64,000 nt of DNA from Ostreococcus lucimarinus (Eukaryota). This document shows, in pieces, positions 1 through 64,000 of this stretch. The notes beneath the pieces are model-generated. The model was not told the origin of the DNA. It ran no database searches and saw nothing but the letters and a program-made list of their open reading frames with translations. Position numbers and translations under genes: made by a program. The DNA is taken from assembly GCA_000092065.1 (NCBI GenBank), contig CP000589.1; one strand, written 5' to 3'. Numbering within the stretch: position 1 is the stretch's first letter; each line of letters starts with the position of its first letter.

Positions 1-10617: not shown

Positions 10618-10806
10618 CGAGCCGACGCGTCTCACCGAGCGCGCGTTGTACACTGAACTCTCGAATCGCACTACAACGTCGTCATCGCTCGCGTCGTTCG
10701 CATCGCGATCGCCGCGGATCGATCGCGCGAGAAACTATCTAGATCGCGACGCGTCGCCGTCTCCGACGCCGGCGCGTCGCCGTCTCGTCTTCGCCCCCTC
10801 GCGCGC

Positions 10807-11250
10807 TCAATATCTCGTCCCCTCCGCCGGTTGCGGCGCCCTTCGACACTCCGGTCGCATCATCGCGTGATACACCGCGTTCAGCGCGTCCTCGATCGAG
10901 TTATTCCTCTTCCACGCCTGCGCGACGCCCAGCGTCTTCAAATCCACCGTCCCGTCGCCCTTCACGAATGGCAGATTCACCTTCGTCTTAAATCGCATCT
11001 CCGGCGGTCTCTCCGGGTACGCGCTCCCGCACTCGATCGCGAGCTCCAGCACGCGCATGTCCAGCGTCGTTCCCGCGGGTCCGAGGATCGTCCCCGTCCA
11101 CGCGCGCATGTCCTCGTCCTCGTCCGCGTCCGCGAGTCCGTACGAGAGGTACGGCGGCAGGCCCGCGCCGCCCTTCTCGCCCTTCTCCAGCTCCTTCAGC
11201 AGCTTGAACGCGCGCGGCACGACGACGTCCTCCGAGGACGACCCGAACAT
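10807..11250 (-). CDS. MMS2: Ubiquitin-conjugating enzyme E2 variant (UEV1/MMS2-like).
   Basis: 'VPRAFKLLKELEKGEKG...EDEDMRAWTGTILGPAGT...ECGSAYPERPPEMRFKTKVNLPFV' aligns along its full length with UEV1/MMS2. There is no catalytic Cys at the HPN position. ATG at 11248-11250. Confidence 0.8.
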   Translation of the reverse strand: MFGSSSEDVVVPRAFKLLKELEKGEKGGAGLPPYLSYGLADADEDEDMRAWTGTILGPAGTTLDMRVLELAIECGSAYPERPPEMRFKTKVNLPFVKGDGTVDLKTLGVAQAWKRNNSIEDALNAVYHAMMRPECRRAPQPAEGTRY

Positions 11251-11532
11251 GGCGCTCGGCGCGCGTGGCGCGCGCGGCGCGCGGCGATGTGGCGATGTGG
11301 CGCGTCGTTTTCATCGACGCCGTCGCGTTCGCGCGCTCGCGGCGCGCGCGCGCGCTCGGCGATGTGGCGCGCGCGGCGTCGATCGCTCGATTGAATCACA
11401 ACGCGGCTAGTCGCGTCGAGTCGCGCGTCGTCGCTCGATCGCGCGCGTCGCGGTCGTCGATCTATCCGAACCGACGAATCTCAAGCTCGGCCGAGCGTCG
11501 CGTCTCGGTCGCGTCGCGCGCGCGCGCGACGC

Positions 11533-11754
11533 TCACTCGACGTTCGCGAACGCGCGCTGCGCGTCCTCGTACGCGCTGCCGACGCCGACGCCGACGCCGA
11601 AGGCGAGCGCGGCGACGCGCGCGCGCGGGCCGCGCAGAAAGATGAAGGCGCTCGCGCCGCCCGCGAGGGCGCCGTAGCACGCGCGACGCAGGCCCACGTC
11701 CACGGCGCGCTCGACGGCGACGTCGTACGGCACGCGCGCGTCGTCGTGCGCCAT
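11533..11754 (-). CDS. MIC10: MICOS subunit Mic10 (MINOS1) homolog, 73 aa.
   Basis: Glycine-zipper transmembrane motifs 'YGALAGGASAFIFL' and 'ALAFGVGVGVGSAYEDAQRAF' align to human MINOS1 'WPLAFGSGMGLGMAYSNCQHDF'. The first ATG is at 11752-11754; the track start at 11787 is GTG. Confidence 0.55.
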   Translation of the reverse strand: MAHDDARVPYDVAVERAVDVGLRRACYGALAGGASAFIFLRGPRARVAALAFGVGVGVGSAYEDAQRAFANVE

Positions 11755-11810
11755 GGAGGCGAGCGCGGCGCGCTGTGCGGGCGGCACAACGCGACGCGGC
11801 GCCGCGATTC

Positions 11811-12458
11811 ATGGGGTGCGCGCAGAGCAAAACCGCGACGGCGCGGCGCGGGGACGTGCGCCTGGTCGACGACGACGACGCGACGACGACGACGACGGAG
11901 GTGCGCGTGAAACTGGTGCTGCTCGGCGCGAGCGGCGCCGGGAAGACGGCGCTGTCGACGCGATTCGTGCGCGGGACGTTTGACGGTGAAAACGCGAGCG
12001 CGACGGTCGGCGCGGCGTTCGCGTCGACGACGCGCGCGCTCGACGACGCGCGGGCGCGGATAAAGTTTGAAATATGGGACACCGCGGGACAGGAGCGATA
12101 CGCGAGCCTGGCGCCGCTGTATTATCGAGGCGCGACGGCGGCGATGATCGCGTTCGACGCGCGCGACGGCGCGAGCTTCGAACGCGCGAGGTATTGGGCG
12201 GAAGAACTGCGCAAGCACGGCGACGCGCGGTGTCGGGTGCTGTTGGTGGGGAATAAAATCGACGCGGTGCGCGACGACGAGCGAGCGACGGCGCGCGAGG
12301 CGTGCGAGGCGCTGGCGAGGGAGTACGGGATGGCGGCGTATCGCGAGACGAGCGCGAAGACGGGCGAGGGCGTTCAAGAGGCGTTCGAGGACGTCGCGCG
12401 CGCGGTGATGACGCGGGAAATGAGCGCGCGGGAAGACGCGACGGTGGTTGACGCGTGA
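11811..12458 (+). CDS. Rab/Ras-family small GTPase with an N-terminal myristoylation consensus (MGCAQSK).
   Basis: G1 'GASGAGKTAL', G3 'WDTAGQERY', G4 'GNKID' and G5 'ETSAK' are present. ATG at 11811 gives 'MGCAQSK'; the track start at 11775 is GTG. Confidence 0.75.
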   Translation: MGCAQSKTATARRGDVRLVDDDDATTTTTEVRVKLVLLGASGAGKTALSTRFVRGTFDGENASATVGAAFASTTRALDDARARIKFEIWDTAGQERYASLAPLYYRGATAAMIAFDARDGASFERARYWAEELRKHGDARCRVLLVGNKIDAVRDDERATAREACEALAREYGMAAYRETSAKTGEGVQEAFEDVARAVMTREMSAREDATVVDA

Positions 12459-12561
12459 GGCGACGCGCAGAGTGTAAAATATGACGATGTAATCGCGCGT
12501 CGCGTCGTCGCGCTTTTAGACGTCTAACCGTCGCCGCAGTTCGCGACGCCGCGGTCCGCGA

Positions 12562-13743
12562 ATGCTGCGCGTCGCTCGCGCCCGAGCGCCGCGCGCGCGC
12601 GTGAATGGCGCTCGCGCGCGTCGTCGCGCGCGCCGAAGCGCCGCGCGCCGCACCGAGGCGACGGGAAACGGTGGCGAACACGAACCGCCGCCGCCACCGG
12701 GCGGCGTCGTGTCCTTCGTCTTGTGCGCGCCCGAAGGACCTTTGAACGTCGGCGCGGCCGCGCGCGTGATTCAAAACTTTTCGTTGCCGAGCTCGCTTCG
12801 CGTCGTGCGTCCGAGCGCGAGCGTGCTGCGCGACGACGACGACGGCGCGTCGGCGCCGCGGTTGCACGAAGACGCGTACAAATTCGCGGTGCACGCGAAG
12901 TGGATGCTGGACGATTGCTGCGCGCGAGGAGAGAGCGTGCTCGAGGCGGTGGCCGAAGCATCGCTCGTCGTCGCCACGACGGCGCGTCCGCGGGAAAATT
13001 TACCGCTGTTGACGCTCGGCGCGGCGTGCGAGAAAATGCGAGACGAAATCGCTCGAGGCGGCAAGTGCGCGATTCTTTTCGGGAACGAACGCACCGGTTT
13101 GACGAACGAAGAGCTCGAGCTCGCTGAATTCGGTGTTTCCATACCGACTTCGGCGACGGTCGGAACGTCCGCGATGGCGCGTCGAAACAAGTATTCCGGC
13201 GGCGCGGGCGTCGACGGATCGCAGACGGCGACGTCGCTGAATCTCGGCATGGCGGTCGGCGTCGTGGCTTACGAGCTATTTTCACAAGTGCACGCGGTGC
13301 GAGAAGACGACGAGACAAAGTCCATCGGTGGGTTCAATCAACCGCATCGCTTGACCGTGGGCGAGCGCGCCGCGCTCATCGACGACGTCGTCGCGGCGCG
13401 GCGAGCCGTCGATGTCTTCGCCGACGTCGACGCCGAAGAGGACGTCATCTTTGCCGAAAAGGAACGTCGCGCCATCACGGCGGTATTATCTTCGGGACCG
13501 ATCGCGACGCGAGATGCGACGCCGATTTTCATGCTCGCGCGGCGCGCGCGCGCGCTCGCCCGGCTCGCGGACCCGAACGCGTTAGTCGCCGACGCGGCGC
13601 GCGCGTACGCGCGAGCCAACGGTGGCGCCGTGCCGAGCACCAAATCTCTCAACGCGTACATTCGCGAAACATTAGGCATCAGTCTCACGAAGCGCGAGCT
13701 CGAGCGCGCCGCAGCGTTGGTTCGCGACGACTTGCCGCCTTGA
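12562..13743 (+). CDS. SpoU/TrmH-family RNA 2'-O-methyltransferase with an arginine-rich organellar presequence.
   Basis: SPOUT motifs 'ILFGNERTGLTNEEL' and 'SLNLGMAVGVVAYELF' are present. ATG at 12562. Confidence 0.7.
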   Translation: MLRVARARAPRARVNGARARRRARRSAARRTEATGNGGEHEPPPPPGGVVSFVLCAPEGPLNVGAAARVIQNFSLPSSLRVVRPSASVLRDDDDGASAPRLHEDAYKFAVHAKWMLDDCCARGESVLEAVAEASLVVATTARPRENLPLLTLGAACEKMRDEIARGGKCAILFGNERTGLTNEELELAEFGVSIPTSATVGTSAMARRNKYSGGAGVDGSQTATSLNLGMAVGVVAYELFSQVHAVREDDETKSIGGFNQPHRLTVGERAALIDDVVAARRAVDVFADVDAEEDVIFAEKERRAITAVLSSGPIATRDATPIFMLARRARALARLADPNALVADAARAYARANGGAVPSTKSLNAYIRETLGISLTKRELERAAALVRDDLPP

Positions 13744-13771
13744 GCGCCGCCGCGAGCCGCCACAGTTCACC

Positions 13772-14683
13772 ATGCGCGTCGGCCCCTCGTGCGCGCGCGC
13801 CGCGTCCAGCGCGAGCAGCGCGTCCAGCGCGTCGCGGTCGAGCGCAAGCAAGCAAGTGTTACGCCTGAAGCACCGCGGACGGGACGTGTTTTTGATCGGG
13901 ACGATGCACTACAACACGGCGAGCATCCGCCTGTGCGAGGAAACGGTGTCGACGCTCCGCCCGCGGCTCGGTGCCGTCGTCCTCGAGACGTGCCCGAAGC
14001 GGTGGGAGAAGACGCTGACGTATCAGCCCGCCGGGAGCGTCATGCGCTCGGTGTTGGATAACGAGTTTCAAAGCGCGGCTGAAGCCGCCGGGGACGACGC
14101 GGAGATCGTGCTCGGCGATCAAGAGATCGCGGCGCTCGGAGAAAACTTGGGACGGCTCGTCAAGGAGACCGCGTTTGATTTATTGTATCCGCCGCGCGCG
14201 TTTACGGGTGGGTGGAAGAGCTACGCGGACGACGTTCGCGAGGCGGTGGCGACGGAAATCGACGGCGGCGACGAGGGCGTCGACGCGATGGATCTGTTCG
14301 GCGACGGCAAGCTGTTGCTCAACGCCCCGGTGTCTTTGATAAGGTATCCCTTGGCGTGGCTTTTGAAGTCGCCCAAGTTGATTGTTCCGTTGGCGTCGTT
14401 TTGGTTGACAATCGCGGCTTTGCCCGGCGCGGTGGAGGCGCTACCGGAGGGCGCCGCGCAGTCGAGTGCCGAGACGCTCGTCACCGATTTGTTCTTGATG
14501 CTCGATTTCTTGCAGGTCACGCTGCTCTCGCGGTGCTTTTTGGTGGCGTTATTGCGCGATAGAAACGAGATATTGGCACGGAGCATCGCCGACGCGTGCG
14601 AGCGCGTTCCCGAGGGAAACGCCGTCGTCGCCGTGCTCGGCGCCGCACATCTCAACGGTGTGCGCCGTCGTCTCGTCGAGTAG
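13772..14683 (+). CDS. TraB-family protein (pheromone-shutdown / TraB domain).
   Basis: 'VFLIGTMHYNTASI' and the C-terminal 'VVAVLGAAHLNGV' fit the TraB domain consensus (GTAHVS...GAGHL). ATG at 13772, 28 bp after the upstream stop. Confidence 0.6.
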   Translation: MRVGPSCARAASSASSASSASRSSASKQVLRLKHRGRDVFLIGTMHYNTASIRLCEETVSTLRPRLGAVVLETCPKRWEKTLTYQPAGSVMRSVLDNEFQSAAEAAGDDAEIVLGDQEIAALGENLGRLVKETAFDLLYPPRAFTGGWKSYADDVREAVATEIDGGDEGVDAMDLFGDGKLLLNAPVSLIRYPLAWLLKSPKLIVPLASFWLTIAALPGAVEALPEGAAQSSAETLVTDLFLMLDFLQVTLLSRCFLVALLRDRNEILARSIADACERVPEGNAVVAVLGAAHLNGVRRRLVE

Positions 14684-14782
14684 TGCCGTCCCCATTTCGC
14701 CCGCAGTCGAGGCGTACGCGCCGATTTGTAGTTTATTGAATTTTAGTCGAAAAGATGCCCGCGACGCCCCGACCCTCACGTC

Positions 14783-15640
14783 ATGACGACCCACGACGCC
14801 CTCGTCGGCACGCTCCCCGGCGTTCGCCTCGAAAATGACACCCACGTGTGTGAAATCACTCGCTTCGGCGCGCACGTCGCGTCGTGGCGCGTCAAACGCA
14901 CGAGCGATGAGCTTTTGTTTCGCTCAAAGTTGGCCAAGCTCGACGGAACGAAAGCCATTCGCGGCGGCGTGCCGGTGTGTTTCCCGCAATTCAGCGACAT
15001 GGGGCCGTGCGCGCAGTCGCACGGGTTCGCGCGAACGTCCGTGTGGGCCGTGGAGGCGCTGAGCGCGACGGAGGTGACGATGGTGCTGCGACGCGGTGAC
15101 GAGGCGGGCGACGGCGACGCGTTCGGCGGCGACTACGAGGCGCGGTTCACGGCGACGCTCGACGGTGACGCGTTGCGCACGGCGTTGCGCGTAACGAACG
15201 CTGGGAAGAGTTGTTTCGAGTTTACGTCGGCGTTGCACACGTACTTCAGGGTTTCAGATTGCGCGAAGACCAAGGTGCGCGGGTTGCGCGGGACGACGTA
15301 TTTAGACAATTTGCGCGCGAGAGCGAGCGCGAAGGACGACGAAGACGCGGTGGAGTTTTCTGGCGAGGTGGATAGGATCTATACCGACGCGCCGAGCGTG
15401 TTGACTATAGACGATGAGGCTCTCGGGCGGAGGTTTCGCGTTGCAAAGACGTCGACGTTTCCGGACGCCGTCGTGTGGAATCCGGCGTTGACGGACAAGA
15501 CGCGAGGCATGAGCGACTTTGGCGACGAGGAATACCGCGAGATGGTGTGCGTCGAAGTCGCCGGAGTGAAGGATAAGATCACCGTGGAGCCAGGAGAGAC
15601 GTGGGAGGCATCGCAGACGATTAGCTATAGCGCGATTTAA
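14783..15640 (+). CDS. Glucose-6-phosphate 1-epimerase (YeaD / aldose-1-epimerase-like).
   Basis: 'GGVPVCFPQFSDMGPCAQSHGFARTSVW' matches the conserved 'GG[IV]PxCFPxFG...HGFAR' core. ATG at 14783. Confidence 0.7.
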   Translation: MTTHDALVGTLPGVRLENDTHVCEITRFGAHVASWRVKRTSDELLFRSKLAKLDGTKAIRGGVPVCFPQFSDMGPCAQSHGFARTSVWAVEALSATEVTMVLRRGDEAGDGDAFGGDYEARFTATLDGDALRTALRVTNAGKSCFEFTSALHTYFRVSDCAKTKVRGLRGTTYLDNLRARASAKDDEDAVEFSGEVDRIYTDAPSVLTIDDEALGRRFRVAKTSTFPDAVVWNPALTDKTRGMSDFGDEEYREMVCVEVAGVKDKITVEPGETWEASQTISYSAI

Positions 15641-15666
15641 CTATAACAAACGCGCGGTTTCTACTT

Positions 15667-18600
15667 CTAGCTGAAAAAGTACACCGAGTCCTGAACGACG
15701 TCTAAATCCAAATCGCCAGGTGCGGGCGGCTGAGGGAACTCGTCCGCGACGTCTGGGTAATTCGCGCGGAACTCGTGATAAAGATTTTCGAGAAGAGGCT
15801 CTTTGTGAACCTCGATGAACTTTTCACGCAGGATGACATTCATGGTGTCCACGTCCGTCGCGTGCGTCCAAAAGGAATCGTGAACGCCGGCGAACGTCAA
15901 TCCGGCGTCCACGCACGCGATCGCCGTCCTCATCATATGAGAACTGTCGATACTGTGAATATAATTCGGCGGGAACGCGCTCCTTTGCTTCACTTTCATA
16001 ACCGGCTGTTGTTCGTCGTGAACTTTTAGCGAGAATGACTGCAAAATCGTCCGCACGCGCTTGGTTCGCTGACTGTGATACGGCTGCACGACGGGCAATC
16101 CCAGAGGCGTGGTCCAACGCACGGGCTCGCCCGCTGAGGTAGCGATCGTGGCGCAGGTCGTGAGCCATCCCATGACATCTCGGGCGTTTGAAAACATATT
16201 ATTCAACGCGTCGAGCGTCCTTTTCGCGGCGTAGTTGGACACACGATAGCGAAGAAGTTCGTTGTCCTCCATCGCCTCGCGCTCACGGAGACGGCTATAT
16301 ATTTGCGCTCGCGCCCCGATGAAAGTAACGCCGTACACGGACGTCATCACCGTCTGCTTCACAAGCTTACGGTCGATGTGCTGAGCGAGTGACATCGCGA
16401 GCTTGGCGTTGTTAACGTCTTCCTCGTCTTCGCTGTCGATGAGTTTAATATCCTCAGCAACGATGCGCTTCAACACATTCGCGATGCCGGTGTAGACGTC
16501 CGCACCTCTGTCTGCGGGGACCAAGTTCACGGCTTCACCACCGTGTAAGTCGCGACCGAGCGCGGCGTAGTGTTGCAACCCGTTGCACGACCCATCTTGA
16601 TGCACGGGTAAATTACTCATGAACTGCGTCGGGTCCGAGAGCTCGAGCGCTTTGTCGAGCTCGATGCACGTCGCCAAACACTGCCAGGGCTCTTCCGCTT
16701 CTTGCCACCACGCATCCTTCGCGAGCGGGTCTTGAGCCGACGCTCGCACGTCTTCTATGCGATCTTTGATGAACTGCACTCTCTCATCCATCGGAAGCTT
16801 GTCGGCGCCGTTACCAAACAGCGTCGCGCACTGGATGTGCATCCAACGCAGGCCGCGCTCGCCGAGCGGCTTCTTTTCGTTAAATCGAAGCAAACCGCGA
16901 CACAAATCACTTCCTATGTGATTCAAGTGCACGTGCATCGTGTACGCGCGCCCTCTAAAATCCAAATTGTGCGGGAAATAAATATTTGGTTCGTTTTTCA
17001 TCTCTCGCGCAACTTGCAATTTAATGAGAAAGTCGCAGCGCTGAGAGTGGAGCTCCATGTTTGACTTTTTCGTCTTTCGCACGCTTTGCAAAAAGTCGAT
17101 AACCTCACCTTTGCCCGGAAGTCCACTAGCGAGCAGCTGCAAACGCTTTTTGTCGCTGCGAAGCGCATATGACCCGCCGGGCCAGCGTGGGAGTTGCAAC
17201 TCAGCGCGAAGCGGAACCTCAGCCACGCCACCACCTCGAGCCCAGACTTCTTCCACGATCGGTAACACATCCGTATTGATTTGCCACGCGGTTTGCCCCA
17301 AAGCATTGAGAGCGTCTAACACGGGTTGGTATTGCACGGGCTCCCCCGATGCGTCCGCCTCGCGCGCTTTCTCCTCCAACGCCGCGATTTGCGCTCGACT
17401 CGGCCCTTCGTTCGAGTACTTCCCTCGCATGCATAGATTATCAGCGCGCAAGTATCCTCCCTTATTGTACCTCTCCCAATACCGCGGCGGGATAACCATG
17501 GGAAAGTGTCGCACCGGTACGAGCGCTGCGCGAGTCATCGTCTCCGTGTTGATGAATCTGTAAATGCTATCGTGCCAGTGCAGCATTCCGTACCCAGCCT
17601 CTTTGTAGTCGTGATAAAAGGCTGGAAGCGTCAATAATTCACCTTTTTCGTCCGGTACGCCAATCTTTGCCGTGTTCATGAGCGCGGTCAGCAGCACTGT
17701 TCCGATTTTAAGGCGAATCTCACGACCCCACTCCGCGTTCTCGAGCGCTTGCCGAGCGTGCTTGGACACCGACTTGATGGTGTTCATCTTTGACGTATCC
17801 AACGCCAAATTAATCCTATGCTCCGCCGCGTCGTCTATTTCCTTGACGTTGCCTTCGGTGTTCACTAGTCTAGATCGTCTAAATGCCTCCTTGGCCGCCT
17901 TTTCCGCCGACCGCATGCGCTCCAAGTTCACCTCAGCTTGCACCGCGCTTCCAACTTGGTCGGCGACGCTGATAAACTTCGCGCTCCCCGCCGCGGTCTG
18001 GTCGCCCCTTATGAACGACCACGCGCCATTATTCCTACCGTCACCCTTCATCAGCGTGCTGAGCGTCGCGTGAAGCGTCAACACCGCGAGTTTATCCGGT
18101 TCGAGCAAGCCCAAGTAGTGCCCGTACACGCGTCTGTCGACGCCCGGCACGTTGCCCCGTATCTTCTCTTGTTCTTCCGTCAGCGCCTCCACCAGAGGCA
18201 CGTAAAACGACGCCAGCAACTTTTGCACCACGGGTAACTGCGCCCCAATCCCCGCCGCGAACGTCTTCCTCGCCAACTCCTTGTACCGCATCACCTCTCT
18301 TTCCACCGCCAAATTTTCCGCCTCGCGCTGCTTCCGCGTTTGCGCCCGTCTCTCCCCCTCATCCGCGTCCTCCGCGCGCTCTCGCGCCTCGTGCCCCCCC
18401 GCGCGTCTGAGCTGTCGTCTTCGCGCGTGCAGCGACTGCAGCGCGAGCTTGATCTTCGCCCTCCGCTCGTCCGTAGTTTCAAAAATACGATCCTTCACGT
18501 CCCCGAACGCCGTCGCCGCCATGGACAACGGTCGAAGCTTCGGCCCCGGTCGCGGCGCGCGCTCGACCGCGTCCGCGGCGGCGGCGAGCAGCAAATCGAT

Positions 18601-18831
18601 CTCTTCGTCGTCCTCCATCAACTCCGCGGACCATCGCTCGATGGACACCGCGTCGCGCGGCGCGATCGACGACGTCGCGCTCGACGACGACGCGCTCGAC
18701 GCGCGCCTCGCGCGCGCGCGACGATCGACGGCGTCGACGCTCGACGCGCTCGACGCCGCCGAAGACGACGTCGCGCTCGCCGCGCGCGACGCGCGCGACG
18801 CCGCCGCGCGCGCGGCGCGCCGCGCCAACAT
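15667..18831 (-). CDS. RPOT: Phage-type (T7-like) single-subunit organellar RNA polymerase (RpoT).
   Basis: C-terminal motif C 'GVHDSFWTHATD', 'YTMHVHLNHIGSDLCRG' and the overall 1054-aa length and architecture match T7-like mitochondrial/plastid RNAP. The N-terminal S/A/R-rich presequence suggests organellar targeting. Confidence 0.85.
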   Translation of the reverse strand: MLARRAARAAASRASRAASATSSSAASSASSVDAVDRRARARRASSASSSSATSSIAPRDAVSIERWSAELMEDDEEIDLLLAAAADAVERAPRPGPKLRPLSMAATAFGDVKDRIFETTDERRAKIKLALQSLHARRRQLRRAGGHEARERAEDADEGERRAQTRKQREAENLAVEREVMRYKELARKTFAAGIGAQLPVVQKLLASFYVPLVEALTEEQEKIRGNVPGVDRRVYGHYLGLLEPDKLAVLTLHATLSTLMKGDGRNNGAWSFIRGDQTAAGSAKFISVADQVGSAVQAEVNLERMRSAEKAAKEAFRRSRLVNTEGNVKEIDDAAEHRINLALDTSKMNTIKSVSKHARQALENAEWGREIRLKIGTVLLTALMNTAKIGVPDEKGELLTLPAFYHDYKEAGYGMLHWHDSIYRFINTETMTRAALVPVRHFPMVIPPRYWERYNKGGYLRADNLCMRGKYSNEGPSRAQIAALEEKAREADASGEPVQYQPVLDALNALGQTAWQINTDVLPIVEEVWARGGGVAEVPLRAELQLPRWPGGSYALRSDKKRLQLLASGLPGKGEVIDFLQSVRKTKKSNMELHSQRCDFLIKLQVAREMKNEPNIYFPHNLDFRGRAYTMHVHLNHIGSDLCRGLLRFNEKKPLGERGLRWMHIQCATLFGNGADKLPMDERVQFIKDRIEDVRASAQDPLAKDAWWQEAEEPWQCLATCIELDKALELSDPTQFMSNLPVHQDGSCNGLQHYAALGRDLHGGEAVNLVPADRGADVYTGIANVLKRIVAEDIKLIDSEDEEDVNNAKLAMSLAQHIDRKLVKQTVMTSVYGVTFIGARAQIYSRLREREAMEDNELLRYRVSNYAAKRTLDALNNMFSNARDVMGWLTTCATIATSAGEPVRWTTPLGLPVVQPYHSQRTKRVRTILQSFSLKVHDEQQPVMKVKQRSAFPPNYIHSIDSSHMMRTAIACVDAGLTFAGVHDSFWTHATDVDTMNVILREKFIEVHKEPLLENLYHEFRANYPDVADEFPQPPAPGDLDLDVVQDSVYFFS

Positions 18832-19080
18832 CCGCCCCGCACTGCCGCATCGCGTCCGCGTCGCCGATCGACGACGACCGATCGCGATGCGCGCGCGCGA
18901 ACCTCACGCCGTCGATCGCGTCGCGCGCGCGAACCTCGCGCCGTCGATCGCGCGAGCGACGCGCGAGCGATCGCGAGACGGATCGCATCGATCACACACG
19001 GATCATCGCGTCGCGGCATCGCGTCGCGCCATCGCGCGTCGCGCGCGGTCTTTCTGCGACGCGTCGAGCGAGACGTGACC

Positions 19081-20045
19081 ATGGCGTACGTGGCGATGCG
19101 AAGCGCGCGATGCGACGCTCGATTCGCGCGCGACGGCGGGGCGATCGGGGCGCCGTGGACCGCGGCGCGCGCGCGACGGCGGGGCGGGGCGTCCGTCGGC
19201 GTGAAAGCCCTAGCGTTGGGACGAGCATCGCGTCGCGCTCGATCGAGCGCGCGCGGGGGGGCGGCGACGCGCGCGCGATCTCGCGGATTTGTCGTGCGAA
19301 ATCGTGCGCGCGATCTCGCGCGCGCGCGGCGCGCGGGCGGCGCGCGGCGGGCGAGGTCGGGATGAAGTCGCCGACGCGGAGGGTTTCGCGCGCGCGATCG
19401 GGATGCGCGCGCGACGACGGCGACGACGCTGGAACGGTGACCGCGAACGAGACGACTGACGAAAACGCACGTTTATTTCACGATGACAGTAAGACGAAGA
19501 AACAGGTGAAGAACGGGCAACCGAGCTTCTACCCCGCCGATGACATCAAAAAGCCGCTGAAGCGCACGATCGAGCACAAGCAGACCAAGCTTCGCGCATC
19601 CATCGCGCCCGGTCAAGTGCTGATCCTTCTCGCTGGACACTTGAAGGGTAAGCGCGTGGTGTTCTTGAAGCAGCTCGAGTCTGGGTTGTTGCTCGTCGCC
19701 GGTCCGTACGGTGTGAATGGCGTGCCGGCGAAGCGCGTGAACCAGCGCTACGTCATCGCGACGAGCGAAAAGGTTGACGTGAGCGGCGCCGCCGCCGCGG
19801 CGGCCAAGTTCACCGATGCCTCGTTCAAGAAGCCGGCGAAGGATCGCAGTAACAAGAAGAGTGAAGAAGAATTCTTCAAGGTTGACCTCGCGAAGAAGGA
19901 GCTTCCGGCTGATTACCTCGAGAACAACAAGGCTCTCGACAAGGCGCTCGGCGACGCCATCGCGAAGACGCCGTACCTCAAGGAATACATGTCCACGCTC
20001 TTCACTTTGAAGTCTGGCGACAAGCCGCATGAGATGAAGTTCTAA
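19081..20045 (+). CDS. RPL6: 60S ribosomal protein L6e. Proposed model is join(19081..19085,19490..20045): a 5-nt first exon 'ATGGC', a GTACGT donor, a 404-nt intron and a CAG acceptor.
   Basis: The spliced product begins '[97 protein letters not shown]', which aligns with RPL6 'PRYYPTED...[40 protein letters not shown]'. The unspliced upstream frame (19110..19489) is arginine-rich and non-conserved. Confidence 0.8.
19086..19489 (+). other. Proposed spliceosomal intron of RPL6 (donor GTACGT, polypyrimidine 'tttatttcac', acceptor 'gacag').
   Basis: Removing it restores a canonical lysine-rich RPL6 N-terminus in frame; see the RPL6 feature. Confidence 0.55.
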
Positions 20046-20093
20046 GCGGTGTGGCGTAAGTAAGGTTAGTGTTGGTGTCTTGGTGATGTGAAT

Positions 20094-20112
20094 GGGGCGT
20101 TTAGAACGCCCC
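20094..20112. other. Perfect 8-bp stem hairpin (GGGGCGTT-tag-AACGCCCC) in the shared 3' region between the convergent RPL6 and BUD13 genes.
   Basis: The inverted repeat is read directly. It is located 49 bp after the RPL6 stop and 82 bp after the BUD13 stop. Confidence 0.5.
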
Positions 20113-20194
20113 GAAACTTCGGAGACGGATTAGTGGTGATGTAAACGAAAGAGCTCTCGAAGAAGAATCTAAAATCTTTTTACATACCGCTCGC

Positions 20195-21057
20195 CTAAAA
20201 CCATTCGTTGTGCTCCTCTGCGTCCGCGTCTTCGAGCTGCGCGCGCTCTTTCAATTCGCTCTTCTTTCGGAACATTTTTGCCTCGAAGCCCGTGCCGCGG
20301 TCGACGCCGTCCCAGTGACGGCCCGGTTTGATGCCGTAGCGGTTGTGCGGCGCGACGACGCCGCGACGAAGCCAGCTGTGCGGTGGAACCTCTTGCGGGA
20401 TTCGGAAACCAGACTTTTTCAAATCATCCATCGACAACCCTAAGCCGTCGACGACGGATGGGAGATTGAGCGATTCAGCGTGACGCTTTTTGCGGCTCAA
20501 ATGCGCCATCGGGTCGCCGAAACGCATCGCACTTCGCTGTTTGTCTTCATAATCGGCATCGATGTCGGCGTGCGCGAACGGAGTGTCTTTTGCCTTGACT
20601 AAATCTACCTCGTACTGCTTCGCTTGTCTCGCCTGTTCCACACCCGTTGCCCAAACCGGTCGTTCGCGCTCCTTTGGTTTGACATTCTCCGAGCGACGCT
20701 TCATCTCCTCGCTATCCATGAGCTTCCCAGTCGCCTTGTCCCGGTAGTTCGTCGCCGCCCCGCGACCACTTTGCTCGTCCGTCATCTTAGCCACGCGCGC
20801 TTGCTCAGCTTTGCGCTTCAACTCAGCTTCCATGATGACTTGCGCCGCGCTCACGAGACCGGTGGACGTGCCATCCGTCATCTTGTGCTCCTTCGTCTTC
20901 TTTTCCTTCGACTTCTTTTTATTATCTTCCGCGGGCGCTTCCGGCAAGGGATCGGGCGGTAAGATCAAGTCACCGTCGCTATCGTACTGCAGCTCTTGCT
21001 GCCCGGAAGGCTCTTCAGGCAGGATAAAATCGCCATCGCTGTCGTATTGCGGCTCAC

Positions 21058-21088
<31 letters not shown>

Positions 21089-21634
21089 GGGCTCCTGAGG
21101 AATAATCAAGTCCCCATCGCTATCGTACTGCAGCCCATCGCCCGCGCTCGTCGTTGGCGCATCCTCGGGCGGTACCGAAGCATCACCGGCGTCGTCTTCG
21201 CTATCGCTATCGTGTCTCGCGCGGCGACTCGGCGCCGCCGCCGCCGCCGCCGTCGCCTCTTCCGAATCCGAATCGTGTCTTCGTCGTCTCCCCCCAGCCC
21301 CGCTCCCATCTTCCTCCACCGCCGTCCATCCACTACCATCGTCCCCGATCCCCATGTATCGCACCGCGCGCGCCTCGATCTCTTTCGTCGCCATCGCCGC
21401 CGCGTCCACCTCGCGTCCGCGCGCGTCCAAAACCACCGCGCGATCCTCATCCTCTCGACCCTTCTTCGTCCCCGTCGCGTCCGCGCTCGCGCCCGCGTCG
21501 CCGTCGATGATGCGAATCGCGTTCGAGTGCGTCTTCGGGCGCTTCTTTTTGCGCTTCTTCCCGTCGTCACCGCGCGGGTCGGCGCTCGACGGCGCGCTCA
21601 TGTACTTTTTGAGGTAGTCGAGTTTGGAGCTCAT
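20195..21634 (-). CDS. BUD13: BUD13 / CWC26 (RES splicing complex subunit) homolog.
   Basis: N-terminal 'MSSKLDYLKKYMS...KKRKKKRPK' and C-terminal '...GVDRGTGFEAKMFRKKSELKERAQLEDADAEEHNEWF' match the conserved ends of BUD13. ATG at 21632-21634; the track's 21703 start is GTG. Internally there are three copies of the motif 'QYDSDGD[LF]I[IL]P'. Confidence 0.7.
20950..21135 (-). repeat. Three tandem ~63-nt coding repeats in BUD13, encoding 'QYDSDGD[LF]I[IL]P(E/Q)EP'.
   Basis: The DNA segment 'aagatcaagtcaccgtcgctatcgtactgcagct...' recurs three times with few substitutions. The third copy is separated by a (GCC)10 poly-Ala run at 21058-21088. Confidence 0.8.
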
Positions 21635-21844
21635 GGCGGCGCGTTCGAGCGCGCGCGCGCGTTGGGGGCGTCGATCGTCGACGTCGACGTCGCGTCGCGT
21701 CACGTCGTCGCGCGCGCGCGGCGTCGATCGACGCGACGAGTCGAGGTGTGACGGTCTGGTCGCTCGCCGCGACGGTTTCGTTCGTTTCGCTCATCTAACG
21801 CGCTATGATTTCAGCTATAACTTGAGCTAATGCGGTCGTCGCGT

Positions 21845-22648
21845 TCACGCGTCGACGCGACGCGCGGCGACGAAAATCGAACCCTTGTCGCCTCTGCCCG
21901 TGCGCAGATCGTCGTCGACGTAGGTCGTCTCGATCCAGCCGCGCGGATCGACAAAGTCGAGCGACGCGCGCAGCGGCGGCAGCGACCCTATTCGAAGCTC
22001 CACCGAGCGAAAGCGCACGTTCAAACGCGTCGGATGCGCGACGGGATCATCGAACGCGCACTCTCCCGCGAGATTCACACCGAGATTCACGCCGAAAGGT
22101 CCTTCGAATTCGGCCCGATTGGACACCGTCGCCGCGGCGACGTCGATGTCTTGATAGTTCCCAATCGAACGCGCGAACGACTTTTCCGACTTTTCCGACT
22201 TTTCCGACTTTTCCGACGCCACCGAGCGCCCCGAACTCCCTGAGGCTTCCGTGAGCGCCGCGCCCAGAGCGCCCTCGCGTCGTCGTCTCGCCTCCTCCGC
22301 GGCGTCGTCCGCGGCGACCGACGCCAAGAGACTCCACGCGCCCGAGACCGACGCCCCCAGCGCCGCCGCGTCGTCCGGCGCGCGTCCCGCGCGCTCCAGC
22401 GCCTCGACGAGGTCCATCAGCGCGCGCGCGTCGTCCGCCGACGCGCGTCGTCCGCCTCGCGTGCGCGCGCAAAGTCGTTTCAGCGCGCGCTTCGTCGTCT
22501 CGACGTCTTCGCTCGACGCCGACGCCGCGACGCGCGACGCGCGCGCGACGCGCGACGCGCGCGCGCGCGCGGCGCGACGCGACGCGTCCAGCGCGCGGCC
22601 TCCGTCTCGCGCGCCGCGCGCGCGATCGGCGCTCGCGGTCGCGCGCAT
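21845..22648 (-). CDS. Fibrillin / plastid-lipid-associated protein (PAP_fibrillin) with a transit peptide.
   Basis: 'TKRALKRLCARTRGGRRASADDARALMDLVEALE...LGASVSGAWSLLAS' and the C-terminal hallmark 'WIETTYVDDDLRTGRGDKGSIFV' are present. It lies in the C-terminal part of the minus ORF 21845..23344, whose remainder is antisense to the TPT gene. ATG at 22646-22648. It contains an in-frame (SEK)4 insert. Confidence 0.55.
   Translation of the reverse strand: MRATASADRARGARDGGRALDASRRAARARASRVARASRVAASASSEDVETTKRALKRLCARTRGGRRASADDARALMDLVEALERAGRAPDDAAALGASVSGAWSLLASVAADDAAEEARRRREGALGAALTEASGSSGRSVASEKSEKSEKSEKSFARSIGNYQDIDVAAATVSNRAEFEGPFGVNLGVNLAGECAFDDPVAHPTRLNVRFRSVELRIGSLPPLRASLDFVDPRGWIETTYVDDDLRTGRGDKGSIFVAARRVDA
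22182..22217. repeat. (TTTTCCGAC)4 perfect 9-bp tandem repeat, in-frame in the fibrillin gene (minus strand, encodes SEKSEKSEKSEKS).
   Basis: It is read directly at 22182-22217. Confidence 0.9.
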
Positions 22649-22709
22649 CGCGCGGCGCCGACGTGTGGCGCCGCACTCGACGCCTCGCGAAGCGTCGCGG
22701 CGTCGCGGC

Positions 22710-23762
22710 ATGCCGGCGTCGAGCGATGCGCCGTCGACGACGCCCGCGACGCGCGACGCCGACGCGCGGTCGCGGCGCGTCGTCGCCAAGGCGCTCGCGG
22801 ATAACGCGCTCGTCGCGCTGTGGGTCGGGACGAGCGCGATCGTCATCTTGTTCAATAAATACATCCTCACCGCGTACGGGTTCCCGTTCCCGGTCGCGCT
22901 GACGATGACGCACATGCTGTTCTGCTCCGTCGTGGCGTTCGTGATCGTGCGCGCGCTGAAACTGGTGCCGGCGAGCGAGGGGGTGACGAGGGAGGTGTAC
23001 GCGACGAAGATTACGCCGATAGCGGCGCTGTTCGCGGTGTCGCTGTGGGCGTCGAACACGGCGTACGTGTATTTGAGCGTGGCGTTCATACAAATGCTGA
23101 AAGCGCTGAGCCCGGTGGTGGTGTACGCGATCGGGTGTTCGATAGGCGTGGAACGGTACTCGCACGAGCGATTGGCGAACATGGCGGTGGTGACGCTCGG
23201 GGTGATGATCGCGTCGTACGGGGAGCTGAATTTTAATTTTTTTGGGTTCGCGGTGCAGCTCGTGGCGGTGCTCGCGGAATCGTGTCGAATCATCGCCGTG
23301 CAGCTGGTTTTGGGGAAAGCAAATCTGAAGTTGAACTCGATCACGACGCTGTATTACGTTTCGCCCGCGTGCTTTGTGTTTTTGATCGTCCCGTTCGCGA
23401 TGCTGGAGCTTCCCAGGCTGGCGTACGGCTTGGAGGTGACGCATTCGGTGCGTTACTCCGCGGGCATCATGCTCGCCAACGCAATGTGCGCGTTCGCTTT
23501 GAATGCGGTGATTTATTTGCTCATCGGTCGAACGAGCGCGTTGACGCTCAACGTGGCGGGCGTGGTGAAGGACATGTTCCTCATCGGCATCAGTTCGGTG
23601 ATTTTCGAGGCGCCGATATCTGCCACGCAGCTCGTCGGTAGTTTGATCGCGTTCGGGGGCGTGTGCTACTATAATTACCGCAAACTGAACGATGCGTTCG
23701 CGGCGGCGGCGGCGGCGCCGACGCAAGGCGAAGTCGGGCCGAAGCGAGACAGTCAGGCTTAG
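22710..23762 (+). CDS. TPT-family sugar-phosphate / nucleotide-sugar transporter.
   Basis: The multi-span hydrophobic profile and TPT-domain signature 'WVGTSAIVILFNKYIL...LKALSPVVVYAIG...TSALTLNVAGVVKD' are present. ATG at 22710; the track's 22251 start is GTG and is antisense to fibrillin. Confidence 0.8.
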   Translation: MPASSDAPSTTPATRDADARSRRVVAKALADNALVALWVGTSAIVILFNKYILTAYGFPFPVALTMTHMLFCSVVAFVIVRALKLVPASEGVTREVYATKITPIAALFAVSLWASNTAYVYLSVAFIQMLKALSPVVVYAIGCSIGVERYSHERLANMAVVTLGVMIASYGELNFNFFGFAVQLVAVLAESCRIIAVQLVLGKANLKLNSITTLYYVSPACFVFLIVPFAMLELPRLAYGLEVTHSVRYSAGIMLANAMCAFALNAVIYLLIGRTSALTLNVAGVVKDMFLIGISSVIFEAPISATQLVGSLIAFGGVCYYNYRKLNDAFAAAAAAPTQGEVGPKRDSQA

Positions 23763-23831
23763 GGTGTCGGTTAGTAGTGTATCCTTCCGTAGAATTTCGT
23801 ATAACACGCGTGATTGTTACAAATTTGTGTT

Positions 23832-25250
23832 TTATAGTAGCAGTTCAGAGAGTTCATTTCCTTCGTCTTGTCCATCGCCGCCGAGCGAAAGTTGTGCGAG
23901 TTTTGCCGCTTCGAATTCCGCGGACAACGCGCACAGTTCGTCGTAAATCAAACCTCGAACATCGGTATCTGTCAGATATTGGGCACCGTCTTCAAAGTCG
24001 AAGGTGAACGGCGACTCAGCGCACGGTTCGTCGACTTCATCGTGAAGCGATTCCAGGTATGGATGCGCCAACGCCTCCTCGACGGTGATGCGCCTCGCCG
24101 GGTCGAGCACGAGCATCTTATCCACCAAGTCCACCGCCTTGGGCGAAGCGTTGGGGAACAACTTTTGAAAGCTACATCGCGCGGTGACTGGAAGTGATTT
24201 GATGTAACGCTTCGCCTTTTCGTTGTTGATGAAATCAAGCTCGGATGGGTTTTGCGGCGTTCCGATGACGCGCATGATCAAATTCAATTGGTGCACGTAA
24301 TCTTTCCCCGGAAAGAGCGTCTTTCGCCCGAGCAACTCGGCGAAGATACAACCGACGCTCCACACATCGATAGCGCTCGTGTACTCGGCGCAAGAGAGCA
24401 ACAGCTCGGGCGCGCGATACCACCTCGTCACGACGTACTCCGTCATGAACTCGGACGCCTCCGCGTCCACGAGCGCGGTGCGCGCCAATCCAAAGTCACA
24501 AATCTTCAAATCGCAGTTCGCGTTCAATAATAAATTTCCAGGCTTCAAGTCTCGATGCAGCACGTCGGCGCTGTGAATGTACTTTAACCCGCGCAAAATC
24601 TGATAGACAAAGTACTGACAGTGCTCATCCGTCAGCGACTGCGAACTGCGAATGATTTGGTATAAATCGGTGTCCATGAGATCGTACATCAAATAAACGT
24701 CCTCAAACGCATCCTTCGCGCGAGGTTTCACGCAATCGATGATATCGATCACGTTCTCGTGCCTCAAGTGTCGCAACAGCTTGATTTCCCGCAGCGTCCG
24801 CTTCGCGTCCACCACGTTCTCGAACGCGTTCACAATCTTCTTAATCGCCACCTTTCTATTCGTCTCCAACTCTCTCGCGCTACACACCACCCCGTACGCC
24901 CCCTTCCCGATCGGTTTTATGGGCGCATACTTGGCGTCCACCTCGAACACCGTCCCGCACACGGCGAACTTGGACGTCACCGCCGCCGTCCCCCGTCCCG
25001 ACCGTCCTTCCCTCTCCCGTCGCGCCTTTCGTCGTTTCGCCCTCGCCGCGCGCACGACGTCATCCCCACCACCGTTCTCGTCCCCTCCCTCGACCCCTCG
25101 TCGTCGTCGTCGTCGTCGTCGTCGTTCGCTCGCGTTCGCGTCTCGCGTCCCCTCGCCCGCCTCCGATTCGCTCTCGTCCGTCGTCGTCTCCGTGCGCGAC
25201 GCGCTCTCCGATCCCGTGCACTGCGAGTCGTCGTCCTCCGTCGTGCTCAT
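23832..25250 (-). CDS. ERK-type MAP kinase (TEY activation loop) with an N-terminal low-complexity extension. The start is uncertain (first ATG after an in-frame poly-Arg is 25250; the ORF extends to 25721).
   Basis: '[12 protein letters not shown]', 'VAIKKI', '[11 protein letters not shown]', 'DFGLAR', '[18 protein letters not shown]' and '[13 protein letters not shown]' are present. The upstream part of the ORF overlaps the PRMT7 5' end on the other strand. Confidence 0.85.
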
Positions 25251-25506
25251 GTACGCCCGCGCGTCGTCGTCGTCGCCGTCGTCGTCGTCGCGAATTCGCG
25301 TCGCGCCGTCTGCAATCGCGTCGTCGTAATCATCGTCGCTTTTCGCGTCGCGCGCCGCGGCGCTCGCGCGCCGCGCCGCGTCGTCGTCCGCGAACGCGCC
25401 TCGCCCGCGTCCCGCGCGCGCGTCGCGCGGCGACGGCGTCTCCGCGCTCGACGCGCGCGCCATTGTGCGCCACCGCGCGCCGTCGTCGGTCCATCGCGGC
25501 GTCGCG

Positions 25507-27135
25507 ATGCCGGCGCTCGTCCTCACGCGCGCGGGCTGGGCGCGCGCGAGCGACGTCGACGACGACGACGACGACGCGACGCGCGACGTCGCCGCGGCGC
25601 TGTGGACGACGACGACGTGGCTGGACATGCTGAACGACGGGCGGCGAAACCGAGCCTTCGCGCGGGCGATCGAACGCGACGTGACGCGAGGCGATCGATG
25701 CGTGGACGTCGGCGCGGGCACTGGGATACTCGCGGCGATGCTCGCGCGGGCGTGCGGACGCGAGGGAGGCGTGGTGGCGGTGGAGGAGTACGCGCCGTGC
25801 GCGGCGCTGGCGAGAAAAATCGTCGGCGGCGACGGGATCGACGTGCGGTGCGCGCGAAGCGATGAGGTGGTGTGCGAGACGGAAAACGAAAGGTTTGACG
25901 TGATGTGCGCGGAGTTGTTGGACTCGGAGCTCGTGGGAGAGGGATGGTTGAAGACGGCGCGCGAGGCGAGACGAAGGCTGACGCGCGGACGAGGCGCGAC
26001 GATACCGAGACGAGGGAGGACGCACGCGAGGTTGGTGCGATGCGAAAAGGCGGCGAAATATTACGGTGCGATCGGTGACGCGGCGAGCGCGGCGGGGGAG
26101 GGGGTGGTGTGGTGTCGAAGCGCGAGGCAGGCGCACGCGCGCGCGTGGAGACGAGAGATGGAATCGTTATCCGACGACGTCTTGGCGCACGAGTTCGATT
26201 TCGAGAACGTGCCGGAGGAAGGACGCGCCGCGACGTGGGAACGCGAGTGGAAAGTCGTCGACACCGCCGGGCGCGCGGATGCGGTTTTGGTGTGGTGGGA
26301 GGTGGACGTCGATTCAGAGGGCGATGCCCGGTATTCGACGCGTCCGACGCCCGACGCTCCCTGGACGCACCATTGGCGGCAAGTCTTGTTCGTCGTTCCC
26401 GAACACGCGCGCGGTGGAATTTTGAATGGCGATGGAAAGGTGCGCTTTGTCGCCACGCACGACGATTACTCGCTGAAAATCGGGATTCAAACGTCCGAGA
26501 CTCTCGGCGCTCGGGCGGACGCCGCCGGCGTCCCGGACCCGCCCGTCGAAGCGCCTTGGCTCGATCCATTGAGACGGTGCGCGCGGGGAGAGAGCACGTC
26601 GTACCGTCTTCGCGCGGTTGGGATGCGTTTGCCCGAATTCGTCGCGAGCAAGGCGCGACTCGGCGTCGTGTGCGGCGTCGATTTGTCGAGCGCCAACGCG
26701 CTCTTGCGTCCTGAAGACGACGACTTGCCCGACGACGCACCGATCGGGTGCGAAAAGTTCGACGCTCCGATTTCATGGTTCCACGTGTTTGAGCTCGGTG
26801 GCGGTCCGCACGACGCCGACGCCGTCGCGACCTCGCCCGAGACGCTCTTTGAATTCGGCGACGAATCGTCCTCCTTCGCCGTCGGCGCTCGCGCCGTCGC
26901 GACGCTCCGCGCGGACGCCCCGTTCGACGCCGTCGTCGTCTACATCGACGCCGAAGACGATGTCGATCCGTTCGATCCCGAACGCGACGCGTTCGCCACG
27001 CCCTTTTCCATCGCGAGACGTCGTCAAGGCGTTCTCATCGTTCCGGAACGCTCTCGCGCTCCATCGCTCCAAGTTTGGTGCGCCGCCGTTCCCGGCGACG
27101 AGGGATTCCGATTCGGCATTCTCGCCTCATCGTAA
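25507..27135 (+). CDS. PRMT7: Protein arginine N-methyltransferase, PRMT7-like (two tandem MTase-like modules).
   Basis: '[18 protein letters not shown]', '[14 protein letters not shown]', '[14 protein letters not shown]', and the second module '[17 protein letters not shown]...[14 protein letters not shown]...VATHDDYSL' align with human PRMT7. ATG at 25507. Confidence 0.8.
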
Positions 27136-27249
27136 CGACGCGCTCGAGCGTCGACGTCTCGATCGTTTAGTTTAGGATTCAATCGTTTAGTTTAGGATTA
27201 GCGTTGGCTCGTTCGGCGCACCGCCGGCGCGCGTCACATCGCGCCGACG

Positions 27250-28200
27250 ATGTCGCTCGCGCGCGCGCGCGCCTCCGGCCCGACGCCCGCGCGCGCGTCG
27301 ACGTCGACGTCGACGTCGTCGTCGTCGCGCGCGCGCGTCGTCGCGCTCACGCGTCGCGCCGCGCTCGTCGCCGCGGTCTCGCTCGTCGCGCCCGGCCGCG
27401 CGCGCGCCGACGCGTTCGCCGACGCCGACGCGTTCGCCGACGCCGGCGAATCGCCCGCGGTCGGCGCGTGCGCGGATTGCATCGGCGAGTACAACGGGTA
27501 CCTGAACTCGTGCGATCGCGCGTCGTCGTCGTGCGTGTCCTCGCAGAACGACGACGCGGAGAGATTCGTCGCGCCGTGGGCGTACGAGGGCGACCGCGCG
27601 ACGGCGATGCGACGCCTCGTCGACGTCGCGACGGGACGCGCGACGCCGCGAGGCAGGGCGCTGTCGCAGCGCGGGAGCGGGATCGGGGCGAGGACGGGCG
27701 ACGGGCGCGCGCGCGACGGGTTGTCGTTCGTCGCTCGCGCGGAGGCGTACGACGAATCGAGCGGATACGTGCGGTTGGCGCTCGCGCCCAAGACGCGAAA
27801 CGACGCGAACGGTGGATTCGGGGCGAAGGTCGCGCTCGACGGGAACGACGTCGACGTCGCGGGCGTCGGCGTGTTCGACGCGGAATTTCTGTTCATCGCG
27901 AACGACGAAGTGGTCGACGTGCGCGTGGCGCAGCGCGGCGGTAACGCCGAGAATCGCGGGGTGTTTCGATTGAGTTACACCGATGGCGTGGCGTTCGATA
28001 CGAATCTCGCGAGGGCGCGCGCCGAGGAGCTTCGCATCGCGATCGGGTGGGAAATCCTCCCAGTCATAGCCGCGTTCGATCCGAAGTGGAGCGACAAAGA
28101 GCGACTTTGGTTTGAGAAATTATTCGACGCCGCCGCGGGGCGTCCGGCGCCGGAGACGAACGATCTACGCGACATGCGCGACACGTACTCGTACGAGTGA
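27250..28200 (+). CDS. Putative thylakoid-lumen protein (DUF1499-like) with a twin-arginine signal peptide.
   Basis: 'TRRAALVAAVSLVAPGRARA' has an RR-hydrophobic-AxA layout. 'NSCDRASSSCVSSQNDDAERFVAPWAY' resembles the 'PNCVSS...PW' core of DUF1499. ATG at 27250. Confidence 0.4.
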   Translation: MSLARARASGPTPARASTSTSTSSSSRARVVALTRRAALVAAVSLVAPGRARADAFADADAFADAGESPAVGACADCIGEYNGYLNSCDRASSSCVSSQNDDAERFVAPWAYEGDRATAMRRLVDVATGRATPRGRALSQRGSGIGARTGDGRARDGLSFVARAEAYDESSGYVRLALAPKTRNDANGGFGAKVALDGNDVDVAGVGVFDAEFLFIANDEVVDVRVAQRGGNAENRGVFRLSYTDGVAFDTNLARARAEELRIAIGWEILPVIAAFDPKWSDKERLWFEKLFDAAAGRPAPETNDLRDMRDTYSYE

Positions 28201-28331
28201 TCGCCTCGCGTCGCGTCGCGTTGTAGTGTTCATCGATTTGTTTGTACCGCGCCGTCACCGCGCCTCGATTTGTTTGGACCGCGAGCTCGAGCTCGCGGTC
28301 CCGAAGCTGCACACTTCAAACCTCGGCGACG

Positions 28332-28844
28332 ATGGCGATCTCCGAGCTCGCGCGCAAGGTGTTCCTGACGTACTTCGTCACCCACATCCCCGCCACGATG
28401 CTCATCGACGCGCAGGTGGTGTTGCCGCCGCGCGTCGTCCCGACGTTTGCGCGAAACGCCCTGCGTTGGCACATCTCCACGAATAACGACGTCTTGATGG
28501 CGCACCAGCCCGCGTGGTTGCGGAGTTTGGTGATGTGTGAGCTCGTGTTCCAACTGCCGTTCTTCTTCGTCGCGATATCGGCGCTGCGTCGAAGAGATGA
28601 GGGCGCGAAGGGGTGGTTGTTGGCGTACGGCGCGCACACGGCGACGACGCTCGCGCCGATTTTGCAATACATTTGGGAGAGCGACGCGATCGCGAGCGAG
28701 CTCGAGCGATGGAAGTTGATTGGGGTGTATTCGCCGTATCTCGTCGTACCGCTGTGGATCGTGTCGTGCACGATCGGAGAGGGGAAGATTTTCGTCGACG
28801 CGAAGACGGCGAGGAGCGCGTCTTCGAGGCGGAAGCGGGCGTAG
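28332..28844 (+). CDS. TMEM97: TMEM97 / sigma-2 receptor (EXPERA domain) homolog.
   Basis: 'MAISELARKVFLTYFVTHIPATMLIDAQVVLP' and four hydrophobic spans match MAC30/TMEM97. ATG at 28332. Confidence 0.6.
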   Translation: MAISELARKVFLTYFVTHIPATMLIDAQVVLPPRVVPTFARNALRWHISTNNDVLMAHQPAWLRSLVMCELVFQLPFFFVAISALRRRDEGAKGWLLAYGAHTATTLAPILQYIWESDAIASELERWKLIGVYSPYLVVPLWIVSCTIGEGKIFVDAKTARSASSRRKRA

Positions 28845-28953
28845 GTCGCGGTGAGTTGACGGTCACTTTTAGTATTGAAAATGATCAAAACTGCCGAGTG
28901 GTGTTGGTCACTCGTCATGAGGAAAACTGTTCTTCGTTCGAAACGAGACGTCC

Positions 28954-30423
28954 CTAGTTCGGGACGTTGTGGATCACCTTGCCGGCGTCGATGGAGATGA
29001 TGTTCGCGGGCGCGTTGGCGGCGCGAACGAAGCCACCGCTGTCTCTGCAAGGAAGGTCACAGCCCCAGAGATTGCCGTTGCCGTCGAGAAGCCAGAGCGC
29101 GGTGGCGCCGACGGTGATTTGACTGATCGTTGCGGTCGAGAGCGCACTCGGAATGGAGATTGTGGACCAGTCGCCGGTCATGTCCGAGGCTTTTCGTTTC
29201 AGCGTCCTTCCATCTTGGTATACGACGAACGCGTCCGAATCGCCGACTTCGACCTGCTTGACGGTTTTTACGTGTTGACGAACCCATCCGCCATTAGGCA
29301 GTTCCGCGCTCCACATATTGTGTTGCTTGTTCATGTGAAAGTGGTGCGTGCGACCGATGGTCACTTGGACACCTTTTCCGCCGCCGTCATCGGCGAAACC
29401 CCAATCGCCCGAGCCGTCGACGGGACGACTCCACATGTATCCGCCGGAGGTGTGTATACTCGTGTCCGTGACTCCGATGAGCGCATCGTAGCCCGCGTCA
29501 AAGTCAACCATGGTGCCTTGGGCGACGCCGTTGGCTACGGGATTGTTGGTTGCCGTATTCCAGTTATCGCGAGAGAACTGATTGAGGTCGGCGTTACGCG
29601 TCCAGGCGAGAGTTCCAGTCACGGTATTTAAACCCCACGTGTTGAACTCTCCCGAACTCACCGAGGTAAAGTGACCTTTGTAGTTACGCCAGACATCAGT
29701 TTTCGCCACCGATTCTTCGATTCCCCAGACGTTGTCCGCGTCGCCGGTCGCCGGACCGGTGCACGCGATGAGCTTCACCGTCAGCGGGCACCGCTCGAGA
29801 CATCCAGCCCACGTCGTCTCGAATCGACGCACGCCGTCGACGAGCCGCATGCTCGACCTTTTCGGAATCACGCGATTTCTGTACGCGCCCCCGCCCGCGG
29901 GGACGTTTGCCAGGCACGTCGCGTTCGCGAGTTCGCCCGTCGCCGGAAACCGCTTGTTGTGCCCCAGTTCGAAGATGGTCTCGCCTCGCGCGTTCACCAG
30001 CCCGAACCCGATCTCCTCTCCCGCGCGCACGCGCGCTCGGCCGACGTATATCGTCGACCATCCGCTCTGCGTCAGCTCGACCCCGCCCGCGCGTCGGCTC
30101 GCGCCGCCGAACTCTTCAATCGGATCGTCCCCTCGTCGCAGCAACCGCACGCTCGCGATGTCGGACGCGTAGAAGTCCTCTATCGGCGAGCGATCGACGA
30201 CGTCGAGCTCGATGCACCCGACGTCGACCTGAAACTGCACCTCGAACGGCGCGCCGGCGCCCTCGCGAGACGCGCGCCCGCGCGCGACGATCGACGCGAC
30301 CGCGACGGCGACGACGGCGACGGACGCGATCGTCGCGCGGCGTCGGCGGTGACGCGCGACGTCGAGCTCGTTCGCCGCGCGGAGCAGCGCCGTGGACTCC
30401 GTCGCGTCGCGCGCGGGCGCCAT
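28954..30423 (-). CDS. Type II membrane / secreted protein with tectonin-like beta-propeller repeats (lectin-like). Family unresolved.
   Basis: There is an N-terminal signal-anchor 'IASVAVVAVAVASIVA'. Tryptophan-rich repeats 'DGNGNLWGC', 'WGIEES...WRNY' and 'GDWGFADDGG' are present. ATG at 30421-30423. Confidence 0.35.
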   Translation of the reverse strand: MAPARDATESTALLRAANELDVARHRRRRATIASVAVVAVAVASIVARGRASREGAGAPFEVQFQVDVGCIELDVVDRSPIEDFYASDIASVRLLRRGDDPIEEFGGASRRAGGVELTQSGWSTIYVGRARVRAGEEIGFGLVNARGETIFELGHNKRFPATGELANATCLANVPAGGGAYRNRVIPKRSSMRLVDGVRRFETTWAGCLERCPLTVKLIACTGPATGDADNVWGIEESVAKTDVWRNYKGHFTSVSSGEFNTWGLNTVTGTLAWTRNADLNQFSRDNWNTATNNPVANGVAQGTMVDFDAGYDALIGVTDTSIHTSGGYMWSRPVDGSGDWGFADDGGGKGVQVTIGRTHHFHMNKQHNMWSAELPNGGWVRQHVKTVKQVEVGDSDAFVVYQDGRTLKRKASDMTGDWSTISIPSALSTATISQITVGATALWLLDGNGNLWGCDLPCRDSGGFVRAANAPANIISIDAGKVIHNVPN

Positions 30424-30567
30424 GACGCGTCGGAATGTGCGGAGTGGGGTGCCATGAATGACGCGTCGTCGGAATGGGGTGTTACAACGGTTGGCGGAGC
30501 CCTGACTGACCCGGCGCGGCGCGCGGAGGATTTCGATCGATCGCGCGCGCGACGATCGAACGATGGG

Positions 30568-31908
30568 CTACGCGCGAACGGCCTGTTGAACGAATGATTT
30601 CGACGCGCTCGCCACGATGAAGACGTCGGCGCGCTCGAGCGAAGCGCCGACGATTTCGCGGGGCGAAAACGACGCGGCGGCGCGCTCGAGCGCGACTCGC
30701 GCGGGCGCGAGCATGCCCGGGACGAAAGAATAAAGCGCCGGCTCGTCTGCGCAAAGAAACACGAGGCGTGATCTACCGTCCAGGTCGTCGTCTTCGAACC
30801 ACCTGAAGTCGATGATTGGTTTTCTGTGAACGAAGACGGCGAGCGGAGCTCCGTCGTCGGCGTCGTTCCCGGACGCCGGCCATAGAAATAAAACCTTGTC
30901 GTTGTGGCTCGCGCACAGAGTCGCGAGCATCGTCTTACACGAACTCAGCGCCAGTCGCACGCCCGCTCGTTCGATACCTCGCGCGTCGCACGCCAAAGTT
31001 TTCTGTTCAAACCGCGCGACTTTTTCGTATCCGTCTCCGCGCTGAGACTCGCGGAAAATTCTCGTCGATGCCGTCGCGTCGCACGTCAGCGGGTGCGTGA
31101 GCGCGCGCGTGATCCGCCAAGTCAATTCATCGATCCATAAAAGGGCCTCGTTCGACACGCACGTGACGATGAGACGTCCATCCTTCGCCCGAACGCTCGG
31201 CGCCGACGCGCCTCGAATCGTCGCTCGCCGGAGGCCTTCGGCCGAAAAAATCTCCAGCGCCGGTCGCGCCTCCACCGCGCACGAATCGTCATAAATTAGA
31301 ATCTCCTGCCCCCCTGCGCCGCCAAACTCGATCATCTGCGCATCGAAGCCCGGAGGCAAGCGAAACGAGATCGCGCCTTCGTACGGCGCCGTCGCCGAGA
31401 ACACCTCCACGCGTTCGCGCGCTTCGTCGTCGCGCGTCACGAACGCCATCCACCGTCCATCTCGCGACCGCGCGTGCGCGCTAAATCTGGAGCTACTCTT
31501 CCTCGCGTGCGCGATTCGAACGAAGTCGAATCCGTCTCGGTCGTCGAGCATCGTCGTCGACGCGTCGCCGTCGCCGGCGAACGCGAGCGCGCCGTCGCCC
31601 GCGCGGAACGCCCGCGAGCACGCCCCGATGCCGCGCGCGACGCGCTCGAGCGTCAACCCGCGGTCGTCGACGGTGACGACGCACGCGGTGCCGTCGTCGA
31701 GGACCACCGCGCAGACGTCGCGCGTCGCGTGCCAAGCGACAGACGCGATTGTGCTTTCAAACTGTATCGCCTTCCCGACGCGTTCGTCGACGCGCGCGGC
31801 GCGCCGGAGCGTCAGATGGACGCCATCGCGCACGAGCGCGCGCGTGCGGTCGGGGCTGAGCGCGACGGAGCCGCGAAGATCGCGGTCGTCGAGCGCGAGG
31901 GCGGGCAT
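30568..31908 (-). CDS. WD40 / beta-propeller-like protein (family unresolved).
   Basis: It is a long conserved-looking ORF without compositional bias, with repeated beta-strand-like segments ('VLFLWPASG', 'RLIVTCVSNEALLWID'). The first ATG is at 31908; the track start at 32031 is GTG, immediately abutting the upstream stop. Confidence 0.3.
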   Translation of the reverse strand: MPALALDDRDLRGSVALSPDRTRALVRDGVHLTLRRAARVDERVGKAIQFESTIASVAWHATRDVCAVVLDDGTACVVTVDDRGLTLERVARGIGACSRAFRAGDGALAFAGDGDASTTMLDDRDGFDFVRIAHARKSSSRFSAHARSRDGRWMAFVTRDDEARERVEVFSATAPYEGAISFRLPPGFDAQMIEFGGAGGQEILIYDDSCAVEARPALEIFSAEGLRRATIRGASAPSVRAKDGRLIVTCVSNEALLWIDELTWRITRALTHPLTCDATASTRIFRESQRGDGYEKVARFEQKTLACDARGIERAGVRLALSSCKTMLATLCASHNDKVLFLWPASGNDADDGAPLAVFVHRKPIIDFRWFEDDDLDGRSRLVFLCADEPALYSFVPGMLAPARVALERAAASFSPREIVGASLERADVFIVASASKSFVQQAVRA

Positions 31909-32031
31909 GCTGTGCGGCTGGCGCCGGCGCGCGTCGCGCCGGCAGTCGGTGGCGCGGTCTATCTCTCGCATAAAACTACGGCGCGGCGCCGCGCGGGAGC
32001 TATGTCTAATAACACTGGCTGCGTCGATCAC

Positions 32032-33078
32032 TCAGACGTTGCCGTCGGCCTGGACGCCGTCGTAGGAGACTCTGTACGCCGGGAATTGGCTGGCGTCGAT
32101 GACGCCGCAACCGATGTCTCGCACAGTGACGTTCAAGCGACCGTTGAGCATTTTCCCACGCAAGTGACCGGGCATCGATCCCGGGTACACGTTTAACACG
32201 CTGTGCACGATCATGCGCGAAGGGCCGCCGAAGAGCAAGACGTCGCCCGAGTTCAGGCGCACGACTTTGTGCTCGGGATCGTCAAACGAATATTTGTACC
32301 CAAAGTCGCCGCTCAGCCCTACGGAGAAACTCACGATGGGCGGACCCGTGCGCGATTTTACGAGCTTTGGATCTTCACTATCTTTGTGCCACTTGAACTC
32401 GGCGCCGTCTTTGTAAAAGTTTACCAGGCACGTCGTCGGGTTCATGTTTGTCGGCATCTCGGCGTCCGCGGCGCACGCCGCCGCCACCGCGTCCTCGCAC
32501 ATCTGCGTCAAAATCCCGTCTGGAAACGCATCGGGTTCGAGGATCATCCGCCCACGACTACCTTGATTCAGCTTGAACGTCCCATCTCCCATCTTCGCGA
32601 AGAAACCTTGCCCGCGCGCGGCGTCGTCGGATCCTGATTCGCCGAGCGCGAACGATTCGCTCGCCAACCACATTTGCGCCTCCACGCTCAAAAACTTCCT
32701 CAAGCACACCAATCCTGGTCCGAGACGCTCCGTCTTAAATCCGTGCGGCTTTTTCTCTCGTTCACGCGTCGATTTCACCGCCGCGTCGTCGTCTAAATCC
32801 CGTCCGACGCACTCTCGCAGCCGCCTCCGGTCCAACGCCGACGGCGTCGTCGCGATCACCTCTCGCGCCGTCGCCCTCGTCACCCCCCCCGTCCGCGCGC
32901 ACTCCACCAATACTTTCGCGAACTCCGACGTCGTCACCTCCCGGCGCTGAAACGCCCGCGCGTGCGCGCGCAGCGCGTCGTACGCTTTCTTCGCCAGCTG
33001 TCCCCGCAACGCCTTCGCGAGCTTCTGACACCGCCCTCTGGCGCCTTCGCCGCCCGTCGCGTCTCGCGCGTCGTCCAT
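32032..33078 (-). CDS. AlkB-family 2OG-Fe(II) dioxygenase (ALKBH-like nucleic-acid demethylase).
   Basis: 'CLVNFYKDGAEFKWHKDSEDP...PIVSFSVGLSGDF...LNSGDVLLFGG..RMIVHSV...RLNVTVRD' follows the HxD...H / RxNxTxR jelly-roll pattern. Only the C-terminal 348 codons of the 638-aa ORF are used (ATG at 33076-33078); the remainder is antisense to the syntaxin gene. Confidence 0.7.
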   Translation of the reverse strand: MDDARDATGGEGARGRCQKLAKALRGQLAKKAYDALRAHARAFQRREVTTSEFAKVLVECARTGGVTRATAREVIATTPSALDRRRLRECVGRDLDDDAAVKSTREREKKPHGFKTERLGPGLVCLRKFLSVEAQMWLASESFALGESGSDDAARGQGFFAKMGDGTFKLNQGSRGRMILEPDAFPDGILTQMCEDAVAAACAADAEMPTNMNPTTCLVNFYKDGAEFKWHKDSEDPKLVKSRTGPPIVSFSVGLSGDFGYKYSFDDPEHKVVRLNSGDVLLFGGPSRMIVHSVLNVYPGSMPGHLRGKMLNGRLNVTVRDIGCGVIDASQFPAYRVSYDGVQADGNV

Positions 33079-33183
33079 CGCGGTGTCGTCCGCGCCTCGA
33101 CCGCGCGCGCGTCGACGCTCGACGCCCGCGCGCGCCGCTCTGTCGCCATTCGTCGACGCATCGCGTCGCGTCGCCGCATCGTC

Positions 33184-33882
33184 ATGACGGACGCGCGTCG
33201 CTACGACCGCGCGAACGACCCGTACTACGTCGTGCGCGACGAGATCGCGCGCCACGTCGACGACCTCGCGCGCCGCGCGCGGAGCGGCGCCGCGAGCGCG
33301 ACGGTAAGCGCGGCGCTCGAGCGAGACATCGAGAGCGCGCGCTGGGAGCTCGACGAACTCGACCGCGCGATCGCGGTCGCGGAGCGCGAGAGCGCGCGGT
33401 ACAAGCTCGACGCGCGCGAGATCGACGAAAGGAAACGGTGGAGCGCGCGGGCGCGCGAGGCGGTGGACGAAGCGATGGCGACGACGCGCGCGAGGGCTCG
33501 AGCGGGACGCGCGAACGGGGACGGCGACGGCGACGCGAACGGGACGACGACGCGAACGGCGGGAGACGCGGGCGTCGGTGAGGCGGGATTCGACGATCAT
33601 CAACAGTTGCTCGTGCGAAGGCAAGACGAGGATCTGGACGACATATCGGCGAGCATAACGCGCATCGGACAAGTCGGTTTGACCATCGGCGAGGAGCTCG
33701 CGTCGCAGTCGAAAATGTTGGAGGACTTGGACGAAGACGTCGACGGCGTCAACGCGAGGTTGGCGGCGGCGGAGCGAAAGATGCGAGATGTTTTGAAAAA
33801 GGTCGGTCTGCGCGGACAGCTTTGCGTGATTTTCTTCTTGACCGTCGTGTTGTTCGTCTTGTTCGCGATCGCGTTTCAGTGA
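33184..33882 (+). CDS. Syntaxin-6/10-like Qc-SNARE (tail-anchored).
   Basis: The N-terminal 'NDPYYVVRDEIARHV' matches syntaxin-6 'EDPFFVVKGEVQKAV'. A SNARE heptad region 'ISASITRIGQVGLTIGEELASQSKMLEDLDEDVDGVNARL' and a C-terminal transmembrane segment 'LCVIFFLTVVLFVLFAIAF' are present. ATG at 33184. Confidence 0.75.
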   Translation: MTDARRYDRANDPYYVVRDEIARHVDDLARRARSGAASATVSAALERDIESARWELDELDRAIAVAERESARYKLDAREIDERKRWSARAREAVDEAMATTRARARAGRANGDGDGDANGTTTRTAGDAGVGEAGFDDHQQLLVRRQDEDLDDISASITRIGQVGLTIGEELASQSKMLEDLDEDVDGVNARLAAAERKMRDVLKKVGLRGQLCVIFFLTVVLFVLFAIAFQ

Positions 33883-34001
33883 CGCACGCGGCGTCGGCGC
33901 GTCGCGGTTCGCTAGTCTAATACTTGCAATATTGTACTGTACAAACACTTCCTTCGTCTTCGTCCTCTCTAATCGTCGCCGCGCGCGCTAACATCGTTTA
34001 T

Positions 34002-34784
34002 TTAATCGTCCCACGACAACACCTTGGTGGTGTCCCAACGCGCGACGCCGCTTCGCGTCACCGCGTCGTCCACCATGCGCTCGGCGTCCTCCAGCGCGAC
34101 GTCGACGATTTCGTATCCGAGCATCCCTCGCATCGTCCCTCGCACGCGTTCGAATATCTCATCGCGCTCGTACCCTCGATCGCGCAATCGCGTCACGAAA
34201 TCTCCGTGCGCGCGTCCGTTCCTGTACGCCGGCGCGCGTTCCGGCGTCTTCAGCGTCGCCGCCATCGCGTCCTCGTCGTAGTCGTACAGAAACGACGTGT
34301 GGTGCAAAAACCTTCCCCTCGTGATCGCCTGCGCGTTCCCTCCGAACTTTCGCGTCCCGAACGCGTAATCGTTCTCTCGCAGCGCGAACGTCCCGCACTT
34401 ATCGAACACCCGCGCGTACACCTCTCCCGTCGCCGCCATCACTCTTCGCGGGTGCGTCTCGCGTTCGCGCACCATCGCGTCGTCGCCCGCGTTCATCGTC
34501 ATCCCCACGAACAGCGTGTCGCCGTCGCACGCGATCGTCCCACCGCCCGTGAATCGTCGCACGAGTTTCACGTCGCGCCTTCGCGCCTCTCGCGCGTCGA
34601 CCAAGCGCTCGACCGCGCCGGAGACGCCCAACACGACGGCGCGTCGCGCCGCGCCGTCGAGCGTCGTGAGCCAATCCTCGCTCGCGCGGTGTCGCAGCAG
34701 CCCCTCCTCGAGTCGCAGGAACCGCGCGATGTCGACCGATCGCGCGTGGACGTGGTACAGCGCTCGCGACGCGCCGCGCGCCAT
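34002..34784 (-). CDS. Lipoate-protein ligase / octanoyltransferase-like (BPL_LplA_LipB catalytic domain).
   Basis: 'RRFTGGGTIACDGDTLFVGM', 'RKFGGNAQAI' and 'HHTSFLYDYD' are present. ATG at 34782-34784. Confidence 0.6.
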   Translation of the reverse strand: MARGASRALYHVHARSVDIARFLRLEEGLLRHRASEDWLTTLDGAARRAVVLGVSGAVERLVDAREARRRDVKLVRRFTGGGTIACDGDTLFVGMTMNAGDDAMVRERETHPRRVMAATGEVYARVFDKCGTFALRENDYAFGTRKFGGNAQAITRGRFLHHTSFLYDYDEDAMAATLKTPERAPAYRNGRAHGDFVTRLRDRGYERDEIFERVRGTMRGMLGYEIVDVALEDAERMVDDAVTRSGVARWDTTKVLSWDD

Positions 34785-34866
34785 GCGCGTCGCGCGTCGC
34801 GTCGCGATGTGTCGTCATCGGCGGCTCAGCCTTCGTCGGCGTTCGCCACTCATCGGCGCTTCGGCG

Positions 34867-35943
34867 ATGACGGACGTCGAGCTCAAGGCGTCGCGCGCGC
34901 TCGAGGCCGCGCGCGCGTTCCTCGCGCGCTCGCCCGCGAGCGCGCGCGCGCCGAGCGCGACGACGCGCGCGAGGAACGCGCTGAATGTGAATCTCGACGC
35001 GACGTTTTCCGCGGCGACGAGCGACGACGCGAGGACGGACGCGGACGCGGCGACGACGGGACGCGCGCCGGAGACGCCCGCGTCGGTGGCGTTGGAGCTG
35101 TCGAGCGAGAGCGACGACGACGACGACGCGGCGACGGGCGGCGACGACGCGCGGGAGAGAGGCGAGGAAGGGCGACGGGTGAGGCTCGAAGTGGACGAAG
35201 ACGAGGACGTCGACGACGGCGCGCGCGATGGTGGGGAATCGGACTCCGAGGGCGTGTTCGCGGTGGCGATCAAACGCGAGCGAGACGAGGCGGAGGCGGA
35301 GGCGGAGGCGGAGGCGGAGGCGGAGGCGGAGGCGGAGGCGGAGGCGGAAACCGGCGGCGAGGCGGAGGCGAACGCCGAGACCGCGGCGGCGTTGCGAGCG
35401 AATATCGACGCGTTGCGCGAAGAGTTGGAAGAGTCGAGATGGGCGCGCGAGGCGCTGGAGACGCGCGTGCAGGAGGCGGAGAAGATCGCCGCCGAGGCGC
35501 GCTCGAAGACAATCGAGAGCGCGTTGGATCCGCAAAACCAGTTGACGAACGAGCAAGTGGCCGCGCTCAGGGCGGAGATCGAACAAGTGGAGTATTTGAA
35601 ACGTTTACTCGCGCGCGCGGAGCAGATGCGTAACGTCGCGCGCGCGGAGACGAAACAGGCGCGCGACAAACACGAGAGCGATTTGGAAATCGTTCGCAAG
35701 GAAGTCGCCGTCATGGACGCCGAGATGGAAAATTTACGGCGGCGCGTGAAAAAGGACAAAGCGAAAATTGAGGCGATGGAACGCACGACCATCGAGGCCG
35801 CGGATGAATTCGCGACGCTGTACTCGCGACAAGAGAACACCAGACGTCTCCTCGGCGCGTGCATCGTCGCCATCCTCGCCCTCGTCGTGCGCCTCGGTCT
35901 ATCGGGGCAAACTTTCATGATGAAAAACATGTATCAGTACTGA
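34867..35943 (+). CDS. Acidic coiled-coil, tail-anchored membrane protein (hypothetical).
   Basis: It has a long heptad-like region and a C-terminal hydrophobic segment 'LLGACIVAILALVVRLGL' near the stop. It contains an (EA)10-12 run encoded by a (GAGGCG)n repeat. ATG at 34867; the upstream part of the ORF is antisense to the lipoate ligase. Confidence 0.4.
   Translation: MTDVELKASRALEAARAFLARSPASARAPSATTRARNALNVNLDATFSAATSDDARTDADAATTGRAPETPASVALELSSESDDDDDAATGGDDARERGEEGRRVRLEVDEDEDVDDGARDGGESDSEGVFAVAIKRERDEAEAEAEAEAEAEAEAEAEAETGGEAEANAETAAALRANIDALREELEESRWAREALETRVQEAEKIAAEARSKTIESALDPQNQLTNEQVAALRAEIEQVEYLKRLLARAEQMRNVARAETKQARDKHESDLEIVRKEVAVMDAEMENLRRRVKKDKAKIEAMERTTIEAADEFATLYSRQENTRRLLGACIVAILALVVRLGLSGQTFMMKNMYQY
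35287..35370 (+). repeat. (GAGGCG)n hexanucleotide microsatellite: 10 perfect units plus 2 nearby units, encoding an (EA)n run in the coiled-coil tail-anchored protein.
   Basis: It is read directly: 'gaggcggaggcggaggcg...'. Confidence 0.9.
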
Positions 35944-35988
35944 TGTAAGAACATAAACGCGCGCTTCGTTCTAAACCCCCATCGGCGA

Positions 35989-36345
35989 TCATTTGCCGCG
36001 CTGACCCGCGACGCCGCCGTCGACGTCGTGTTTCCAGTCGAGAAGTCTCTGTAGCGCGTCGTCGCTCATCGAACGCGTCTCCGGGACGACGTATCGCAAA
36101 TGTTTGATTTCTTCCACGGCAGAATCATATCCGTGCTGCTTTGCGTGGACATCGCGCAGTTTTTTTGATATCTTGCGTAGTGACTCGAGGTCTTGTTCGT
36201 GCACGTACGCGGCCTCGGCGGCGCGGTCGCGAGCCTTCACCCAGTCTGTTGCGCCGACGCCGACTGTTTTCGAGTAACACCGCGCCGGCGCATCGCGAAC
36301 GAGCGCGCGCCGTGCGAACCGAGTCGTGATCGCCGTGAGTGACAT
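35989..36345 (-). CDS. Small hypothetical protein with a mitochondrial-presequence-like N-terminus (possibly ATPase-inhibitor IF1-like).
   Basis: This is an unbiased 118-aa ORF with ATG at 36343-36345. 'DRAAEAAYVHEQDLESLRKISKKL' weakly resembles the IF1 inhibitory helix. Confidence 0.25.
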   Translation of the reverse strand: MSLTAITTRFARRALVRDAPARCYSKTVGVGATDWVKARDRAAEAAYVHEQDLESLRKISKKLRDVHAKQHGYDSAVEEIKHLRYVVPETRSMSDDALQRLLDWKHDVDGGVAGQRGK

Positions 36346-36433
36346 GCGTTTGCGTTTTTGAAGCGCGAGCGGTGTCGGCGCGAGGCGAGGTGTGCGGCGC
36401 GCGAATAATTGAAAACAACGAGATGGGATTAAA

Positions 36434-38077
36434 TCACGGCGCCGCCGAGGTCGCGTTGGAGACGCCTAAAGGCTGGACTTCAGCTATCGGGCCTTCGCGA
36501 ATGAACGCGGCCCAGTAATCGGGCATGAGAAGGGCAAGAATGTGCGGCTCGGTGTCGCGCTCTAACGCGACCTCGAGCGTCAAGACGTCTTCGAGGAGCT
36601 TCTCGAGAGATTTGCTCACCTTGGAAAACATCGGACCGAGAGTCTGCGCGGCGCGAGAAGCGTCCGCGGGAGAAAGCCAAAGATGTTCGCGCAAAGCGGG
36701 GAGAGAACCCCCTTGAGCGCCTCGCAAGGAGTTGAGTTGTGCTGTGAGTACACCGCGCAAATTTTTCGCTTCGCTGAGCAATCGCGCGCACTCTTCGGCG
36801 TCGCCGTCGGCGCGGCAGGCGCGGCCGAACAAGCCCGCTAATAAATACTGCACCTGTTTCGTCCCACGATCCTGCGCGAGACGCTCTAAAATCCAATCTT
36901 TGATCATCATTGCCTCATTCGGGCGCTGCCACAACACGTTCACGAGCAACAAGGTGTCGAATTCGCTCACCTCGTCGCGGTTGTTCGTGTACGCCGCGAC
37001 GCGCAACATTTGCACCGCCTTGAGCAAGCGACGATCGGAAACGTACACCGGCGGCTCACACTTGTCTTGCAAAAACGTTCGTAAGTCAGTGATCAGCTCG
37101 ATGACGTTCGTCGGTACCTCGGTCTCCGCCGCGGCTTCGTATCGAATGTTCGCAAAGTCCTCCGGCTTGAGTCGGGTGTCGCTCGTCGAGACGCCGCCGT
37201 GATCGTTCGCCTTGGACCCGATCGCCGCCTCGCCGCCGAGAGATAGCAACTTCCCGAGCCCACCGGCGGATACTTGTTCGACGCTCGATCGCAATAAAAA
37301 TCGATCGTACAGCGCGTCCAACTCCTCGCTCTCCGGTAATTCATTCGAAGCGCCGACCAAGCACAACAGCGGCACGTCGACGCGTTCGCTCCCGTTATCA
37401 AACAACCTCTCGTTCAATATCGTCAACAGCGAGTTCAAGATGGCTGAATTCGCCTTAAAAATTTCATCCACAAACGCCACGTTGGCGCTGGGCAGATATC
37501 CATCAATCTTCCGCACGTACTCATCGTTTTCCAGCCCCTTCATGCTCAGCGGTCCAAACAACTCCTCCGGCACCGAAAACCGCGTGAGCAATCGTTCAAA
37601 AAATTGCCCTCCCTCGCACAGCGCGCTCAGCCGGCGTCCAAGTTCGCTCTTCGCCGTCCCAGGCGGTCCGAGCAACAGCAAGTGTTCTCCGCAGCACGCC
37701 GCCAGCAGCAACAACCGCGTCTCCGTCTCGCGTTCCACCAAACCTCGCTCCAGCGCCGTCGTCGCCGCCGCGATCTTCCTCGACAGTTCCTCCCTCCGCG
37801 CGCTCGACGACGCCATCCCGTCCTTTGCGTGCGCGTCCGCGTCGACGTCGGTCTCTCCGCTCACGATCGGCGCCATGCGCTCGCGCACGCGCTCGCGCAC
37901 CGCGCGCTCCTCGGCCGATATCTGCGCATCCTGCTCGCGCTGTCGCCGCTTCCACTCCGGCTCGTCCGCGTCCGCGGCGCGCGCGATCGCGCGACCGCGC
38001 GGTCGGACCTCGCGTCGGTCGCGCGCGCGCGCCGGGATCGCGCCGACGCGCGACGCGCGCGCCATCGCGAGCGCCAT
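36434..38077 (-). CDS. RavA-like MoxR-family AAA+ ATPase (bacterial type).
   Basis: 'LLLLGPPGTAKSELGRRLSALCEGGQFFERLLTRFSVPEELFGPLS...YLPSANVAFVDEIFKANSAILNSLLTILNERLFDNG...LVGASNELPESEELDALYDRFLLR...PVYVSDRRLLKAVQMLRVAAY' is collinear with E. coli RavA over the AAA+ and following domains. An ATG at 38075-38077 avoids overlap with the PsbP-like gene; the ORF continues to 38485 with an S/T/R-rich presequence-like extension. Confidence 0.85.
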   Translation of the reverse strand: MALAMARASRVGAIPARARDRREVRPRGRAIARAADADEPEWKRRQREQDAQISAEERAVRERVRERMAPIVSGETDVDADAHAKDGMASSSARREELSRKIAAATTALERGLVERETETRLLLLAACCGEHLLLLGPPGTAKSELGRRLSALCEGGQFFERLLTRFSVPEELFGPLSMKGLENDEYVRKIDGYLPSANVAFVDEIFKANSAILNSLLTILNERLFDNGSERVDVPLLCLVGASNELPESEELDALYDRFLLRSSVEQVSAGGLGKLLSLGGEAAIGSKANDHGGVSTSDTRLKPEDFANIRYEAAAETEVPTNVIELITDLRTFLQDKCEPPVYVSDRRLLKAVQMLRVAAYTNNRDEVSEFDTLLLVNVLWQRPNEAMMIKDWILERLAQDRGTKQVQYLLAGLFGRACRADGDAEECARLLSEAKNLRGVLTAQLNSLRGAQGGSLPALREHLWLSPADASRAAQTLGPMFSKVSKSLEKLLEDVLTLEVALERDTEPHILALLMPDYWAAFIREGPIAEVQPLGVSNATSAAP

Positions 38078-38147
38078 GGATGAATGCGTGCGCGCGCGGC
38101 AATCTGACGTCAGCGCGTCGTCGTCGTTATCCGCACACGCGCGCGCG

Positions 38148-38259
38148 ATGCGAGGCGCGCTCGCGACGCCGCGCGCGACGCGCGGCGCGCGACGCGACGC
38201 CGCGACGGTCGGTCGACGCGGGCGCGCGACGCGCGCGCGCGCGGCGACGCGCGGCGACG

Positions 38260-38290
<31 letters not shown>

Positions 38291-38942
38291 ACGGCGCGCG
38301 CTGGTCGCGCTGGTCGCGCTCGCGAACGCGCGACGCGCGAACGCGGGTCCGGCGACGCGACCGTTCGTCGTCGACGCGGTGAAGAACGAGCGATGGGTGG
38401 CCGTGGACGCGACGTTCGAGGTGCCGGCGACGTGGGCGAACAGGCCGGGGCAACGCGCGAGGGTGGATAAATACGTCCTGTACACGGATACGTACGGGCC
38501 GAATTATCGGTACACGACGACGGTGCCGAAACTGCTCGGCGACGGCGAGGCGAAGATCGATCAACTCGCGCTGGTCGTCGTGTCGAGGGAGGGATTGGAG
38601 AGCGTGGGGGATTTGGGGACGATTGAAAGGATCGATCCCGCGCGCGCGTTCGGCGTGGAAGGTTTCGAGGGATTGGCGGCGAGCGAGGTCGCGAAGGCGA
38701 GCGTGAGAGAGGACGCGGGCAAGCAAACGTATTATCAGTGGGAGCTCTTCGATGGCCAACATCGATTTTTGATGTCGGCGTGCGTGTCGGGAGGGGGGTT
38801 GTATTGCTGGGTCGCTCAAATCGACGGCGCGCGGTTCGACGCCGACGCGGAGACGTACAGGGCGGTTTTGGACTCGGTGAACATCCCGCTCGTGGAAGAA
38901 TCGCGTAACGATATGTCTAGTCGTATTTATGAAACCCGCTAG
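38148..38942 (+). CDS. PsbP-domain protein (PsbP-like / PPD, thylakoid lumen) with a transit peptide and twin-arginine signal.
   Basis: 'TRRRALVALVALANARRANA' has an RR plus AxA layout. The C-terminal 'GKQTYYQWELFDGQHRFLMSACVSGGGLYCWVAQIDGARF' matches PsbP 'GKQYY.L......HQLITATV.GGKLYICKAQAGDKRWF'. ATG at 38148. Confidence 0.7.
38258..38288 (+). repeat. (ACG / GAC)9-10 trinucleotide run encoding poly-Thr in the PsbP-like transit peptide.
   Basis: 'gacgacgacgacgacgacgacgacgacg' gives 'TTTTTTTTT' in the gene frame. Confidence 0.85.
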
Positions 38943-38959
38943 TGATTGGGATGCAATAA

Positions 38960-40276
38960 TTATCGCGCTTGTTGTTGTTTCATCGACTCGTTCATCGACT
39001 CGCGAAGAATCGCTTGCGCGCGCGACGCCGTGCCTCGATCGACCCCCTCGGTCTTACCGTCCACCGCCGCGTCTAAGAGCTCGAGCACGGTCTCTGCTTT
39101 CGCGACGTTTCGACCGGCGCCGATGTTCATCGCCGTGGCGCTTCCCACGTGCGTCGCGAGCGTCGCGGTGGTTTGCAAGACTTCGCTCAAATCCAACGCG
39201 TCGTCGGCTTGCTTTCGCAGGTATCCTAAGACGTACGCGCCCGCGCTGCTATCACCGCACCCCACGGTGTCGCCGACTTTCACGCGTGGACAACCGACGC
39301 GCGCGCTTTGACCGTCGCGCGTGACGACCATCGCGCCTTCGGGACCGAGCTTCACGACGACCCACTCCGCCGCGGATCCCGGAAAGTCGAACACAGCCGC
39401 GGCGTAGTCCGTGGGCGGCGCATTCGCACGCACGCCCGTGAGCGCTGCGAGTTCTTCCTCGGTCGCGAGCACGACGTCGGAATTTTCCAGCGCCACTCTC
39501 AATGCCTCCATGCGTGACGGATTCGTCTCGTCGACAAACGTAAACGCGCGAGGCCCCGGATCGAAAAACACCCCCGCGCCGTTCCCCTTGGCCAATTTGA
39601 GCGCCTGCGCTACAGCCTGAGGCTTGAGCTCGTCGAACACAAAACCGTTGAGAAACACCGCTCGACACGAACGCAACGCCTCGCGCGCTTCGTTAGAGAC
39701 GTCGCTCACGTCCCGCATCAGCGGCCACGGGCCCAAATCGTACCTACTACAAAACGCGTGCGAACCGGCGCCGTCGCTCAACACGAAACAAATCAACGTC
39801 TCGGCCAAAGCGCTCACGCGCACGCCCTGATCGTCTCCTGGAATCAATTCCACGTGATCAATTCCCTCCAGCGCGAGCTCATCGATCAAAAACTTGCCGT
39901 ATTCATCGTTTCCGACGTGTCCCGCGCACGACGCTCGCAAGCCCAGCCTCGACGCCGCGATTAAAAAATTACAATTCCCGCCCAGTTCCCACGACTCTCG
40001 CGCCGGCGCCGTCCTCGCGAGTTCACCGAGTGTTTTAGTCGTCTTCAGCGACGTCGCGTCTGGGATCGGGCCGGGCGGCAGTAACACGTCCACGCACAGG
40101 TTACCGAGCGCGACGACGTCGTACTCTCGACTCGCGCGCCGCGCCACCCTTCGTCGCACCTCTCGCTCGCGCGCGCCCGCGCGCGCGCGGGACGACGCAC
40201 GACCACTGTGCGCGCACTCTCCACACGCGCGTCGCCGCTCGACGTGCGCGTGCGCGGCGACTCGCGTCGAGATCAT
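38960..40276 (-). CDS. pfkB-family carbohydrate kinase (fructokinase / ribokinase-like), probably organellar.
   Basis: 'YDVVALGNLCVDV' (GG-like motif) and the anion-hole / catalytic motif 'DTVGCGDSSAGAYVLG' are present. The first ATG is at 40274-40276; the track start at 40309 is TTG. Confidence 0.75.
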   Translation of the reverse strand: MISTRVAAHAHVERRRACGECAHSGRASSRARAGAREREVRRRVARRASREYDVVALGNLCVDVLLPPGPIPDATSLKTTKTLGELARTAPARESWELGGNCNFLIAASRLGLRASCAGHVGNDEYGKFLIDELALEGIDHVELIPGDDQGVRVSALAETLICFVLSDGAGSHAFCSRYDLGPWPLMRDVSDVSNEAREALRSCRAVFLNGFVFDELKPQAVAQALKLAKGNGAGVFFDPGPRAFTFVDETNPSRMEALRVALENSDVVLATEEELAALTGVRANAPPTDYAAAVFDFPGSAAEWVVVKLGPEGAMVVTRDGQSARVGCPRVKVGDTVGCGDSSAGAYVLGYLRKQADDALDLSEVLQTTATLATHVGSATAMNIGAGRNVAKAETVLELLDAAVDGKTEGVDRGTASRAQAILRESMNESMKQQQAR

Positions 40277-40525
40277 GGTGCTCTCGATGCCGCTCGCCGA
40301 ATCAATCAATCGCGCACGTTTCGCGCGCGCACGCGTTCGTGTCGAACGCCGCGCGCGATGGAGAAGACGAAGACGACGGTTCTACGTCCCGTTCGACGCG
40401 CGCGCGGACGTGGTGCGCGAACGCGTCGGTGCGCGCGTCAAAGTGTGGTTTCGACTCGGTGCTGGTTAAGGGGAAGAAGGAGATATTTATTCGAGTCGAA
40501 TAATTCGACGCGCGACGCCGAAAAG

Positions 40526-41980
40526 CTAAATCAACGAGCCGCCGGTAAATTTTGCCGGTGACATTGGAGGGTTTTGAGATCTAGCGTCGTTCGACGACGA
40601 AGATCCAAAACCGAGATCTTTGGTCAAGGCGGCGAGCGCGTCCAAGGAGTCGGTCGCGAGCGGCGGCTTTCGCGGCGACGAGCCGCCGCTCAGTCGCGGG
40701 GAGGCGCCGGGAGAACCGAAACTGGATAACCCAAATGGATCGGCCGCAGGTTTTGGAGGACTTTGGGGAACTTGCGCAGCGTGTGGATGCATCGCCGAAG
40801 CCTGCGGGGGCGGTGCGAAACCGAATTGATTCGCCGGCGACGGCGCCGCTCGCGGCGCAGGCGCGCCAAACGACGCGAGCGGGTCGGCCCCCATCGCTGG
40901 CTGCGGCGGCGCGTGCGCCTGGTTCGGGGCGTTGAACAAGTTGTCCAAATCGCCCCAACCAGAAGCCACCGGCGCGGCCGCGGGTGCAGCCGCAGGCGTC
41001 GCCGCGGGCGCGCTCAAACCTCCGAGCAAATCGTCGATGCTCGACGTCAGCGCCGGCGCCGCGGACGAGGCGGAGGAGTAATTCACCGCCATCACCGCGT
41101 TCGTCGCGCGAGGTGGCGGCGCGAACGCCATCACACCCGGCGCCGGCGCGACGCTCGGTACGGGAACGTCTCTAAAAACAATCTTTGGCGCCGCGTTCGC
41201 CAACGGCGCGTCGTCTTCGTCGTCGCTCGAATCCGCCTTTTGTCGTCCCGACGCGAACGCCGGCGCCGGCGCGCTCGGCGGCGCCACGGGAGCGCGTGGT
41301 TTCACGTCTTCGTCCGCGCGATTCCACGGCGCGCCGCCAGCGCCACCGCCCGAAGAAATCGACGCCGTCGACCGTCGCTCCGAGTCGCCGCCGAGCGCGC
41401 TCCCTCCCGAAAACGACCCACCCGCGCTCGACGTCGACCCTCTCCGCGCGTGCGTCCGCGCTTCTTCGCTCGACATCCCCGCGTACTTGCCGCGATTTCT
41501 CTCCGCCTTTTCCCTCGCCTCCTCGACCGATCTCGGATCTTCCACCAACGCCTTGATCTTTTCCGCTCGATGTCGCACGTTCACCCCCTCATCCTTCCCT
41601 CGCGCGTCCTTGTACTCGAACCTCAGCGCGCCGTCCATCATTCGCCTTCGCCTGACGTCCTCCGCGATCGCTCGATCGCCGTTCGCGACGAGATACTCGA
41701 CGACGGTGAGCGCCTTGTACGCGCGTCGCCACTCCTCCGGCGCGCTCTTCAAGCGTTTCTCCAGCACCTCGCGCACGACGTCCCACTTCCCATCGCGCGT
41801 GAGCCGCGCGATCGCGCGCAGCTGCTCCCCGTGCGGGCCCCAGGGCTCGGAGTTCGTCGCGTCGCGGACGAGCGCTTCGTCGTCGCCGATGCCTTTCCAT
41901 TGATTGACGCGCTTCTTCGCCGCCTGCGCCACCTCGTCCGGGATCGCGGACTTGATCGTCGTCAGCGCGGCTTTGAACAT
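40526..41980 (-). CDS. ENTH-domain protein (epsin / epsinR-like clathrin adaptor).
   Basis: The N-terminal 'MFKAALTTIKSAIPDEVAQAAKKRVNQWKGIGDDEALVRDATNSEPWGPHGEQLRAIARLT...VVEYLVANG' is an ENTH domain. The tail is long and disordered with DPF / NPxF-like motifs. ATG at 41978-41980; the upstream 246 codons of the ORF are arginine-rich and non-conserved. Confidence 0.75.
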   Translation of the reverse strand: MFKAALTTIKSAIPDEVAQAAKKRVNQWKGIGDDEALVRDATNSEPWGPHGEQLRAIARLTRDGKWDVVREVLEKRLKSAPEEWRRAYKALTVVEYLVANGDRAIAEDVRRRRMMDGALRFEYKDARGKDEGVNVRHRAEKIKALVEDPRSVEEAREKAERNRGKYAGMSSEEARTHARRGSTSSAGGSFSGGSALGGDSERRSTASISSGGGAGGAPWNRADEDVKPRAPVAPPSAPAPAFASGRQKADSSDDEDDAPLANAAPKIVFRDVPVPSVAPAPGVMAFAPPPRATNAVMAVNYSSASSAAPALTSSIDDLLGGLSAPAATPAAAPAAAPVASGWGDLDNLFNAPNQAHAPPQPAMGADPLASFGAPAPRAAPSPANQFGFAPPPQASAMHPHAAQVPQSPPKPAADPFGLSSFGSPGASPRLSGGSSPRKPPLATDSLDALAALTKDLGFGSSSSNDARSQNPPMSPAKFTGGSLI

Positions 41981-42065
41981 CGTCGCCGTCGCGCGCGGCG
42001 CGGCGCGCGACGCGACGGCGCGCGACGCGACGGCGTGTGACGCGACGTCTCTTGCACCGCGCGAC

Positions 42066-42095
42066 GCCAAAACCAAAACCAAAACCAAAACCAAA
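42066..42095. repeat. (CCAAAA)4-5 microsatellite in the promoter / 5' region between the epsin and GTPase genes.
   Basis: 'ccaaaaccaaaaccaaaaccaaaaccaaacac'. Confidence 0.85.
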
Positions 42096-42178
42096 CACGG
42101 AACGCGAAAGCGGGCACGCGTCACTCGGCGACGCGTCGCGCGCCGGACCGGCGACGCGCGCGCGCGCGACGCGTGCCG

Positions 42179-44273
42179 ATGAACGCGTCGACGTGCGTCG
42201 TGTGCGGCGCGACGGGACGCGGGAAGACGACGGTCGTGAACGGATTGGTGCGGGAAACGCTGCGGGAAGAGATTCTTCTCGGAACGGACGACGAGGACGC
42301 GCGCGCGACGGAGCGGGCGCGCGCGGTCGTCGATGAGGTGCGACGAAGGACGACGCGCGACGACGCGAAAAACGCGAATGCGATGGTGCGCGCGCTCGAG
42401 ACGAAGCGCGGCGAGTGACGCGCGCGCGGGACCGATGCGACAGAGCGAGACGACGCGGGCGAGGCGCGATGGAAATCGGCGCGCGGCGAGACGCGAAGGA
42501 CGGACGACGAACGGAGGGGATTGGAGGTGGCGACAGCGCGAAGAAGTGCGAGAAATGATGTCTAGTGATGAGGGGCGACGAGCGATGGAGGCGTGCGTGC
42601 GAAAACAGAATGCGTTGGATGTGATGCCGACGAGCGCGAGGACGGGGTGCCCGATAGCGATTCGACGCGCGACGTTGGACGACGAAGATGAAAAACAGGC
42701 GGCGAACGGCGTGTTCATCGCGCGAGTCGTCGTGCGATACCGAGAGGAGCATGAACTGGAGCAGGCGTTGCTAGATGTGGCGATTCAGTCGCGCACGGCG
42801 GGAGAGTTGGCGGGGAGACTGTGCGCCGGAGGGACGCCGCCAAGAAGAAATCGCGCCGACGAGGACGAGGCGGAGGCGAACGACGGATCGATCGAAGAAC
42901 TCGCGAGCGTGCTCGGTGAAGACCCAAAAGACGTGAAAGCGCGTGTGTTGGAGTGTTACGATCGATGTGAGCCATTTCTTCCAGCGCGCGTTCGAGATTT
43001 GCTCGGACGCGAACGCGTGTACGAAGTCCGAAGCGCTTGCGCCGGCGCCGCACTCACGGCTATTCGTTCTTTTATTTTACGCGTGGCGACGGCGGGTAAG
43101 TGGACGCACTGGGGCATCATAGAAGGTACGGTCGAGGTCGAGCTTCCGTTAGCGTACGACGTCAAGTTCGTGGATACGCCCGGGATTGATGCGTCGCAAT
43201 TCTCTCTCAAGCGATTGCGCCGAGTAATTGGCGCTGAAGCCGAGGAGCGATTCGGGATGTTCATATACGTGTGCGGTAAAGATGCACCGAAAGAGTGGGA
43301 GTGGAGCGCTCTGCATGCAATGGGTACGCTAAAGAAGATCGTCACCGAGGGTCCGCGGCTGTGTTTGTGCTGGCCCGTGGAGCTCGTGGTGAACGCCAAC
43401 GGACGTCCAGATGGCTTTGTCACGAATCTCCAAATCAAAAAGTTCCAGGATCGCACGTTGAAGATGCTGCGATCGGACTCTAATCATTGGCGCGAACGTC
43501 TTGATCAATGTATCGTCGCATCCAAGGTCGATGGCTTGCGCGGTGATTTAAGACGCGGCATGGCGCTGGCGTTTGTTCGGGCGTTTAAGCCCGACGCCTC
43601 GACGATTTTGAAGTATTCCATGTATCAGCTGGCGTTTTCGGTGGAAGAAGAGCTCAAACCATCACCGCCGAGCGATAACGGCAGTGGAGTCTTACCGAGC
43701 ACCGCGGTGGTCGCTGACGCAAAACCTTCGACAGACCCTTGTCCGAAGACCAAGCGAAAGATTGACGAAGAAGCCGCGACGAAAGCGTCGCCACCAAAGA
43801 AACGCCTTAAGAAGCAACCACGCCAGTGTACCATCGCTGATCCATTCGTGTTCAACGAAGACGATGGTCTTTTTGCCGACGAAGACGCCGCAACACCTCC
43901 AATGTTCGGCAAGCACATCGCAAAAACCAAATCAACGCGCTCGCCGCTCGTCGACGCCAACGAAAAGTCTCGCGCGACGGCGGCGGCGCGACGCAAAACC
44001 AAACCGTCGAACACCGCACCGAAGCGACCGCTCGTCTTGACGTCGACGACCGTTTCTCCGCCGAAGTCGAAGCATCGAGGTGCTGAAGCACCGCAGCCGA
44101 AGCTTTCCCCTCAACTCTCCGCGACGCCCGCGTCCAAGCCTGCGCGAAATCGGCCAAAGTTCGTCGTCGCCTCCGTCGACGACGGTCCCACCCCATCCCC
44201 ACCCCCCGCGCGTCCGAAACGCCCGCGCGAATGCACGAAACAACCTTGGTGGGTCGTCCAATCGCATCGATAG
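42179..44273 (+). CDS. Dynamin/GBP-superfamily large GTPase. Proposed model is join(42179..42247,42609..44273): a 23-codon P-loop first exon, a GTGCGG donor, a 361-nt intron and a CAG acceptor.
   Basis: Exon 1 encodes 'MNASTCVVCGATGRGKTTVVNGL' (G1). Exon 2 continues in phase 0 with 'NALDVMPTSARTGCPIAIRRATL', restoring the dynamin-like G1-switch I spacing (compare '[26 protein letters not shown]'). Later 'DVKFVDTPGIDAS' is a G3 (DxxG) motif. The C-terminus is a K/P/S-rich tail. The two pieces are in different frames in the raw ORF track (81-aa and 646-aa ORFs). Confidence 0.5.
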
Positions 44274-44545
44274 CTCCATCACGACGCATCGCTTCTATCA
44301 ATTTATCCATCGCTGACTCGCCGACAGTTACGCCTCGCGCCTCGTCAGCGTCCCCGCGCGCCTCATTCCGAGGCGACCTCGACGTCGCGTTCGACGCCGC
44401 AGATCGTCGGAATCGATCGACAGCGCGCGCGTTGCGTTTTCGATCGCATCGCTCGCGCGAGACGCCGCGCGCGCGTCCGGTCACCGCTCGGAACCGGCGC
44501 GATTCAACAATCGCTCATTAATCGCCCGACGCGATCGACCGAGCG

Positions 44546-46909
44546 ATGTCGTCGAGCGAAGGCGCGCGGTCGCGCTCGCCCAAGCGCATCGCGCGCGTAC
44601 ACGTTACCGCAGACGCGCGCGCGCGCGACGCGCGGCAAATGCTCGATCACGCGTGGCGGGAGTGCGAAGGAAAGGCGCGAGCGCGGCGCGCGAGAGCGTC
44701 GGCGAGAGGCGAAGACGAAGCGGACGACGAAAGGATGGAAGATTTGCACGCCATCGGAGACGTCGTGCGTGAATTGTGCGCGGTGGATGATGGGGTGCTG
44801 ATGCGATCGACCCTGGGGTGCATGGATGGGTTTAAGGTGGCGTTGCGCGCGGAGCGAGAGGACGACGACGAGGCGAGGAGAGAAATTTGCGTCGCGGCGT
44901 TGTTTGGATTGAGCAAGCTCGCGACGACGGCGAGGGAACAAGTCATCGGGGGGGATGTGGAAGAAGATGTGGTACTTGAAATGCTTCGCGTGCAGTGTAA
45001 GGCGCCGAATATGCGATTTTCAGAACGCGCTCGGGCGATGTCGACGTACGTCAAGGCGGTGGGCGTTCGGGAAAACTTGACAAACGTCAACGTTCGGACG
45101 CCTCCGGCATCGCCGAAGGATAAGAGTGGTAGAACTATAGGTGGCTTAGCGCGAGCGTTTGCATCGCAACAAGAGATGGCAGATTTCAACACACCAGACG
45201 TGAGCGACGACGAGGGGACAGAGGAGCGCAGGCAATCGATGAGTTCGCTGTGCGCGTCACCGAGTAGAATCTTCTACTCGCCGAAAATTTTGAGCGGAGA
45301 TGGCACGGTCGTTGATGAAGCGATCACACCTCCAGGCACAGTTATATGTCGCATCTGCGAACAGCCTGTCGCCAAACGAACTTTTGCCGGTCACAACGCG
45401 ACGTGCGCTGGATTTCGTCCGTCGTCGCTGGGTTCGAGTGGTTGCGCGTCTGCGCGCACTTCTGCCTCTCTCGCACAAGATGATTCGGAAACTTCAGACC
45501 AGATGTCTATTGATGACTTTCGAATCATAAAACTGATAAGTGGGGGCGCGTACGGGCGAGTCTTCTTGGCGCAGAAACGCGCGACGGGCGATTTGTTCGC
45601 CGTCAAGGCGTTGCGAAAGCGCGATCTCGTGTACAAGAACATGATGGATCAAGTCGTCGCCGAACGTGATGCCCTGATAGCAGCTGCGAATCCGTTCACA
45701 ATCAAATTGTACTACTCATTCACCTCTGCGAGGCACGTTTATCTCGTCACCGAATACGCAAACGGTGGCGACTTGTACAGTCTGTTGACGCAGCTCGGTC
45801 GATTGAGCGAAGAGCACGCTCGCCAGTACTGTGCCGAGATCGCACTCGCGCTCGAGTACGTGCACTCGAAAGGAATTACGCACCGAGATTTGAAGCCGGG
45901 TAATTGTCTCATTGCGTCGGATGGGCACATCAAACTTGCTGATTTTGGTTTATCGCGAATCGACCGAGACGCCGGGGACGCAGCGGGAAGCGGTAGCAAC
46001 TCGCCCAGCCCTTACAGTGGCACGGGATCGCCCATGTCGCCGAGCAGTGGAGCCGCTTCGATCCGAATCCCAACGCAAGATCCCATGACGACGAATAGTC
46101 CGATACATAGAATGACTCTAGCCGCAAACGCGAGACAGAGCCCAACTCAGAGCCCGTCGCGAAAGGTGCATCGACGCTCGGCGTCAAGACACGCTTCTGG
46201 AGCTAAGGGTACTCCAGATTACTTGGCACCTGAAATTCTTTTATGCGAACCGTGCGGCGAGGGTGTGGATTGGTGGGCGTTAGGAGTGATGGCGTACGAA
46301 ATGCTCGTGGGAGTTCCTCCGTTCAATGCGTCGACGCCGTTGGCGATTTTCGCAAGAATCATCAACGGCAAAGTGGAATGGCCAGGAAGTGGCGCCGCGC
46401 TGAGTGACGAGTCTAAAGATTTTGTTAACGCTCTACTCGTGCACGATGTAGAAGCGCGTCTGGGCTCGAACGACGATGCAAATGATATCAAGGCTCATCC
46501 TTGGTTTGCAGACGTCACTTGGGAACACGTCTACGACAAGAGCGCTGCGAGCGTGTTCGTGCCAAAGCCCGAAAGTCGACAAGATACGTCGTACTTCGTT
46601 CCCGCGTCGGATTTAAGCTTAGGTGTGGAGTATCCAGTCGGAGAGCGAAGAATGAGTGAATCTCACGCAAGTGAAGACAGCTCGAGCATGAAGGAGGACG
46701 TAGTCATTCCTGTCCCCACGCCAGAGGAAGTGGATGAAATCGAAGATTGCGACGAGGAAAAGTTACGGGCATTCACGTATAAGAACCTCGCCGAACTGGC
46801 GATGCGAAACATGAGGGTTTCCGGAGGGTCTGTCACACACTCAGCCGCCCAAACGAGCGGACTTCCTCGTCGAGGCTCGGTTGGCAAAGACTTAGCGCAC
46901 CAAAATTGA
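44546..46909 (+). CDS. AGC-family Ser/Thr protein kinase, MAST / Rim15 / IREH-like, with a large activation-loop insert.
   Basis: 'ISGGAYGRVFLAQK', 'FAVKAL', '[11 protein letters not shown]', 'DFGLSRI', then a ~85-aa insert, then 'GTPDYLAPEILL' and the AGC C-terminal extension '...HPWFADVTWEHVYDKSAASVFVPKPESRQDTSYF'. ATG at 44546. Confidence 0.8.
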   Translation: MSSSEGARSRSPKRIARVHVTADARARDARQMLDHAWRECEGKARARRARASARGEDEADDERMEDLHAIGDVVRELCAVDDGVLMRSTLGCMDGFKVALRAEREDDDEARREICVAALFGLSKLATTAREQVIGGDVEEDVVLEMLRVQCKAPNMRFSERARAMSTYVKAVGVRENLTNVNVRTPPASPKDKSGRTIGGLARAFASQQEMADFNTPDVSDDEGTEERRQSMSSLCASPSRIFYSPKILSGDGTVVDEAITPPGTVICRICEQPVAKRTFAGHNATCAGFRPSSLGSSGCASARTSASLAQDDSETSDQMSIDDFRIIKLISGGAYGRVFLAQKRATGDLFAVKALRKRDLVYKNMMDQVVAERDALIAAANPFTIKLYYSFTSARHVYLVTEYANGGDLYSLLTQLGRLSEEHARQYCAEIALALEYVHSKGITHRDLKPGNCLIASDGHIKLADFGLSRIDRDAGDAAGSGSNSPSPYSGTGSPMSPSSGAASIRIPTQDPMTTNSPIHRMTLAANARQSPTQSPSRKVHRRSASRHASGAKGTPDYLAPEILLCEPCGEGVDWWALGVMAYEMLVGVPPFNASTPLAIFARIINGKVEWPGSGAALSDESKDFVNALLVHDVEARLGSNDDANDIKAHPWFADVTWEHVYDKSAASVFVPKPESRQDTSYFVPASDLSLGVEYPVGERRMSESHASEDSSSMKEDVVIPVPTPEEVDEIEDCDEEKLRAFTYKNLAELAMRNMRVSGGSVTHSAAQTSGLPRRGSVGKDLAHQN

Positions 46910-47019
46910 TACTGTAGATGAAATTCTATGCGTCACACTTCAAAACTAAGCGCTCGCTATCGGACAGAAGACGAGGATGTTTCCGGCGTTCAATTGATGT
47001 GCGTTCTGCGGGGCTAGAG

Positions 47020-47772
47020 CTAATGGATGCGCAAATCGCGGCGTAGCAAGACGCGGGCGGGACGGCCGAGCGACGACTCGGCGCCGGCGGTTTCTTGCGC
47101 TTCGCGGATGAAATCTGAACGTTCGTAAAGAGCGATCGCGGCGTCGTTGTCGTGCTGGACGTGGACGTACAGCGTGTGCACGGCGTATTCGTCCCTCGCG
47201 ATGATGGACGCGCGCTCTATCATGCGCGAGGCAACACCGGTCCGTCTCGCGGCGGGCGCCACGCCGACGTTTGATAAATACGCGCGTCTTCCGAGCGAGC
47301 GCGTTCCAGCGAGTTCTTCCGCCGGTAAACGATCGCCGATGTTAATGTCTAACGAACCGACGATCAAAGACGTCTCGGCGCCGTCGCGCACGCTCAACGA
47401 TGCCGGATCGAACTCTCGTATGTCGTACTGCGCCGACGACGCGGGCGCTCGAGCGACGATGAGCACCACTTTCACGTTCTCGTAACCGACCTCAGCGCCG
47501 CACAGCTTGTTCGTCAGCGACGTGGTTTCGTTCTCAATCTTCATCGCGACGTGCGCGCGCTTGGCGAACGCGCTTCGGTCGCTCGGGACGTTTTGGCTGA
47601 AACTGAGCGCTCGACACGCCGCGGCGCCTACGACGTCGCTCGCGTGCGAGGAGACGTCGATGGTAATCGCGGAGCACGATGGGCTCGTCGTAGCGCGCGA
47701 ACATTGTCGAGCGCGCGCGCGGGTGAAGACGGGCGAGACGCCGCGCGACGGCGCGACGACGGAGGACGCCAT
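47020..47772 (-). CDS. GNAT-family N-acetyltransferase.
   Basis: Motif A 'RRAYLSNVGVAPAARRTGVASRMI' (Q/RxxGxG/A) and motif B '...AIALYERSDF' are present. ATG at 47770-47772. Confidence 0.6.
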   Translation of the reverse strand: MASSVVAPSRGVSPVFTRARARQCSRATTSPSCSAITIDVSSHASDVVGAAACRALSFSQNVPSDRSAFAKRAHVAMKIENETTSLTNKLCGAEVGYENVKVVLIVARAPASSAQYDIREFDPASLSVRDGAETSLIVGSLDINIGDRLPAEELAGTRSLGRRAYLSNVGVAPAARRTGVASRMIERASIIARDEYAVHTLYVHVQHDNDAAIALYERSDFIREAQETAGAESSLGRPARVLLRRDLRIH

Positions 47773-47815
47773 GCAGTGCAGTGCGGCGACGCGCTGGGCG
47801 ATTTACAAGTCTAAG

Positions 47816-49207
47816 TCATCGACGCGTAGCGTTCCACGACGTTTCGCCGGTCTTAGCGTTGTAGTAATATGTTTTTCCCTCTGGAGTTTGCGCCGTCATC
47901 CAATCGCTCGGTGGCGCGGAGTACGCGTCGGGGTAGTATTGCGCGCCGGGCGCCGACGTCGGGGCGTCGAACGCCGCGGAACCGGCGGCGGAGGACGGAT
48001 GCGCGAAGGGCAGAGGTGGCAACGTGACGTACGATGTTCCTTGCGTAGAATGCATCGCATCGCGCTGCTGTGGCGGCGCCGGTGATGTGTATCCTTGGAC
48101 TTCGATCTGAATGTTTGACGGGTCGGCAAAGCGATGGGGCGGCGTTCGCTCTGGCGCTAACGGTCGAGAAGCGGATGGGGGTGTCGCGGCTTGCGCAAAC
48201 CCTTGCCGCAATTGCTCCGTCGTTGACGCTTGCCCAGTCGAGGTCGACGTGCGCTCGCGCATGGCTTTCTGTAAAGCTTCGAGCCATTGCGATCGCTCGC
48301 GCTCGGAATCGGCGACGAGATACTTTGTCCCGATTCTCGCCGGTAGAGCGCCTTCGAGATGGATCGCGTAAGGCTTGCCAGCCGCCGCCTCTGACGCGAC
48401 GGACACACTGTCGATGGATTCTATCGGGATCTCTCCTCGAGTCACCGCGCGCTCGTTCACGACGTTGGTCTTGAACCACACCAAATGTCCTTGCTTCAAC
48501 ACGAACCATCGCTTGCGCCACGTTCGCAACATCTCTCCTTGCTTCGTGAGCCATCCCGAGTACTCAGGGGTCTCCCAGAATCGAATCCCCGCGGCCGAAG
48601 ACGTTGCCGTCGCGCCTGATCCCACCGTCGTCGCCTTGAGATTCATCCAATCCGATCCGCTTGACACTATGGTGTCCATCGCGTCCAAACCGTTCAACTC
48701 GCACCACTGAAAAGCCGACGTCGTCAACACATCCACGAGCGCCGCGATCGTCTTTACATCTGCGCTCAACGCTAACGACGTCTCGCCTGTGCCTTCTTTC
48801 GCGTGTATGCTCAAAATCGTCGGATCCGTCATCGACCATTTCGCTATTCTCGGCAGCTCGAACGCTCGTCTGGCTTTCGTCTCGTCGCCAACCGCGAAGC
48901 ACTTCACCCCATCCAGCCCGACTTGCGCGATGACGTCTTCTATGTCGTCCCCGTCGTTCACCGGAAGTGTCATGCATCGATAACGCACGTTCCCAGCGGG
49001 TGCACCGGGAATTTCTCCCGCCTGCGCGTCGCGCGGTCCGCTCGCGTCTCGCGGCGTCCCGTCGCTCCTCGCGCCGGCACCGTTCTGTCCATCGTACGCC
49101 CCTTGCATCACCGCGCTCCCGTGCGAACTCGGCGTGAGTGTCACGTACGATGTTGTCGGGTACCTCACCGGCGTCGACGCGTACGGGTCGGTGTTATACG
49201 GGTCCAT
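47816..49207 (-). CDS. PH-domain plus C-terminal WW-domain protein.
   Basis: PH: 'GWLTKQGEMLRTWRKRWFVLKQGHLVWFK...RSQWLEALQKA'. WW: 'DWMTAQTPEGKTYYYNAKTGETSWN'. ATG at 49205-49207. Confidence 0.65.
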   Translation of the reverse strand: MDPYNTDPYASTPVRYPTTSYVTLTPSSHGSAVMQGAYDGQNGAGARSDGTPRDASGPRDAQAGEIPGAPAGNVRYRCMTLPVNDGDDIEDVIAQVGLDGVKCFAVGDETKARRAFELPRIAKWSMTDPTILSIHAKEGTGETSLALSADVKTIAALVDVLTTSAFQWCELNGLDAMDTIVSSGSDWMNLKATTVGSGATATSSAAGIRFWETPEYSGWLTKQGEMLRTWRKRWFVLKQGHLVWFKTNVVNERAVTRGEIPIESIDSVSVASEAAAGKPYAIHLEGALPARIGTKYLVADSERERSQWLEALQKAMRERTSTSTGQASTTEQLRQGFAQAATPPSASRPLAPERTPPHRFADPSNIQIEVQGYTSPAPPQQRDAMHSTQGTSYVTLPPLPFAHPSSAAGSAAFDAPTSAPGAQYYPDAYSAPPSDWMTAQTPEGKTYYYNAKTGETSWNATRR

Positions 49208-49683
49208 GACGAGATTGAGAATTCACAGCACGGGCCTGGTGCCGTGTGATTCGTCGCCGTTTGTCGCGCGTCCACGCGCACGAGACGCGTTCGTGCGTCG
49301 CCACGAAGGGTTTAAAGGGTTTCTGGACGCGTGAGCGCGCGCACAGCTCGCGGGCGTCGCGCGCGCGCCGATTTATGAGGCGATGAAGCTAACGACCGAG
49401 ATTCTGGTGTGGTCCCTCTCTGAGGCGTGAGCGCCGCCCGCGCGAACGCGCGCAGAACGCACTTCAAATTGTCGATTTAAGTAATCAAAAAAGGGTATGT
49501 TACATGTGTGAGTGTGTCGGTGTGACTATACTAGCTATCGTGCCGTCGATCGCGAACAGAATAAGCAGAAAGCGAAGCGTCGCCGAGCTCGTCGAGCGGC
49601 GTCGCTCGTCGCGAAACGCAAATTGAGCGGAGCAATCTTGGATGCGCACAGAATGATACTCGCGTCAGCGAATACTTAAAGAT

Positions 49684-51507
49684 TTACTCGTACACGTCAG
49701 GCGTGCTGAGCGGAATGGGTGAAGTGAACGTGGCTCGCAACGGACCGTCCTTCGCAGCGTCGTGCATGCCGCCGAAGACAGTGTTCGTCTTTCTGTCTCG
49801 CGGCGTCTTGAACTCACCACCGTGGCCGCTATCCTCGTTGAAGAGCGGTACGGGCGCTTTACCGCGAGATGACGAAGACCGAATGCTGTACTTGCCCGGA
49901 CGCATGCCCGGCGTGAGCGGAGACATGAAACCGTGGGATGGCGTTGGACGAAGCGGAGACATCTGTCCGGCGCGAAGAGGAGACAACGCAGTCGCGGGAA
50001 GTGAGCTCGTAGAGAAGAAGGGCGAGAGTTGAACGCCTTCGGAAAGTAGAAGAGTTCGCAGCGGTGACTGCTCCACAGACTTGCTCAAGTTCGAGTATTC
50101 ACTCGATAAGTCGTCGGTATGCTCAAACGCTCGAAGCGGCGACCCCATCACCCCCGTCAACTTGAAATCCTCTATTATGAGGTCATCTTGCAACTCCTTG
50201 GCCGCCATCGTCGTTGCAGCGACGGTCTCTCGCGAGCGCGCTTTAGATTTGGAGACTTTCGACGCCTTCGCGGCTCCACCTCGTGGAAGCGCGGGGGAAG
50301 GACCGTTGTCGTTGTTCTTGCAACCTTCGCACTTGCAGTAATCTTGGCACTTGACGCCCGCCTGGAAGCACTCACAATACTTCTTCAAGCACGCGCTCTT
50401 TTTGCAATGGCAACCCTTGGTGTGACGCGCATCGTCGCCTGCATCAGCCATGATTTTGCTCTCGAACGCATACGGGTTGCGCTGCTCAATCTGCTGTCTC
50501 GTCTTCGTCACGATAGCCTCGTTCTCCGTCGTGTTTTGGCACTGCTGACAAGAGCAATCCTTGCAAAAGGCGCCGGCGGCGAAGCATTCGCAGTACAACT
50601 TGAGACATTTGCTCTTCTTGCAGTTGCACTTCTTACTCGCAACGAACTCTCGGCACGCACTGGCATTCTTCATGGCACTCGCGTTAGATGCCAGACTGGA
50701 GTTCTTCGCCGTCGCGACGCCGCGCTTCGCTACGACAGCCTTGGATGCCTCCACGCCGCCGCGCGGCGCGCGAGCGCTACGCGTGCCCACGCGAGGAGAA
50801 TCCGCATCGAAGTTCTTCAGAGTCTTCGTGTAACCTTTCGTCCATTCGACGCTCGCGCCAGTCGTGCTCGAACGTTTAGACGCAGAATCCTCGTGACCGT
50901 CCCCTCGCGACGCCCCTCCTCGACGTGGATACGAGCCTTGCTCTTCGACGCCGATGACGGAATCATCAAACTCGTCGTACATGTTTTGCAAGACGTATCG
51001 ATCATCTTGAAGTGCTTGGACGTCCAACTCACCAAATTCAACATCGAGTTGCCTTCGCGCGCGCCCACCACCGCCGTTTCCTCGTTGAATCGACGCCTCC
51101 GCGCTCAGCGCCAAGCGCGCGACGTCCGAAACGCCGCCGCCGTTTGTCGCCTTTCCATCGCCATCACTGCGTCGCCGAGCGTCATCCGATGCATTCGTCA
51201 GTCTCACGCGATTCATTTCGATCGTGTTCACCGCCAACTCGCGTCTGACCACCCTATTCGAGCGCCCTTCGCGACGTCGATTCCCCTCTCTTCTCTCGCG
51301 CGCTCGAGGCTCCCACCCGCCCGTCTCCCGGAGACGGCCACCGAAACGCGCGCAATCACCCCGCGGCCGCGCTCTCGCGCGTGGACGACTCGCGACGTAC
51401 CTCATCGGTCTCGATGGAGAATTAAAGCACGGAACTTCCGGCGATCGCACGCCCACGGACGAGACGTAACGCGTCGTGCTCGCGTCGCTCAACTGCGCGC
51501 GCGACAT
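49684..51507 (-). CDS. Tesmin/TSO1-like CXC (CRC) domain DNA-binding protein (LIN54 / TSO1 family). The N-terminus is uncertain.
   Basis: There are two CXC modules, '[34 protein letters not shown]' and '[36 protein letters not shown]', separated by the '[10 protein letters not shown]' hinge. The first ATG is at 51507; the track start at 51564 is TTG. Confidence 0.8.
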
Positions 51508-52063
51508 CGCGATCGGGCTCAAACTGGATGCGCAAAAATTGAAGAATCCCGGCGACCCGAGCAACGCGGTGACCTGCGACGCGAACCGATCGACGCGTGA
51601 TTTTCGTCAGTCCCCTCCGCATCGCGCGGTCCGTCGTCGCCCCTCCCTCGCGCGCGCGACGACGGTTTAAAATCATCACATCGATTTGCGCGGGAAAACT
51701 CGATTGCGCGTGTTCGCGCGCGAACACGCACGTCTTCGTCCGTCGTTTTCGCGCGTCGTTCGGGCGTTTTGCACCCATCGTCGCCCGCGACGTCGCGCGC
51801 GATTTCTTCGTCGTCGTCATCGCCGCGCGCGCTTCGTCGCGTCCGCCGCGTCGCGCGCGCGGTCGCGCCCATCGTGCGCCGCGCGGAGTGCGGCCGTCGT
51901 CCGGCCTTTGGCGTCCTCGCGTCCTCGAGCGCATCGTTAAATACGAGATTTGATGGCGTTTTCGGACGCACGGCGCGATGGATTCGCGCGCGATCGTCGT
52001 CGTCGGACGTTCGGACGTTTCGGCGTCGGCGCGAAGGGACGCGCGCGACGCCGACGACGACGA

Positions 52064-52104
<41 letters not shown>

Positions 52105-52317
52105 GCGTCGACGCGTCGTCCCGACCGCGCGCGTCGGCGGGCGAGCGACGGACGACGACGACGACGACGGGACGGGCGGCGACGCGACAGCTCGGGAGAG
52201 GTTTGAATTCGAGCGGGACGCGCGAGACGCGAGGAGGGGTCGGACCGAGGCGCGCGACCGGCGAACGGGTTCGAACGGGCGAGGATCGAGGGAGAACGCG
52301 CGGTGGGATGGCTAGGG

Positions 52318-53388
52318 TTACCTATTTCTGCTCGCGGGGCGACGGGCGCGAACGACGCGGCGACCGGGCGCGGGGTCGGCGGCGGCGCCGGCGGAGAACG
52401 CGAACGGCGTCGCGCTCGGCGCTCCGACGGTGGGGGGCTTGGAGAAAGGATTCGCGGTCGACGATGACGGTGGCGCGGCGGTGAAGGTGAAACCACCGGT
52501 CGAGGACGGTGGGTTCGACGTCGTCGTCGATTTCGCGGGCTCGGCGGCGGCGGTCGCCGCGGTCGATTTGAACTCGGCCAACGCGGCGCCCAAGCCGCCA
52601 CTGTCGTTCGATTTCGGTCTATCGCTCGCGACGGTCGTCGCGTAAGACGACGGTAAGCCGAGCGCGGGCGCCCGCGTGGCTTCTAAGCGCTCTCGCTCGG
52701 CTTTGTCCTCGGCCAGTTCATCGAACTCGACCCGAGCGCGAACGTCGACGATTCGTCTTCTCCCTCCCAAGCCGCGGCGGTTCGTCGGGCCTCGTCGCGC
52801 GGGCGCCGCCACGCGCGACGACATCTTGGGCAGCGCCTTGAATCCATCTAATCTACCGCCCTTCAAAACCTTTTCCGCGACCAGAACAGGCGTCGCGCGC
52901 GCTCGCGGAGCTTGAACGCTCGCGCGCTCCGAAGTTCGCCGACGGTGCGCCGCGGGCGTCTCCGCATCCTCTTCGTCCTCTATCCCCCGCTTGCGCTTCG
53001 CGCTCGGCCAAGGCGCTAGATCTTCGTCGCCTCGTCCCGATATTTCTCCGCGCACGACGGCGACGTCCACATCGTCGTCGTGTCGAGGTCGTTTACCGCC
53101 CGCGCCGTCGTCGTCGCCGCCGCCGTCGACGTCGCCGTTCGCGCCCTCACCGTTCGTCCCGCTCGATTCGCGCGCGCGTTTACCGCCGACGGCGTCTCTG
53201 ACGAACCGCGACATCGCGCGCGACGCTTGGTTCCCGTTCGTCGCGCGCGCGACGCCATCGGACGACGCTCGAGCGAAGGACAAACGACGCGGAACGAGCG
53301 ATTTCACGCTCGACGCCGGCGAACTGCCCGCGATTTCCCCGACCGGGCCGCTCAGGTACGCCCCCAGAACGCGTCGAACGGTGTCCAT
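52318..53388 (-). CDS. Hypothetical protein with FxF / FG-like repeats near the C-terminus (nucleoporin-like?).
   Basis: 'GGFTFTAAPPSSSTANPFSKPPTVGAPSATPFAFSAGA' is present. Composition is unbiased apart from the repeats. The first ATG is at 53388; the track start is TTG. Confidence 0.3.
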   Translation of the reverse strand: MDTVRRVLGAYLSGPVGEIAGSSPASSVKSLVPRRLSFARASSDGVARATNGNQASRAMSRFVRDAVGGKRARESSGTNGEGANGDVDGGGDDDGAGGKRPRHDDDVDVAVVRGEISGRGDEDLAPWPSAKRKRGIEDEEDAETPAAHRRRTSERASVQAPRARATPVLVAEKVLKGGRLDGFKALPKMSSRVAAPARRGPTNRRGLGGRRRIVDVRARVEFDELAEDKAERERLEATRAPALGLPSSYATTVASDRPKSNDSGGLGAALAEFKSTAATAAAEPAKSTTTSNPPSSTGGFTFTAAPPSSSTANPFSKPPTVGAPSATPFAFSAGAAADPAPGRRVVRARRPASRNR

Positions 53389-53583
53389 GGCGCGCGCGAC
53401 GCCCGCGCGCGAGCGCCGAGCGCGGGATTCTGCGGCGCGTCTCTTCGCGCCGCGGCACGGTCGACGGCGACGGCGAACGAAGGCGATACAAACGGTGAAC
53501 AATGCGTAACAAAGCGAGCGAGCGAACGAGCGGGCGAACGAATAACGCGCGACGCGACGCGACGCGCGCGCGAGATCGCGCGC

Positions 53584-54194
53584 TCACAGACCGTCGCCCT
53601 CGGCCCAACACTGGTTCAAGAATTCGACCATCTCGCGAAGCGGAATCGGCGCCTTGAACGCGCGATCGACGCAAACTCTGTCGACGCCGAGAAACGAGTC
53701 GTACGACGCGTTTCTCGGAATCTGACGCTTCGTCGCGCGATCGCGATCGACGTCGCCCTCCGCGCGCCGCCGCCGTCCCGGATTGGTCCACATCTCCCTC
53801 CGTTTCAACCACAACAACAACGCTCGATTCGTCGCGACGCCGTTGATTCGGTTGAACCGGTACGTCTTCGCGTCGATCCCAAAATCCGGTTCTCGCCCCG
53901 ACCCCGACCCCGAATCATCGCTCGACCGCACCGTCGTCGCGCTTTCGCTCGCGCGTCGCCGATGGTTCCCGTTCGCGCCCCCATCCGCTCGCGCGTTCGC
54001 GTCGCCGTCGCGTCGCCGCCGCGCGCGCGTCGCCGTCGTCGTCCTCCGCCTCTGTTCGCCCGCGCCGCCGTCCTCCCGCGCGCTCGCGCCGCCGCCGAAG
54101 CACCCGCTCAGCAGCGTCGTCCATCCCGCCCCGTCGCGCGTCCCGTCGCGCGCGCGGCGCGTCGTCGCGTCGTTCGTCGTCGCGCGCCGTCGTC

Positions 54195-54229
<35 letters not shown>

Positions 54230-54312
54230 TCGCGCGTCGTCGTCGTCGTCGTCGCGCGTCGCGCGTTCGAGGCGTCGGCGACGCCGTCGCGCGCGTCCCG
54301 CGTCGACCGCAT
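53584..54312 (-). CDS. Hypothetical protein. It has a low-complexity N-terminal half (poly-Thr, poly-Asp) and a conserved-looking ~100-aa C-terminal domain.
   Basis: The C-terminal 'EPDFGIDAKTYRFNRINGVATNRALLLWLKRREMW...SYDSFLGVDRVCVDRAFKAPIPLREMVEFLNQCWAEG' has unbiased, domain-like composition. ATG at 54310-54312. The family is not recognised. Confidence 0.3.
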
Positions 54313-54480
54313 CCGTGTGACGCCGCGCGCCGTTCGCGGGAGGCGTCGCGCCGTCGCCGTCGCGAATCGAATTGTCGAATCGTCGAATGGCGTCGCGTTG
54401 AATCGTCACACCGCGACGCTCCGCGCGCGCGATCTCGCGACCCGAACGCGAGCTCGAACTCGAACTCGACCGCTCGCGCC

Positions 54481-55041
54481 ATGGTCCGCGCGTCCACGCT
54501 CGCGCTGCACCTGAACCTGGTCGAAACGATCGCGGGCGCGGAATTGGTGGCGCTCGCCAATCCGCGGTCCGCGCTTTCGGCGATCCCGCGGTTGACGAAC
54601 GGCGGAGGCCTCGGGGATGGGCTGGCGCGCGCGTGCGCGCAAAACGCGGTCGTCGCGTTCGTGGTCTCGCTGTACGGCTCGCTCTTGGTGGTGAGCGGCG
54701 CGTGCGCGGCGATGAAAATTCGCGACCGGACGCTGCGCGTGGGCGAACGACAATTCGCGGGGACGCACGCGGTCATCGCGGCGAACTGCGTGGCGTTTCG
54801 CGCGCGCGTGCCCGCGGTCTTTCCACTGGGGGCGTTGTTCCACGCCGTCGTCGCCGCGCTGTTCCATCTCGGCGACGGCTACAAGTTGCCGCTGAAGTTT
54901 CCGAGCGTGCTCGGACGCGCGAAGACGACGAGCGCGGCGGCGCGCAAGGCGGCGAAGAAGCCATCCAAGAAGTCTTCGTCGAACAAGGCGAAGCGAGCGC
55001 CGGCCAAGCGCGCGTCGTCGAGCAGAAAGAGCCGGCGTTGA
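54481..55041 (+). CDS. Hypothetical membrane protein with a lysine/serine/alanine-rich (histone-H1-like) C-terminal tail.
   Basis: ATG at 54481. There are two or three hydrophobic spans ('AVVAFVVSLYGSLLVVSGA', 'VPAVFPLGALFHAVVAALF') and a tail 'KTTSAAARKAAKKPSKKSSSNKAKRAPAKRASSSRKSRR'. The upstream 467 codons of the listed ORF are arginine-rich and non-conserved. Confidence 0.3.
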   Translation: MVRASTLALHLNLVETIAGAELVALANPRSALSAIPRLTNGGGLGDGLARACAQNAVVAFVVSLYGSLLVVSGACAAMKIRDRTLRVGERQFAGTHAVIAANCVAFRARVPAVFPLGALFHAVVAALFHLGDGYKLPLKFPSVLGRAKTTSAAARKAAKKPSKKSSSNKAKRAPAKRASSSRKSRR

Positions 55042-55155
55042 TCGAAAGTCGATCGCAAGTCGATCGATCGTCGACGCCCGTCGTCGCGACGACCGGCGGC
55101 GCGCGGCGACGGTCGCTCGCCCGGGCATCGACACATATTTAACAGGTTTCTGGGC

Positions 55156-55164
55156 TATATAATA
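55156..55164 (+). promoter_or_regulatory. TATA-like element 'TATATAATA' about 120 bp upstream of the plastocyanin ATG.
   Basis: It is an isolated AT-rich island (55140-55200) in otherwise >65% GC DNA, immediately 5' of a gene expected to be highly expressed. Confidence 0.35.
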
Positions 55165-55285
55165 ACACATAAAAACTAATATACACCAATAACTCAATGC
55201 GCATACCCGAAGAACGGACCGAAAATCGCTCGCCCCGGACGCTCCTTGCGCGCGTCGTCGTCACACCCACGCGCTCGACATCGTC

Positions 55286-55765
55286 ATGTCTGCCTTCACC
55301 ACCTCCTTCACCGGCGTTCGCGTCGTCTCCAAGACCACGGTCGCGAAGAAGACCGTCTCCACCAAGGCGTGCGCGTCCATGGACTTCAAGAAGGTGCGTC
55401 GCGAATTCGCACGCGCGCCGAATTCGCGCCCTCGATCGCCGTTCGCGGGCGACGCGCGGATCGATCCGGCGTCGCGAACGCGCCGGTCGAGCGCGCGTCG
55501 TCGCGCGTCTGCGCGCGCGCGTCCGCGATCGAGAATCTTCGAATTTCGCCTCGCGCGCGCGACGGACGCGCGCGCGACGAACGCGATCGCGCGCGCGACC
55601 GACGACGCGTCGATCGCCGACTGACGATGACGCGACCTAATTTCCGACGCGCGCAGGCTGCGGTCGTCGCCGCGACGACGCTCGCGATGTCCTCCCCGGC
55701 GTTCGCGGCGACCATCAAGCTCGGCGGTGATAACGGCGAGCTCGGTTTCTACGTGCGTGACCCGA

Positions 55766-55801
<36 letters not shown>

Positions 55802-56195
55802 CGCGACGGACCCCCCCGAGCGAACCTCTAGATACGGTTAGCGCTCGACGACCAATCCTGACTCGAGGGGACCCGGCGCGGGTGGATGACGAGGACGACG
55901 AACGAGCGCGAAGACTGACGGACGCGCGCGATTTCCCGATGAATAGCCGCCGTCCATCACGGTCAAGGCTGGTGAAACGATTGAATTCGTCAACAACAAG
56001 GCGTTCCCGCACAACGTCGTCTTCGACGAAGACAACGTGCCGGCGGGCGTCAACGTCGACGCCATCTCGCACGAAGACTACTTGAACGGCCCGGGCGAGA
56101 AGGTGACGAACAAGTTCGACACCCCGGGTACGTACGGCTACTACTGCGAACCGCACCAAGGTGCGGGCATGGCGGGTAAGATCATCGTCCAATAA
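55286..56195 (+). CDS. PETE: Plastocyanin precursor, modelled as join(55286..55393,55657..55752,55947..56195). It has three exons and two introns with GTGCGT donors.
   Basis: Exon 1 is a stromal transit peptide '[36 protein letters not shown]'. Exon 2 is the lumen-transfer domain plus mature start '...[17 protein letters not shown]|[15 protein letters not shown]'. Exon 3 is '[82 protein letters not shown]'. This is almost identical in pattern to Chlamydomonas plastocyanin, including the copper ligands in H37 (PHN) and the C-x-x-H-x-x-M triad. Confidence 0.9.
55394..55656 (+). other. Plastocyanin intron 1 (GTGCGT ... cgcgcAG).
   Basis: It is required to join the transit-peptide exon to the hydrophobic lumen-targeting exon in phase 0. 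Confidence 0.7.
55753..55946 (+). other. Plastocyanin intron 2 (GTGCGT ... gaatAG). It contains a (GACGCG)5 repeat.
   Basis: It is required to join 'GELGFY' to '[10 protein letters not shown]', which is collinear with the Chlamydomonas mature protein. Confidence 0.75.
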
Positions 56196-56428
56196 ATTGG
56201 CCAGCTATGATGGTTTGAAACGCGCGAACGACGCGGTTTCGGCGCGGTTTGGTTAAATGGCGCCGAGGGCGCGCGCTCGCGCGTCGTCGGTACTACGGCG
56301 CGCGTCGCTCTTTCGTTCGACCGCGCACACAAGAGTGTCTTTAATAAACGATGAATTAATTTCAAGTTCAATGTTTTCGCAAGCTCGCACGATGCGCGCG
56401 CTCGCGTGCCTAAATACATCTACATCAA

Positions 56429-58798
56429 CTACGCCTCGACGCGAGCAAAATTTGTCGAACCGGCGTGCGGGTCGGCGTCGACAAACTTTAGCGTCAGCGT
56501 CTCCCCCAACACCGCGCCGCGATCGAGCTTCACCACAGTTTCGTAGCCAAGGTCGTCGAAGATGACCAAAACTAAATCGTCGCCGCGAATAAACTTGACC
56601 ACCGTCGCCGTCCAACGCGCGTCCGCGGGCTGGGCGTCAAAGTACGCCGAAGCCCAATACTTTGACGTCTCGCGTTGAGAGCGAATCGCGCCACCAACGG
56701 TGGTACCGACGTCTTCGATGACGTTTTCCATCGATTGTTCGTCGAATGGAAGCGGTTCGCCTCGTAAGTACGCCTTGATTTGATGATGCGCCAAGACGTC
56801 GGCGTACCTGCGAATCGGCGACGTAAACTGCACGTACGCGCTCAAGCCGAGACCGGAGTGCGGACGGGGCGTAGCGCCACTCGTCGATGACGTCATGCAC
56901 GAACGCATAGCCATATCCTGACATATCCCTTCGGGGATTCCATCCCACTCGTCGTCGGACATCAAGCGCGGCTCGCCCTGACCTCGGAAAGGAAGCGGGA
57001 TATTTTCTCTCACGCCAAAGCGCGCGACGACGTCGCCGACGAGAACCATGAGCTCGGAGACGAGCATGCGCGCCGGCGTGTGACCATTGATTTTTGACAT
57101 TGTTATAGCGACGTCGCCGTCGCCTCCGCGCGCGGTGGCTCCTCGCACGTTGACTGAATTCTCGGGAAGAATGATGGTCACCGAACCGTCTTCGGCGCGA
57201 CGCTCGTCTCGCGCGCTCGCCACCTTGTACAACAATCGAAGTCCTTCATCGCACGTCGCGCTGTCGAGTTCGACGTCGACTTCATCGTACGTCCAACGTC
57301 GATCGAGCTTTACGAAACTCGGCATAATTTCAAAATCCATGATGTTACCCTCGCGATCGATGTCGGCGCGAACCGTCATCGCCTCGCTCGCGACGTCTGA
57401 CCTCGAGCCCAAAGACATCGGACCCGCGGCGATTTCCAGAGGAAACATCGGGACGATCTCCGTGGGGTAATACAGCGTCGTCGCGCGCTGACGCGCGATG
57501 GCGTCCAGCGGCGACCCGAGAGGGATCCATCGCGTCGGATCGGCGATGTGCACCCACACTCGAATCTGTCCGTCGTCGCCCAGCGCCTCGGCGCTCACCG
57601 CGTCGTCCACCTCAACCGTTTCAGCGTCGTCGATGGCGTACGCTCTTAGGTAAGTTAAATCCACGCGCGACGCGGCGTCGGCGTCGACTGGTTCATTAGA
57701 CAACACCTCCGCGCACGCTTTTGCGGTACCTTCGGGGAAATCAATCTGCACCCCATACTTGCGCACGGATAAATTTTCGTGTCGGCTCCACGTGCCGGTT
57801 GAAATCAACGTCTTCAACGCGCCCTCGGATGAGCGCGTGAACCCTAGTTTGCCGAGTAAATCGTCCGCCATCGCCTTCTCTCCGGCGGAATGGAATTTCT
57901 CGCCGAGCGCGTACGCTTCCAGCGCCTCTAATCGACGAACGCGCGCGTCGTTATCCTCGTCGCTCGGTCTCCATAGCGCGTCGCGATCGGGCTTTACTCC
58001 CGCGGGCGCCGCGGCGGCGGCTTTGATCTCATCCAAAAACGCTTCTTCCACCTTTGCTGCGCGAGATTCAGCTTCTGCTTTACGCTTAAGCGCGTCTATT
58101 TGATCCGCCGCGCGCGATTCGTACGTCCCTTTCGCCTTCAGTTTGAAATAAATACCCCCCATCGGCGAGCTCAACAGACGATGCGCGGCGAATTCCCTCG
58201 CGCCCGCGGGCGCGTTCGCGTCGTCTTCAAACATCAACTCGCTCACGTACGTCGCATCGCACACCTCCCCACTCTCTAACCCAAACTCATCGATCAGTTC
58301 CCACGCCCCTCGCAATAACGCATCCGCCTTCGCGCTCTCCGCCGCGTCTCGCGCGAAGCGTTCCATCGCTTCGCAGTCGCACTTCGCGCCAAAGTTAAAA
58401 TCAATCGCCTTCGCGTTCACCTTGACGCTTTCGCGTCCCGGCATCTCTCGCACCACCACTCCCGTTTTCCCGTCTCGTCGCTCCACCGTCCCGATTCGCA
58501 CCTCCCCGCGCCTCGAGTACGCCACGCCGTCGCCCGCCTCGACGTCGCCGCTCGCCGCGCGCGCCGCCGCGCGCGTCCCGCGTCCCCGCCCTCCCTCCGC
58601 GCGCGCCGACGCCCGCGTCGCGCGCGTCGTCGTCGCCGTTCGTCGTCGTCGCGCCGCCGTCGCGCGTCGTCGCCCGTCGCTCGCGTCCGCGCGCGCGCGC
58701 GACGCGCTCGCGGCGCCGAGCGCGCGGTCGACGCTCGCGCGCATCGCGAGCGCGCGTCGAGCGCCGATCTCGAGCGCGCGTCGCGACGCGCGGCGCAT
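56429..58798 (-). CDS. RNB-domain 3'-5' exoribonuclease (RNase II/R family, organellar RNR1-like) with an N-terminal presequence.
   Basis: The RNB catalytic motif 'LSAYVQFTSPIRRYADVLAHHQIKAYL' (compare 'HFTSPIRRYADLVVHR') is present. The upstream cold-shock / S1-like regions and the ~789-aa length fit. ATG at 58796-58798. Confidence 0.8.
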   Translation of the reverse strand: MRRASRRALEIGARRALAMRASVDRALGAASASRARADASDGRRRATAARRRRTATTTRATRASARAEGGRGRGTRAAARAASGDVEAGDGVAYSRRGEVRIGTVERRDGKTGVVVREMPGRESVKVNAKAIDFNFGAKCDCEAMERFARDAAESAKADALLRGAWELIDEFGLESGEVCDATYVSELMFEDDANAPAGAREFAAHRLLSSPMGGIYFKLKAKGTYESRAADQIDALKRKAEAESRAAKVEEAFLDEIKAAAAAPAGVKPDRDALWRPSDEDNDARVRRLEALEAYALGEKFHSAGEKAMADDLLGKLGFTRSSEGALKTLISTGTWSRHENLSVRKYGVQIDFPEGTAKACAEVLSNEPVDADAASRVDLTYLRAYAIDDAETVEVDDAVSAEALGDDGQIRVWVHIADPTRWIPLGSPLDAIARQRATTLYYPTEIVPMFPLEIAAGPMSLGSRSDVASEAMTVRADIDREGNIMDFEIMPSFVKLDRRWTYDEVDVELDSATCDEGLRLLYKVASARDERRAEDGSVTIILPENSVNVRGATARGGDGDVAITMSKINGHTPARMLVSELMVLVGDVVARFGVRENIPLPFRGQGEPRLMSDDEWDGIPEGICQDMAMRSCMTSSTSGATPRPHSGLGLSAYVQFTSPIRRYADVLAHHQIKAYLRGEPLPFDEQSMENVIEDVGTTVGGAIRSQRETSKYWASAYFDAQPADARWTATVVKFIRGDDLVLVIFDDLGYETVVKLDRGAVLGETLTLKFVDADPHAGSTNFARVEA

Positions 58799-58860
58799 TC
58801 TGAGGCGTCGCGCGTCGTCGCGTCGTCACGTCGCGACGCGCCGATTCGTTCGGCTTCGCC

Positions 58861-59358
58861 ATGCCGCGCGCGCCGCGACGCGACGCGCGCGGTGAGACGG
58901 CGTCCGCGCCGAGCGTCGACGACGGCGCGACGCGCGACGGCGCGCGAACGGCGTCGCGCGACGAGGCGAAGGAGGTCGAACCCGTCGCCGATCGCGCCGA
59001 CGACGACGGACTGCCGGGACACGCGGTGCAGCGCGGCGCGAACGCGAAGGAGAGAGCGGATGAATATTACGGATACGCCGACGCCTTGGCGTTCGCGCAG
59101 AAGGAGCGCGAGCGAGAGAGGAGCCGACGAAGACGGGCGAATCAGTCGTCGGCGGCGCGGGAACGCGAACGCGCGCGGTCGCAGCGAAGACGAGACGCGC
59201 TGAGCGAAGAAGCGAGACGCGCGCTGGCGGAGAAAAAGGTGCGGAAACGAATGGTGGAGAGACAGGAAAGGAATCACAACACCGCGGCGGCGGTGCTGGC
59301 GTCGCGATTGGACGACGAACGCGCGGCGACGAACGCGAGAGCGGCAAACGCGGAGTGA
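58861..59358 (+). CDS. Small charged hypothetical protein (coiled-coil, RE / RS-rich).
   Basis: ATG at 58861, between two divergent genes. 'ADEYYGYADALAFAQKERERERSRRRRAN' is present. Composition is less biased than the antisense frames, but there is no recognised domain. Confidence 0.2.
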   Translation: MPRAPRRDARGETASAPSVDDGATRDGARTASRDEAKEVEPVADRADDDGLPGHAVQRGANAKERADEYYGYADALAFAQKERERERSRRRRANQSSAARERERARSQRRRDALSEEARRALAEKKVRKRMVERQERNHNTAAAVLASRLDDERAATNARAANAE

Positions 59359-59608
59359 CGACGCGGCGAAGAAGCGTCGATCGGTGGTTGAATTCACCGC
59401 CGCGATCGATGTCGGACTACGTATATGAACTATTTTAAATTATGTGTAAGCGTGCAGTTTAGTTTAGTTTACGCGCGCGTCGACCCACCGCGCGAGCGAC
59501 TTTGCCCGTTTACGGCGTCGTTTCGCGCGCGCGTCGCCACTCCACGGCGCGTCGACCGAGCGCCCGTCGCCGTGACGTCTCGCGCGCGCGACTACTTGTC
59601 CGTTCGTC

Positions 59609-61426
59609 ATGCCCGGCGCCGCCGACGCGCGCGCGGCGGCGCAAAAGGGTGATAAGCAGCGCCAGAATGTTTTTGAACCGATGAGTGGGACGCGAATTTC
59701 AAATCGTCTCGTGTCCGGCGCCGTCGTGCGCGCGCGATTCGACGATCGCCGACACTGCGCGATCAAAGATTTAGAAAAGGAAATCGTCGGCAAGCACGGA
59801 TTCGTGGGCGTGGTGACGGAGGCGAGGATAAAGGTGAATGGAAGAGGTTCAAAGTACGCGCTGTGGACGGTGAGCGAGCTGCGCGGCGGCGGCGCGAGCG
59901 CGACGGTGTCGGTGTTCGGAGACGCGTACGCGGCGCACGGTGAAGACGAAAAGAAGGCGATAGGATTCATATGGGGAGTGTTTGATACGAAATTCTACCA
60001 ATCGCGAAGCGTGAGCGTGGAGGATGGAGGACAGTTGATGAAGATTGGCGCCGCCGCGGATTTCGGCGTGTGCAAGGCGACGAGGAAAGACGGGACGCCG
60101 TGCACGAAGGCTGTGAACGTGTCGGAGTGTAAGTTTTGTGAATTTCACGTCCCGAAAGCGATTCGTGAGGTGGCGAACGCGCAGCGACAGATGACGGGGA
60201 AGAGAAACGCGAATGGAGACTTCAAAGTCGGCTTGCAAAAGTACGGAGCGTCGATGCAACCGACGAGCGCTCGAGCGAGTCATTTACAGCGACCGGGCGA
60301 AGGCTTGATGAATGGCGGTCCCGCACCGAGCGCGAGAGCACAAGCGATCTTGAAGCAATCCAACGCACATCTCCCTCGCAACGCGTTCAAACCTAAGCGA
60401 ACGGGAGAGGAATTCGCGGCGAGACTGCACGCCAAGGCGCCGACGACGATGGCGCTCGAAGAGGAAGATTTGGACTTTGAAGACGATAAAGAGGCGCTCG
60501 CGACGCTCGCGAGGCAACACGCGGCGTCTATTGCTCAGACGCGTCAGGACGCGTCGCGTGCGAAGCAACGCGAAGTGGCAGAGCGGTTGAGAGCGACTGG
60601 ACTTACGCTAACAAAGCCAGACCCGAACGACACGTCGGCGAAGAAACCGACGACGACGGTGCGAGCGGAACCCAAACCGTTGCCCGAAACCCTGAAAGCG
60701 CATGGTTTACAGATGGCCACCGTGCAACAGTTAGAACGTAAGCTCAAGGCTGAGATTGCGCGTAGAGAGGCGCTGGAGAAGGAGAACGAAGAGTTGCGAC
60801 GTCAACTCGCCGAAGCGCGCGGCGCGCCTGCCTCGAGTTTCGCTCCAGCGCGGCCGGCGATGCGAGACGTGTCGAACAACGGCACCAAGTCCACGAGCGC
60901 GCCGTCGACTACGGCTAGATTATTCGGTCACGTCGCCGCGCCCGCGTTGAAGTCTCGATACGCCGCCGAAGCCGAAGAAGAAGACGTGGATCAAATGATG
61001 AAGAACATGGACGCGTTGGAAGAACGCGACCAGCTCGCCGCACAACTCGCGCTGAAACGCGAGGTCAAAGTCAAGGTGTACCATTGCACGGTGTGCGAGA
61101 AAAAGACCCGATTTTTTGATGTTGCGACTTGTAGAGAGCATCGCGACAGCGTGAAGCACGTGGATTCCATCATGCGATACTTCCGCTGTAAGGGGTGCAA
61201 CCGAACGAACACGTCGTTCGACTCGCTGACACCCAAGCACTGCGAGAAGAGTGGGTGTATGAGCGTGGCATTCGAGCGCGTCACCGTCGCGGACGTCACC
61301 ACCGCGGCGAAACCACGCAAAGAAGATTTGGTCGCCGTGGAGGGCAACGTGGCGAATCGAGACGCCCTCGCGCCGCGCGGCGTCGAACATGGTTTTAGGT
61401 TGGACACCATACACAATAGCGCTTAG
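59609..61426 (+). CDS. MCM10: MCM10 replication factor homolog with an internal OB-fold / CCCH zinc finger and a C-terminal double zinc-ribbon domain.
   Basis: Internal Zn finger: 'GVCKATRKDGTPCTKAVNVSECKFCEFH'. C-terminal domain: 'YHCTVCEKKTRFF...CREH' and 'YFRCKGCNRTNTSFDSLTPKHCEKSGCMSVAFERV', aligning to the vertebrate Mcm10 CTD 'FFKCPCGNRAISLDRLPNKHCKNCG...WERV'. ATG at 59609. Confidence 0.75.
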   Translation: MPGAADARAAAQKGDKQRQNVFEPMSGTRISNRLVSGAVVRARFDDRRHCAIKDLEKEIVGKHGFVGVVTEARIKVNGRGSKYALWTVSELRGGGASATVSVFGDAYAAHGEDEKKAIGFIWGVFDTKFYQSRSVSVEDGGQLMKIGAAADFGVCKATRKDGTPCTKAVNVSECKFCEFHVPKAIREVANAQRQMTGKRNANGDFKVGLQKYGASMQPTSARASHLQRPGEGLMNGGPAPSARAQAILKQSNAHLPRNAFKPKRTGEEFAARLHAKAPTTMALEEEDLDFEDDKEALATLARQHAASIAQTRQDASRAKQREVAERLRATGLTLTKPDPNDTSAKKPTTTVRAEPKPLPETLKAHGLQMATVQQLERKLKAEIARREALEKENEELRRQLAEARGAPASSFAPARPAMRDVSNNGTKSTSAPSTTARLFGHVAAPALKSRYAAEAEEEDVDQMMKNMDALEERDQLAAQLALKREVKVKVYHCTVCEKKTRFFDVATCREHRDSVKHVDSIMRYFRCKGCNRTNTSFDSLTPKHCEKSGCMSVAFERVTVADVTTAAKPRKEDLVAVEGNVANRDALAPRGVEHGFRLDTIHNSA

Positions 61427-61496
61427 ATCTAGTCTATAGTTTTCTAATACAAATACGCTGCTGAAGTAAGTATTCTTCTAATCGTTTCTAATCGTT

Positions 61497-63026
61497 TCAC
61501 GCGCTCGTTCTGCTCGCGAGCTCGCGTTCAAGTGGCTTGACGTAGCGCTCGTCGATGTCCGGTTGCAACTCGGCCGCCTCGCGCAAAATTTCCAAAGCGC
61601 GTTCTGGATCACCATTTAGCTTCAAGGCGCTCGCCAACGCCACTTTAACGCTAGCATCGGTTGGATTCAAACGATTAGCTTCGTATAACGCCTCGCTGGC
61701 CATGCCAAGATCACCTAGACGCGCGCGCGCGACGCCGGCGCCCATAAGCGCGCGCGAACGCCGTAAAGGATCCGGTTCGGCCCGCGCCGAATATTCATAC
61801 GTCAGCGCCGACTTTTTCCATTCTTTAAGCACGGCGTACGTTTGACCGAGCGCGAATAGTACCGTTGGATGTGATTTACCCAAATCTTCGCCTCGAAGCG
61901 CCGCCGCGACGTCGCCACCACCGCGAGCGGCGCGCAGCAACAAGTTCACCGCCTGCGCGTTGTTGTTCCCGGCGCGCTCCTTCGCCGCAGCCTTTACTAA
62001 CTCTAAAACTTCCGGCGACATCGCCACGTCCTCGCCACCTAGACCTTGGCTCGCGGCAATTTCACGCGTCACCTTGGCGAGCGCATTTATCCCGAGCGCT
62101 TCTCGAGCGAACGTCGTGGACAGCGCTCGGTTTTGCGCCAGCGCCCACGCGCTCGACGTGAGCCAGTAACAGTGCACCGCCTGCGGTAGCTGCATCCCGA
62201 TCACCAACATCGGCAGCGTCATCCACTCTAACACCAACTTGACAATCGTCATACCCCGAGATTGCGCCGCCGCGGACGCGAAATTCGCATTCACGTTCGC
62301 GAAGAGCGCCGCCGCCGTGAGCACGGGCAAAATACCTCCGTACGGCCCCATCGGCGCCGTCATCATCGCCACATCCACCGCGGGGACGGTCAAATCTTGA
62401 AACCACAGCGCGCCACCGGTGACGAGCCCATTGTTCGCCCCATCCGCCGCCAATCGACGCACAGCCATCACCGCGCACAGGAAGAATGGAATTTGCGCCA
62501 GCGGCCCCGCGACGAGCCACGCCGGGTGCGCGCCCGTCCCCGGAGCTTTCCCTCGCAACTCTCCGATCGCATCCAGAACATCTCGCACCCCCACGTGTTC
62601 GGAGTTTCCTCGTTTTCTAGATTTCGCCAGCGCGCTCGCCGCGCTCACCGTCGCGCTCGCCTTGATCGTTCGCGCGGATATAGGCGCCGTCGCCGCTCGA
62701 ACCAACGCCGCGCTCGCCGCGAGCGCGACGAACCAAGGCGCGCCCGTCGCCGCGTGCAGGTGCGTCATGGAATCGCTCATGAGCGACACCGCGTCGAACG
62801 CCGCGCTCGTGGACGCGCTCGAGGCGAAGCCGCGGCGCGAGGGCGTCGCCACGACGCTCGACGGTCCGACGACGTCACGACGCGACGACGACGACGACGA
62901 CGACGACGAGGCGCGCGCGCACGCGATCGCGGGGACGGCGGACGACGGGAAAGGCGAAGCGAGCGGCGCTTGGACGTCGCACAGACGACGCAAGGCGCGC
63001 ATCGCGGCGCGGTTTCGATGAGCCAT
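61497..63026 (-). CDS. Oxa1/YidC/Alb3-family membrane insertase with a C-terminal TPR domain (plant OXA2-like).
   Basis: Insertase core: 'WFQDLTVPAVD' (compare Oxa1 'WFTDLTIPDP') plus 5 transmembrane segments. C-terminal TPR repeats: 'LFALGQTYAVLKEWKKSALTYEYSARAEPD...ANRLNPTDASVKVALASALKLNGDPERALEIL'. ATG at 63024-63026. Confidence 0.75.
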   Translation of the reverse strand: MAHRNRAAMRALRRLCDVQAPLASPFPSSAVPAIACARASSSSSSSSSRRDVVGPSSVVATPSRRGFASSASTSAAFDAVSLMSDSMTHLHAATGAPWFVALAASAALVRAATAPISARTIKASATVSAASALAKSRKRGNSEHVGVRDVLDAIGELRGKAPGTGAHPAWLVAGPLAQIPFFLCAVMAVRRLAADGANNGLVTGGALWFQDLTVPAVDVAMMTAPMGPYGGILPVLTAAALFANVNANFASAAAQSRGMTIVKLVLEWMTLPMLVIGMQLPQAVHCYWLTSSAWALAQNRALSTTFAREALGINALAKVTREIAASQGLGGEDVAMSPEVLELVKAAAKERAGNNNAQAVNLLLRAARGGGDVAAALRGEDLGKSHPTVLFALGQTYAVLKEWKKSALTYEYSARAEPDPLRRSRALMGAGVARARLGDLGMASEALYEANRLNPTDASVKVALASALKLNGDPERALEILREAAELQPDIDERYVKPLERELASRTSA

Positions 63027-63147
63027 CGCGGGCGCGAGGTCGCGCGACGCGCCGCGAAGTGCGGCGAGGCGACGCCTTCACGCGCACGCGAAGCGACGTT
63101 TCGGGATGCATGCGGTGGTTTCTATCGTGAGAAATGAACTAAGTGTA

Positions 63148-63999
63148 CTAAACATTTCTATCTTTCGGGGCGACGTAATCCAATTGTAATGCGTCGAAGA
63201 TGTCTTTTTCGTCGCGAACGCGAACGCGCGAAGCCGCGGCTTCGGACCGGTCGCGGAACAAGCCTTTGTCTTGCAAGGCATAACCTTTGCGCTTAGCCCA
63301 CAATCGCATGCTTCGATTAAACTTGTCGCTACCGGTGAAGTAGAGCAATGCCGTGGGAAATGCGTCGGTTTCGTAGACTTTGATGTCGATTCTGCGATGC
63401 ACGGGCGGTGCCTGGTCATCCGCGCGTAGGGGCTGCTGAAGAGCGGCGACTCCCATGTACTGCACGTCGCCGACTTGCAAGTCATCCGTCAAGATTCCAC
63501 TTCGTGGGCTTGGGCTACCCGCGCGCAAGTCGTTCAGTATGTGCATCAATAGGTCGTTGGCGAGAGAGACGTCGCGACACTCGACCAAAACGTCGACGTC
63601 GCCCGAATCTGCTTTGCCTCTGCGGAAAGAGCCAACGCAGTAGCATCGCACTTCATCCTTCATGAACGTATTCGCCGCCTCACGAACAGCGGTAGCGATG
63701 TGACTGACTTCTTCGCGTGGTATACGTTGCTTGAATTCTTCGTAATACTTCAGACCGATCCACTGCGTCGGCGTGAGAGTGTCACGCGGTACGCCCGGCG
63801 CACGCAAGTCTGCGAGGGATTTGTACCCTTTGTCGAAGAGCTTTCGAGCGGTGACAGGGCCGACGCCGTGGATCCCGGAGAGTTCTACGCACGATTTCAC
63901 ATCTGGCCTCTGACGTAAACTTTGCAGCGCCGTCAGCTTACCAGTGGTCAATATCTCTTGCACGTACTTGCGTATCTTGCCGTCCCGTTTTTTCAACAT
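63148..63999 (-). CDS. DNA polymerase X family (Pol beta/lambda-like). It is probably 5'-truncated by the window end.
   Basis: 'GSFRRGKADSGDVDVLV', 'HRRIDIKVY', 'FTGSDKFNRSMRLWAKRKGYAL' and 'DIFDALQLDYVAPKDR' match Pol beta palm/thumb motifs. The N-terminal 'KIRKYVQEILTTGKL' aligns to the middle of the 8-kDa lyase domain, so upstream coding sequence is expected beyond position 64000. Confidence 0.75.
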   Translation of the reverse strand: MLKKRDGKIRKYVQEILTTGKLTALQSLRQRPDVKSCVELSGIHGVGPVTARKLFDKGYKSLADLRAPGVPRDTLTPTQWIGLKYYEEFKQRIPREEVSHIATAVREAANTFMKDEVRCYCVGSFRRGKADSGDVDVLVECRDVSLANDLLMHILNDLRAGSPSPRSGILTDDLQVGDVQYMGVAALQQPLRADDQAPPVHRRIDIKVYETDAFPTALLYFTGSDKFNRSMRLWAKRKGYALQDKGLFRDRSEAAASRVRVRDEKDIFDALQLDYVAPKDRNV

Positions 64000-64000
64000 C

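Follow-up and report, generated by a model that had tools for sequence, protein, structure and literature searches.

A LARA-less RavA-type MoxR ATPase of Ostreococcus lucimarinus and its candidate ViaA-like partner in algae

RavA-ViaA and the other pairs of a MoxR ATPase with a VWA protein are regarded as prokaryotic chaperone systems, whose substrates are debated even in E. coli. According to three papers, a MoxR-type hexameric motor and a VWA/MIDAS adaptor serve one dedicated metalloenzyme or complex (PMC4660213, PMC5437159, PMC10743472). E. coli RavA from which the LARA domain is missing still binds ViaA, and ViaA's N-terminal portion suffices for binding RavA (PMC9489729); LARA is therefore dispensable for the partnership. 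The Rubisco activase CbbQ-CbbO, NorQ-NorD, CoxD-CoxE and the Mg-chelatase subunits ChlI-ChlD represent MoxR subfamilies other than that of the algal ATPase described here, and an algal RavA and ViaA-like pair would, by analogy, follow the same logic of motor plus adaptor as CbbQ-CbbO-type pairs. Animal VWA8 and midasin, eukaryotic proteins related to organelles or to assembly, join MoxR/dynein-like AAA+ modules (AAA_5-type) and a VWA domain in one chain (PMC10743472), as do algal ViaA-RavA fusions, but they have several tandem AAA modules and a C-terminal VWA and fall outside the RavA subfamily.

The locus that we compare with these systems lies in a 64-kb stretch of Ostreococcus lucimarinus DNA, analysed as a whole and called the window here. 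Like the E. coli system (3nbx, 6q7l), it encodes a collinear AAA+ module and lid with identical Walker, sensor and SDRR motifs, and its lineage has a candidate ViaA-like partner that is helical in its N-terminal part and bears a MIDAS in its VWA domain. Unlike E. coli RavA, the algal ATPase is without LARA, so that neither an LdcI cage nor LARA-mediated phosphatidylglycerol binding is expected; it is also nuclear-encoded, with a putative organellar presequence. The ViaA-like partner also differs from that of the E. coli pair, being encoded at an unlinked locus or joined to the ATPase in the opposite order, ViaA before RavA. The nearest relatives are LARA-less bacterial ravA-viaA pairs, for example in Thiomargarita, Lujinxingia, Oceanisphaera, Vibrio sp. 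and Phycisphaerales, which unlike the algal ATPase are presequence-free and consist of two genes on one strand; we found no experimental work on such pairs in the literature.

An earlier note, made from the sequence alone, could recall no description of a eukaryotic RavA, and this agrees with our literature search, which combined RavA, ViaA and MoxR with chloroplast and algal topics and found no paper on a eukaryotic or algal RavA or RavA-ViaA system. With moderate confidence we favour the reading that the ATPase is an organelle-targeted, LARA-less RavA-type MoxR protein and one half of an old and widespread algal RavA-ViaA-type chaperone pair. Features of the locus are given in Table 1.

Table 1. 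Positions of features at the ATPase locus, counted from the first nucleotide of the window
Feature	Position	Strand	Evidence
RavA-subfamily MoxR AAA+ ATPase CDS, LARA-less, 547 aa	36434..38077	-	ORF, Pfam, RavA alignment, AlphaFold2
All-helical C-terminal domain (predicted), residues ~400-530	36488..36880	-	AlphaFold2, RavA model coverage, C-terminal HMM
RavA-type AAA lid, residues 325-396 (PF17868 AAA_lid_8), SDRR R349/R350	36890..37105	-	Pfam, RavA and 34-sequence alignments
AAA+ core, residues 101-285 (PF20030/AAA_5)	37223..37777	-	Pfam, 34-sequence alignment, RavA alignment
Variable Ala/Arg-rich disordered presequence, residues 1-38, putative organellar transit peptide	37964..38077	-	pLDDT, N-terminal alignment
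Head-to-head spacer between start codons, 70 bp, palindrome TGACGTCA at 38105-38112	38078..38147	.	Sequence
Proposed 136-codon upstream ATPase extension, not regarded as coding on the minus strand	38078..38485	-	Frame open, ATG-less
PsbP-domain protein CDS, 264 aa, bipartite presequence, putative thylakoid-lumen targeting	38148..38942	+	ORF, profile, fold
PsbP-like presequence: S/T/R-rich, R48/R49, hydrophobic ALVALVALA, ANA|G	38148..38345	+	23-homologue alignment, PsbP alignment

Identity and domains of the ATPase

The minus-strand ORF runs over 36434..38485 and its first ATG, at 38077, gives the 547-aa ATPase. This product shares a 90%-identity cluster with O. lucimarinus XP_001419855.1/A4S348, also of 547 aa, and the gene is already present in databases under the labels "predicted protein", "MoxR-like ATPase" and "ATPase RavA". 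Two longer forms (650 aa, from a metagenome contig, and 661 aa, which is also an NCBI record) were set aside as most likely the result of upstream starts picked by gene callers. The earlier note had proposed an extension of the ORF by 136 codons upstream. The frame is indeed open, but coding use did not hold up: the extension is ATG-less, the orthologue alignment and the NCBI model agree on 547 aa, and we therefore do not take it as coding.

Residues 9-298 of E. coli RavA align to residues 98-394 of the ATPase (E = 2.4e-58), and all four peptide blocks that had been quoted in support of collinearity are present in the translation. Pfam matches are to PF20030 bpMoxR (1e-60), AAA_5 (1e-25) and AAA_lid_8 (6e-23), with marginal matches to the Mg_chelatase and AAA_3 models; the scores for the RavA-subfamily core (PF20030, 204.8 bits, cutoff 27) and for the RavA-type lid (PF17868, 80.9 bits against 22.8) are far above threshold. 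The AlphaFold2 model has a mean pLDDT of 85.9, and its best solved match by Foldseek is RavA 3nbx (E = 5.7e-21), with 36-37% identity across the structure-aligned part; the next MoxR structure trails by ten orders of magnitude. Midasin-type best matches, the outcome that the earlier note had set against its own reading, were looked for, and the best matches are RavA-type instead. The ATPase is a RavA-subfamily MoxR protein, with similarity far above that of AAA+ proteins in general.

The core carries Walker A GPPGTAKS (K143), Walker B VDEI (D204/E205) and sensor-1 N245; these residues, together with R259, R349 and R350, are invariant in all 34 homologues aligned. The ATPase motifs GPPGTAKS, VDEIF, ASNE, YDRF and SDRR line up with their counterparts in E. 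coli RavA and are invariant in the 34 homologues. The Walker A lysine, the Walker B DE, sensor 1, the arginine finger and sensor 2 are all intact.

Beyond the lid the resemblance to RavA stops. The sequence match ends near RavA residue 311, with none beyond in either the model search or the alignment, and the RavA equivalog NF010054 (NCBIfam) scores 242.5 bits against a cutoff of 681, matching model positions 4-311 of 498. The AlphaFold2 model is all-helical past residue 305, mostly at pLDDT > 90, with no beta-rich LARA domain. Being LARA-less and below the equivalog cutoff, the ATPase is outside RavA sensu stricto (the E. coli type). Its bacterial relatives are below that cutoff as well (267-298 bits, over about the first 330 model positions), and some of them are weakly similar to the C-terminal helical region. 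By HMM this region is kept in green-algal and in many fused homologues; in the predicted structure it stands in place of the RavA triple-helix and LARA region.

Nuclear setting and bacterial relatives

The gene has eukaryotic neighbours in the window (ENTH, PfkB, SNARE, kinase, L6e and Bud13 genes) and a GC3 in line with theirs. Synteny of the orthologues extends to O. tauri, to Bathycoccus and to Micromonas-like contigs, the Bathycoccus copy probably contains an intron, and complete transcripts occur in MMETSP transcriptomes (P0034, P0063). Among the best 120 homologues, those that are named all come from green algae or Prasinoderma, and none is from a streptophyte; orthologues are present throughout Chlorophyta and in Prasinoderma.

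These data bear on whether the gene could stem from contaminating bacterial DNA, or from a very recent transfer into a single lineage, and have no settled eukaryotic role. Such an origin might be suggested by the closest non-algal relatives, which are bacterial and have 50-55% identity in the AAA+ module, and by one metagenomic orthologue (P0040) that is labelled '[bacterium]'. The neighbours and their GC3, the probable intron, the transcripts and the Chlorophyta-wide orthologues all speak against it, and synteny and distribution effectively refute it, so we hold it to be extremely improbable. The earlier note had likewise judged contamination unlikely. The gene sits in a true eukaryotic nuclear context.

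The bacterial relatives are proteobacteria (Gammaproteobacteria among them), Myxococcota and Planctomycetota, and there are no cyanobacteria among the best 80 bacterial genome matches. A ViaA-like gene lies directly downstream on the same strand in 73 of these 80 loci. The suggestion that the gene was either horizontally acquired or endosymbiont-derived therefore stands as to bacterial origin, but an endosymbiont source is not favoured by the taxonomy of these matches. In neighbour-joining of the labelled taxa against the 80 bacterial loci, algal monophyly was recovered in 111 of 200 replicates, which is moderate; with 94 unlabelled cluster representatives added, the exact split of a 76-taxon algal clade was recovered in 11 of 100.

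Among land plants, Arabidopsis At1g73170 might be RavA-like. One paper lists it as "AtLon10" and says nothing further of it.

ViaA-like partners and the target organelle

No ViaA partner had been seen near the gene. For the window this is correct: a ViaA-like HMM had no match at E <= 10 in the six-frame translation of the 64 kb, and Pfam found no VWA domain in the large ORFs between 15.6 and 58.8 kb (~20 kb either side), which are ordinary eukaryotic genes. For the lineage it is not, as algae have ViaA-like proteins, either separate or fused to the ATPase.

Stand-alone ViaA-like proteins were found in Tetradesmus, Raphidocelis, Scenedesmus, Trebouxia, Sanguina, Pyramimonas and Symbiodinium. 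Genes for them are also present on Mamiellales-type contigs, both Ostreococcus-like and Micromonas-like; these contigs and the other named green algae are the genomes in which we saw the green-algal gene. On the compact eukaryotic contigs a conserved gene order is seen: a SET gene (SDG2-type), an unannotated gene of ~450-470 aa, the ViaA-like gene and ERCC8. The NCBIfam ViaA model matches all four stand-alone proteins tested (P0389, P0394, P0399, P0403), with E-values of 1e-39 to 1e-44. The MIDAS is intact, with DxSxS and GGT present and TDG found in most cases. At the C-terminus, where E. coli ViaA has an Arg-rich helix, the green-algal proteins share a conserved tail, CTHxHxFKSWSAVGG. The green-algal ViaA-like proteins are encoded at a separate nuclear locus that is itself syntenic.

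At least 29 cluster representatives, long algal proteins of which one is named as a diatom's, have the two parts fused: the ViaA-like part comes first, in some proteins with Clp_N after it, and the RavA-like part follows. The four tested (P0230, P0236, P0249, P0254) match NCBIfam NF008230 (ViaA) at 1e-25 to 4e-35. One-chain fusions give independent support for the ATPase and the ViaA-like proteins working together. Rather than being an orphan bound to a photosystem gene, the algal RavA-type ATPase probably forms, with its candidate ViaA-like partner, a widespread yet unstudied system.

The ViaA-like locus also bears on a further reading, that the ATPase is part of a conflict or defence system of the 'ternary' MoxR-VWA-beta-propeller kind. 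PF20030 is the best Pfam match and its family name suggests such a system, and on Ostreococcus-like contigs the next gene downstream of the ViaA-like one is a WD40 gene. We find this reading very improbable. The WD40 protein is the ERCC8/CSA orthologue (9e-40 from residue 1), which rules it out as the beta-propeller, and its gene is missing from the corresponding Micromonas-like position. The best solved match to the ATPase is RavA itself, the bacterial relatives (searched for viaA only) have viaA directly downstream, and no beta-propeller third component was found in the 64-kb window. A literature search for a bpMoxR 'ternary system' returned chemistry papers only.

In the mechanism that we propose for the RavA-ViaA-type pair, the ATPase would form a hexamer, which the ViaA-like adaptor would recruit through its N-terminal helical part. 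The VWA/MIDAS domain of the adaptor would bind a specific organellar complex, probably one that is membrane-associated and cofactor-bearing, and ATP hydrolysis would remodel, mature or disassemble it, by analogy with E. coli RavA-ViaA and the MoxR-VWA pairs.

The organelle in question is most likely the plastid stroma, judging from sequence features. AlphaFold2 gives pLDDT < 50 for residues 1-33 of the ATPase, and in the Mamiellophyceae alignment conservation starts at 'EPEWK', preceded by a variable stretch of ~38 aa that is rich in Ala, Arg, Ser and Thr. Eight or nine of the fused ViaA-RavA proteins begin with a signal peptide that is hydrophobic and has (A/S)|F after it, which we take to be the ASAFAP-type diatom plastid-import motif. 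A motif of that type reportedly directs import into diatom plastids. Every named eukaryotic match is to a plastid-bearing alga.

An unlikely alternative is that the pair is mitochondrial and aids maturation of complex I or of succinate/fumarate oxidoreductase, a role proposed for E. coli RavA-ViaA. Chlorophytes and diatoms are not known to have a plastid NDH-1 complex, and with it the obvious plastid counterpart of Nuo is gone. The Ala/Arg-rich presequence would suit a mitochondrial signal too, and two papers connect E. coli RavA-ViaA with Nuo and Frd (PMC3893208, PMC10585395). Against a mitochondrial pair stand the restriction of named matches to plastid-bearing algae and the fused forms, whose signal peptide and phenylalanine are typical of diatom plastid import and not of mitochondrial import; in addition, Felix et al. 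did not see ViaA bind directly to NuoEFG or FrdA when these were purified (PMC9489729). Two observations may be added on their own account: the green-algal presequence looks compatible with either organelle, and the E. coli precedents, being respiratory complexes, fit mitochondria better than plastids.

The preferred reading, an organelle-targeted RavA-ViaA-type pair, points to a conserved version of this system among phytoplankton that are eukaryotes, both the ecologically dominant Mamiellales and algae of the diatom type. Chlamydomonas, Ostreococcus and, if they bear the fusion, probably model diatoms are tractable hosts in which to study its function. If plastid localization is true, an unrecognized AAA+ assembly or repair factor would be added to chloroplast biology.

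The divergent PsbP-like gene

The gene opposite the ATPase had been described as encoding a PsbP-domain protein with a twin-arginine lumen signal, starting ~70 bp away. Both points are borne out, by fold and by conserved residues in the one case and by ATGs at 38077 (-) and 38148 (+) in the other. The single sequence is under the Pfam cutoff (19.5 against 23.5 bits); a profile of 23 sequences matches PsbP/OEE2 at 4.3e-8. With the AlphaFold2 model as query, the 18 best Foldseek matches are all to PsbP, PPL or CyanoP, at probability 1.00, and the product is predicted to have the PsbP alpha-beta-alpha sandwich fold. Among the 23 homologues R48 is nearly invariant, R49 is invariant, and the hydrophobic stretch and AxA are kept; the presequence region aligns with the PsbP signal in the profile search, and we read it as a Tat-type lumen signal. 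The protein thus resembles PsbP, PPL1/2, PPD1-8 and CyanoP in fold and PsbP in its signal, but unlike the known family it is very divergent, with 12-20% identity to solved members. At the sensitivity used its homologues number 35, all of them Mamiellophyceae-type sequences or from Pyramimonas.

The pairing of the two genes is real but narrow. The head-to-head arrangement is present in three Ostreococcus genomes, with spacers of 70-107 bp. Elsewhere other genes take its place: upstream of the ATPase in Micromonas-like loci are a gene of 84 aa and one for an enoyl-CoA hydratase, with no PsbP-like gene, and none was found within 6 kb at the Bathycoccus locus. On another Mamiellales-type contig the PsbP-like gene lies ~6 kb from the ATPase on the same strand. 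The genome is very compact, and spacers of 17 to ~110 bp are common in the region. We therefore ascribe the adjacency, which is Ostreococcus-specific, largely to genome compaction.

The earlier note had gone further and suggested coregulation. On that view the ATPase would make up a functional module with the lumenal PsbP-like protein, both expressed from one bidirectional promoter, and could aid, for example, the assembly or export of a PSII or lumen factor. Besides the adjacency kept in three genomes, the palindrome TGACGTCA agrees with it: one of its two copies in the window is in the spacer, as is the only copy in each of the Ostreococcus loci L001 and L003 (O. tauri), so that its conservation would allow shared transcriptional control of the two genes. 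A MoxR chaperone is also reported to help export of a Tat substrate in M. tuberculosis (PMC4810496). We nevertheless consider a dedicated module rather improbable, since the arrangement is missing from Micromonas-like, Bathycoccus and other Mamiellales-type loci, the ATPase family is far broader than the PsbP-like one, neighbouring head-to-head pairs have similar spacers of 80-97 bp, and the two proteins would be in different compartments, the ATPase in the stroma and its neighbour in the lumen. A composite reading is quite improbable: a plastid RavA-ViaA of bacterial but non-cyanobacterial origin, with two nuclear genes in green algae and a fusion in diatom- and dinoflagellate-type algae, that would help to build a thylakoid or photosynthetic complex and in Ostreococcus would be coupled in transcription, through a bidirectional promoter with TGACGTCA, to the PsbP-like protein as a lumenal assembly factor.

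A 194-aa gene beside the Bathycoccus ATPase orthologue was considered as a PsbP-like candidate and ruled out by BLASTP. Database versions of the PsbP-like protein of 286-290 aa most likely reflect upstream starts chosen by gene callers.

Gene model and subfamily of the ATPase

The window has 62.7% GC and densely packed eukaryotic genes with few introns. Its ATPase gene (table) encodes a product identical to P0001, a database cluster representative that shares a ≥90%-identity cluster with the O. lucimarinus CCE9901 protein XP_001419855.1 / ABO98148.1 / UniProt A4S348, publicly annotated as "predicted protein" or "MoxR-like ATPase". The gene model of the earlier note has the same length, 547 aa, as this public protein. 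A 136-codon upstream extension, also proposed there, is rejected: the frame at 38078-38485 is open and contains no ATG, and both the orthologue alignment and the NCBI model back the 547-aa form. The same region codes for the presequence of the PsbP-like protein on the opposite strand. For the 650- and 661-aa database versions, upstream or non-ATG starts are the most likely reason.

Features of the window and of compared loci
Feature	Location	Strand	Remarks
LplA-type lipoate ligase gene	window 34002-34784
404-aa ORF	window 34729-35943	+	long (Glu-Ala)n repeat around 35250-35330; hydrophobic C-terminus; no significant Pfam match
118-aa ORF	window 35989-36345		88 bp past ATPase stop codon; no Pfam match
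ATPase ORF	window 36434..38485	-	first ATG 38077, giving 547 aa
PF20030 bpMoxR	ATPase residues 101-285		Pfam, 1e-60
AAA_5	ATPase		Pfam, 1e-25
RavA-type lid PF17868	ATPase residues 325-396		Pfam, 6e-23
TGACGTCA, mid-spacer copy	window 38105-38112
PsbP-like ORF	window 38148 (ATG) to 38942 (stop)	+	264 aa
646-aa ORF	window 42333-44273	+	no Pfam match
TGACGTCA, single copy	L001 (close Ostreococcus relative) 5968-5975
TGACGTCA, single copy	L003 (O. tauri) 5906-5913
ATPase gene model	L003 (O. tauri) 3715-5893		701 aa
ATPase orthologue	L002 (Bathycoccus) 6208-7690
Stand-alone ViaA-like neighbourhoods (Mamiellales-type contigs)	L006 4001-7853; L091 5001-8731; L092; L004

Among solved structures the only sequence match was E. 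coli RavA (2.4e-58). Residues 98-394 align with RavA 9-298, and all peptide blocks quoted in claiming collinearity lie inside this alignment. The AlphaFold2 model, built with 34 homologues as input (mean pLDDT 85.9), had RavA (3nbx) as its best Foldseek match (5.7e-21), the next MoxR protein being CHU_0153 (8e-11). Invariant across the 34-homologue alignment are Walker A K143, Walker B D204/E205, sensor 1 N245, R259 and the SDRR arginines R349/R350. The top matches were not midasin-type ATPases, an alternative that the earlier note had raised.

Assignment to RavA sensu stricto was rejected: the protein scores 242 bits against the NCBIfam RavA equivalog (cutoff 681) and covers model positions 4-311 of 498, and the beta-rich LARA domain was not found in the AlphaFold2 model, where the C-terminal region (residues ~400-530) is all helix. 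Six of the nearest bacterial relatives (Lujinxingia, Thiomargarita, Archangium, Oceanisphaera, a Vibrio sp. and a Rhodocyclaceae MAG) score and cover the model alike, with 267-298 bits over only about its first 330 positions. The algal ATPase is therefore a member of a broad LARA-less RavA subfamily, outside the enterobacterial equivalog.

ViaA-like partners, unlinked or fused

We scanned one genome per bacterial and archaeal species for ATPase homologues and kept the 80 best loci. In 73 of these, all bacterial, the ATPase gene is followed directly on its strand by a ViaA-like gene, making a classical ravA-viaA pair. A ViaA-like HMM found no match in the six-frame translation of the window, and by Pfam the large ORFs at 15.6-58.8 kb are eukaryotic genes only (phage-type RNA polymerase, L6e, Bud13, a triose-phosphate transporter-family protein, kinases, LplA, SNARE, PfkB, ENTH, GNAT, PH/WW, CXC and RNase II). 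The partner is thus missing from the window, as the earlier note said, but orphan status does not hold for the lineage: other algae have ViaA-like proteins, either stand-alone or fused.

An exhaustive search of cluster representatives yielded many proteins of 700-1500 aa with a VWA domain N-terminal to a RavA-like module. At least 29 representatives have a ViaA-like part fused to the RavA-like ATPase (P0230, P0233, P0234, P0236, P0249, P0254 and ~23 more), one of them being a protein of the diatom Conticribra weissflogii; several of the GC-rich fusions are similar to a Symbiodinium 'viaA'. Four tested fusions match the NCBIfam "RavA stimulator ViaA" model (1e-25 to 4e-35), MIDAS residues are invariant across the fusions, and in some a Clp_N domain lies between the two parts. 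The fusions run ViaA then RavA, opposite to the gene order in bacteria, and they are independent evidence that both proteins act together.

A profile built from the ViaA-like parts recovered stand-alone proteins from Tetradesmus, Raphidocelis, Scenedesmus, Trebouxia, Sanguina, Pyramimonas and Symbiodinium (those of Scenedesmus and Symbiodinium already annotated "viaA") and from several marine metagenome clusters. Four tested stand-alone proteins match the ViaA model (1e-39 to 1e-44) and keep DxSxS and GGT, with TDG in most. The four metagenomic clusters with retrieved contigs all lie on compact eukaryotic contigs, whose GC content and identity to one another are consistent with Ostreococcus-like and Micromonas-like genomes. 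Gene order there is zf-CW/SET (SDG2-type), an unannotated gene of ~450-470 aa, ViaA-like, ERCC8; the last, a WD40 gene, was considered as a propeller partner and rejected as the ERCC8/CSA orthologue. These sequences indicate that a ViaA-like partner is present in the lineage (the named green algae and the Ostreococcus-like and Micromonas-like contigs), unlinked to the ATPase gene, as expected of nuclear genes.

Green-algal ViaA-like proteins (P0389, P0392, P0394, P0399, P0401, P0405 and P0416) share a C-terminal tail with conserved Cys and His, CTHxHxFKSWSAVGG, at the position occupied in E. coli ViaA by an Arg-rich amphipathic helix that binds lipids. The tail could be a metal- or partner-binding element.

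Felix et al. (PMC9489729) found that RavA without LARA still binds ViaA, that ViaA's N-terminal portion suffices for RavA binding and that its VWA part binds anionic lipids. Since the E. coli protein does not need LARA for this contact, a LARA-less algal RavA could, by analogy, still be a ViaA-dependent motor.

Distribution, origin and targeting

Among the 120 best database matches to the ATPase, all named entries are green algae or Prasinoderma; they include Bathycoccus, Pyramimonas, Tetraselmis, Cymbomonas, Bryopsis, Chlamydomonas, Volvox, Tetradesmus, Chlorella, Micractinium, Coccomyxa, Picochlorum, Ostreobium and, under the annotation "ATPase RavA", Pycnococcus. Expression of the gene is shown by two matches that are complete MMETSP transcripts. 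Syntenic orthologues occur in the close Ostreococcus relative, O. tauri, Bathycoccus and three Micromonas-like contigs (L087-L089). The Bathycoccus copy aligns in two reading frames meeting at ~6500-6510, and its called gene is not colinear in translation, which suggests a short, possibly spliceosomal intron. The O. tauri model runs ~540 bp beyond the end of homology and is probably the ATPase merged with a small downstream gene; in the window this gene is the 118-aa ORF (table).

The earlier note had judged bacterial contamination unlikely, and the eukaryotic context is borne out by the synteny, the probable Bathycoccus intron, the MMETSP transcripts and a GC3 (0.76) in line with neighbouring genes. 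With the distribution, these rule out both contamination and recent transfer. The note left endosymbiotic and horizontal origins side by side. The 80 best prokaryotic loci (42-55% identity) include Lujinxingia, Endozoicomonas, Parabeggiatoa, Thiomargarita, Archangium, Phycisphaerales, Oceanisphaera, Vibrio and Burkholderiales and no cyanobacterium. A neighbour-joining tree of the AAA+ module plus lid divided 41 named algal or fused sequences from the 80 bacterial loci; 111 of 200 bootstrap replicates recovered this split, which lends moderate support to a single algal clade. These data agree better with an old transfer out of non-cyanobacterial bacteria than with endosymbiotic descent.

Conservation of the Mamiellophyceae ATPases begins at "EPEWK" (residue ~39), after an Ala/Arg/Ser/Thr-rich stretch that differs per species; residues 1-33 are disordered in the model. 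This N-terminus looks like a putative organellar presequence, compatible with plastid or mitochondrion. Eight or nine fused proteins with complete N-termini start with a hydrophobic signal peptide and then (A/S)|F (for example VES|F, SIS|F, VNA|F, TNS|F and CDA|F), an ASAFAP-type signature that reportedly marks plastid import in diatoms and relatives. Since named matches are also confined to plastid-bearing lineages, we lean towards the plastid as the probable site. Mitochondria are a serious rival, given the connections of E. coli RavA-ViaA to respiratory complexes.

RavA-ViaA is the closest known system, sharing motor, lid, partner type and, by inference, mode of action. The algal proteins differ in lacking LARA, in being nuclear-encoded with putative organellar presequences and in having the ViaA-like partner unlinked or fused. 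Our literature search turned up no publication on a RavA-ViaA system in algae or other eukaryotes, and the algal proteins have been named by automatic annotation only. Taken by itself, the ATPase gene is an ordinary one with an existing annotation; the system behind it is real, unstudied and widespread in phytoplankton.

The PsbP-like neighbour and other ORFs

As a single sequence the PsbP-like protein falls under the Pfam PsbP cutoff; a profile of 23 homologues matches PsbP (4.3e-8). Its AlphaFold2 model has pLDDT >90 over most of the mature domain, and 18 of 18 top matches are PsbP, PPL or CyanoP structures. In the presequence a conserved RR precedes a hydrophobic stretch and then ANA|G, together a predicted Tat-type lumen signal, so the earlier description as a PsbP-domain protein with a twin-arginine signal was correct. 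We found 35 homologues, Mamiellophyceae-type or Pyramimonas only. CCATGG at 38074-38079 gives an ATG on both strands; the plus-strand ATG (38076) is in frame with the PsbP-like ORF and would add 24 codons, leaving the two genes with a 2-bp overlap of their coding starts. Database versions of 286-290 aa probably stem from this ATG; orthologue alignment favours 38148.

The ATGs at 38077 (-) and 38148 (+) leave a gap of 70 bp, as first noted. Three Ostreococcus genomes keep this head-to-head arrangement: that of the window, L001 and O. tauri, the last with a spacer of ~107 bp. In Micromonas-like loci the upstream position is taken by an 84-aa gene and a gene for an enoyl-CoA hydratase/3-hydroxyacyl-CoA dehydrogenase; on another Mamiellales-type contig the PsbP-like gene lies ~6 kb away on the same strand, and Bathycoccus has none within 6 kb of the ATPase gene. 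Nearby gene pairs are packed as tightly: the PsbP-like and PfkB stops are 17 bp apart, and the spacers of another two head-to-head pairs in L001 measure 80 and 97 bp.

TGACGTCA, a CRE/ACGT-core type palindrome, occurs only twice in the 64-kb window, once mid-spacer. L001 and the O. tauri locus have one copy each, which also falls in this spacer; the Micromonas-like and Bathycoccus loci do not have it upstream of their ATPase genes. The palindrome favours a shared promoter, and co-regulation in Ostreococcus is therefore possible. The proposed coupling to photosystem II found no comparative support, the pairing being Ostreococcus-only, and these comparisons do not support a functional link of the lumenal PsbP-like protein with a motor that is probably stromal.

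The 404-aa ORF starts head-to-head with the LplA-type gene, the two overlapping as listed; other frames of its repeat give Arg-Leu or Arg-rich runs. The 646-aa ORF lies in a stretch (42-44 kb of the composition profile) where both GC skew and AT skew are unusually positive, and it overlaps the upstream part of a long opposite-strand open frame containing the ENTH gene.

Follow-up and report, generated by a model that had tools for sequence, protein, structure and literature searches.

Do two neighbouring open reading frames of Ostreococcus lucimarinus, one with a P-loop and the other with a large body from which the P-loop is absent, make up a single gene, and, if so, where is the transcript spliced? 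The window, by which we mean the whole stretch of 64,000 nucleotides of contig CP000589.1 that was analysed, does contain both frames named in a first-pass annotation: an 81-aa ORF at 42173-42418 (+), which includes the Walker A motif within 'CGATGRGKTT', and, 3' of it and in a different frame, a 646-aa ORF at 42333-44273 (+), which includes DVKFVDTPGIDAS with its DTPG. The annotation had taken the two for exons of one gene separated by a GTGCG-type spliceosomal intron, and a comparison of seven loci agrees with this; both of its splice coordinates, on the other hand, are wrong, as exon 1 has 53 codons and not 23, the intron 106 nt and not 361, and the product 662 aa and not 577. We put at roughly 0.85 the probability of the reading defended here, namely one gene with a 106-nt intron and a product of 662 aa, in which a G domain of the dynamin superfamily at the N-terminus is followed by a basic disordered tail. 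The features are collected in Table 1.

Table 1. Parts of the gene and motifs of its predicted product, in window positions
Feature	Positions	Strand	Residues	Description
Exon 1	42179-42337	+		53 codons, MNASTCVVCGATGRGKTTVVNGLVRETLREEILLGTDDEDARATERARAVVDE; starts at the first ATG in the 81-aa ORF; strand beta1, P-loop and helix alpha1
Walker A / G1	42206-42232	+	10-18	GATGRGKTT
Intron	42338-42443	+		spliceosomal, 106 nt, phase 0; GAG/GTGCGA...ACAG/AGC
Exon 2	42444-44273	+		609 codons and stop TAG (44271-44273), same frame as the 646-aa ORF; remaining G domain, helical region, disordered basic tail
Exon 2 segment once put in the intron	42444-42608	+	54-108	SETTRARR...DWRWRQREEVREMMSSDEGRRAMEACVRKQ
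Switch-I-like element	42615-42668	+	111-128	LDVMPTSARTGCPIAIRR; 'LP...T', then beta-strand
G3 / Walker B-like	43170-43190	+	296-302	VDTPGID; DTPG is residues 297-300
G4-position motif	43359-43382	+	359-366	LCLCWPVE; stands in for [NT]KxD
Basic tail	43662-44270	+		about 200 residues; Pro, Ala, Lys and Ser abundant; pI 10.3
Tail motif	43791-43865	+		PPKKRLKKQPRQCTIADPFVFNEDD
Tail motif	43893-43913	+		TPPMFGK
Tail motif	44106-44141	+		SPQLSATPASKP
Tail motif	44211-44252	+		RPKRPRECTKQPWW

The boundaries were fixed by comparing orthologs and not by the spacing of motifs. The comparison set consists of seven syntenic loci, where an ENTH gene (on the minus strand), this gene and a Ser/Thr kinase follow one another. 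At all seven a P-loop ORF lies upstream and ends in GAG/GTGCG, the acceptor CAG/A(C/G)(C/G)GAGACG is common to them, and the introns measure 106, 107, 80, 102, 122, 120 and 116 nt, i.e. 1, 2, 2, 0, 2, 0 and 2 modulo 3, all three residues occurring. Read-through meets an in-frame stop in 7/7 introns and splicing restores a single ORF of 656-665 aa, again in 7/7. Across 42337/42444 the predicted cDNA of the window gene is ...GTCGTCGATGAG/AGCGAGACGACG..., and protein searches, including those with the corrected N-terminus, returned no product from this clade that spans this junction. Compared with a 95%-identical relative (L010), the intron has diverged by 18.9% and contains a frame-breaking 1-nt indel, while the exons have diverged by 2.6-4.6%; exon 1, at 2.6%, has a sole gap, of 6 nt and in frame, and the changes in exon 2 are distributed over the codon positions as 18/13/46, the third position dominating. 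The beginning of exon 2, 'SETTRARR', aligns with 'TETLRAARR' and 'SETIRARS', and in distant relatives with 'ETETLTRA' and 'ERETLTRS'.

An exhaustive search with an HMM profile of the body only led to these distant relatives (P0077, P0080, P0081, P0083, P0084, P0087 and P0090). In the predicted proteins of all seven a single ORF joins the P-loop, an E-x-E-T-L-x-R junction motif and the body, and for P0077 and P0080 the uninterrupted ORF was verified on their own contigs. One ortholog, L002, has lost G1 and G3 together, which is what one expects if a single nucleotide site uses both exons. These comparative sequence data show the gene structure, with exon 1 and the body as a single unit. A metagenome scaffold (L013) matches window positions 42171-42336 at 100% identity and is flanked by unrelated DNA; we rejected it as transcript-like support for the exon-1 boundary, as it is a METAG scaffold whose break falls 1 base short of the exon end.

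The intron itself is of the ordinary Ostreococcus type and unremarkable. Its donor, GTGCGA at 42337/42338, agrees with the consensus GTGCGTG published for Ostreococcus (PMC2483917), and donors of the same GTGCG type are used by the plastocyanin gene of the window, as the first-pass annotation had remarked (GTGCGT, introns 55394-55656 and 55753-55946). The candidate branch site is AGTGAC at 42414-42419, its A at 42418 lying 25 nt upstream of the 3' splice site (ACAG). It differs from the consensus ACTGAC, which is present in 87% of the confirmed O. lucimarinus introns outside chromosome 2 (PMC2483917). The TGAC core is found in all introns compared, within CTGAC in L001, L004 and L007 and within ATGAC or TTGAC in L008 and L002. 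The window has 13 AGGTGCG sites where 8.7 would be expected, an excess that is not significant; this means that the motif alone is no evidence for splicing. By its donor, the restored frame and its free interior, the intron would belong to the Ostreococcus 'non-chromosome-2' U2-type class. The locus would then be one protein-coding gene on the + strand, broken by this single intron, whose exon 1 supplies strand beta1, the P-loop and helix alpha1 and whose exon 2 supplies the remainder.

Could splicing be absent, with the P-loop ORF a relic or a separate upstream ORF and the ATG pair at 42555 as the start of the gene? All database models begin at or near the corresponding M-M-S-S, a conserved Met, and so does the O. 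tauri reference annotation (XP_003081401.2). However, the frame 5' of this Met is conserved as protein (DWRxRQREE..., SETxRA...) in all orthologs, the P-loop ORF is kept across species that are only ~50% identical, the distant relatives join P-loop and body in one ORF, and a G domain deprived of exon 1 would miss strand beta1 and the P-loop, both confidently packed in the AF2 model described below. Moreover, most starts in the databases were set by gene callers unable to model introns, with prokaryote-style calls in metagenomes, and the metagenome-derived models examined do begin downstream of the first exon. We consider this alternative, which the first-pass annotation had itself named, very unlikely. 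The two public O. tauri models, ostta09g04185 / XP_003081401.2 (570 aa) and OUS48735.1 (610 aa), are orthologs of the window gene in the same synteny, with ~51% identity to its protein, and cluster with P0007, encoded at L007; both are called 'hypothetical protein', and the P-loop is absent from both. XP_003081401.2 begins MSSD..., downstream of the first exon, while OUS48735.1 begins MTKC-SETIRARSDG..., four residues upstream of the proposed start of exon 2; the codons for 'MTKC' were looked for in L007 and were not located. A literature search on ostta09g04185 found no papers.

The splice proposed at first, which joins a micro-exon of 23 codons, its end at 42247, over a 361-nt intron (42248-42608) to the body at 42609, is phase-compatible, has a GTGCGG donor, and does give a 577-aa product with canonical G1-to-switch-I spacing. 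On Pfam Dynamin_N this artificial product scores 26 bits (E 1.1e-5, residues 7-219), slightly above the corrected product; the score is higher because the insertion has been removed, so that the profile spans G1 to G3. Still, the comparison of orthologous loci already contradicts the junction 42247/42609, and supports 42337/42444. The donor GT is missing in 4/7 loci (L001, L004, L007 and L008, with ATC, ATC, ATT and GTT after the conserved L codon). The supposed intron holds residues 24-108, i.e. 85 residues that are conserved in the orthologs and found at the same position in the distant relatives, and the AF2 model folds the majority of them with confidence. Its part from 42444 to 42608 is kept as protein in both groups and has diverged from L010 by 4.2%, as has the remaining exon, against 18.9% in the true intron, and helices are predicted within it at residues 80-107 with a pLDDT of ~90. 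No TGAC branch motif lies closer than 190 nt to the 3' splice site of this model; outside chromosome 2, 87%-93% of the confirmed introns of Ostreococcus contain one (PMC2483917). The excised segment had been described as arginine-rich junk with an in-frame stop: the stop exists (TGA, 42416-42418), but the segment is mostly conserved coding sequence. In the same way, 'DVMPTSARTGC' can plausibly be read as the switch-I 'LP..G...T', as was proposed, but the canonical spacing is an artefact, which results from the deletion of a lineage-specific insertion by the proposed splice. Hence, we hold this model to be extremely improbable.

A pseudogene or an assembly frameshift, i.e. a formerly continuous ORF with an indel and a stop between P-loop and body, has an almost negligible probability: the distant relatives do appear continuous at the junction, two of them as verified on contigs, which makes an ancestral uninterrupted state plausible, but the same interruption is found with canonical GTGCG...CAG boundaries in seven independent assemblies from different species, its boundaries are fixed and its length is free to vary, and purifying selection persists on both flanks, as the codon positions of exon 2 illustrate.

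What protein does the gene with the 106-nt intron encode? We built an AF2 model of the corrected product on a shallow alignment of 17 sequences, distant relatives included. It reaches a pLDDT of 79.3 and a pTM of 0.82, and the residues of exon 1 are confidently packed (pLDDT 82-91 over residues 1-30); an earlier model, built on an 8-row alignment of homologs without exon 1, had a pLDDT of 45 and was unusable. In the region of residues 54-108 the model has a strand (51-59) and two helices (80-93 and 95-107) with a pLDDT of ~81-93, and after the G domain it has helices at 381-397, 402-413 and 446-457, a long stalk being absent. The best Foldseek matches are SynDLP (E 1.9e-5), BDLP and MFN1. The model thus points to a large G-domain fold, more like that of dynamin-like proteins than that of small or translational GTPases, and this predicted structure would place the fold in the dynamin superfamily, closest to SynDLP, the mitofusins and the bacterial dynamin-like proteins. 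Among Pfam families, Dynamin_N (PF00350) is the only one that weakly matches the G1 and G3 regions together, in 6/7 orthologs; the corrected product scores 20 bits, under the 27-bit gathering threshold, the best ortholog has an E of 9.4e-5 and the distant relatives score 16.7-25.9 bits. PDB sequence searches with the 577-aa product and two family profiles gave generic P-loop matches (ABC, septin, Der, IRG) or spurious L5 matches and no classification; the NCBIfam search gave nothing meaningful, and a protein search with the family profile returned just the close orthologs already known. Two signatures of the dynamin superfamily, G1 (GATGRGKT, residues 10-17) and G3 (DTPG), are present, and the G4 signature [NT]KxD is absent. 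The G domain would carry a lineage-specific insertion of ~85 residues from alpha1 to switch I and a second, long one of ~180 residues from G2 to G3. The long G2-G3 interval of the body had been noticed on first inspection, as had its K/P/S-rich tail, which is basic and also rich in Ala.

The motifs are not kept to the same extent throughout the family. GxxGxGK[ST]T is kept in 6/7 orthologs and in P0077, P0080, P0081, P0083, P0084, P0087, P0090 and P0092, and is degenerate in L002 (SGRARGTHR). At switch I the family alignment gives '[VI]LP....T....V.VR', which is 'DILPTGSHTNGLTALV' in P0092; we take this element to resemble the 'LPxGxGxxT' motif of dynamin and mitofusin. D-x-P-G is kept in most members and lost in L002 (NTPT), P0072 (KAPA) and P0071 (DLPE). 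LCLCWPVE probably occupies the G4 position, judging by the order of strands in the model (strand 358-364). Its C-L-C-W-P is invariant in 7/7 orthologs, the distant relatives have 'L.WPLD' or 'FYPID', and from [NT]KxD just the final acidic residue remains in the family consensus L-x-W-P-[LVM]-[DE]. Since NKxD is replaced by WP-x-D/E, the base specificity is uncertain. Both G1 and G3 have decayed in L002, and G3 has decayed in P0071 and P0072, for which the comparison covered the body. The protein can thus evidently persist as a pseudo-enzyme, and the loss of G1 and G3 in some relatives shows that not every member of the family needs to hydrolyse nucleotide. The relatives without catalytic motifs form a natural series for the role of a G domain after hydrolysis has been lost.

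By resemblance to these families, the protein would bind nucleotide through G1 and G3, and it probably acts by nucleotide-dependent dimerisation of its G domain, as dynamin-like proteins do. The tail, which contains an NLS-like KKRLKK and several S/T-P sites, may mediate the binding of a partner or nuclear targeting. Tail motifs of the same type occur in the distant relatives (NPFAFESPS, RRKPLLDIS and a C-terminal WW..[FY][ST]WE). One can imagine that the family forms a hitherto unrecognised branch of the dynamin superfamily, nuclear or associated with chromatin, where WP-x-D/E shifts the nucleotide specificity, catalytic decay has been repeated and the tail targets chromatin and not membranes; we find this decidedly unlikely. 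The chromatin reading leans on the tail motifs, that is on the NLS-like KKRxKK, CTIxDPFAF, TPPxFGK and the terminal basic-PxWW. The last bears a superficial resemblance to a nucleosome-docking motif of the CENP-C type. A Pfam scan of six C-terminal tails, with E up to 10, found no CENP-C family match; a CENP-C-like identity of the C-terminal basic and P-x-W-W motif is kept as a low-probability lead. The members seen so far come for the most part from green picoalgae that seem to be related to Ostreococcus. P0092 is one larger relative.

Re-mapping one intron suggests, with the help of the model, that a family of 'hypothetical proteins' without domain assignment consists of P-loop NTPases with a dynamin-like fold. 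Beyond the correction of a gene model, this would add to the dynamin superfamily a very divergent, uncharacterised lineage whose G4 is non-canonical, whose insertions are large and whose disordered tail is rich in motifs. It also illustrates that a plausible splice 'restoring canonical spacing' can mislead.

Finally, the closest known systems are SynDLP, BDLP, Campylobacter DynA/B, IniA, MFN1/2 and Fzo1, and we also count among them the classical dynamins, Mx, OPA1/Mgm1 and the EHD ATPases. Compared with the first six, the window protein, at 20 bits, misses the 27-bit threshold of Pfam Dynamin_N. Structural alignment with bacterial dynamin-like proteins and mitofusins gives 13-17% identity, and, in contrast to these, the window protein has ~85 extra residues between alpha1 and switch I, a conserved WP-x-[DE] in place of the G4 motif [NT]KxD, no evident transmembrane segment, paddle or long stalk/GED, and a C-terminus formed by a disordered, basic tail, 200 residues long, that carries short linear motifs.

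Both ORFs reported by the first-pass annotation in 42173-44273 (+), one with a P-loop and one without it in another frame, are present, and the proposed junction (42247|42248 to 42608|42609) is phase-compatible and gives a product of 577 aa; the raw observation was therefore correct. The annotation was also right in kind, as it described a split gene with a GTGCG intron encoding a dynamin-like protein. Its two splice coordinates were both wrong, other sites being conserved among orthologous loci, and so were its exon size and product length (see the table for the corrected structure).

A protein search with the 577-aa query recovered orthologs at 38-54% identity and one relative at 95%. Ostreococcus tauri ostta09g04185, for which no literature was found, falls in one ortholog cluster with P0007, the protein of locus L007; accordingly, the window belongs to a green picoalga of Ostreococcus type. 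All fetched orthologous contigs share the order ENTH-domain gene (minus strand), studied gene, Ser/Thr kinase. An upstream P-loop ORF, in a frame differing from that of the body, exists in every locus with enough upstream DNA, with an intact P-loop at all but one of the seven. The residues E-V-R conserved in this ORF are, in the DNA, a splice donor GAG|GTGCG, while the acceptor CAG|A(C/G)(C/G)GAGACG, found at every locus, opens a conserved peptide [ST]-E-T-. Splicing at these sites yields a single ORF of 656-665 aa in 7/7 loci. Sequence comparison shows one gene with one intron; the exon carrying the P-loop forms a unit with the body, and the sequence around the junction is itself conserved.

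Features of the locus, its surroundings and the plastocyanin gene
Feature	Coordinates	Strand	Remarks
81-aa ORF	42173-42418	+	contains CVVCGATGRGKTTVVNGL
646-aa ORF	42333-44273	+	contains DVKFVDTPGIDAS; no P-loop; frame differs from 81-aa ORF
Exon 1	42179-42337	+	conserved donor GAG|GTGCG
Intron	42338-42443	+	donor and acceptor conserved in seven loci
Exon 2	42444-44273	+	conserved acceptor; spliced product 662 aa
Neighbouring gene	40526-41993	-
Neighbouring gene	44546-46909	+
(CCAAAA)n microsatellite	42068-42097		~5 units
Tandem GCGCGACGCGACGGC copies	42005-42050
Plastocyanin gene	55286-56195	+	three phase-0 exons: 55286-55393, 55657-55752, 55947-56195
Plastocyanin introns	55394-55656 (263 nt), 55753-55946 (194 nt)	+	GTGCGT donors, CTGAC branch sites

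The intron lengths in the seven loci (106, 107, 80, 102, 122, 120 and 116 nt) leave 1, 2, 2, 0, 2, 0 and 2 modulo 3, and therefore the two exons stand in different relative frames across species; reading through any of the seven introns meets an in-frame stop. Compared with locus L010 of the 95%-identical relative, exon 1 diverges by 2.6%, its sole gap being an in-frame 6 nt, whereas the intron diverges by 18.9% and carries a 1-nt indel. The donor GTGCGA matches the GTGCGT of both plastocyanin introns, whose GTGCG-type donors had been correctly noted, and fits the atypical consensus GTGCGTG of Ostreococcus introns outside chromosome 2 (PMC2483917). The branch candidate AGTGAC, 25 nt before the acceptor, has the TGAC core and departs from the consensus ACTGAC, a small point against. 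This is an ordinary Ostreococcus intron. The plastocyanin introns are useful as an internal reference for the splice signals of this genome, whose G+C content is 62.7% in the window.

The 361-nt intron first proposed, 42248-42608, was rejected. Four orthologs have no GT where its donor should align, the 190 nt before its acceptor contain no TGAC motif, and its part 42444-42608 diverges from L010 by only 4.2%, the rest of exon 2 diverging by 4.6% with third-position changes predominating. The conserved M[MIV]SS[DE]xGRRA..C..Q..DALP which begins all orthologous proteins recovered corresponds to window 42555-42608, inside that segment. Strand 51-59 and helices 80-93 and 95-107 of the AF2 model (pLDDT ~81-93) also fall in it.

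An exhaustive HMM search with a profile built from the body only recovered distant relatives (P0077, P0080, P0081, P0083, P0084, P0087 and P0090; E 1e-17 to 1e-4), seven predicted proteins with P-loop, junction and body in one ORF, as in P0077 (...VVVVTGARGSGKTTLVNRLV...SSRATETETLTRA...CRTPEGRRAFAAVEAQ...). Their E-x-E-T-L-x-R aligns exactly over the exon junction, which reads ...VVDE|SETTRARR in the window. On the contigs of two relatives the ORF is single and uninterrupted (L011 3001-5136, on a 1.17-Mb contig, and L012 3001-4617). In P0088, a 153-aa ORF from a 112-kb ENA contig of a close relative, the intron is in frame without a stop and is therefore taken to be of 111 nt; its retention in that strain would add 37 residues and not truncate the protein. 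P0092 (1519 aa) holds the same G-domain family at residues ~470-920 of a much larger protein. Its switch I, DILPTGSHTNGLTA, is closer to the canonical form and its G4 position reads SSLD, suggesting a family not confined to picoalgae.

Gene order is strongly conserved in the window and in every Ostreococcus-type contig retrieved, among them L001, L002, L004 and L007 (PfkB kinase, ENTH, studied gene, Ser/Thr kinase, GNAT acetyltransferase, PH/WW protein); in L011 and L012 a MoCF_biosynth/DUF1244 gene lies upstream instead. The two repeats of the table sit in the ~185-bp divergent intergenic region between the ENTH gene start (minus strand, ~41993) and the ATG at 42179. Positions 140-305 of L013, a 702-nt metagenome scaffold, equal window 42171-42336 at 100% identity, nearly exactly exon 1, the right-hand break falling 1 nt short of its end. 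Unrelated DNA flanks both sides; the 3' flank codes for the zinc finger at the C-terminus of an OTU1-like protein, to which the called ORF P0094 fuses the exon-1 piece. This chimeric-looking scaffold is probably an assembly artefact.

Neither of two public O. tauri models examined (XP_003081401.2, starting MSSD..., and OUS48735.1, starting MTKC-SETIRA...) contains a P-loop, and thus the corrected structure is a real annotation improvement. This sound gene-model correction uncovers an uncharacterised dynamin-like family; we see no surprising mechanism in the gene.

By sequence alone the protein is unclassified. NCBIfam gave no meaningful match and PDB sequence profile searches gave generic P-loop matches only. 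Pfam Dynamin_N, the only family weakly touching both G1 and G3, stayed under its 27-bit cutoff: the check suggested for the 577-aa product did touch it, at 26 bits for this artificially shortened sequence, and the corrected product scored 20 bits. An AF2 model built on 8 sequences could not be used (pLDDT 45); with 17 sequences, including distant relatives, pLDDT reached 79.3 and pTM 0.82, and the part encoded by exon 1 (strand 4-11, P-loop, helix 16-27) has pLDDT 82-91. Structure comparison ranked the SynDLP minimal GTPase domain first (16.7, 266 residues aligned), followed by Mitofusin-2 and Fzo1 (15.5 each), a Campylobacter dynamin-like protein (14.5), IniA (13.5), OPA1 (12.9), and MxB and EHD4 (11.9); non-dynamin GTPases scored at most 10.9 (Ski7), most of them at most 10. 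Foldseek agreed (SynDLP E 1.9e-5, BDLP 1.7e-3, MFN1 8e-3). A dynamin-type G-domain fold is thus shown on the predicted structure only.

G1 is GATGRGKT and G3 is DTPG. A switch-I-like LDVMPTSARTGC (family pattern [VI]LP....T) precedes a strand, ~85 residues are inserted between helix alpha1 and switch I, and ~180 separate switch I from G3. The G4 position holds an invariant CLCWP[VML][ED] instead of [NT]KxD, and L.WPLD in distant relatives. The final ~200 residues are basic (pI 10.3) and Pro-, Ala-, Lys- and Ser-rich, with conserved motifs PPKKRxKKxPRxCTIxDPFAFxEDD, TPPxFGK, SPxLSATPxSK and a terminal basic run followed by PxWW. At L002 both G1 (SGRARGTHR) and G3 (NTPT) are degenerate, and G3 is lost too in P0071 and P0072, the WP and tail motifs being kept despite this decay. 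In the sub-lineage formed by L002 3699-3875 with P0009, P0071 and P0072, the P-loop lysine is gone, as are Asp and Gly of G3, and the intron, CLCWP and tail motifs remain; this resembles the evolution of a pseudo-enzyme inside the family.

The protein would bind nucleotide via G1 and G3, with a base specificity made uncertain by the altered G4, and its G domains may dimerise in a nucleotide-dependent manner, by analogy with dynamin-like proteins. The tail could serve targeting, possibly nuclear, in view of an NLS-like cluster of basic residues and eight S/T-P sites. Lineages devoid of G1 and G3 would have a pseudo-enzyme. Its predicted fold resembles that of a mitofusin/BDLP-class G domain, and by analogy the protein may work alike. 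We describe it as a divergent dynamin-like variant and not as a member of the dynamin family, because it falls short of the Pfam threshold, departs from the family at G4, and shows no evident stalk, GED or membrane-binding module of the usual kind.
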